Below, one piece after another: positions 1-29,545 of a stretch of DNA of 29,545 nt. The stretch is from a virus (taxonomy: Duplodnaviria; Caudoviricetes). Positions within the stretch are counted from its first letter, which is position 1. Each line of letters starts with the position of its first letter. The notes beneath the pieces are model-generated. The model did not search any database. It worked only from the letters and a program-made list of their open reading frames with translations, and was not told the origin of the DNA. The stretch lies in IMG/VR virus record IMGVR_UViG_3300032312_001032, positions 1-29,545 of that record; one strand, 5' to 3'. A program made the translations under genes and the position numbers.

Positions 1-15
1 AATACTTACTCTACT

Positions 16-507
16 ATGTGTGAGACTGAGTTTGAATTTAAGAGATTAATGTTTAATGGTCGGATTGCATTGAGGATGTGGACTGATATGGATAGTATTA
101 AAGAAGCATTTGCAACTCCTTTTGCTAAGAAAGAAGAATTAGATGCTTTAGCTAGCGAATATGAAATCCTTACTAAAGAGATTAGAGAGAAAGAATATCA
201 AGTAAAGAAGATTAAAAGAGAGGAATTTACTGAGATGCTTCATGGAGAAGGAATTGAGTGGAACCCAGGAAAGTATTTTGAATTTAATCGCCAATGGTCT
301 TCTTATCAAGTAAAGAAAGTGAAAATTGTTAAGACTACTAAATCCGGTAAGACTGCTGATTTGGAAGTTACTTATGGAACTTGGGATTATGTTTATGATG
401 ATGAGGGTAATGGTAAGAGAATAGAGAAAGAAGATAGAGTAGTAACTCACGAGAAGATTAAAATGGATTACGTGTTGGGTAATTTTAGAGACCAACTTTA
501 CAACTAA
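16..507 (+). CDS. hypothetical early phage protein, possibly 5'-truncated
   Basis: 163-aa ORF; the frame is open back to base 1, so the true start may lie outside the window; followed by a repeat and a terminator. Confidence 0.8.
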   Translation: MCETEFEFKRLMFNGRIALRMWTDMDSIKEAFATPFAKKEELDALASEYEILTKEIREKEYQVKKIKREEFTEMLHGEGIEWNPGKYFEFNRQWSSYQVKKVKIVKTTKSGKTADLEVTYGTWDYVYDDEGNGKRIEKEDRVVTHEKIKMDYVLGNFRDQLYN

Positions 508-531
508 GACCTTTTTTCTTTTTTCATATAG
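504..531 (+). repeat. 28-nt direct repeat, copy 1 (CTAAGACCTTTTTTCTTTTTTCATATAG)
   Basis: identical to 1629-1656; both copies overlap a stop codon and precede a terminator hairpin. Confidence 0.95.
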
Positions 532-536
532 TGATT

Positions 537-560
537 GGGAGCTTCGGCTCCCTTTCCTGT
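537..560 (+). terminator. intrinsic terminator
   Basis: GGGAGC-TTCG-GCTCCC followed by TTTCCTGT. Confidence 0.8.
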
Positions 561-592
561 TGAAGAGATAGTTTAAAAAAACTTACAAAGAG

Positions 593-623
593 TTGGATAA
601 TTACATTATTTTTCGTATATTAA
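593..623 (+). promoter_or_regulatory. Bacteroidota-type early promoter (TTG-N20-TATATTAA)
   Basis: TTG 593-595 and TA at 616, spacer 20; resembles the -33/-7 TTG...TAnnTTTG consensus. Confidence 0.75.
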
Positions 624-626
624 GGT

Positions 627-899
627 ATGGAAGAAACAATAAAGGTTATGACAAGAGACAGAATGATTATAGCACTCCGAGAGAAAGGAGTTGATGTTTG
701 TGGAACTACAAAAGACTTCGGTATTGGTGGAGATGGTATTTGGATTTCAGGTGAATCAACACCTAGCCTATTCAACTACTACTCTGAAGGATGGATGGAT
801 ACTTTTGGAGTCCAGCCTAAACTAAATGATTATGTAGAAGAGAATGGCTGGTACTTTGAATGGTATGATGCTGGAACAATGATGGTTTGGCCTAACTGA
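627..899 (+). CDS. hypothetical early protein (alternative start ATG 648)
   Basis: ORF behind a promoter; ATG 648 has the AAAGGTT leader shared with the starts at 985 and 2859. Confidence 0.85.
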   Translation: MEETIKVMTRDRMIIALREKGVDVCGTTKDFGIGGDGIWISGESTPSLFNYYSEGWMDTFGVQPKLNDYVEENGWYFEWYDAGTMMVWPN

Positions 900-920
900 G
901 AATTAGATTAAAAAAAGTTT

Positions 921-960
921 GGGGGAGGGTTGTTCCTTCCCCTTCTTGTTCGTATATTAA
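921..960 (+). promoter_or_regulatory. terminator-like hairpin fused with early promoter
   Basis: hairpin 921-942 with the TTG (930-932) in its loop; TATATTAA at 953, spacer 20. Confidence 0.75.
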
Positions 961-984
961 GGTATAATAAAAAGAAAAAAGGTT

Positions 985-1299
985 ATGACAAAGAACGAAT
1001 TAGAATCAGTAATTATGAATGCTTTGGATGAATTAGAAACAGCTATTCAAGATGCTAGAGCAGCTGCTATCAAGTACGGACAGGGTCAGGAGAATCTAGC
1101 TTTCGAAGTAGGCTTCTTAAGTTCAAGAATCAAAGCAGCTTTGTATCGATTAAATGAATCAGGCTTAATGTCTAACAATGCTCTCATCTCTGATGAAGGT
1201 CCTGAGTATGATTCAGCAGGGTTCAGTGAAGCTGATAGAATGCAGGAAGAAGAGCAGTATCATCATTGTGATGACTTAAGCTGCAATTGTTCAATCTAA
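985..1299 (+). CDS. hypothetical early protein with acidic C-terminus
   Basis: 104-aa ORF with AAAGGTT-ATG leader. Confidence 0.85.
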   Translation: MTKNELESVIMNALDELETAIQDARAAAIKYGQGQENLAFEVGFLSSRIKAALYRLNESGLMSNNALISDEGPEYDSAGFSEADRMQEEEQYHHCDDLSCNCSI

Positions 1300-1312
1300 A
1301 AAAATAATCAAT

Positions 1313-1350
1313 AGGAGGGTTGGTTCTTCCGACCCTTCTTCGTATATTAA
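1313..1350 (+). promoter_or_regulatory. hairpin fused with early promoter
   Basis: 11-bp hairpin 1313-1339; TTG 1320-1322 and TATATTAA at 1343, spacer 20. Confidence 0.75.
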
Positions 1351-1353
1351 GGT

Positions 1354-1527
1354 ATGAAGGTAAAAGAATTGATAGAAAGACTAACCCAATTGAACCCTGA
1401 AACAGAAGTAGAGTTTGTTGGATTATGTGAATATGGATTCGGAGAAACGATAGAGTTTATTTCAGAAGGATGTCATATCCAGGAAGAAGATAATCTAGTA
1501 CAGGTAATCATTCAAGGAGAAAATTAA
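1354..1527 (+). CDS. small acidic hypothetical protein, 57 aa (MKVKELIERL...), not in ORF track
   Basis: manual translation; ATG lies directly after the promoter. Confidence 0.8.
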   Translation: MKVKELIERLTQLNPETEVEFVGLCEYGFGETIEFISEGCHIQEEDNLVQVIIQGEN

Positions 1528-1530
1528 ACT

Positions 1531-1632
1531 ATGATAAAAAACATTATAAAAGAATCAATCATTGGAGGCTTATACCTCTTCGGAGCCTCTTCAATAGGTG
1601 CAGCAATCATTGTAGCCATCTATAACATCTAA
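1531..1632 (+). CDS. 33-aa hydrophobic, probably single-pass membrane peptide, not in ORF track
   Basis: MIKNIIKESIIGGLYLFGASSIGAAIIVAIYNI; starts 3 nt after the upstream stop and ends in the 28-nt repeat. Confidence 0.65.
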   Translation: MIKNIIKESIIGGLYLFGASSIGAAIIVAIYNI

Positions 1633-1656
1633 GACCTTTTTTCTTTTTTCATATAG
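1629..1656 (+). repeat. 28-nt direct repeat, copy 2
   Basis: identical to 504-531. Confidence 0.95.
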
Positions 1657-1658
1657 GA

Positions 1659-1686
1659 GGAGTCGGCTACGGTCGGCTCTTTCTGT
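1659..1686 (+). terminator. intrinsic terminator
   Basis: GGAGTCGGC-TACG-GTCGGCTCT (cUACGg tetraloop) followed by TTCTGT. Confidence 0.7.
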
Positions 1687-1903
1687 GTCTACGGTTTGCT
1701 CAAGACGGGCTACGGCCGACTAGACTACTGCTACGGTTCACTCACCTCACCTACTACGTACGTACTACCTACCTACATGTACGTCAATACAAACGTACTT
1801 AATATCACTATAGTAGTATCCTACGGTCTACCATCCTATACTTGCATGCATTTTTCCGAGCAAAATTACACCTATAAGGGTATATATTTATATATTATAT
1901 AAA
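1667..1903. repeat. phased CTACGG/CTAC repeats followed by an AT-rich tract
   Basis: CTACGG at 1667, 1689, 1710, 1731 and 1821; AT-only run at about 1881-1903. Confidence 0.6.
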
Positions 1904-1919
1904 GTAGTAGACTTCCCCA

Positions 1920-1927
1920 TATTTATA
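1920..1927 (+). promoter_or_regulatory. putative late promoter TATTTATA
   Basis: same octamer precedes genes at 5310, 5915, 8864, 10009, 12563, 15015, 17671, 24163 and 29018. Confidence 0.7.
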
Positions 1928-1934
1928 TAAGACT

Positions 1935-2771
1935 ATGAAAGATACTTTCGATTTTTCTTCTTACGTAAGATCCGGCCGTTTACATGAGGCAATCTTTAAT
2001 ATGCCTTTAAATCCTAGATTAGTATCGGCTTTAGAGCCTTTCTCTAATTCATATATGACTGTTGGTTCTTCCGATTGGGATCAGATGGTTGATATAGTCT
2101 CTAAAGTAACCGGTATGGAGGATAATGATCTTACCGATTTCTTGGGTGGTGATTATGGCGGGCCGGACTTATATGATTATGCAGAAGCACTTGATATCCG
2201 GATTGGGTATGAAGATGAATTTGCAGATGAGGAACCGCATCAAACCTCGGATACCTTCGCAGGCCCTAAAGGAATCGAAGAGATCGTAAAAGAAGTTCTT
2301 ACTAGAAGACTATCCGAGATTCAAATGGGATTTGAGTATAATCCTAAATCAGTTACAGGTGCCGGTAAGAAAAGAGGCCCTAAACCGATCGCCTTTCCTT
2401 ATTATGAGTTAAAGGAAAAATTTCCCGAACATTTCCGTCTTCAGACAAAGGATAAGGATTATACTATGTTAGTATCTAGGGATGTTATTGAGGCTATTGG
2501 ACAATTGAAAGATGCCGGTAGAAATGCTAGATCCAGACAGTTGACTAAGTTACAGGATGAATTAAGAAGTCTTGATACTCAAACCAGAAGAGTACTCATC
2601 AAAGGTACAGAAGGTCAGAAGACCTTCCCGGTAATGGGTAAGGAGATGTATATCTTGAATTGGCCGGTATTAGGTCCTAATAAGACCAAAGAGTTCTTAT
2701 GGTTAACTCCTACACAAATTGCCAACGAAGGTGCTGTCAATTTCCAAATTGACGAAAAGTATCTAGACTAA
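1935..2771 (+). CDS. hypothetical late protein, possible internal head protein
   Basis: 278 aa; acidic N-half and basic C-half; L-x-E sites (RLHE, RLSE); late motif upstream. Confidence 0.8.
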   Translation: MKDTFDFSSYVRSGRLHEAIFNMPLNPRLVSALEPFSNSYMTVGSSDWDQMVDIVSKVTGMEDNDLTDFLGGDYGGPDLYDYAEALDIRIGYEDEFADEEPHQTSDTFAGPKGIEEIVKEVLTRRLSEIQMGFEYNPKSVTGAGKKRGPKPIAFPYYELKEKFPEHFRLQTKDKDYTMLVSRDVIEAIGQLKDAGRNARSRQLTKLQDELRSLDTQTRRVLIKGTEGQKTFPVMGKEMYILNWPVLGPNKTKEFLWLTPTQIANEGAVNFQIDEKYLD

Positions 2772-2812
2772 GAGACCCCGGGGAATTTTTCCGGAAAATT
2801 TTTAGTATATAG

Positions 2813-2843
2813 TTGGATATATAAATATATCTTCGTATCTTTA
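2813..2843 (+). promoter_or_regulatory. early promoter (TTG-N20-TATCTTTA)
   Basis: TTG 2813-2815, TA 2836. Confidence 0.7.
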
Positions 2844-2858
2844 AGTACAATAAAGGTT

Positions 2859-3488
2859 ATGAGACGTAGACATATATCACTATTTGAATTGGCAGTACTT
2901 GAATCTCAAGGGTTCGTTACTATCTACTGTATGTTGAACCCAAGTACCGTACCTAACGTACCGGCAAAGATTCCTCAATACTATGATAACTTTCAGAAAT
3001 TACTTCAAAAGTATCCCCGGATTCCTTCTGAGAATATCTTGGATTTCATAGGGTGTGAGTATGCATCCGACATAGAGGTACGGTCTCAGGATGATAGTGG
3101 GGCTATCACTTGGATACTCTTGTATGCCAAAGATGAACTCAAGTTGGTAGACTTGGATTCTTCTTTAAGTAGAGGGAAGTATGTTTATGTGCTCACCAAT
3201 GATGCTTATCCTAACTTATGTAAGATAGGTAAGGCTATAAACCCTGAATCAAGAATCAACGGTATCAATTCGGCCGGTACCGTGTCCGAATGGGTCCTCC
3301 GATATGCTTTACCGGTCACTGATGATTACAAGGTTGAAAACCTTGTTCATAGACACTTTGCGGAGTTCCGCAGGGACTCTATTCAAGGTAGTTCGCGCGA
3401 GTTCTTTGAGGTTGACTTTGAGACTGCCGTCAAGGCAGTTGAATACTTCGGGAAGGATTTTTATGTCGGTGAACCAATTATTTATTAA
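2859..3488 (+). CDS. GIY-YIG superfamily T5orf172/MUG113-type domain protein
   Basis: YVYVL...KIGKA..PESR...VE...H..F...R....REFF in the C-terminal half. Confidence 0.8.
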   Translation: MRRRHISLFELAVLESQGFVTIYCMLNPSTVPNVPAKIPQYYDNFQKLLQKYPRIPSENILDFIGCEYASDIEVRSQDDSGAITWILLYAKDELKLVDLDSSLSRGKYVYVLTNDAYPNLCKIGKAINPESRINGINSAGTVSEWVLRYALPVTDDYKVENLVHRHFAEFRRDSIQGSSREFFEVDFETAVKAVEYFGKDFYVGEPIIY

Positions 3489-3491
3489 GAT

Positions 3492-3626
3492 ATGGAAAAG
3501 GAAAATAAGATAAACGGTCTGGAACGTCGTCACGTTGCTCAAATCGTCCGCAGGATGATGATTCAAAAGGTGAAGCCGTCGAAGAAAGTCTACGACAGAA
3601 AAAAATCTAAGAAAGACTTGCCTTAG
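3492..3626 (+). CDS. 44-aa basic protein, ArfA-like candidate, not in ORF track
   Basis: MEKENKINGLERRHVAQIVRRMMIQKVKPSKKVYDRKKSKKDLP; starts 3 nt after the upstream stop. Confidence 0.65.
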   Translation: MEKENKINGLERRHVAQIVRRMMIQKVKPSKKVYDRKKSKKDLP

Positions 3627-3650
3627 AACAACTAAGTTCATATATTTATA
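3618..3650 (+). promoter_or_regulatory. overlapping early (TTG-N20-TATATTTA) and late (TATTTATA) promoters of the tRNA cluster
   Basis: TTG 3618, TA 3641, TATTTATA 3643-3650. Confidence 0.7.
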
Positions 3651-3675
3651 TATATGCCTAGCAGGCGACCAAAAT

Positions 3676-3764
3676 GCTACTGTGGGGGAATAGGTAGACC
3701 CGCGGGACTTAAAATCCCGTTTGCCGTAAAGCAAGTGCCGGTTCGATCCCGGCTAGTAGTACCA
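3676..3764 (+). tRNA. trnL: tRNA-Leu(UAA) with encoded CCA
   Basis: cloverleaf, loop CTTAAAA, long variable arm, GTTCGAT, ends ACCA. Confidence 0.95.
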
Positions 3765-3790
3765 AAAAAATAAAAGAAAAACAAACTAAA

Positions 3791-3958
3791 ATGAAAAAAG
3801 CATTATTTATCGCCGCATTGGTTGCCTTGACTGCATGCTCAAGTGAAACCTCAACTTCTTCTTCAGATTCAACTTCTGTAGACACCTGCAACATTGATTC
3901 TTTGATTGATAGCGTAGATGCTCATGCAGACACTTTGACTGCTCTATTGAAGAAGTAA
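3791..3958 (+). CDS. 55-aa lipoprotein, not in ORF track
   Basis: MKKALFIAALVALTA|CSSETSTSSSDS...; signal peptide with LTAC lipobox. Confidence 0.85.
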   Translation: MKKALFIAALVALTACSSETSTSSSDSTSVDTCNIDSLIDSVDAHADTLTALLKK

Positions 3959-3965
3959 TCTTCAT

Positions 3966-4038
3966 GCCACCTTAGCTCAACTGGTAGAGCAACTGATTTG
4001 TACTCAGTAGGTTGTGGATTCGATTTCTACAGGTGGCT
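3966..4038 (+). tRNA. trnT: tRNA-Thr(UGU)
   Basis: GCCACCT/AGGTGGC acceptor, loop TTTGTAC. Confidence 0.93.
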
Positions 4039-4043
4039 CTAAA

Positions 4044-4055
4044 AAGTTCTTTGAC
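4044..4055 (+). promoter_or_regulatory. boxA-like antitermination element AAGTTCTTTGAC
   Basis: resembles rrn boxA (GYTCTTTRA); lies in a tRNA spacer upstream of an internal terminator. Confidence 0.55.
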
Positions 4056-4071
4056 GTACTGGAATAAAAAT

Positions 4072-4153
4072 GCCAAAGTGGTGAAATTGGTAGACACACT
4101 GGTCTTAGGAACCAGCGCTTTATCGCTTGCGAGTTCGAGTCTCGCCTTTGGTA
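4072..4153 (+). tRNA. trnL: tRNA-Leu(UAG)
   Basis: GCCAAAG/CTTTGGT acceptor, loop CTTAGGA, long variable arm. Confidence 0.93.
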
Positions 4154-4156
4154 CAA

Positions 4157-4252
4157 GGTGGTAATTAGACGAAAATGAAATTCCTGCTGTGATGTTAACT
4201 TAATCAGCATATTCAGAAGTAGAAATGAGTAATCGCAAATTACTCGCCACCA
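4157..4252 (+). ncRNA. candidate tRNA-mimic structured RNA, 96 nt
   Basis: GGTGGT/GCCACC+A closing stem stacked on GAGTAA-TCGCAAA-TTACTC; long internal stem 4180-4226. Confidence 0.55.
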
Positions 4253-4257
4253 TACAT

Positions 4258-4328
4258 GGCGGATTAGTGTAATGGTAACACATAAGGCTCATAACCTTAA
4301 ATTGGCAGTTCGAGTCTGTCGTCCGCAA
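4258..4328 (+). tRNA. trnM: tRNA-Met(CAU), initiator-like 1:72 mismatch
   Basis: loop CTCATAA; G1xA72 mismatch; only two G-C pairs at the base of the anticodon stem. Confidence 0.85.
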
Positions 4329-4336
4329 CTAAATGT

Positions 4337-4378
4337 ACCTATGAGCATACCATAAGAACTGCTTATAGGTCTTTTTTT
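4337..4378 (+). terminator. terminator-like hairpin inside the tRNA cluster
   Basis: ACCTATGAGCA/TGCTTATAGGT 11-bp stem followed by C and T7. Confidence 0.6.
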
Positions 4379-4465
4379 GGAAGATTGGCAGAGTGGCCGA
4401 TTGCGTTAGTCTTGAAAACTAAAGATGTTGAAAAGCATCCGTAGGTTCGAATCCTACATCTTCCG
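4379..4465 (+). tRNA. trnS: tRNA-Ser(UGA)
   Basis: GGAAGAT/ATCTTCC acceptor, loop CTTGAAA, long variable arm, G73. Confidence 0.95.
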
Positions 4466-4473
4466 CACCTTAA

Positions 4474-4571
4474 TACCAGTTCGGGTTCGTGAACAAAGGA
4501 GGCCTGTTCTTCTCGTGCAAGAAAGAAATCACGTTAAATCTCCTCACGCTAGGTGGAGTTGGTGACCTAGC
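4474..4571 (+). ncRNA. candidate multi-helix pseudoknotted RNA
   Basis: GC-rich spacer with six candidate helices, including the perfect GCTAGGT/ACCTAGC. Confidence 0.5.
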
Positions 4572-4576
4572 AACAT

Positions 4577-4647
4577 TACCCTCTCGTCTAACGGCAGGAC
4601 AACTGGTTTTGGTCCAGTTAATTGGAGTTCGAATCTCTGGGGGGTAA
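4577..4647 (+). tRNA. trnQ: tRNA-Gln(UUG)
   Basis: TACCCTC/GGGGGTA acceptor (U1-A72), loop TTTTGGT. Confidence 0.92.
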
Positions 4648-4666
4648 CGCCACTGAAGACAGTAAT

Positions 4667-4738
4667 GCTCGGTTCATCTATCGGTTAGGATGCCAGGTTT
4701 TCATCCTGGAAAGAGGGGTTCGATTTCCCTACCGAGTA
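4667..4738 (+). tRNA. trnE: tRNA-Glu(UUC)
   Basis: GCTCGGT/ACCGAGT acceptor, loop TTTTCAT. Confidence 0.92.
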
Positions 4739-4742
4739 CAAA

Positions 4743-5112
4743 TTAGAAGTTCTTGACTTTAAAAGAAAGGAACAAAATTATGAATGAAATTATTTTAGCT
4801 TATGGTTTGGGGATTTTAAGTATCGGTACTGGTGTTCTAGTACGGATGGTTCTCAAGGCAGAAAAAAAAGTTATCAGCTGTGAAGCAGCTATCACAAACC
4901 TAACTCAGCAGCATGAACGTAATTTGGAACAGGTTCATCGACGTATTGATGATCATGAACGGAATACAAATACTGAGATCGGCAATGTGTACCGTAACAT
5001 CGATTCTAGGATTGATAAACTAGAATTCAGAATGAAAGACCAGTTTAACTTCATTAAAAACAAAACTAGTCAGGCTTATTAAGTAAATGTTTAACCCGTC
5101 AGGAACTTCTAA
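4743..5112 (+). repeat. 15-bp long-range inverted repeat flanking an ORF
   Basis: TTAGAAGTTCTTGAC (4743-4757) pairs with GTCAGGAACTTCTAA (5098-5112) with one G-U. Confidence 0.85.
4780..5082 (+). CDS. membrane-anchored coiled-coil protein, 100 aa
   Basis: ATG 4780 preceded by AAAGGA; N-terminal hydrophobic helix then heptad-like pattern. Confidence 0.8.
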   Translation: MNEIILAYGLGILSIGTGVLVRMVLKAEKKVISCEAAITNLTQQHERNLEQVHRRIDDHERNTNTEIGNVYRNIDSRIDKLEFRMKDQFNFIKNKTSQAY

Positions 5113-5117
5113 CTTTT

Positions 5118-5191
5118 GGACCCTTAGCTCAGTTGGTTAGAGCAGCTCACTCATAATGAGAAGGTCACAGGTTCAAACCCTGTAGGGTCTA
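5118..5191 (+). tRNA. trnI: tRNA-Ile2(CAU), probably lysidine-modified
   Basis: GGACCCTTAGCTCAG...ACTCATAAT resembles ileX-type tRNAs; elongator Met is not excluded. Confidence 0.85.
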
Positions 5192-5216
5192 CCTTTTTTG
5201 ATCTTGTATTGAGTAT

Positions 5217-5288
5217 GGGTCTATAGTTAAAGGGATATAACAGAAGCCTTCTAAGCTTCTATTCCAGGTTCGAATCCTGGTAGACTCA
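5217..5288 (+). tRNA. trnR: tRNA-Arg(UCU)
   Basis: GAAGC/GCTTC stem with 7-nt loop CTTCTAA. Confidence 0.93.
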
Positions 5289-5338
5289 CTAGAAAATCGA
5301 AAGTACAACTATTTATAATAAATAAAATTACACTGTCG

Positions 5339-5788
5339 ATGAATTGTAAATATTGCGCTCAATACTACGAAGCTGGATACGGATCTTTCTGTTCTAGATC
5401 TTGCTGCAATAAAGCAAGAGGGCCTAGATCTCAAGAAGTAAGAGATAAAATCAAACAGAAAAATATTCAGAGAGCTTCTGAAAGAGGGAAGGATTTTTAT
5501 GAAAAGCTAAAAGAAGCTAATAGTAATCCGGAAAAACTTCTAAGAGTTAAAAATACTTGGCTTTCTAAACGAGATTATAATTCTGCTCATGTATTGACTT
5601 TAACTAAGTGGTTAAAAGAAGAAATTACAGAATGTCAAAACTGCGGATTGGATCAATGGTGTGGTTCCCGGTTACCTTTAGAAGTACATCATATAGACGG
5701 CAATAAGCAGAATAACATAAAAGAAAATTTACAGGTCTTATGTCCTAATTGTCATTCCTTAACCGGTAACTGGCGAGGACGTAAGTGA
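5339..5788 (+). CDS. free-standing HNH (homing) endonuclease
   Basis: N-terminal CxxC...FCSRSC zinc finger; C-terminal CxxC...LEVHHIDGNKQNN...NLQVLCPNCH. Confidence 0.92.
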   Translation: MNCKYCAQYYEAGYGSFCSRSCCNKARGPRSQEVRDKIKQKNIQRASERGKDFYEKLKEANSNPEKLLRVKNTWLSKRDYNSAHVLTLTKWLKEEITECQNCGLDQWCGSRLPLEVHHIDGNKQNNIKENLQVLCPNCHSLTGNWRGRK

Positions 5789-5800
5789 TTACCGTATCTT

Positions 5801-5851
5801 GATCCTGGGAAGGTCTCCTAGACGGTACAGGTTCGAATCCTGTCAGGATCA
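5801..5851 (+). ncRNA. 51-nt truncated tRNA-like element (acceptor stem + T arm, no D arm)
   Basis: GATCCTG/CAGGATC+A and ACAGG-TTCGAAT-CCTGT joined by only 19 nt. Confidence 0.7.
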
Positions 5852-5873
5852 CCGCAGTGAGATGCTTACCGTT

Positions 5874-5909
5874 AAAGGATCTATCATTAAGTTGGTAGGT
5901 CCTTTTTTT
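5874..5909 (+). terminator. intrinsic terminator ending the tRNA cluster
   Basis: AAAGGATCTATCA/TGGTAGGTCCTTT followed by a T-run. Confidence 0.85.
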
Positions 5910-5926
5910 ATGTCTATTTATAAAAT

Positions 5927-8056
5927 ATGGCGTATATTACAGGGTCTGTTATTGATAGTTTTGGTGTACTTCCATTTTCCTTATCGGCAGGTACTCAGCT
6001 ATCTATGAGTATTCAAAACTCACTACCCGGGGTTTCTTACTACGGTTTAGAGACTGTACCGGACGGAAATGGCTTTTATAATCCCACTACTCCTAGGAAT
6101 TTATCCGGGTCTTTTATTCTCGGTTCCGGTATAGTTGATGTTGTTTATGATGACTATAAAATGGTTGCTGCAGTTGCTCCAGGAGGAGGTACTTTAACCT
6201 ACACTCCGGCAGTTGCTATTATGGCAGATACTCTACGTACTAAGGGCACTGGTGCTTCTTTAGGACCGGTGGATTTTGGTACTTTATTAGCTAGTTCTTA
6301 TTCGAAAAGGGTAACTGCAGCAGGAGGGTATGTTGAATCACCAGATAGTATTACAGCAGCTATCGCTGCTACTCCTATATTACAGGATGCTTCATTCTTA
6401 TATGTTCCTTCAGGGTATGCTTCAGGGACTGCTTTTTCTGAATTATCAACTAAGGACTATGTTGATTTAACTTGGACAAGGGCGACTGATGCTTGGCGTA
6501 CAAATGCCGATGAGTTGATTCAACGAGTTCCGTGGAATTTGTTGCAACAAAGTGAAACTTTTGACAATGAAATTTGGGTTAAAACTTCCACCACAATTGT
6601 GGCAAATGCTGAAATAGCACCAAACGCAACAATGACTGCGGACATAATGACCGTAACCTCTTCTGCCACAAACTTATCTCAAACGGTATCTTATCCCATT
6701 TATGGTGGTGGTGAATATACTTTTAGTGTTTATGTAAAAGTAATAAGCACAACAACATCGGGGGCAATGAGATTGCAAGGGGTTGTAGATGGTGCGAATG
6801 TGTCAATGAATTTTACACCTACAACAGAATGGCAATTATTTACCCAAACTATTAACGCTACAACATCAATAACTTCATTGAGAATTAGGGGGCTAGCGTT
6901 TGTTGGAACAGTTGCTATTTGGGGAGCACAATTAACCGAAGGCACAACTGCTCAACCTTATCTTCCAACAACAACAAGATTAAATGTACCTCGTTTAGAT
7001 TACACTTACGGAACTAGTCCTGCTTCTTTGTTAGAACCGGAGAGGACGAATCAGATTCCGAATAGTATTTGTAGTGGTTCAATTACGGGAACACCTGGAA
7101 CTTATCCAGCTCACTGGTCTGCAACAAGTACGGGATTAACTCAATCAGTTGTTGCTATTGGAACTGAAAATGGTTTGGCTTATGTAGATTTGAGATTTAA
7201 CGGAACGGCAAACACAACACTTGCACGAATAACTTTCGAAGGGCCTACCGTAATTCCGGTAACAAATAACTACCCGCGGGTAGTGTCAACCTATGCAAAA
7301 TTGATAAGTGGAAGTTACGATTCATCTGCATTGGGGTTCATTATGCGTAGCATCGATGGTTCAGATCTTGGGTTACTATCTCAAACAATTACACTAAATT
7401 CAACTTTTCAAAGGTTTAGTTATTCCGCAACAACAAACGTACCGTTGACTAATTATGCCCAACCATGTATTGATTTCTATGTGACAAGTGGGCAAACATA
7501 CGATTTTACCATCCGCATCGCTCAACCACAATTTGAATCGGGCGCTTACTCAACTACGCCAATTTTAACCGATGGATCATTCTTTGTGACCCGTATTGCG
7601 GATTCATTCTCTCGCAATAACATCTACACGAATGGTTTGATAACATCAAGCGGAGGAACTTGGTTTGTTAAGTTGTTGAATAATGTGGCGTATGTTGGAG
7701 ATTTGGGTAATGATGCAATACTTTTGGGAGATACAAACAACCTAACCGGAAATAATTTTAGGTTATTGCATGGGGAATCATCAGGTCGAATGAGAATTTT
7801 TAAAACTATTTCAGGAAGTCTAACATCACTATACACAACTACGACAGACACAACCAAAATCGCTATTAAGTGGAACGGAAGCACCGCAGACATTTTTGCT
7901 AATGGAACAAAGGTTGTTTCTGCCACCGCATTTACTGCAACTGCTTTGGAATTTTTTCGTACAAACATAACGGCAGCCCCCAAATTCATCTCACAAATGG
8001 CATTATTTCCCACACCCTTAACAGATGCGGAGTGCATCGCCTTAACAACTTTATAA
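5927..8056 (+). CDS. virion fibre/spike protein with tandem carbohydrate-binding-like beta-sandwich and LamG-like domains
   Basis: 709 aa, Thr/Ser/Gly-rich; two NxxxxS...AQ(L/PQF)xxG...PxL modules; late motif at 5915. Confidence 0.7.
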   Translation: MAYITGSVIDSFGVLPFSLSAGTQLSMSIQNSLPGVSYYGLETVPDGNGFYNPTTPRNLSGSFILGSGIVDVVYDDYKMVAAVAPGGGTLTYTPAVAIMADTLRTKGTGASLGPVDFGTLLASSYSKRVTAAGGYVESPDSITAAIAATPILQDASFLYVPSGYASGTAFSELSTKDYVDLTWTRATDAWRTNADELIQRVPWNLLQQSETFDNEIWVKTSTTIVANAEIAPNATMTADIMTVTSSATNLSQTVSYPIYGGGEYTFSVYVKVISTTTSGAMRLQGVVDGANVSMNFTPTTEWQLFTQTINATTSITSLRIRGLAFVGTVAIWGAQLTEGTTAQPYLPTTTRLNVPRLDYTYGTSPASLLEPERTNQIPNSICSGSITGTPGTYPAHWSATSTGLTQSVVAIGTENGLAYVDLRFNGTANTTLARITFEGPTVIPVTNNYPRVVSTYAKLISGSYDSSALGFIMRSIDGSDLGLLSQTITLNSTFQRFSYSATTNVPLTNYAQPCIDFYVTSGQTYDFTIRIAQPQFESGAYSTTPILTDGSFFVTRIADSFSRNNIYTNGLITSSGGTWFVKLLNNVAYVGDLGNDAILLGDTNNLTGNNFRLLHGESSGRMRIFKTISGSLTSLYTTTTDTTKIAIKWNGSTADIFANGTKVVSATAFTATALEFFRTNITAAPKFISQMALFPTPLTDAECIALTTL

Positions 8057-8057
8057 T

Positions 8058-8402
8058 ATGAAATTTAGAAAATACGAATTTACACCATCTCAATGGTCTA
8101 CCAATTCTAAAAAAATTCAACAAACTTATTCTATTGATGATGAAACTTCAACATCTTGGGTTGATTGTCACGTAGTTGAATTAGGGACGTTATTCACCAC
8201 TCCTCCAACCTTAGATGAGGGAGGTATTGTTGTAAACCCTGGAGTTATATCTAGTAAGTACTCTGTGGATATTTTATGGAATAATGAACCGCACCCTGAT
8301 TTCTTACAATACGAGGTTTGGCCTGAACCTTGCGGTGTTCATACATTCGCCGGTCTAGAAAACTTGTACCTAGAGGGATATCAAGCTAGACTTAATCCAT
8401 AA
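8058..8402 (+). CDS. hypothetical protein, possible fibre partner or chaperone
   Basis: starts 1 nt after the fibre gene stop. Confidence 0.75.
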   Translation: MKFRKYEFTPSQWSTNSKKIQQTYSIDDETSTSWVDCHVVELGTLFTTPPTLDEGGIVVNPGVISSKYSVDILWNNEPHPDFLQYEVWPEPCGVHTFAGLENLYLEGYQARLNP

Positions 8403-8420
8403 CACTATTTATCAGAGATT

Positions 8421-8573
8421 ATGGCACCGACTAAAGGAAAATCTAAATCCACCTCTGTTATACTTAAACTTGCAAAAAAGCAGGTCAAGAGAAAAGGCAT
8501 TCATGCTAAGACTAAGATGTCTAAAAACAAAGGCTCTAAAAATTACGTTAAAGTTTCAAGGGGACAAGGTTAA
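8421..8573 (+). CDS. 50-aa Lys-rich protein ending SRGQG, not in ORF track
   Basis: manual translation; TATTTATC variant motif at 8406. Confidence 0.75.
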   Translation: MAPTKGKSKSTSVILKLAKKQVKRKGIHAKTKMSKNKGSKNYVKVSRGQG

Positions 8574-8610
8574 CTTGCATTCTTAATTATTTTTACTTAT
8601 CTTAACTGTT

Positions 8611-8841
8611 ATGAACAGTTCATGGAGAATTATTGCAATCCAACCTGATAAACACATTGCAGGCGTTTTAAGATTGAAAGATAGTAAAAAATTCTTTCTC
8701 GGTGATATAACACCATACGGTCCTATAAGTAAATTCAGTGTTTATCAAGGGTCTATTCAAGTAGAAATGGGCCTTAATAATGTTCATGGGATTAAGGAAA
8801 TTCATCGAGCAACCCTTAAGTATTTACAGGAGTTACCGTAG
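8611..8841 (+). CDS. hypothetical protein
   Basis: 76 aa; promoter TTG(8575)-N20-TATCTTAA upstream. Confidence 0.75.
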   Translation: MNSSWRIIAIQPDKHIAGVLRLKDSKKFFLGDITPYGPISKFSVYQGSIQVEMGLNNVHGIKEIHRATLKYLQELP

Positions 8842-8888
8842 TCTTTTTTCTTTAATTTGACGCTATTTATATAAAAGCGCTTTTTAAA

Positions 8889-9962
8889 ATGAATAAAGAA
8901 TTTACAAGAATGCAGAAACTCGCCGGTATTATTACTGAAGGGTTGTACACTTCTGATGCGAAGGCTCCTATGGAGGCTGTATCTCATGACGGTGAGTCTA
9001 AGATGAAAAAATCACACCTTAAGAAAAAGATTAAGGAAATGATGACTACTACGCCTGGTGAAGGTGCTGGGATTAGAAGAGGGAGAATGTATTTCCATGT
9101 ATTAGAAGATGGCGGTTACGGTGATGTAGGCCACCAGGGTGTCTACAACACTAAAGAAGAGGCTCAAAGCAGAGCTACTAGTTTAGCGGATATGTTTCCT
9201 GATTCTTTCTTCTATGTTGAAGCTTCAGATAGTAAGGAGGAACCTTACAGTGTTACTATGGAAGAAGGTACTATCGGTCAAGAAGCTTATGCTGAGATGG
9301 GTAGTATGGATGAATACGATACTCAGGGTCTTACTAATGCTGCTAGTGTTGTTGATCATTACTTAAAGACAGCATATGATGCTGGGTCTATAGGTATGGG
9401 ATTTGATAACAACCTTGCTTATGAGATGATGGATCATTTAGAGCAATTCTTAGGTGAGATGGGTAGTATGAATGAAGCTTCCTATGAAGGTATGGAGAGA
9501 ATGGACGGCTTAGCTCCTCGTAGTGCTATTGCAGCTTTTGTTGGTGGTGCTGAGAGAATTATCTTAGCTCTTAAAAGAGATGGGTTTGAAGATGATGATA
9601 TTCACGACTACTTAATCGAACTTATAACTGAACTTCCTACTACCTCTAAGGCGATGTTTGAAGCTAAAAAAGATAAGGAATCAGATACTGAAGATGTAAT
9701 TGTTGCCGATACAACTGAAGAGGTTCCTGCTGAAGGAGATGAAGATATGACAGTTACTGATACTAAAGTAGATGTTAATATGGATGGTGTACCTGATGTT
9801 GATACTGGTTCGGCAGAATCTAAGAAAGCATTTACTAGTTTAGTTGATACTTACAATTCTGCAAAAGAATTAGGAGATCCTAAATTAACTCAAATGATTG
9901 CTAATGCTTTAACTTATTACAATAAGAATATTATTCTTAAATCAGGTCAACCACAAGCTTAA
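8889..9962 (+). CDS. acidic putative internal head or scaffold-like protein
   Basis: RMQKLAGIITE N-terminus, many [ILM]-x-E sites, late motif at 8864. Confidence 0.7.
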   Translation: MNKEFTRMQKLAGIITEGLYTSDAKAPMEAVSHDGESKMKKSHLKKKIKEMMTTTPGEGAGIRRGRMYFHVLEDGGYGDVGHQGVYNTKEEAQSRATSLADMFPDSFFYVEASDSKEEPYSVTMEEGTIGQEAYAEMGSMDEYDTQGLTNAASVVDHYLKTAYDAGSIGMGFDNNLAYEMMDHLEQFLGEMGSMNEASYEGMERMDGLAPRSAIAAFVGGAERIILALKRDGFEDDDIHDYLIELITELPTTSKAMFEAKKDKESDTEDVIVADTTEEVPAEGDEDMTVTDTKVDVNMDGVPDVDTGSAESKKAFTSLVDTYNSAKELGDPKLTQMIANALTYYNKNIILKSGQPQA

Positions 9963-9981
9963 TTAACTTAAATATATTTGG

Positions 9982-10006
9982 AAAGGATGCCTTACGGTGT
10001 CCTTTT
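9982..10006 (+). terminator. terminator hairpin
   Basis: AAAGGATGCC-TTAC-GGTGTCCTTT. Confidence 0.7.
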
Positions 10007-10022
10007 CCTATTTATAATATAT

Positions 10023-10460
10023 ATGGATCCTAGATTAGTATTCGGTTTATTCCAAGACCCTGAAGATAAATCAGAGGAGAAGGTGAAGGAAATTGTAGAC
10101 TTCTCGGAGCATCCTTATGTTTTAATGGGAATGTTTACCCGGATCATCTTCAGAGGAGACATAGTTAACAATCAGATTATTAAGTTCTTTTCAGAGATAA
10201 ATAAAGATATTGATGTAGAGAATTTGGAGATTATTAATAAAAACATGATCTTTATTAGAGCTTACTCATATCTTCATAAGTTAGATCTTAGTAATTCATT
10301 CCATGTAGAGACTCTCCTTGATAAGGCAGATGATACTTTCTTACAGGCCTGCGACTTAGCTCTAGATCATTTTACAGAGTTAGAAGAATATGAAAAGTGT
10401 TCGTTTATAAAAAAGTTTAGAGATTTTATAGAATTTTCTCAAAATAAGTTGCCTTTGTAG
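10023..10460 (+). CDS. hypothetical protein with C-terminal UVR-like EEYEKC motif
   Basis: ATG 10023 after TATTTATA 10009 is preferred to TTG 9978, which lies upstream of the terminator. Confidence 0.8.
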   Translation: MDPRLVFGLFQDPEDKSEEKVKEIVDFSEHPYVLMGMFTRIIFRGDIVNNQIIKFFSEINKDIDVENLEIINKNMIFIRAYSYLHKLDLSNSFHVETLLDKADDTFLQACDLALDHFTELEEYEKCSFIKKFRDFIEFSQNKLPL

Positions 10461-10534
10461 TTTTTCATTCGTATCATCTATACATAGGGGTTTCGGAAAA
10501 GAGAGGATAAAGGGGTATGAAAGTATAGAATAAT

Positions 10535-10732
10535 ATGAGATATAGAGATCAAATAATTAACAAAGTAGAGGTACTAGAAAGTAGCTTAAAGACTTTAAAG
10601 AGGATTGTCCAAAGACAAGAGCCAATCAAATCTTACATGGAGGAGTTGGATAAAGCCGAGGAACGTCTTGATGAAATCAAACAGTATATTAAAATGGAAC
10701 CGGCATCTTCGAATGAAGTAGGTGGCTTTTAA
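10535..10732 (+). CDS. small helical hypothetical protein
   Basis: 65 aa, heptad-like; promoter-like TTG(10449)-N20-TA upstream. Confidence 0.75.
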   Translation: MRYRDQIINKVEVLESSLKTLKRIVQRQEPIKSYMEELDKAEERLDEIKQYIKMEPASSNEVGGF

Positions 10733-10757
10733 GTAAATAGTTTCGTATATTAATAGT

Positions 10758-11546
10758 ATGAATTTAACAGCAGAACAAATCCAATCCAATTGGGAAGAGT
10801 TTTTAAGGTATATTGATACCTACATTTCTTCTCCACGTAGGGAAGATCTTCGCAAGTTTTATGAAGACCGTACGGACAGATTTATCTTAATGCCGGCAGC
10901 TCATACTACCAAGTACCACAACTGCTTCCCTGGAGGTTTTATTGAGCATGTTAACCGTGTTATTAAAGCCTCACTTCATTTTGCAAAACTCTGGGAGAAG
11001 TTTGGCTGTGATATGTCTACCTTCACAATCGAGGAATTAGTATTCTCAGCAATCAATCACGATTTAGGTAAGGTAGGTGATTCAACCCAAGATTTATATC
11101 TTCCAGGTAAGGATGAATGGAGAAAGAAAAACTTAGGAGAGGTTTATTCCTATAATACAGAAGTTGCTTTCATGACTATCCCAGATCGATCATTATTCTT
11201 ATTGCAAGAAGCGGGTATTAAGTATACCTTGAATGAAATGCTTGCTATCAGAACTCATGACGGTCTGTATGAAGAGTCAAACAAAGCTTACCTTATTTCC
11301 AGAATGCCAGAAAGTAAATTTAGATCTGCAATTGCTTACATTTTACATCAAGCAGATTTCATGGCATCAGTCGTTGAACTAACAGTCAATCCAGTAGAAC
11401 AGCCAAAGTCAAAACAATTCGCAATCTCAAAAGAGACAACTCAAAAAAATCCAACCACTCACCAACAGGCTGCTAAAAATAAAGCCTTATCAAACATTCA
11501 GAGTGATGGATTAAAAAGTGCAATGACTAATTTCTTCAACGACTAA
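10758..11546 (+). CDS. HD-domain phosphohydrolase (YhaM-like HD domain)
   Basis: PAA...YH..FPGG..EH...HDLGK...HDG...LHQAD. Confidence 0.88.
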   Translation: MNLTAEQIQSNWEEFLRYIDTYISSPRREDLRKFYEDRTDRFILMPAAHTTKYHNCFPGGFIEHVNRVIKASLHFAKLWEKFGCDMSTFTIEELVFSAINHDLGKVGDSTQDLYLPGKDEWRKKNLGEVYSYNTEVAFMTIPDRSLFLLQEAGIKYTLNEMLAIRTHDGLYEESNKAYLISRMPESKFRSAIAYILHQADFMASVVELTVNPVEQPKSKQFAISKETTQKNPTTHQQAAKNKALSNIQSDGLKSAMTNFFND

Positions 11547-11833
11547 TGGTAATCACAATCATCCTTCTCGTCACCCTAGTTTGTGTACTAAGCTACACAA
11601 CTTACAACCTGCTTAAGAAAAACGAGAAGCAGGAAGACATTTTAGCATCGTATTTGATGTATATGGATCAACTATCTAAGATCATTGAACACAGTGATGA
11701 GCGTTTAAAGAAGATAGATTCAAAAGGTACCTTTCAAAGTGATGACGAGATCGGATGGTTTTTCGAACAAATTAAGGTTATTCAAGAACGATTAAATAAC
11801 TTTAAAATAGAAAATGACCGAGAAGAAAAATAA
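11546..11833 (+). CDS. N-terminally anchored membrane protein
   Basis: hydrophobic first 20 aa followed by a helical region. Confidence 0.8.
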   Translation: MVITIILLVTLVCVLSYTTYNLLKKNEKQEDILASYLMYMDQLSKIIEHSDERLKKIDSKGTFQSDDEIGWFFEQIKVIQERLNNFKIENDREEK

Positions 11834-12548
11834 GAATTATTTCACTCACGACACTGAACTCGCAATAATCAAATATGTTAGCACCGAGGACTACGCAGAG
11901 AGAAATAAAATCTACAGGGAGGAGATTCACTACGCACTCTTTAAATTAACGCAGAACCTAATACATACTTTTAAATTCTACTACACTGAAGAAACTAACC
12001 TAGAAGATCTTCAGCACGAAGTAATCACTTTCCTACTAACCAAATTAGATCGCTTTAATCCTTTAAACGGGGCTAAGGCGTATTCTTATTTCGGAACGAT
12101 TGCAAAGAGATATTTAATTGCTTCGAATCAAAAGAATTATAAAAAGAGAATGGAGTTACTTTCTCTCGATAATCTAAACATCGAGCAAGAAGACGGTGAG
12201 TATGTTCACGGAGACGTATTAGATGTTAATGGAATTCAAACAGACTCTAAAGTATACCATCCGGTTGATGAAGTATCAGAGTTTTTAGATCTATATGTTG
12301 ATTTCTGTACTGATCAGATCTACGAACTGTTCCCAAGAGACGAAGAAGCTCAGATTGCTGATGCAATCCTTGAACTATTCAGAAAAAGAGAGCACATCAC
12401 AATCTTCAATAAGAAAGCACTCTATATCTACATCAGAGAGATTATTGATGTTAAAACCCCTAGAATCACTAAAGTAGCTAACGAATTAGGAGATCTCTAT
12501 AAGAAACATTACGCATTCTATCTAGAGAACGGCTACGCAAACTTCTAA
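11814..12548 (+). CDS. phage late sigma factor, T4 gp55-like
   Basis: NYF start; region-2-like DLQHE...RFNPLNGAKAYSYFGTIAKRYLI. Confidence 0.72.
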   Translation: MTEKKNKNYFTHDTELAIIKYVSTEDYAERNKIYREEIHYALFKLTQNLIHTFKFYYTEETNLEDLQHEVITFLLTKLDRFNPLNGAKAYSYFGTIAKRYLIASNQKNYKKRMELLSLDNLNIEQEDGEYVHGDVLDVNGIQTDSKVYHPVDEVSEFLDLYVDFCTDQIYELFPRDEEAQIADAILELFRKREHITIFNKKALYIYIREIIDVKTPRITKVANELGDLYKKHYAFYLENGYANF

Positions 12549-12585
12549 ACCGTACTACTTTCTATTTATAAAAAATAGACTACTC

Positions 12586-12921
12586 ATGAGTTTAGATAAA
12601 TTAATATTTAAGAATAAGAAATTCGCAGACCTTCTAGAAGAGATTTACGACAATCAGAAGAAGAAGGAGAAGCAGATTTCAACTCTTATTTCAGAATTAA
12701 GACCGTTAATCGAAGATACCGGAGATGCGACTTTGATCGTACCTCTTATTAAAGAGTATTTGGAGATCGGAGTTAAGAATGATGACCAGCTTGTTAAAGT
12801 TGCAACAATCATTCAACGTATATTTCAGAATCAAGACTCTGCCACAGATTCATTTGGTATTTCAGATGAAGAGAGAGAGCAGTTGATGAAAGAAATTAAC
12901 AACATTAAAGAAGATAAGTGA
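12586..12921 (+). CDS. helical hypothetical late protein
   Basis: 111 aa; late motif at 12563; heads the baseplate operon. Confidence 0.85.
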   Translation: MSLDKLIFKNKKFADLLEEIYDNQKKKEKQISTLISELRPLIEDTGDATLIVPLIKEYLEIGVKNDDQLVKVATIIQRIFQNQDSATDSFGISDEEREQLMKEINNIKEDK

Positions 12922-14069
12922 TGGATTTTGAAGCAGCAGTAGTTCAAGACATAGTACTAAACGATACAAGTAAGTACTTTGTTAATGCCGGAGAATGGAA
13001 CGGCATCGGAACGATCTACTTCAAAAAAGTAAAGAGAGGCAATTATAAATCTACCGGGTTTGCTAAACCGTATTTTTCTAATTTTATAAACTACCCGCTG
13101 TTAAATGAGTTAGTATATATCTTTAAATTACCATCCCCAGATATTCAGAATAACAACTTCAAGGAAACCTACTACTATATAACGCCACTAAATATCTGGA
13201 GTAGTAATCACCACAACGGTATACCGAATCTATTTGAAAATAAAGACATTCCTGAATCACAGCAGCGAGACTATATACAAACTCAAGCTGGAGCTGTAAG
13301 GAGAGTTGAAGATGGAACTACCGGTATAGCCTTAGGTTCTACATTCCAAGAGAAAAGCAATATCAAGCCATTAAGAAAGTTTGAAGGTGATGTTATACTA
13401 GAAGGAAGATTAGGTAACTCCATTAGACTAGGTTCTACTGTACTACAAGACGGTAAAGATATCAATAGCTGGTCTAATAGCGGAACTAACGGAGACCCTA
13501 TCATACTAATTAGAAACGGTCAAGGAGACAACGGATCAGTTGGTTACTTACCGACTGAGGAAAATATAAATACCGATGCTTCATCTATATACCTCACTTC
13601 AAATCAAAAAATACCGTTAACTGTTTCAAGTAACAATTACTTTAGCTACTCATCAGAGACCCCTACCCAACCCAATCAATACATCGGTAAACAAGTCATA
13701 ATAAATTCCGGAAGGCTAATATTTAATACAACAGAAGATCATCTATTACTAAGCTCAGCAAAAAGCATTAGTCTAAGTTCATTATCGACTGTAAACATAG
13801 ATGCATCTGAAGTAGTGATGCAGACTGAGAAAATATACTTAGGATCTAAAAATGCAAAAGAACCTCTATTATTAGGAGATGCAACTACAACTCTATTAAA
13901 TGAACTAATAGATATAGTTGCAAGCCTACTGAAGGATTCTATAGCCGCTAACGCCGGAGGAGTTCCTATAGTACCATTTACAAGCAACTCTCCCCTACTA
14001 TTAACAAGACTTCAGAAAGTACAGGCTGAAATTAATTCTATCAAATCTAACTATAACTTTACTGTATAA
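12918..14069 (+). CDS. baseplate hub/central spike, gp5/gpV-like
   Basis: OB-fold-like N-terminus (YPLLNELV), GD.ILEGR.GNSIRLG, beta-helix-like repeats, EPLLLGD; gene context. Confidence 0.7.
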   Translation: MMDFEAAVVQDIVLNDTSKYFVNAGEWNGIGTIYFKKVKRGNYKSTGFAKPYFSNFINYPLLNELVYIFKLPSPDIQNNNFKETYYYITPLNIWSSNHHNGIPNLFENKDIPESQQRDYIQTQAGAVRRVEDGTTGIALGSTFQEKSNIKPLRKFEGDVILEGRLGNSIRLGSTVLQDGKDINSWSNSGTNGDPIILIRNGQGDNGSVGYLPTEENINTDASSIYLTSNQKIPLTVSSNNYFSYSSETPTQPNQYIGKQVIINSGRLIFNTTEDHLLLSSAKSISLSSLSTVNIDASEVVMQTEKIYLGSKNAKEPLLLGDATTTLLNELIDIVASLLKDSIAANAGGVPIVPFTSNSPLLLTRLQKVQAEINSIKSNYNFTV

Positions 14070-15010
14070 TGACACCTCAAGAGTTAGAAAATCAAAGACA
14101 GAAAGAACAGGTTAAGAGAGATAAACTTAAACAGAAGCTTAAGTTAGCTCGAACTGTTGCTGGCACTGCTATAATAACAGGGGCAACACAACTGAAAGGC
14201 CTAGATAGGATAAATCAAAGTATAAACACTAAAGTAGCTAACCTTCAAAGCAGAGCTACAGATCGATTATTTGAATTAGCCGCAAGTCTAGGAATTGAAG
14301 GATTAGAGACTGGAAACCCAACCTTACCGGATCTATGTCCCTCAAAAGCTATCTTAGCTAGAATTACTACATTACGAGATAGTCTTATTGATGATATTGA
14401 TGTTGTTGCAAAATATGTTAACATTATAGATAAATCACTAAATATCGTTAGCGAACTACTAAGCGGATCCATAACAACATTAACAGCTCTGAATGCATTA
14501 AAACTAACATCTTCTGCTGCTACCAAACTTGTACCTGTAGTACCAGGAGCAATAACCGCCCTACTATCCGATTTAGATGATGTTAGAACGCTACTAACTT
14601 TCAAGACCGACGGTACCCCTAAACTACCCGAGTTGAAAAGAGCAGTTGATTTAGGATCAACCTATATCTCTCAAGCAAGTCAAATTCTAAATACTATCAC
14701 AACACTGCTATCCTTTATTGATCAAGTGTTGAAAAAATGCGGTGAACAGCCTAAAGATATTCCTTCAGATATCACAGCACTAACTGCAATTGTGCAGACA
14801 GTAGGCAACACAGATCTACTATACAGAGGATTTACTTTTGAAATTGTAGAAAAATATTTTAGCCCAACCTTAAATCAGAAGATAGGTCAAGCTAGAAACA
14901 AACAAGGAATTGTACTGTTACAAACAGAACCTTCTTTTACCCAAGATCCTCAAGTACTTATCGAGGAGTTAAAACTCATCATAGATAGAGACAACCTAAA
15001 AGCCGATTAA
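14069..15010 (+). CDS. hypothetical helical baseplate-region protein
   Basis: 313 aa; start overlaps the upstream stop. Confidence 0.85.
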   Translation: MTPQELENQRQKEQVKRDKLKQKLKLARTVAGTAIITGATQLKGLDRINQSINTKVANLQSRATDRLFELAASLGIEGLETGNPTLPDLCPSKAILARITTLRDSLIDDIDVVAKYVNIIDKSLNIVSELLSGSITTLTALNALKLTSSAATKLVPVVPGAITALLSDLDDVRTLLTFKTDGTPKLPELKRAVDLGSTYISQASQILNTITTLLSFIDQVLKKCGEQPKDIPSDITALTAIVQTVGNTDLLYRGFTFEIVEKYFSPTLNQKIGQARNKQGIVLLQTEPSFTQDPQVLIEELKLIIDRDNLKAD

Positions 15011-15026
15011 TAAATATTTATAAAAA

Positions 15027-15407
15027 ATGGATACCAAGGTATTTAAAAAACTAATCAAAGAAGCTGTAAAAGAAGCAATTCAGGAAGAACTGAAGGAAAT
15101 TCTTTTAGAGGCAGTTCGTGCCCCAAAAACAATCGTAAAAGAGAGTTATGCAGCTCCGATCACGAGTCAAGCTATAACTCCCAGTACTCCAAGCATCAAT
15201 GCAAGAGATAAGTACAAAGAATTACTAGGGGGTATGATGGAATCAAGAAACGGAAACATCTCAATGACTTCAAACGACGCTTTAGGTTTTGGAGCCCAAC
15301 CTGGATACAGACCACCTGCTACCGTCAATACAGCCGGAGAAGGTTCTTCACTACCTCCTGGAGAGGTTAACCTAGACCAGATCATGGGTCTTATAAGTAA
15401 GAAGTAA
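15027..15407 (+). CDS. hypothetical late protein
   Basis: KKLIKEAVKEAIQEELKEILLE N-terminus; late motif at 15015. Confidence 0.85.
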   Translation: MDTKVFKKLIKEAVKEAIQEELKEILLEAVRAPKTIVKESYAAPITSQAITPSTPSINARDKYKELLGGMMESRNGNISMTSNDALGFGAQPGYRPPATVNTAGEGSSLPPGEVNLDQIMGLISKK

Positions 15408-15817
15408 TGGCATTTAATCCAAGGAAGATATACCCTATTGACTTGATCCCAAGTAAAGCTGTTGGGGTAGGTCTTCCTTTTAATGGAAATGCTGTTTTTA
15501 AACCTACCTTTACAACCAAAGACGCTATTAGGGTCAACTTAATTAATTTTCTATTAACCAGCCCAGGGGAGAAAGTATTCAATACTACTTTTGGAGCAGG
15601 TATACGAAATTATGTATTTCAACAAATTTCAACAGAATCAATATCTGAAGTAGCTTCTTATATAGAAGCTGTGATACAGAGGTACTTCCCCAACATACAA
15701 GGGACAGTAGAAGTAAAAACCACACCGGATTATAGCACTGTTTTCATATCAATAACCTACAGTATAGTAAACACCGGTCAAACCGACACAGTACAACTAA
15801 GTTTAAACAATGGCTGA
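15407..15817 (+). CDS. baseplate wedge subunit, gp25/GPW family
   Basis: NLINFLLTSPGEKVFNTTFGAGI motif. Confidence 0.88.
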   Translation: MAFNPRKIYPIDLIPSKAVGVGLPFNGNAVFKPTFTTKDAIRVNLINFLLTSPGEKVFNTTFGAGIRNYVFQQISTESISEVASYIEAVIQRYFPNIQGTVEVKTTPDYSTVFISITYSIVNTGQTDTVQLSLNNG

Positions 15818-17666
15818 AAATAAAGATATAAAATATTTTAATAGGGATTTCACAGGGTTAAAAAATCTACTAGTAGACTTCACAAAAACCTACTACCCTA
15901 ATACCTATAATGATTTCTCTCCATCATCTCCTGGGATGATGTTTATGGAGATGTCTGCTTATGTTGGAGATGTATTATCCTTCTACCTAGATAACCAGAT
16001 ACAAGAAACATTCACACAATACGCTAAACAGACCCCAAGCCTGTATACACTAGCCTATATGTTAGGGTATAAGCCAAAAGTAACAAAAGCTTCCACAGTC
16101 GGTATTGATTTTTACCAGCAACTTCCCGCAAAACTATCTGGCTTTAATTACATACCGGATTACGATTATGCTTTATCTTTTGCACCTAACACTCAGGTTA
16201 AAACCACCACAGGCGATAATTACTTCCTAGTTCAAGACACTATTGATTTTAACTCATCAAGCTCTTTAGATCCAACCGAAGTTACCGTATATCAGATATC
16301 AGCTGGAAGCCCGCAGTATTATTTACTTAAGAAAACTAGAAAAGCAACCTCCGGGCAGATCGAAACAGCGACGTTCTCTTTCGGTACTCCTGAGTCTTTC
16401 TCAACAGTAACTGTAGAAGATATTGACATTATTCAGATTCTAGACATAACAGACTCTGACGGTAATATCTGGTATGAAGTACCTTACCTAGGTCAAGAGA
16501 TGTTATTTATTCCTGTAAAGAATACTAATACAAGCAATCCTAATTATGCAACAGGAGAAGCTCCATATCTACTAACTCTAGAAAAGATCCAAAGACGCTT
16601 TGTAACCAGGTTTACATCAGCAGGAAATTTAGAAATCCAATTCGGTTCAGGGACAACTAATGATGTCGATGAAGTAATAACTCCTAACGCAGATAACGTA
16701 GGTATTGGATTACCTTACGAACAATCAAAATTAACAACTGCATTCGATCCTACCAACTTCCTATATACCGACACATACGGTATCGCCCCATCTAATACAA
16801 CTTTAACAGTTAGGTATCTAAAAGGAGGAGGAGTGTCCTCTAACGTTGATGCTAATACAATCACTAGTTTTGTAAACACAACAAACATCAATTTCCAAAA
16901 CAGCAATCTTAACTCAGTAACAGCTCAATACATTTTTAACAGTTTAGCCGTTACAAACCCCGTAGCTGCTTCAGGAGGAGGAGACGGTGATACTTTAGAG
17001 GAGATTAGACAGAACACACTAGTTGCTTACCAATCCCAGTTGAGAAACGTAACACCTAACGATTATCTAATTAGAGCATTATCAATGCCGTCAACATACG
17101 GCTCTGTAGCAAAAGCATACGTCGAACCAACAAAAGCATCCGACATTACACTTCCCGGTGAGATCTCGTCTACTTTAAATCTCTACGTTCTAGGGTATGA
17201 TCCTAGCACTAATCTAACTACAGTTTCTGATACAGTTAAGAACAACCTAAACACTTATCTATCGGAATATAGAATGGTAGGTGACAGTGTTAATATAAAA
17301 GATGGGTTTATAATTAATATCAGTGTTGATTTTGAAATAGTTGTTAGACCTAACTTCCCAAGCACAGAGGTACTTTCTAACTGCATCACAGAACTAAGAA
17401 CCTTCTTCGCAATTCAGAACCAGCAATTTAATCAACCAATAATCTACAGAGACTTATACTTGCTACTAGATAAAGTTGCCGGAATCCAAACAGTTAAGAC
17501 TGTGAACATAGGTAATAAAGTTGGAACCGCTTTAGGGTATTCTGATTATGCCTACGATATTAACTCAGCAACACAGGCCGGAATTATCTACCCTTCTGTA
17601 GATCCTATGATCTTTGAAGTTAAGTATCCCAATACAGATATTAAGGGCAGAGTAGTTTCTCTATAA
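15810..17666 (+). CDS. baseplate wedge subunit, T4 gp6/baseplate-J-like
   Basis: DF..LK...YNDF...PG..F.EM.AYVGDVLSFYLD; GGGDGDTLEEIR...R.VT..DY. Confidence 0.9.
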   Translation: MAENKDIKYFNRDFTGLKNLLVDFTKTYYPNTYNDFSPSSPGMMFMEMSAYVGDVLSFYLDNQIQETFTQYAKQTPSLYTLAYMLGYKPKVTKASTVGIDFYQQLPAKLSGFNYIPDYDYALSFAPNTQVKTTTGDNYFLVQDTIDFNSSSSLDPTEVTVYQISAGSPQYYLLKKTRKATSGQIETATFSFGTPESFSTVTVEDIDIIQILDITDSDGNIWYEVPYLGQEMLFIPVKNTNTSNPNYATGEAPYLLTLEKIQRRFVTRFTSAGNLEIQFGSGTTNDVDEVITPNADNVGIGLPYEQSKLTTAFDPTNFLYTDTYGIAPSNTTLTVRYLKGGGVSSNVDANTITSFVNTTNINFQNSNLNSVTAQYIFNSLAVTNPVAASGGGDGDTLEEIRQNTLVAYQSQLRNVTPNDYLIRALSMPSTYGSVAKAYVEPTKASDITLPGEISSTLNLYVLGYDPSTNLTTVSDTVKNNLNTYLSEYRMVGDSVNIKDGFIINISVDFEIVVRPNFPSTEVLSNCITELRTFFAIQNQQFNQPIIYRDLYLLLDKVAGIQTVKTVNIGNKVGTALGYSDYAYDINSATQAGIIYPSVDPMIFEVKYPNTDIKGRVVSL

Positions 17667-17682
17667 TTCCTATTTATAACAA

Positions 17683-18783
17683 ATGGCTGTTTATAAACTC
17701 TTCCCAGAGAAAGACGCTACTCTATATAGCGAGTACCCGGCAATGAATACCGGGATAGATGAAATATTGGAAGCAACTACTTCTAAAACATTAGCTGAAG
17801 TACCTGTAGTTAGTAGATTCCTTATAAAATTTCCGCAGAGTAGTATTGTAGATATAATTAGTAATAAAGTAACCGGATCTACCGCTATGTACTTAAAAAC
17901 ATATGTAGCAAAAGTAGAAGGACTAGCTCAAGACACTCTAATATATTGCTACCCTGTATCTGGTTCATGGCAAAACGGTACCGGAAAATACCTAAACAGT
18001 CCTGCTACTCAAAACGGAGTAAGCTGGGGCTTTAGAACAACATCCGGTTCTGCAGCATGGCAAACAGCATCCTTTACTACTGGAGCTACCGGGTCATGGT
18101 CTGGTTCCAACCAAGGCGGAGGTAACTGGTACACAGCATCAACATTCGCACAAAGTGCATCTTTCCAGTACAGAAGTACTTTTGATATAAACTACAATGT
18201 AACTAATACAGTGTTAGCTTGGTATAGTGGATCAATAATTAACGACGGCTTTATATTAAAACAGCAAGATGCAGCAGAATTTAATTTAGATAGGTTAGTC
18301 GAATTTAAATACTTCTCTGTAGATACTAACACAATATACCCTCCGCAGTTAGAAATAAAGTGGAATGATTTTGTATTTAATACAGGATCATCTTCCCAAA
18401 CCATCGTGCAAACATCACAGATGGTAATCTCGATTTTAAACAATATCGGCGCCTACGAACCAGAAACAGTTCAAAGGTTTAGAGTAAACTGTCGACCACA
18501 GTATCCTGCTCGAATATTCACAACCAGCTCATTCTACACTACAAATTACTACTTACCCACTTCTTCATACTGGTCCCTAGTAGATCTTGACACTAATGAA
18601 GTAGTCGTTGATTTTGATACAACCTACACTAAAGTAAGTGCAGATTCAACAAGTAATTACTTCGATATCTACATGGACGGTTTAGAACCAGAAAGGTACT
18701 ATAAAATATTATTTAAGGTGATTGCCGGAGGTAGTACTCAAATTGTAGATAATGCATACTACTTTAAAGTAATTAATAGCTAA
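17683..18783 (+). CDS. virion protein with DNRLRE/CBM96-like beta-sandwich
   Basis: DATLY...NTG...SRFLIKF...PQLEIKW pattern. Confidence 0.6.
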   Translation: MAVYKLFPEKDATLYSEYPAMNTGIDEILEATTSKTLAEVPVVSRFLIKFPQSSIVDIISNKVTGSTAMYLKTYVAKVEGLAQDTLIYCYPVSGSWQNGTGKYLNSPATQNGVSWGFRTTSGSAAWQTASFTTGATGSWSGSNQGGGNWYTASTFAQSASFQYRSTFDINYNVTNTVLAWYSGSIINDGFILKQQDAAEFNLDRLVEFKYFSVDTNTIYPPQLEIKWNDFVFNTGSSSQTIVQTSQMVISILNNIGAYEPETVQRFRVNCRPQYPARIFTTSSFYTTNYYLPTSSYWSLVDLDTNEVVVDFDTTYTKVSADSTSNYFDIYMDGLEPERYYKILFKVIAGGSTQIVDNAYYFKVINS

Positions 18784-19130
18784 TGAGTGAGAAAGTAAAT
18801 ATAGAAATTATAGGTTACAATCGACCTGAATTAACTAAGACTGTTGATACTCAATTTACTGAATTAATTACCTCTACTACTGCTTCACAGACTGTATCAG
18901 TATTACCAACAGTAAGTGAATTTTTTCAATACTACCAAGATTTATTCTATCAGATCCCTAAAACAGGAGAGATTAACTCGCATACATACCTAGTAGAGAC
19001 TAGCGGAGAATATATCGGAGGTGCAGAAGTTAACCAGGAAATAATAGCCTTACAGCAAGAAATTACACAACTACGTCAAGAGAACTTGCAATTACAACAA
19101 TCTTTAGTTAATATAACAACAGTACAATAA
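18783..19130 (+). CDS. hypothetical structural-module protein with C-terminal coiled coil
   Basis: 115 aa; coupled to both neighbours. Confidence 0.85.
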   Translation: MSEKVNIEIIGYNRPELTKTVDTQFTELITSTTASQTVSVLPTVSEFFQYYQDLFYQIPKTGEINSHTYLVETSGEYIGGAEVNQEIIALQQEITQLRQENLQLQQSLVNITTVQ

Positions 19131-22100
19131 TGGCTACACCTACAGTTTTCCCTATCTTACCACTAAATACTGAAGGACAGGAATTAACCCCTGTAGATGT
19201 AAGTTCTGTATCTACAATAACTCTACAAAACACTTTCGATGTAAATACAGATGTTATACAAGCATACCTGTATGACATTAATAATAATGTAATCTCTCGA
19301 CTAACTACAAATTATTCTGTAACTAGCGGGAATGTATCTGGAAGTACAATCACGGAATTAAATCTAGACCCAGCTGCCGATCTACAGAAAAATAATTACA
19401 CTCAAGGAACATATAATATTAATTATAACTTTCTAAGTGCTCTAGTACAGGGAAATCCTTTATTTAGAATACAGGAAATATCAAGCACCCGTACTGAGTT
19501 ACGAGTTTATAATTCAAGCTTCACGAGTACTGAAACTCAACAGGTTGTTGACAGTATAACTGCTTTTTTAAGCTCAACACCTACATTCCAAGGATACTAT
19601 TTAGACTTTGGATTAGATACAATAATATTAGGTGTTAACATCACAGCAGATAATAACTCTATTTTAATAAAGTTATATGAACCACTCCCAGATACTTACG
19701 GAATCAACACCGTATTTAACCTAGTAGAGAAGAAAGCCGAACCTGTTGCATACAATGTTAGCTTCCCTCAAGAGGAGGTTATATTCGATAGTACAAAGTA
19801 CTTGAGAGGTCCTAACTTTAATTTAAGAAACTCACAGCAATCAAACGCTTCTACTGATTATGAAACCTACGGAAGCTTATTTAGTGGAACTACTACATTA
19901 ACTAACCAACTAAAGAGCGTACTAGCTGAGCGTAGAGCAGAACTTAACACCGATTACACAAGTCTCCCTAATTTCGTCTTCTTTAGCTCAGCTGAACAGA
20001 GATTAATCAACTTCTATGAAAAAGCATCTCTAATTGAAGAATACACAAATCAGATAGACATCCTAAATACCCTAACATTAACGAATGAAGTTTCTGCAAG
20101 TAAAGCTTATTACCAGCAAAAAATTGATGATCTAATTGTTAATTTTGACGGATATGATTACTTCCTATACTTTGACTCAGGATCTAAATCTTGGCCTAAA
20201 TCAAATTCAACAAAGCCATATACCTTATACAGTACCGGATCCTCTCAAGTTTTAACTTGGTACCCAGAACAGATTAACTCAGGATCACTATACGATTCAA
20301 ACAACCAGAATTATGTATACAACATATATCCAGTTTACATAACTGAGGATACTGACAATGAACAATTCCGTCTATTCAACGAGATGGTTGCTCAAATGTT
20401 CGATCAGGTTTGGATGTATACAAAAGCGATCGAAAATCGTCAAAGCGGGGATAACAGGTTATCAGAAGGTATTTCAATCGATTTAGCTGCAGATGCATTA
20501 AGGTCTTACGGTGTTAGTCTGTATGAAAGTAGCTTCGCTAACGTAGATCTATACACCACTTACTTAGGAATAACACCCGAAGGAAGTACGTTACCGCCAA
20601 CCGGTAGTGAATGGATTACTAACTACGTCACCGCTTCTGCAGATACAACTCCATTTAACGACGCTCAAAAATTAATTTACAAAAGACTCTACCACAACCT
20701 ACCCTACCTTCTTAAAAAGAAAGGAACAGTATCAGGTCTAAGAGTACTACTAAATTGCTTCGGTATACCTGATACTATTCTTAAAATAAATGAATTTGGT
20801 GGGAAAGATAAAAATACCAATACCTGGGATAACTGGCAGTATCAATTTAATTATGCATACAGAGCAACAGGGTCAAACTACATATCATCTTCCTTCGTAT
20901 TAAACTCTGCCTGGGCAGCTTCAAATAATAGACCCTCTAGCGTAGCATTTAGATTTAAACCAGAAACCAACTACCCTACCCTAGCTACCCAAAGTCTATG
21001 GACTCTAAATTCAGGACAAGTTAAAGTTACTCTAGAGTATGCAGGATCAGGAACAGTTTCCGGATCTTATTCAGGATCAATAACAAATCCCTACAATAAT
21101 TACGGAACATTAAAATTTGTAGTCAATTCGACAACTTCTGCGAGTCTATACCTACCGTTCTTTAACGGAGACTGGTGGTCAGTATTAGTAACAAGTGGAA
21201 GTAGTGACGGGTATACTTTATACGCTAAAAGTAATACATTTGGAAATACAGTCAATAACACTATAGGGTTTCAAGCTTCAAGCTCCATTAATATAGTTAC
21301 CAACTGGTCTGGAAGCACTACCAGCTCATTCGGTAATGTATTCTCAGGTTCTTTCCAAGAACTTAGATATTATAAAGCAGTTTTAAACGAACTAGCATTT
21401 AACGATTACGTAATGAACCCTTCTTCTATAGAAGGTAATTCAACAAACAGTAGCCCTGAAGAATTAGTTTTTAGAGCTACTCTAGGAAGTGAACTTTATA
21501 CAGGGTCTATATCTGTACATCCTAAAAACACAGGTACATGGACAACCACATCCTCTTTTAATGGAACAAGTAATTTTTATTATAGTAATCCTCCAACCTT
21601 TAATACCAACTACGAATATGTTTATTTTGATCAACCGCCTGTAGGTATTCAAAACCCCGTAAACAGTAAAATTCAAAATCAAACAATCGTATTACCGCCA
21701 ACTGCCTCAACACAGTATAGTAGTAATAAAGTATTATCTGCAAACATATCAGTACAGCAAAACACTATTCAAAATCAAGACTACACTGCAGATGTCAATT
21801 ACGTAGAGATTGCCCTTTCCCCAACAAATGAAATTAACGATGATATTAATTCAAGCTTAGGATATTTTAATTTAGGAGAATATATTGGGGATCCGAGACA
21901 GATCTCTTCATCTGGATATAGCTACCCTGCCTTAGATTCATTATCACAGAATTACTTTCAGAAGTATAGTGAAAGTTACAACTGGAATGATTTTATTAGA
22001 ATAGTTAAGTATTTTGATAATGCTGTCTTTAGAATGCTTAAAGACTTTATTCCTGCAAGAGCAGGAGTAGCTACCGGCGTTGTTATTAAACAGCATTTGC

Positions 22101-24145
22101 TTGAAAGAAACAGACAAAGACCTGCCCAAGTATCTTATTCACAGTTAGAATACACAGGCTCAGTTACGTCTCTAGCAAGAGACTATCAAACAGGGTCTAT
22201 CGAGGTATTTACAGGTGGTGCCGGCGGATCAGTTAACGTACTAACCAACATATCACAATCATGGACTTCCTCTATCTTGACTAAGGCCGGACTAGTAACC
22301 GGGATAGAATCTTCACAGTATGAATTCTTCAACGGTGAGTACTCTGGTTCAACAATTGATGCAGTTAGAAATAAACTTCAAGACAATCCACTACTAGGAG
22401 CAGACTTTAGAGTAGGTATTCCTGACCTGCAGAATTTGAGTGTAAATATTTCCGGAGCTTTTTTTGAAAGTGGAAGTAACAGTGAATTCAAGACAGGTAC
22501 ACTACCTTTTAAGATCACAAACAGCCCATCTACCATATACAATACAACAACATACACCTACACCCCAGACTATAACACTATTAGCGATGTAAATATAGCT
22601 TTAGAAGGGGCATGGAGTAACCAAACCGGTAATGCTAGGTTCTACATTTATTTCGTAGAGAACGGAAACAATATCCTAGCATCTACACAATTTGAGAATA
22701 CAGGCACAGGAACTATAGAGCCTTTTAGTGAAACGTTAACCGTCTATAACGTTAGTTTAAATAATAACTCTTCATATTCGGTATTGTATGTATTCCAAAG
22801 CCTGGGAGTTAACCAGAGGACTATTTCACTCTCCAACCTAACTACCTGGACAGTATCAGTTGATAACTTATTTGCTCAATCAACCTACTACTTAGATCCA
22901 ACAGTATACACTCAGCAGAACTTCCCTGGAGACATAAACGATTATTCAGACTATAATAGTTTATTAAATAACGTTTACTCAAACAGAGTATCAAACTTAT
23001 ACTACGATGTAGACTATAACGGAGATGCGCTTAACCCAACAAACTTCACAACTATTATCAGTCAATCTGCAATTTACGCTCAAGTACAGGATTCGAATTA
23101 TGCTACAGGAAGTGTATGGAATAAAGGAAGGTATGAAGGAACTAAGTTAACAAGTGCGACATACAATACATATACTGATGGAGATACCTCTTACGGTAAG
23201 ACAGCAGTTATTGATAACTACTGTGATTATATCGCACAGTTTGACTGGGTAGGAGGAGCAGATCCAGAATATCCAGGCGGAGGAAATATTCACATCATTG
23301 GATTAATTCACACAGACGGAACTGTAATTGGATTAGATGGAAGTAATAGTAACTTAAATATAGTTGAACAGATTTTCAGACAAGGAGACTTAGCTACAGC
23401 TTACATTTCATCCTACAGTTCAAACCAGTCAGTAAGTACTGTAGAGATTGAAATAGGAGGAGGTTTATATCAAACAATCTTAGTAAATTCCGGCTCTAAT
23501 ACTGCCCAATTTACCCTTAAGTGGGAAAATGATGCTATTGCCTCTACCTACACCCCGGTATACTTTTTAACCGGTTCTGCACAAGCAACTACATTAATTG
23601 ACAATAACCAGAAATGGTTGTACCCTTTCTTAACCGGCAGTGATTCAAACTTAGGTAAAATTGAGTATTTAAGACCAGATTCTGCAGATCAGACTTTCTT
23701 CTTCTATAATAAGAACACTGGAGGGTACCCAACATCAAACGATACTAACCGTGGAGCAACACTGTATAAAGATACATTACTACCACTACAGTATGGAGAT
23801 TATATTAGATTCGGAACCACTGGGTCAATACAGAGTGATAGCGGATCACTTGACGGAAGCTTCTCAGGTCTTAGTTTAGCTGCTATCAGAACTCTAACCT
23901 TCACGACTGCTAGTCAAACAAGCAGCTTAGACATAGTACCTACAGTTATTAGTAGTAGTTTATTATTCGGAGCTTCAACCAATACAAATCAAAATTATAG
24001 AATCTTCAGAAGAATACCAAACGAAACCTTTGTGTTAGTTAAAAATAAACCAGTCTACGCTGGGGGTGGATTACTTATCCCTGCAAACTTCAATCCGAAT
24101 TACAATCCGTTGGATGTAGCACGTAAAGCTGGCATAACATTATAA
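19130..24145 (+). CDS. large baseplate protein, gp7-like, with LamG-like domain
   Basis: 1671 aa; LPYLLKKKGTVSGLRVLLNCFG and LKDFIPARA motifs typical of gp7/gpI-like wedge proteins. Confidence 0.65.
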   Translation: MATPTVFPILPLNTEGQELTPVDVSSVSTITLQNTFDVNTDVIQAYLYDINNNVISRLTTNYSVTSGNVSGSTITELNLDPAADLQKNNYTQGTYNINYNFLSALVQGNPLFRIQEISSTRTELRVYNSSFTSTETQQVVDSITAFLSSTPTFQGYYLDFGLDTIILGVNITADNNSILIKLYEPLPDTYGINTVFNLVEKKAEPVAYNVSFPQEEVIFDSTKYLRGPNFNLRNSQQSNASTDYETYGSLFSGTTTLTNQLKSVLAERRAELNTDYTSLPNFVFFSSAEQRLINFYEKASLIEEYTNQIDILNTLTLTNEVSASKAYYQQKIDDLIVNFDGYDYFLYFDSGSKSWPKSNSTKPYTLYSTGSSQVLTWYPEQINSGSLYDSNNQNYVYNIYPVYITEDTDNEQFRLFNEMVAQMFDQVWMYTKAIENRQSGDNRLSEGISIDLAADALRSYGVSLYESSFANVDLYTTYLGITPEGSTLPPTGSEWITNYVTASADTTPFNDAQKLIYKRLYHNLPYLLKKKGTVSGLRVLLNCFGIPDTILKINEFGGKDKNTNTWDNWQYQFNYAYRATGSNYISSSFVLNSAWAASNNRPSSVAFRFKPETNYPTLATQSLWTLNSGQVKVTLEYAGSGTVSGSYSGSITNPYNNYGTLKFVVNSTTSASLYLPFFNGDWWSVLVTSGSSDGYTLYAKSNTFGNTVNNTIGFQASSSINIVTNWSGSTTSSFGNVFSGSFQELRYYKAVLNELAFNDYVMNPSSIEGNSTNSSPEELVFRATLGSELYTGSISVHPKNTGTWTTTSSFNGTSNFYYSNPPTFNTNYEYVYFDQPPVGIQNPVNSKIQNQTIVLPPTASTQYSSNKVLSANISVQQNTIQNQDYTADVNYVEIALSPTNEINDDINSSLGYFNLGEYIGDPRQISSSGYSYPALDSLSQNYFQKYSESYNWNDFIRIVKYFDNAVFRMLKDFIPARAGVATGVVIKQHLLERNRQRPAQVSYSQLEYTGSVTSLARDYQTGSIEVFTGGAGGSVNVLTNISQSWTSSILTKAGLVTGIESSQYEFFNGEYSGSTIDAVRNKLQDNPLLGADFRVGIPDLQNLSVNISGAFFESGSNSEFKTGTLPFKITNSPSTIYNTTTYTYTPDYNTISDVNIALEGAWSNQTGNARFYIYFVENGNNILASTQFENTGTGTIEPFSETLTVYNVSLNNNSSYSVLYVFQSLGVNQRTISLSNLTTWTVSVDNLFAQSTYYLDPTVYTQQNFPGDINDYSDYNSLLNNVYSNRVSNLYYDVDYNGDALNPTNFTTIISQSAIYAQVQDSNYATGSVWNKGRYEGTKLTSATYNTYTDGDTSYGKTAVIDNYCDYIAQFDWVGGADPEYPGGGNIHIIGLIHTDGTVIGLDGSNSNLNIVEQIFRQGDLATAYISSYSSNQSVSTVEIEIGGGLYQTILVNSGSNTAQFTLKWENDAIASTYTPVYFLTGSAQATTLIDNNQKWLYPFLTGSDSNLGKIEYLRPDSADQTFFFYNKNTGGYPTSNDTNRGATLYKDTLLPLQYGDYIRFGTTGSIQSDSGSLDGSFSGLSLAAIRTLTFTTASQTSSLDIVPTVISSSLLFGASTNTNQNYRIFRRIPNETFVLVKNKPVYAGGGLLIPANFNPNYNPLDVARKAGITL

Positions 24146-24177
24146 AAGTTAATTAAACTACATATTTATAATAAATC

Positions 24178-24834
24178 ATGGGATATTTAAACAACACAGC
24201 AGTCACAGTTGATGCAATCTTAACCGCAAAAGGGAGAGAATTACTTGCCCGCGGTGACGGTTCTTTTAGAATTACACAATTTGCATTGGCAGACGACGAA
24301 ATCGACTACACTCTGTACAATCCAAACCAACCATCAGGCTCAGCTTTCTACGGGGAAGCTATTGAGAATATGCCACTACTTGAAGCATTTCCTGATGAAA
24401 CTCAAATTATGAAGTATAAGCTAGTAACTCTTCCTAGAGGTACTGCTAGAATGCCAGTGTTGGATATTGGATATTCTTCAATTACTATTAAGCAAGGTGC
24501 AGGATTAGCAATCACTCCGCAGACTTTAAATTACTTATCTCAGACATCTTTATTTGAATCTTCTGGATATACATTTACAATTTCTGATGTTAGGTTGTTT
24601 ACTACATTTAACGGGGTAGGAATTAATACTCCTGATGTTCAAGCTGCTAACCAAACAACCACAATTGGTACCTCAGTATCTAAGACAGTGATCGGAACTA
24701 CATTGAACTTGAGTGCTACAACAATCAATACTCTATTTGGAGGAAACACTTCATTATCAGCTACCTTACAAGTAGTAGGTAGAGACTCAGGTGCAAGACT
24801 TCAAATCCCAGTTACTGTTACTAAAAACAACTAA
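24178..24834 (+). CDS. baseplate/fibre-attachment protein
   Basis: AILTAKGRELLA...FRITQFALAD resembles the P2 gpH/DUF3751 N-terminus. Confidence 0.6.
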   Translation: MGYLNNTAVTVDAILTAKGRELLARGDGSFRITQFALADDEIDYTLYNPNQPSGSAFYGEAIENMPLLEAFPDETQIMKYKLVTLPRGTARMPVLDIGYSSITIKQGAGLAITPQTLNYLSQTSLFESSGYTFTISDVRLFTTFNGVGINTPDVQAANQTTTIGTSVSKTVIGTTLNLSATTINTLFGGNTSLSATLQVVGRDSGARLQIPVTVTKNN

Positions 24835-24842
24835 TACAGAAC

Positions 24843-25850
24843 ATGTCATTTAAAAGATTAGACCCAGAAGATTTTTTAGTAAGCGTTGATTCAATCACTG
24901 CTACTGCTTGGTCCACAAATAGCCCCACCCTAACAACATTCTTTACTTCATCAGTAACATCTACTAATGATAGTTACTATAAGAATGTTTTCCAGACAGC
25001 ATCTACTTTAAGTAATGCAGCAGTTCAGTTTGCAATCGCCTACGGTAATCAGTATGGATCTGGAAGTGCAAACTTCAATGATCTAGTACCCGGAGTATCT
25101 CCTACGAGAACAGTTTACGGTCAATATCGTAACTTGATATACGGAGATGAAAATTCTACTTTTAACTTCGGAGGAGTATCAGCAAATGATTTCTGGGCAA
25201 TATCTGTAGATAGAGCAAGATACAAAGAACATTTACTAAAAGGTACTTTTAATTTAAGATTAACAGGATCTGGTGGAACAGTAGGTACTCTAGTTTTAAC
25301 AGACAATTCCGGAATGGTATCAACCGATACTTATCTAGATTGCGGTAGAGTCTACCAGATCATCTCTGGTTCAAACGGAACTGCTAATACTAGCGTTAAC
25401 GCTAACGGATACTCTCTAAGCTCAGGATCTTATGGATTATTCTTACCAGATATTGCAACAATTATTCTTAATCCATTAGCTCTATCGCAATCAATAAACT
25501 TAAACCCTTCAAGATCTTCTGATTCAGATGGTTTAAATATTGGAAGATTATTCACCGCTATTTCAGGTGCTGCTTCTTTTCAAGTTAATAGTGAAGAGTC
25601 TGTAACTTCTGATTTTGTATTCGTTAGAGCAAGGAATAGTGAATTTAACTACTCAGAAAATCCTTCTTTCATTTCAGGATCTACAGGAGACGTTATATTC
25701 AGCAACTTTATTAATTCTCCTCAGACATACATGACTACTGTAGGATTCTACAATGATACTAACGATCTACTTGCCGTAGCAAAATTATCAAAACCATTAA
25801 CAAAAGATTTTACAAAAGAAGCTCTAGTTAGAGTTAAGCTTGATTTCTAA
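24843..25850 (+). CDS. baseplate structural protein, paralogue A
   Basis: C-terminal EFNYSENP...YMTTVGFYND..DLLAVAKLSKP. Confidence 0.7.
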   Translation: MSFKRLDPEDFLVSVDSITATAWSTNSPTLTTFFTSSVTSTNDSYYKNVFQTASTLSNAAVQFAIAYGNQYGSGSANFNDLVPGVSPTRTVYGQYRNLIYGDENSTFNFGGVSANDFWAISVDRARYKEHLLKGTFNLRLTGSGGTVGTLVLTDNSGMVSTDTYLDCGRVYQIISGSNGTANTSVNANGYSLSSGSYGLFLPDIATIILNPLALSQSINLNPSRSSDSDGLNIGRLFTAISGAASFQVNSEESVTSDFVFVRARNSEFNYSENPSFISGSTGDVIFSNFINSPQTYMTTVGFYNDTNDLLAVAKLSKPLTKDFTKEALVRVKLDF

Positions 25851-25855
25851 AATGA

Positions 25856-26830
25856 ATGACTGCGTTCAAACAACTACTAGCATCCGACATTATAGTCACT
25901 CCATTTGAGGTGAATAAAGCCTTCCGGTTTATCGGAGCGGCTGAACTCACTGGATCTACTGTTGGCATTGATAGATTTTTAGGACAAAACATTCAAGGTC
26001 TTTTTAGTTTAAATGAAGCTACAACAGGGCAGATAGCCACAGAATATAAAAGACTTATTTATAATTCTGCTAAGGAGCTTTACTATTCAAATTATTTAAG
26101 TTCAAGTTACGGAGATCCTGTATCAGTCCCCTACATAGTACCTGGTTCAGATCCAAGCGGAAACGTTTTAGTAGGACCAGCAAGTTCTACCGGCAGGTTT
26201 GAAAACTACTTACAGACAACTTTAGCATATGAGAGATACTTCCCAACTGCTTCTAATGCAATTGTAGGAATTATTTCAATACCGACTAAGTTATACGGAG
26301 ATATAATTCAACCAGGCTCTTTCGTTATTTCAGCTGAATCTGGAAGTATTACCGACGATGGGAACGGTAATTTATACTTTACTTTAGATGGAGAGTATTG
26401 CGGTAATATAATTTACCAACACGGACTAGCAATTATAACCAAAGACAATGCAGCAGGCGGTCCATACTACGGTAGTGCAGTTTACGGAACAGATGTTTAC
26501 GGAGCAGGTCCAAACCCATTCTTAGAGAATATCATAACATCTGCTAACGTTACTTGCTCATTTAGCAGTTCATTTACAATCTTTGAAACTCAATACAAAT
26601 GTACGTTTGATCCTTCAGAATTTAATTTCTCATTGAACCCGTCTCTAATCTCAGGATCAACAGAAGGAATAATTTATAATTTTGCAACAGGATCTTACTT
26701 TAATCCTTATGTTACGACAGTAGGGCTATACAATGAAGCTCAAGACCTAATTGCAGTTGGTAAGTTAGCAAAACCATTACCAAGTAATAATACAACCGAT
26801 ACAACAATTTTAATTAACATCGATAGATAA
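25856..26830 (+). CDS. baseplate structural protein, paralogue B
   Basis: C-terminal EFNFSLNP...YVTTVGLYNE..DLIAVGKLAKP. Confidence 0.7.
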   Translation: MTAFKQLLASDIIVTPFEVNKAFRFIGAAELTGSTVGIDRFLGQNIQGLFSLNEATTGQIATEYKRLIYNSAKELYYSNYLSSSYGDPVSVPYIVPGSDPSGNVLVGPASSTGRFENYLQTTLAYERYFPTASNAIVGIISIPTKLYGDIIQPGSFVISAESGSITDDGNGNLYFTLDGEYCGNIIYQHGLAIITKDNAAGGPYYGSAVYGTDVYGAGPNPFLENIITSANVTCSFSSSFTIFETQYKCTFDPSEFNFSLNPSLISGSTEGIIYNFATGSYFNPYVTTVGLYNEAQDLIAVGKLAKPLPSNNTTDTTILINIDR

Positions 26831-26835
26831 AATTT

Positions 26836-27285
26836 ATGCCTAATTGGTTTTACGAAAATAAAGAAGTTACAGAAGAATATCAATTTGAAGACAAAGCAGT
26901 CGGATTTGTTTATATGATAACAAATATTGAGACTGGTAAGTTTTATATTGGTAGGAAAATATTCACTAATACCCTAACCAAAAAGCTGACAAAGAAAGAG
27001 ATTTCTGAACAGTCCGGTCCCGGAAGAAAGCCTACTAAGAAAAAAGTAAGTAAAGAATCTAACTGGAGGGAGTATTGGGGTTCTTGTAAGCCGTTACTTG
27101 CCGAAGTAAAGGAGATTGGAGAAGATAAGTTTAAAAGAGAGATTTTAAAGTTGTGTTTCTCTAAAAAACAATTAACTTATTATGAAATTGCTTATCAATG
27201 TAAATATGACGTACTGGAAACAAATTCATACAACGACAACATTATGTCCAGAATTTTCCGAAAAGACTTGCTTTTACCCGATTAA
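26836..27285 (+). CDS. GIY-YIG endonuclease, Seg-like catalytic domain only
   Basis: GFVYMITN...FYIGRK...YWGS...FKREIL...E...YN. Confidence 0.88.
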   Translation: MPNWFYENKEVTEEYQFEDKAVGFVYMITNIETGKFYIGRKIFTNTLTKKLTKKEISEQSGPGRKPTKKKVSKESNWREYWGSCKPLLAEVKEIGEDKFKREILKLCFSKKQLTYYEIAYQCKYDVLETNSYNDNIMSRIFRKDLLLPD

Positions 27286-27298
27286 AATCGTATATTTG
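27268..27298 (+). promoter_or_regulatory. canonical Bacteroidota promoter TTG-N20-TATATTTG
   Basis: exact TAnnTTTG at 27291, upstream of primase. Confidence 0.8.
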
Positions 27299-27302
27299 AT
27301 TA

Positions 27303-28229
27303 ATGGTAAATCATCTACTAGTAAGTCTAGTAAATAGTGTAATCGGGGCAGGTAAGCCAACGTCTGGAGATAATTACTCCTACACGTGTCCTTTCTGTAA
27401 TCACTACAAACCTAAATTAGAGATTAACTTCAAAGAGAATGAGGAAGGTATTCATCATTGGCACTGCTGGGTTTGTAATAAGAAGGGTAAGAAGTTAGTT
27501 AGTCTATTTAAAGCAATATCTGCCCCGGACCATAAAGTTCAAGAGCTTAAGAATTACGTTAAGATCTCTTACCAAGAAGAGCATGGAGTTAAAGTAGAAG
27601 CTCTAGCCTTACCTAAAGAATATAAACCTCTACATGATGCTAATACTTCAGAAGTTACTGTACGTCAGGCATTACGTTACTTAAAAGAAAGAGGAATCAA
27701 CTCAACAGATATTAAAAGATACAATTTAGGATACTGTGAATCAGGTCGATACAAGGATATGATTATCATTCCAAGCTATGATGAGAATAGTACCTTAAAT
27801 TACTTTGTAGGACGTAACTTCGGTCCCGGTGATATAAAGTATAAGAATCCTCAAGCATCTAAGAATATTGTTCCATTCGAACTAACTATTAACTGGGATA
27901 GTCCAATCGTACTCTGTGAAGGTACTTTTGATGCAATGGCAATCAAACGTAATGCAATTCCATTATTAGGAAAGATTTTACCTGAAAAGCTTATGAAGAA
28001 GATTGTATCTTCTAATGTTAAGCAGGTTTTTATTGCATTAGATAATGACGCATTAAAGCAGGCAATTAACTATTGTGAAACCTTATTAAACCACGGAAAA
28101 GAAGTATTCTTAGTAGACTTAGATCAAAAAGATCCCTCTGAGTTAGGTTTTACCGAATTTACTAAATTATTACATAAAAGCACTCCTCTAACATTCAGAA
28201 CGTTAATGGAGAAAAAATTTCAACTATGA
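27303..28229 (+). CDS. DNA primase (zinc ribbon + TOPRIM)
   Basis: CPFC...HCWVC; CEGTFDA; ALDND. Confidence 0.92.
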   Translation: MVNHLLVSLVNSVIGAGKPTSGDNYSYTCPFCNHYKPKLEINFKENEEGIHHWHCWVCNKKGKKLVSLFKAISAPDHKVQELKNYVKISYQEEHGVKVEALALPKEYKPLHDANTSEVTVRQALRYLKERGINSTDIKRYNLGYCESGRYKDMIIIPSYDENSTLNYFVGRNFGPGDIKYKNPQASKNIVPFELTINWDSPIVLCEGTFDAMAIKRNAIPLLGKILPEKLMKKIVSSNVKQVFIALDNDALKQAINYCETLLNHGKEVFLVDLDQKDPSELGFTEFTKLLHKSTPLTFRTLMEKKFQL

Positions 28230-29017
28230 TAGAAAAAAACGAAAGCGTTCACAGCAAACGAGTTAAGCGATTAATACATCCAGATTCAACTGCCCGTCAA
28301 ATCACCCTCCAAGACTCTAGATTCTATCAGAGAAAAGAAGGAGTCTTTTATCCTTCAGTAACTACCGTACTGTCTTATTACCCGAAAGACAAGTTCTTTG
28401 AAACTTGGCTGAAAGAAGTAGGTACTAACGCAGATATTATTATGCGTAGAGCCGGTGAAGAAGGAACTCAAGTTCATACAGCCATTGAAGCTTATTTGAA
28501 GGGAGAGGAAGTAAGCTGGTTAAATGAATGGGGCTCTACTAAGTATAGCTTAAAAGTATGGCAGATGATCTTAAAATTCGTTGAATTCTGGGAAACTTAT
28601 AAACCAACCCTGATTGAATCAGAAGTTCATATCTTCTCTGATGAATTAGAGATTGCCGGCACTTTAGATTTAGTAGTTGAGATGGAAGGTGAATTGTGGT
28701 TGTTAGATATTAAGACTTCAAACTTTCTTCATGATTCATATGACCTACAGCTTGCATGCTATGAACAGGGCTGGAACGAATGTTTTGAAAGACCTATCGA
28801 CAGACGCGGTATTATCTGGCTAAAAGCCATGACTAGAGGAGAAAGTAAGAAAGAAGGTAAAATGCAAGGTAAAGGATGGGAAATTAAAGAACCTGCTGAA
28901 TCTTTCGAAGAAAATAAGAGAATCTTCAAACACCTCTACGAAATTTATAAAATCAAAAGACCGGACGTAAAACCTGTTACTGAAATATTACCCACCAGCA
29001 TCAAACTGAAAGGGTGA
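28226..29017 (+). CDS. PD-(D/E)XK exonuclease
   Basis: YPSVTTVL, GT.VH, AGTLD, DIKTS, QLACY. Confidence 0.9.
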   Translation: MIEKNESVHSKRVKRLIHPDSTARQITLQDSRFYQRKEGVFYPSVTTVLSYYPKDKFFETWLKEVGTNADIIMRRAGEEGTQVHTAIEAYLKGEEVSWLNEWGSTKYSLKVWQMILKFVEFWETYKPTLIESEVHIFSDELEIAGTLDLVVEMEGELWLLDIKTSNFLHDSYDLQLACYEQGWNECFERPIDRRGIIWLKAMTRGESKKEGKMQGKGWEIKEPAESFEENKRIFKHLYEIYKIKRPDVKPVTEILPTSIKLKG

Positions 29018-29029
29018 TATTTATAACAT

Positions 29030-29545
29030 ATGATCAAGCTCACCTCCCTTCTAAGGCAAGTTTTATCTGAAGGCGGTAACGTCTTTGGAACTACTGCATC
29101 AATCAGAAAGGAAAATATTGAATCTACTTTAGAAAAGTTTTCTGAATCTTTAGGTAGAATATTTCCTAAAAAAGCATCTACTTTCAAAGCATTTGAAAAG
29201 TTAGGCTCAGCCGGCAAAAAAGATATCTCCGGCGATATCGATTTATCATACCCGGCAGAGAATCTAATTAAAGATGGTAAACCTGATTTAGAAGGATGGG
29301 GTTTAGACCCTCAAGAATTTCAACAGAGATTCGATATTATTAGAAAAAAATCAAGAACTGCAACAGAAGCTCAATCAACGATGAGAGCAATGTTGGAAAT
29401 GATTGCTAATAAGATTAACGAAAGCTCTGAAGAGATGGAGGCAGATCCAAAAGGAGCAGGTGGAGGATCAATCTTCTGTGCTTACCCTCAATACAACGAA
29501 GCAGGAGAAAAGTTAAATGATACTGCTCAAATTGATATTAACGTA
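29030..29545 (+). CDS. Pol-beta-superfamily nucleotidyltransferase, 3'-truncated, not in ORF track
   Basis: MIKLTSLLRQVLSEGGNVF...LGSAGKKDISGDIDL...QIDINV; frame open to the window end; late motif at 29018. Confidence 0.8.
   Translation, partial: MIKLTSLLRQVLSEGGNVFGTTASIRKENIESTLEKFSESLGRIFPKKASTFKAFEKLGSAGKKDISGDIDLSYPAENLIKDGKPDLEGWGLDPQEFQQRFDIIRKKSRTATEAQSTMRAMLEMIANKINESSEEMEADPKGAGGGSIFCAYPQYNEAGEKLNDTAQIDINV

What the first reader, a model, noticed from the sequence alone, without database searches (positions are those of the whole stretch)
504..1656. Repeated 3'-UTR element perfectly antisense to an early-gene leader
Seen: an identical 28-mer lies between stop codon and terminator of two unrelated units (504-531, 1629-1656). 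Its core ACCTTTTTTCTTTTT is the exact 15-nt complement of AAAAAGAAAAAAGGT (969-983), the leader just upstream of ATG 985, and a G-U pair at 984 extends it. Shorter AAAGGTT leaders precede ATG 648 and 2859. The same element contains CTTTTTTCAT, complementary to ATGAAAAAAG, the start of the lipoprotein gene at 3791. Inference: either 5'/3'-UTR pairing that closes or processes early mRNAs, or 3'-UTR-derived antisense RNAs that silence initiation regions, possibly including host MKK-starting genes.
Basis: partly seen in the sequence, partly recalled or inferred. Interest (0 to 1): 0.8.

Follow-up and report, generated by a model that had tools for sequence, protein, structure and literature searches.

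The report
Phage anti-leader RNA closes early transcripts
This freshwater phage and its relatives, including a cultured Flavobacterium phage, keep a mirror-image copy of their early-gene leader just before a predicted terminator and change it whenever the leader changes, so it likely pairs with early messenger RNAs and would damp their translation, a step still untested.

Summary
In detail: two identical 28-mers (504-531, 1629-1656) include the stop codon, stand unpaired before a predicted terminator and carry the exact 15-nt complement of the leader at 969-983 (0 of 300 resampled windows reach 15 nt). The window is the early region of an Immutovirus-like Bacteroidota phage. The first copy ends a ~260-aa gene cut by the contig start. 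In 40 intact orthologous loci that gene's own leader pairs with its own tail, and leader and tail change together. In the cultured phage vB_FspM_immuto (homologue, 28% identity) the shared early leader is a different sequence and the tail is its complement again; a third leader/tail pair exists. The complement covers the leader, never the promoter. The module (anti-leader plus terminator) is portable: it also follows genes whose own leader does not match, and tRNA-like RNAs. Best reading: an RNA arm that pairs with the phage's shared early leader, in cis and likely in trans, and damps early translation (0.6). The proposed MKK/host-gene target is chance-level. No transcript data were found, and a strand-bias test was inconclusive. 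New variant of icaR-type or 3'UTR-sRNA control, testable in a cultured phage.

The parts
16..507 (+). 3' part (163 codons) of a ~260-aa early gene of unknown function, cut by the contig start; carrier of copy 1
   Evidence: homologue of immuto26A_136; no Pfam match for the full-length orthologue, no PHROG match for this part, no PDB fold match
504..531 (+). Copy 1 (E1): stop codon plus anti-leader arm (core 509-523)
   Evidence: core predicted unpaired on its own
533..560 (+). Predicted intrinsic terminator behind E1 (core stem 537-552, UUCG loop)
   Evidence: z -4.0
612..647 (+). Early promoter-like box and leader of the gene starting at 648 (or 627); predicted partner of E2 (-16.0)
921..987 (+). 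Hairpin, early promoter-like box (949-961) and leader 964-984 with ATG 985; exact 15-nt complement of both copies at 969-983
1314..1356 (+). Hairpin and early promoter-like box of a leaderless gene (ATG 1354)
1531..1632 (+). 33-aa hydrophobic ORF, carrier of copy 2; its own upstream sequence is not complementary
1629..1656 (+). Copy 2 (E2): stop codon plus anti-leader arm (core 1634-1648)
1651..1688 (+). Predicted terminator hairpin behind E2, ending the early block
   Evidence: z -4.4; conserved anchor in relatives

Best explanation
Each copy is the complement of the phage's shared early-gene leader placed just before a predicted terminator, and it likely pairs as RNA with those leaders and would damp early translation once full-length transcripts build up. 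Steps: (1) host-type promoter boxes head most early genes and give short A-rich leaders without a Shine-Dalgarno sequence (sequence shown; +1 inferred); (2) transcripts that reach a terminator carry the anti-leader at their 3' end (inferred); (3) it folds back on the 5' leader of the same or a read-through transcript (predicted) and, as whole mRNA or a released 3' fragment, can also reach other early mRNAs (inferred); (4) the paired leader no longer loads ribosomes well and may be cleaved as double-stranded RNA (inferred by analogy with icaR).
For: Position kept: all 48 of 48 family loci with a visible stop start with the ACC(TTT) arm (54 rows, 6 cut before the stop, 3 cut inside the arm). Specific: among 470 promoter-proximal genes, 26 have own-leader/own-tail duplexes of -12 or stronger; 21 are this family, 1 an internal start of it, 2 the 164-aa gene in front of E2, 2 short ORFs. 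Covariation within the clade: A-type leader with U-type arm, U-type leader with A-type arm; 20 unique pairs, mean -15.1 against -13.4 permuted, 0 of 5000. Whole-motif change: immuto26A_136 (hhalign P 97.8, E 7.8e-13) has a different leader and a 14-nt exact complement at its stop, the only such case among 30 genes examined; 16 of 23 immuto-clade loci with a located start show it; cross-clade swaps give -2.9 and -5.8. A third pair in L152/L154. Complement limited to the leader (median 12 nt exact) and absent for the promoter core (median 4, maximum 6) in 35 contexts. Whole-mRNA folds close the stem with probability near 1 in 7 of 9 orthologues, both window read-through transcripts and two distant loci. 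Portability: of 7 loci lacking it behind the gene, L155 has it behind a gene whose leader does not match (-5.3) while 10 other leaders reach -14 or stronger, and 4 of 5 records searched hold one copy elsewhere on the coding strand, two directly behind Rfam tRNA matches. Long-range anti-RBS pairing lowers expression in vivo in B. subtilis (PMC12697547, abstract and discussion); structure at the start region lowers initiation in Flavobacterium (PMC6847099, passages).
Against: No transcript, end map or reporter. Sense against antisense strand energies 11 to 9 and isolated G-U against A-C mismatches 6 to 4 do not show that RNA rather than DNA is selected. Loci are related, and leader types are interleaved on a quick protein tree, so the within-clade switch may be one to three events carried on shared flanks. 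Weak own pairing in L013, L014, L015, L092 (-10) and L099 (-11.6). In the immuto clade the arm covers only the first ~15 nt and leaves 11 nt before AUG free, so direct start-codon masking is not universal. E2 is absent in 4 distant loci that keep its terminator, and E2 has no good partner between the two terminators in L101. The direction of the effect (down or up) is not shown. A/U-rich duplexes are weak against ribosome traffic.
Confidence: 0.6

Rival explanations
1. Purely cis and positive: the stem closes the mRNA end to end, shields the 5' end from nucleases, or hands terminating ribosomes back to the start codon, which sits directly opposite the stop codon in this clade.
For: Own leader best in 20 of 29 loci (5.5 expected) and better than the next gene's leader in 22 of 24; the match begins at the inferred +1 in immuto (offset 3); a 14-bp 5'/3' helix modulates RNase Y cleavage of hbs mRNA (PMC5737220, abstract).
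Against: Copies behind tRNA-like RNAs or non-matching genes; in immuto other leaders pair better than the own one and stop and start are not juxtaposed.
Confidence: 0.17
2. DNA-level site: the leader motif is an operator for a phage protein and the inverted copy is a further binding site, for example a roadblock or loop anchor at the terminator.
For: Strand-bias tests inconclusive; leader motif repeated at many early promoters.
Against: Always inverted and always just before a terminator; tolerated changes inside the core include G-U-compatible ones in L085, L119/L120, L148, L153/L158/L161; no protein known to bind it.
Confidence: 0.1
3. Functionless inverted copy kept alike by gene conversion or template switching between repeats.
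For: E1 and E2 are identical in the window, L091 and L101, and share a few codons before the stop, so exchange between copies is plausible.
Against: The complement stops at the leader and never includes the better conserved promoter core; position kept across 28% protein identity and three leader types.
Confidence: 0.07
4. Antisense RNA against host or phage genes that start with Met-Lys-Lys.
For: 10-nt complement to the start at 3791.
Against: Chance-level (277 of 300 resamples); the CAT is changed to GAT in L013, L094, L099, L103, L105, L106 and the immuto arm has no such part. The host is unknown, so host genes were not tested.
Confidence: 0.03

Closest known systems
icaR mRNA 5'-3' UTR pairing, Staphylococcus aureus (PMC3868564; abstract and one discussion section read)
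   Same: A 3'UTR motif pairs with the initiation region of the same mRNA; reported to block initiation and give an RNase III substrate.
   Different: Here a lytic phage, no Shine-Dalgarno target, arm directly at the stop codon, complementary to a leader shared by many genes, one or two copies found per record, portable; no experiment.
hbs mRNA 5'/3' UTR helix, Bacillus subtilis (PMC5737220; abstract)
   Same: About 14-bp long-range helix between the two UTRs.
   Different: Single gene, modulates RNase Y cleavage; no shared leader set.
3'UTR-derived base-pairing sRNAs and tRNA-trailer RNAs (class recalled; CisR, PMC13250501, seen in a search listing only)
   Same: Unpaired seed in front of an intrinsic terminator shared with an upstream RNA; several possible targets.
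   Different: No separate transcript shown; targets would be the phage's own early leaders. The passages returned from a 2025 review of phage sRNAs (PMC12197685) show no such case: no occurrence of 'leader', 'Flavobacter' or 'Bacteroid'.
T4 RegB/RegA early-mRNA shut-off and hok fbi fold-back (recalled; hok is mentioned in PMC3868564)
   Same: Possible purpose: limit translation of early or toxic mRNAs in time.
   Different: RegB and RegA are proteins; hok fold-back belongs to a toxin-antitoxin locus, and the 33-aa ORF's own leader does not pair here.

Membership tests
icaR-type 5'-3' UTR pairing | 3'UTR motif complementary to the initiation region of the same mRNA | tested here: met
   E1 in 40 of 40 intact loci at -10 or stronger; predicted only. 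Not met for the 33-aa carrier of E2.
icaR-type 5'-3' UTR pairing | Target is the Shine-Dalgarno sequence | tested here: not met
   Leaders are A-rich and end AAAGGTT two bases before ATG, or carry the immuto motif; Bacteroidetes lack SD sequences (PMC6847099).
icaR-type 5'-3' UTR pairing | Pairing supported by compensatory change | tested here: met
   Natural covariation within and between clades; number of independent events small.
icaR-type 5'-3' UTR pairing | Blocks initiation complex and creates an RNase III substrate | not testable with these tools
   Needs toeprint and cleavage assays.
3'UTR-derived sRNA | Unpaired seed followed by an intrinsic terminator | tested here: met
   (prediction).
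3'UTR-derived sRNA | Exists as a separate short transcript | not testable with these tools
   Needs infection RNA data; tRNA-like RNAs in front of some copies would give a release route (inference).
3'UTR-derived sRNA | Acts in trans on several mRNAs | tested here: inconclusive
   8-16 of 23-28 leaders per locus pair at -12 or stronger in four distant loci, but read-through cis pairing is not excluded.
Type I toxin-antitoxin fold-back (hok-like) | 3' element pairs with the 5' end of the small hydrophobic toxin's own mRNA | tested here: not met
   Where the 33-aa ORF has its own promoter (L001) the duplex is -4.2, and E2 stays when the ORF is replaced by a 164-aa gene.
Rfam RNA families | Match to a covariance model | tested here: not met
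   No match over 1-3600 in a scan of 1-6000; hits are in the tRNA cluster.

The most novel reading that the evidence does not exclude
Immutovirus-like phages tag their early mRNAs with a shared 5' leader and encode a portable anti-leader RNA, released from an mRNA tail or a tRNA-like scaffold, that switches off the whole early gene set by base pairing: an all-RNA early shut-off for hosts without Shine-Dalgarno sequences.
Probability: 0.35. Interest if true: 0.9.

Novelty: new variant of a known kind. Interest (0 to 1): 0.74.

Why it matters
How large lytic Bacteroidota phages turn down their many strong early promoters is not explained by the papers found here. A complement of the shared leader that is rewritten whenever the leader changes points to an RNA-only control, and few long-range 5'-3' mRNA pairings are reported in bacteria (PMC12697547, discussion). 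The same arrangement sits in a cultured phage with a cultured host (vB_FspM_immuto, Flavobacterium sp. LMO8; gene 136, MW353175.1 71308-72096), so the question is directly testable. It could also give a simple tool for damping expression in Bacteroidota.

Tried and rejected
Chance: rejected. Minus-strand micro-ORF or gene start in the arm: the ATG is not conserved (CAT to GAT). Read-through peptide after the stop: arm length varies out of frame. Pairing with the next gene's leader as main partner: own is stronger in 22 of 24. MKK targets: chance-level. Strand-bias tests: inconclusive. A gapped local-alignment test of the promoter boundary was too permissive and was replaced by an exact-match test. 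Expression: no RNA holder listed, which is no evidence either way. Carrier protein: confident model (pLDDT 91.6), only uncharacterised phage matches, no PDB match at E 0.001, unnamed Atlas clusters; function unknown. No direct tblastn match of the 260-aa protein among GenBank phages; none of the family in genome contigs. One pattern search was mis-specified and told nothing. The shorter-pattern hits L006-L009 are an unrelated terminator arm and were left out of counts. The careful protein tree did not finish; the quick tree was used. Literature searches with no hit; others listed only bacterial or temperate-phage cases. The library lacks most subscription journals and no supplements were read, so absence from print is not established.

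Full report
Setting. The 29.5-kb record is a whole contig with a tRNA cluster, baseplate-like and replication genes. Its baseplate protein is closest to Flavobacterium phage vB_FspM_immuto (48% over the full length), and the gene order after the early block matches that phage. Positions 1-1700 are the end of an early block: short genes, each behind a repeated box TTCGTATATTAAG (612, 949, 1339) that resembles the Bacteroidetes -7 element TANNTTTG (PMC6847099, passages). Of 148 boxes in all fetched loci with an ATG within 12 nt, 110 have it 3-4 bases after the box, which places the inferred +1 there.

Observation. Confirmed with corrections. Each 28-mer holds the stop codon, then a pyrimidine arm predicted to be unpaired, then a stable hairpin. 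The 15-nt complement at 969-983 is beyond chance (0 of 300), the 10-nt match at 3791 is not (277 of 300).

The carrier of copy 1. In a relative the gene is complete (260 aa) and its own leader is identical to window 961-984, so leader and arm flank the same gene and the stem would set AUG opposite the stop codon. A metagenome and three viral scans gave orthologues from 100% to 30% identity. Of 54 rows, 6 end before the stop; the other 48 all begin their tail with the arm, 3 of them cut short. Forty loci with both ends intact reduce to 20 leader/arm pairs. Leaders ending AAAAAAGGTT go with GACCTTTTTT and leaders ending AAATAAAGGTT go with AACCTTTATTT; mean own duplex -15.1 kcal/mol against -13.4 for permuted pairs (0 of 5000). 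This does not count events: types are interleaved on a quick tree, and near-identical proteins occur with either flank set, so the coding part may move between a few flank backgrounds. L096, L098 and L112 carry the second type within the promoter and terminator background of the first. Exceptions: L013, L014, L015, L092 and L099 pair weakly with their own leader. Among 470 promoter-proximal genes in the loci then held, strong own-leader/own-tail pairing is almost confined to this family, although dozens of genes share the leader. Own leader ranks first in 20 of 29 loci with three or more leaders (5.5 expected; loci not independent). Equilibrium folds of the whole mRNA close the stem with probability near 1 in 7 of 9 cases, about 0.6 in L096 and 0.2-0.4 in L013; without an arm the window leaders are mostly open.

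Copy 2. It stays in front of the terminator that ends the early block while the gene before it changes (33, 32 or 164 aa). With the 164-aa gene the own leader pairs at -18.1 and -16.4 in L105, L014 and L116 but only -9.3 in L099 and L109. With the 33-aa ORF the partner must be an upstream leader: in the window, transcripts from the boxes at 612 and 949 are both predicted to close on E2. In L101 no leader between the two terminators fits, and four distant loci keep the terminator without the arm.

The decisive comparison. The immuto early block has a 262-aa gene (immuto26A_136) homologous to the carrier (P 97.8, E 7.8e-13, 28% identity). Its early genes share a different leader, GTATCAATAATTAAAA, and directly at the stop of gene 136 lies TTTTAATTATTGAT, its exact complement, followed by a terminator-like hairpin; 1 of 30 genes examined shows this (-12.1, next -8.0). 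Of 26 related loci, 23 had a located start: 16 carry the arm and 7 do not; the other 3 show an arm by inspection. Leaders and tails of the two clades do not cross-pair (-2.9, -5.8, tails without arm included). L152 and L154 show a third leader/arm pair that also covers the start codon. In 35 distinct contexts the longest exact complement is 12 nt (median) for the leader and 4 (maximum 6) for the promoter core, so the match follows the transcript rather than the DNA repeat.

Portability. Of the 7 loci without an arm behind the gene, L155 has one 4.5 kb on, behind a gene whose own leader does not fit (-5.3) while ten other leaders reach -14 or stronger. Five further records were searched (L151 was not): 4 hold exactly one match, on the coding strand, including one complete 168-kb genome; the blank is 26% complete. 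Two of these lie 14-20 nt behind Rfam tRNA matches above the gathering score, one behind a tRNA-like stretch seen by eye only, one behind a gene; ARAGORN calls none of them. L152 and L154 have two copies, as the window does. There 8-16 of 23-28 neighbouring leaders pair at -12 or stronger, and in immuto several leaders pair as well as or better than the own one. The unit is therefore anti-leader plus terminator, aimed at the shared leader, with tuning to the own leader in the window's clade.

Mechanism. Shown: sequence, position, conservation, covariation, boundary. Predicted: duplexes, terminators. Inferred: +1, read-through, release of a short RNA, repression. Repression is preferred because pairing over the initiation region lowers expression in icaR (PMC3868564, abstract and section 14) and at long range in B. 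subtilis (PMC12697547, abstract and discussion), and structure near the start lowers initiation in Flavobacterium (PMC6847099). Against certainty: no RNA data, inconclusive strand tests (11 to 9; 6 to 4), and the immuto arm leaves the 11 nt before AUG free.

Known and new. It works like icaR-type pairing and like a 3'UTR-derived sRNA but fails the Shine-Dalgarno feature of the first and lacks transcript proof for the second. Searches and passages of a phage-sRNA review showed no description in lytic Bacteroidota phages; the library is incomplete. Earlier notes of this scan report similar arms in other phages; they are unchecked here and are not evidence, but they suggest a wider class. T4 RegB/RegA and the names of sRNA classes are recalled, not from calls. 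Verdict: real, conserved, likely regulatory; new variant of a known kind; interest 0.74.

Noticed in passing
window 1667-1826; L005 4160-4232 and 7566-7725: Arrays of CTACGG behind terminator 2 and of its complement CCGTAG behind terminator 1 in relatives; possible protein-binding repeats at the edge of the early block.
   Followed up: no
L005 ~374, L013 ~4337 and ~5855, L014 ~4947 and ~6465 (minus strand): A leftward early promoter followed by a conserved G/C-rich stretch at the start of the early block; candidate non-coding RNA.
   Followed up: no
L162 1534-1610, L164 1335-1480, L163 2217-2301; similar by eye in L165, L152, L154: tRNA-like RNAs with acceptor, D and T arms but an odd or greatly enlarged anticodon arm, several directly in front of the anti-leader module.
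   Followed up: partly
window 921-961 and 1314-1351: Early promoters overlap a G/C hairpin with a T tail that could also end the upstream transcript; a repeated compact terminator-promoter unit throughout relatives.
   Followed up: partly
window 627, 1354; many relatives: Many early genes start 3-4 bases after the promoter box and would be leaderless; 627 and 648 are in-frame alternative starts.
   Followed up: partly
window 16-507 family: Large family (97 and 594 hits from two queries), confidently folded, with no named relative; it is the longest gene of the early block stretches seen.
   Followed up: partly
L005 4935-6360: A run of early genes with very few C on the coding strand (almost only A, G, T), unlike their neighbours.
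   Followed up: no
window 5801-5851: Weak partial tRNA match (26.3 bits, below the gathering score) after the HNH gene at 5339-5788; possible broken tRNA.
   Followed up: no

Follow-up and report, generated by a model that had tools for sequence, protein, structure and literature searches.

What occupies the tRNA-sized gap between two tRNA genes of a large phage? The window analysed here (29,545 nt of Caudoviricetes DNA, IMG/VR record IMGVR_UViG_3300032312_001032) is a fragment of a large phage with annotated baseplate, primase, exonuclease, and HNH genes, and nine tRNAs were called in it with ARAGORN and Rfam. The window primase has its best match in Flavobacterium phage immuto (45%), and the host is likely a member of the Bacteroidota, judging from this match and from the only species-genome match to the element, in a Schleiferiaceae MAG. 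The sequencing runs that contain about one-third of the words of the tRNA cluster are mostly lake-water metagenomes, runs with a small word share having been excluded as habitat evidence. Between tRNA-Leu(TAG) and tRNA-Met, a sequence-only reading had proposed an RNA that mimics the top half of a tRNA, and the slot itself, with spacers of 3 and 5 nt, was confirmed from the sequence and the tRNA calls. The features of the slot are as follows.

4072-4153, plus strand: tRNA-Leu(TAG), upstream neighbor (tRNA calls; discriminator A4153)
4157-4252, plus strand: whole RNA gene, type-A frame and core (54 distinct type-A loci; boundaries fixed, flanking tRNAs variable)
4157-4162, plus strand: 5' strand of the closing stem P1, partner 4246-4251 (99.3% of cells paired and three of six pairs compensatory in 51 rows)
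4167-4226, plus strand: near-invariant 60-nt core, common to three frames (33 invariant columns over 36 distinct cores, some rows having been found with the purine-rich strands in the search pattern)
4167-4175, plus strand: invariant purine-rich 5' strand (no variation over 36 distinct cores)
4176-4179, plus strand: 5' strand of P2, partner 4212-4215 (100% paired, three of four pairs compensatory, 36 cores)
4185-4189, plus strand: 5' strand of P3, partner 4205-4209 (99.4% paired on 36 cores; C-G to U-A in 6 of 51 type-A rows)
4194-4199, plus strand: apical self-complementary hexamer, predicted dimer contact (hexamer counts over 73 loci; switches on a tree)
4216-4226, plus strand: invariant purine-rich 3' strand with AGUA at 4218-4221 (no variation over 36 distinct cores)
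4227-4245, plus strand: 3' hairpin of 6-7 bp with an NGCAA loop, stacked on P1 (six of seven pairs compensatory)
4246-4252, plus strand: 3' strand of P1 and one unpaired, non-conserved base (type-A loci and alignment A1)
4258-4329, plus strand: tRNA-Met, downstream neighbor (tRNA calls)

Homologues and fold of the RNA gene

Pattern scans of viral contigs, metagenome contigs (50 of 64 parts covered, with 78 of the 120 matching loci true), and species genomes yielded 73 distinct loci that carry the element, the window counted, on phage and metagenome contigs; loci were counted as distinct sequences, not as species. These comprise 54 loci with the frame of the window (type A), five of type B, 11 of type C, and three that are cut off. 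When 90 sources were scored with model R1, the scores dropped from 73.9 to 28.9 bits with nothing between, and the matches at 28.9 bits and below, which had been selected by pattern, were treated as chance. No related loci were found with the neighboring 109-aa protein as the query. A pattern scan of 185,579 species genomes gave a single match, a 2.8-kb tRNA-array contig of a Schleiferiaceae MAG, and no host homologue emerged from 150 other Flavobacteriales genomes, in each of which only 36 candidates were scored. Matches with E up to 0.1 occurred in 14 of the 151 Flavobacteriales genomes and were strong only for the MAG contig; the next best, at 37.1 bits, was rejected as antisense inside a coding frame, and of these 14 the nine that were viewed did not resemble the motif.

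Alignment A1 comprises 51 of the 54 type-A loci; of the three omitted, two duplicate retained rows and the third departs from one by a single base. Over the full structure, 97.7% of its cells are paired and 11 of 23 pairs are changed on both sides; the paired fraction was reached by none of 500 shuffles and the pair count by five of 500, with slid controls at 34-54%, and RNAalifold returned the same four helices unprompted. What fills the tRNA slot is a non-coding RNA gene that is both conserved and structured. As a single sequence it folds only mildly better than shuffles (z -2.16, six of 200 shuffles being equally good), so the case for the element rests on its homologues.

The outer stems of the proposed fold were borne out, and its middle was not. 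Stem 4157-4162/4246-4251 with the unpaired A4252, and hairpin 4227-4245, which abuts that stem without a linker, both show strong covariation in the collected homologues. The hairpin had been described as 6 bp with a 7-nt loop; it is better drawn with an NGCAA pentaloop (CGCAA in 51, TGCAA in two, and AGCAA in one of 54 type-A loci) and a seventh pair, which is paired in 38 of 51 rows and C-A in 13, the hairpin as a whole being two bases shorter in nine of 51. The long middle helix 4180-4188/4218-4226 was lost altogether, with none of its nine pairs compensatory and one mismatched in 47 of 51 rows. The covarying alternative consists of the nested helices 4176-4179/4212-4215 and 4185-4189/4205-4209, and the model that contains them was calculated at -19.6 kcal/mol, compared with -16.3 for the model with the middle helix. 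A rod extends from the junction of P1 and the 3' hairpin, comprised of the two purine-rich strands, P2, an asymmetric loop, P3, and the apical loop.

Both purine-rich strands were present in 40 of the 40 true matches to a pattern that covered only the middle of the element (41 loci, one of them a chance match), and their invariance is consequently not an artefact of the search. The core is not absolutely fixed, since in one RNA-library contig the internal loop differs and the 3' strand has gained a base. Within the two strands, GAA at 4171-4173 lies opposite AGUA and beside a C4170-G4222 pair, where letters and register fit the consensus of a bulged-G/S-turn, which we take to be AGUA facing GAA, with a helix on one side and a Watson-Crick pair on the other. 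These letters are invariant and hence offer no variation to probe the assignment, and in host 23S rRNA a hairpin is closed by the same two strands; the motif is a candidate suggested by the letters. Mimicry of rRNA was not apparent in two Flavobacteriales rRNA sets, where the longest shared words of 8-10 nt were the same as for shuffles.

The surrounding cluster contains other small features. An ORF at 3791-3958 encodes a lipoprotein-like, Ser/Asp-rich protein of 55 aa, is covered by RNA-library contigs, and had no match in PHROG and Pfam searches; a similar small ORF precedes the cluster of L253. An 11-bp hairpin with a 12-nt loop lies at 4335-4372, between tRNA-Met and tRNA-Ser. Between tRNA-Ser and tRNA-Gln, a second non-tRNA slot (4467-4576) holds a conserved structured element of 110 nt, with nine distinct homologues among the fetched loci, a presence in RNA-library contigs, and no match in Rfam, which is possibly a pseudoknot or ribozyme. 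Directly behind the HNH gene, a tRNA fragment at 5800-5853 matches, in its 3' part, the 3' half of a tRNA-Arg(TCT) that is intact in L407, and pairs with a complementary stretch upstream to make a new acceptor-like stem. The fragment is likely the scar of a homing-endonuclease insertion; the tRNA-Arg at 5217-5289 (Rfam tRNA score 26.3 bits) would be the replacement. More stem-closed non-tRNA elements were seen in the tRNA cluster of L253 (G003), directly upstream of tRNA-Thr and downstream of the homologue, and several carrier phages have a tmRNA of their own near the element (L260 at 1708-2110, a minus-strand reading, L530, and L532).

Three frames around one core

Type A, the frame of the window, has a stack of 12-13 bp (6+6 or 6+7, no linker) and an NGCAA loop. 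A tRNA lies within 400 nt in 52 of the 54 loci; the element starts at most 6 nt behind a tRNA in 31, and in 37 a tRNA begins no more than 12 nt past its end, with eight kinds of tRNA found on either side. Type B is a class-II-like tRNA body with a 7-bp acceptor stem, D arm, variable arm, and true T arm, in which the core stands in place of the anticodon arm; the anticodon stem is absent, and the sequence of P2 is wholly changed with its pairing kept. Type C, a frame found outside tRNA clusters, has a TAGCT loop and a stack of 15-17 bp in 10 of 11 loci (12 bp in one mosaic). ARAGORN called no tRNA in two type-C records read end to end or in the complete 64-kb type-B phage.

Carriers of different types have only one to five proteins in common (blastp, six records of 16-184 kb) and each of nine records searched contains one copy of the element, so the module has passed from phage to unrelated phage. 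The whole cassette is cleanly missing from two relatives of the type-B phage. Since the frames differ, the core is near-invariant, and the carriers are unrelated, the core is the selected mobile unit, and the "top half" is read as its carrier. The frames of L470 and L485 are mosaic, through recombination or assembly chimerism across the core.

The interpretation as a tRNA mimic survives in part. The element is a conserved structured RNA, and its outer stack does have the size of a tRNA top half, measuring 12-13 bp in the tRNA-cluster frame versus 15-17 bp outside the clusters; mimicry as its function was not supported. The consensus of the T loop is UUCRA, which is absent from 54 of 54 type-A loci and present only in the five type-B homologues. 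The base after P1 is not a conserved discriminator (T 28, A 17, C 6, and G 3 of 54, four rows being parsed one base off), and the ends of P1 covary away from CC over 51 rows. Conservation is highest in the 60-nt core and lowest in the "top half". A decoy whose 12-bp stack is seen as acceptor plus T arm, receives CCA, and soaks up tRNA-targeting defence enzymes would accord with the stack length kept in tRNA-cluster loci and with the five homologues that have a true tRNA body, T arm included. It is nevertheless improbable, given the missing T-loop consensus, the lack of a conserved discriminator or acceptor identity, the absence of an anticodon-like loop, the concentration of conservation in the core, and the 11 type-C loci that retain the core without a tRNA-like dimension.

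A further reading makes the core an intron, or a passenger that tRNA clusters carry neutrally, and in type B it does sit at the position of an anticodon-loop intron. Exons that could be joined are lacking in types A and C, however, and type B has no anticodon stem, while near-invariance across unrelated phages together with compensatory changes indicates selection; this reading is largely refuted, and we regard it as scarcely credible. The independence of the core from its frame, and a compact build of 60 nt in which the purine-rich internal loops are invariant, would also suit a small-molecule aptamer (e.g. a defence-signal sponge) or a ribozyme domain. Against this, no riboswitch or ribozyme family matched at E up to 10, there is no conserved downstream gene or expression platform, and the topologies of the hammerhead and hairpin ribozymes misfit by eye, making either role distinctly unlikely.

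A constant tRNA body, in which acceptor stem, D arm, and T arm do not change, was also observed with many unrelated inserts replacing the anticodon arm. Among 32 pattern matches, 22 single-body rows of 77-148 nt are without the core and fall by eye into about 18 kinds. Six constant-body genes lie within about 3 kb in L597 (4742-7960), and others occur in L153, L144, L509, L260, L433, L479, L610, L611, and L267. The type-B gene of L288/L589 (4359-4525) has an extra 35-nt insert in the D loop compared with L446 and L420.

The apical palindrome and a predicted dimer

The apical hexamer (4194-4199) reads GTTAAC in 52 of the 73 loci, GTCGAC in 14, GCTAGC in five, and GTTGAC and GTCAAC in one each. 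Its central dinucleotide is TA in 57 loci, CG in 14, and changed singly in two, where about 24 single changes would be expected under independence (kinship ignored), and a second paired change in the hexamer yields GCTAGC. Adjacent bases that change together cannot pair within one chain, which points to a homodimer, and in cofolding of two copies the hexamers pair between the copies. On a 52-row tree built without the hexamer, GTCGAC requires seven changes, at least four of them forced by supported branches; the tree has few columns and an unsettled bootstrap, and the mosaics L470 and L485 inflate the count of independent switches. The base before the hexamer tracks it, being A or G in 13 of 14 GTCGAC loci. 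Templated mutation at a DNA quasi-palindrome can produce paired changes and could also explain those seen here, since GTCAAC, which breaks the palindrome in one of 73 loci, and GTTGAC are mutual reverse complements. Covariance of adjacent loop bases has been used as a sign of intermolecular kissing loops in OLE and GOLLD, which were later seen by cryo-EM (PMC12286853, accessible part). Taken together, the covariation and the cofolding suggest that the element probably dimerises via its apical hexamer.

A rival reading makes assembly the whole function. Dimers or multimers formed via the palindrome and the GCAA/TAGCT loop, in the manner of GOLLD, ROOL, and manA and with no specific protein target, would account for the palindrome covariation; a location in tRNA clusters is common to GOLLD and ROOL (PMC12286853, same part), and cages, trimers, and filaments are described for RNAs of less than 200 nt (10.64898/2026.07.01.735769, in the text available). 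Only one symmetric contact is evident here, however, against at least five conserved contacts per chain in the multimers described in the accessible part of PMC12286853, the second loop varies between frames, and a match to those families in Rfam is absent. An RNA-only assembly is thus considered unlikely.

The stem below the hexamer bears on a further alternative, an RNA anti-CRISPR in which P3 mimics the CRISPR RNA repeat of a host type VI-B or II-C system. The repeats of eight of 61 Flavobacteriales genomes start with the seven letters of P3 and have a similar end, and solitary-repeat anti-CRISPR RNAs exist (PMC10651486, part seen). The likeness is circular, as the repeat search pattern was built on the shared start. 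Moreover, the repeats measure 36-47 nt against a hairpin of 23 nt, their middles are unrelated, only the seven letters are held in common and GCTAGC variants lose one of them, and no CRISPR repeat family matched in Rfam, all of which renders this role very improbable.

Release, putative partner, and relation to known RNAs

RNase P and 3'-processing pathways trim tRNA ends, and with spacers of 1-7 nt the trimming of its neighbors alone would release the RNA. Host enzymes acting on the neighboring tRNAs would free it from the tRNA transcript, the 3' processing of the upstream tRNA-Leu giving its 5' end and the RNase P cut before tRNA-Met its 3' end. Among contigs from six RNA runs, homologues were found in X15, X17, and X18; these contigs extend past both ends of the element and none shows discrete ends, and the libraries may contain DNA. 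The RNA is likely to be processed and stable. Its closing stem and 3' hairpin would serve as a carrier that protects the ends and is interchangeable with a full tRNA body, and the payload would be the 60-base irregular rod, pairing with a second copy via its self-complementary loop. The resulting dimer, with its two arms, may then be a ligand or decoy for an RNA-binding protein of the host.

The near-invariance of the unpaired strands across unrelated phages suggests a conserved partner, and no linked phage protein was found among the carrier records, suggesting in turn that this partner is not supplied by the phage. One small protein family common to carriers of all three types was rejected as a partner; around its relatives the RNA was present at only four of 80 loci, all of them seed phages, and the family occurs in one of five other carrier records (fragments). 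The target could be a protein of the Bacteroidota host, at a chance only slightly short of even, and a defence or regulatory protein would be its likeliest class. The same tentative weight is given to the processed, self-dimerising RNA being a ligand or decoy for a host protein, in which protein binding is the conjectured step; with such an RNA being abundant, this would be the most parsimonious mechanism. More speculative, and rather unlikely in its full form, is a scheme in which freshwater Bacteroidota phages use interchangeable RNA chassis (tRNA-slot stem, tRNA body, and stand-alone stem) to deliver a library of small-RNA cargoes, where the rod would be one of the cargoes, traded horizontally, and would bind a conserved dimeric protein of the host as an RNA-only factor for counter-defence or host takeover.

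The same 60-nt core in three frames represents a natural dissection of payload from carrier, and the palindrome variants and frame swaps are ready-made natural mutants. The core is also small enough for synthesis, probing, structure solution, and use as bait in Flavobacterium lysates. The constant tRNA body with many cargoes, observed in the same phages, suggests that phages hold a whole set of RNA effectors still untapped, as well as a natural counterpart of the engineered tRNA scaffold.

The Rfam check called for by the sequence-only reading gave no family for the element. In Rfam 15, none matched at gathering score (manA, GOLLD, ROOL, EGFOA, Y RNA, tmRNA, riboswitches, and ribozymes included), and at E up to 10 the sole overlap was a snoRNA match on the minus strand (16.8 bits, E 3.5). 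By blastn, cultured phages and plasmids yielded nothing meaningful; in the 50,697 phage records, no alignment spanned more than 23% of the query. A literature search, within limits that placed the alignments of the structured-RNA catalogue PMC10690425 outside it, returned no description of the motif; the motif is absent from the accessible part of the supplement of that phage catalogue and may be among its remaining candidates. The RNA motif is real and apparently uncatalogued; its covarying palindrome and the swapping of its frames set it apart.

The orphan stable RNAs of phage tRNA clusters, such as RNA C and RNA D of T4, have had no assigned role for decades, and we know of no frame swapping in either of these two. 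RNA C (species 1) and RNA D (species 2) are likewise small non-tRNA genes in a phage tRNA cluster (NC_000866), and their roles are called unknown in the accessible parts of PMC3014915 and PMC9697503. The T4 region (L528) has no match to model R1, and at the end of RNA C there is a true T arm, which type A lacks. The tRNA-like domain of tmRNA is also a tRNA-like frame bearing a non-tRNA module. The same arrangement, as here, is found in YrlA-type Y RNAs (PMC4201824, part seen). The element differs from both, with no Rfam or ARAGORN match to them, neither a tag reading frame nor a conserved identity of the acceptor, and a module that also exists without a tRNA-like frame. The allo-tRNAs with 8/4 and 9/3 branches resemble type A in their 12-bp coaxial branch, non-standard split, and occurrence in phage tRNA clusters, but are cloverleaves with an anticodon and a T loop, neither of which type A has; a 6/6 split is not mentioned among their forms in the accessible part of the same source (PMC5389517). 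GOLLD, ROOL, OLE, and manA/EGFOA are phage or tRNA-island RNAs whose function is likewise unknown (PMC12286853, accessible part), compared with which the element is far smaller (96 nt, with a 60-nt core) and has one evident symmetric contact. Subject to the caveats of recombination and templated mutation, it has in common with the homo-multimeric RNAs a palindromic loop with adjacent-base covariation.
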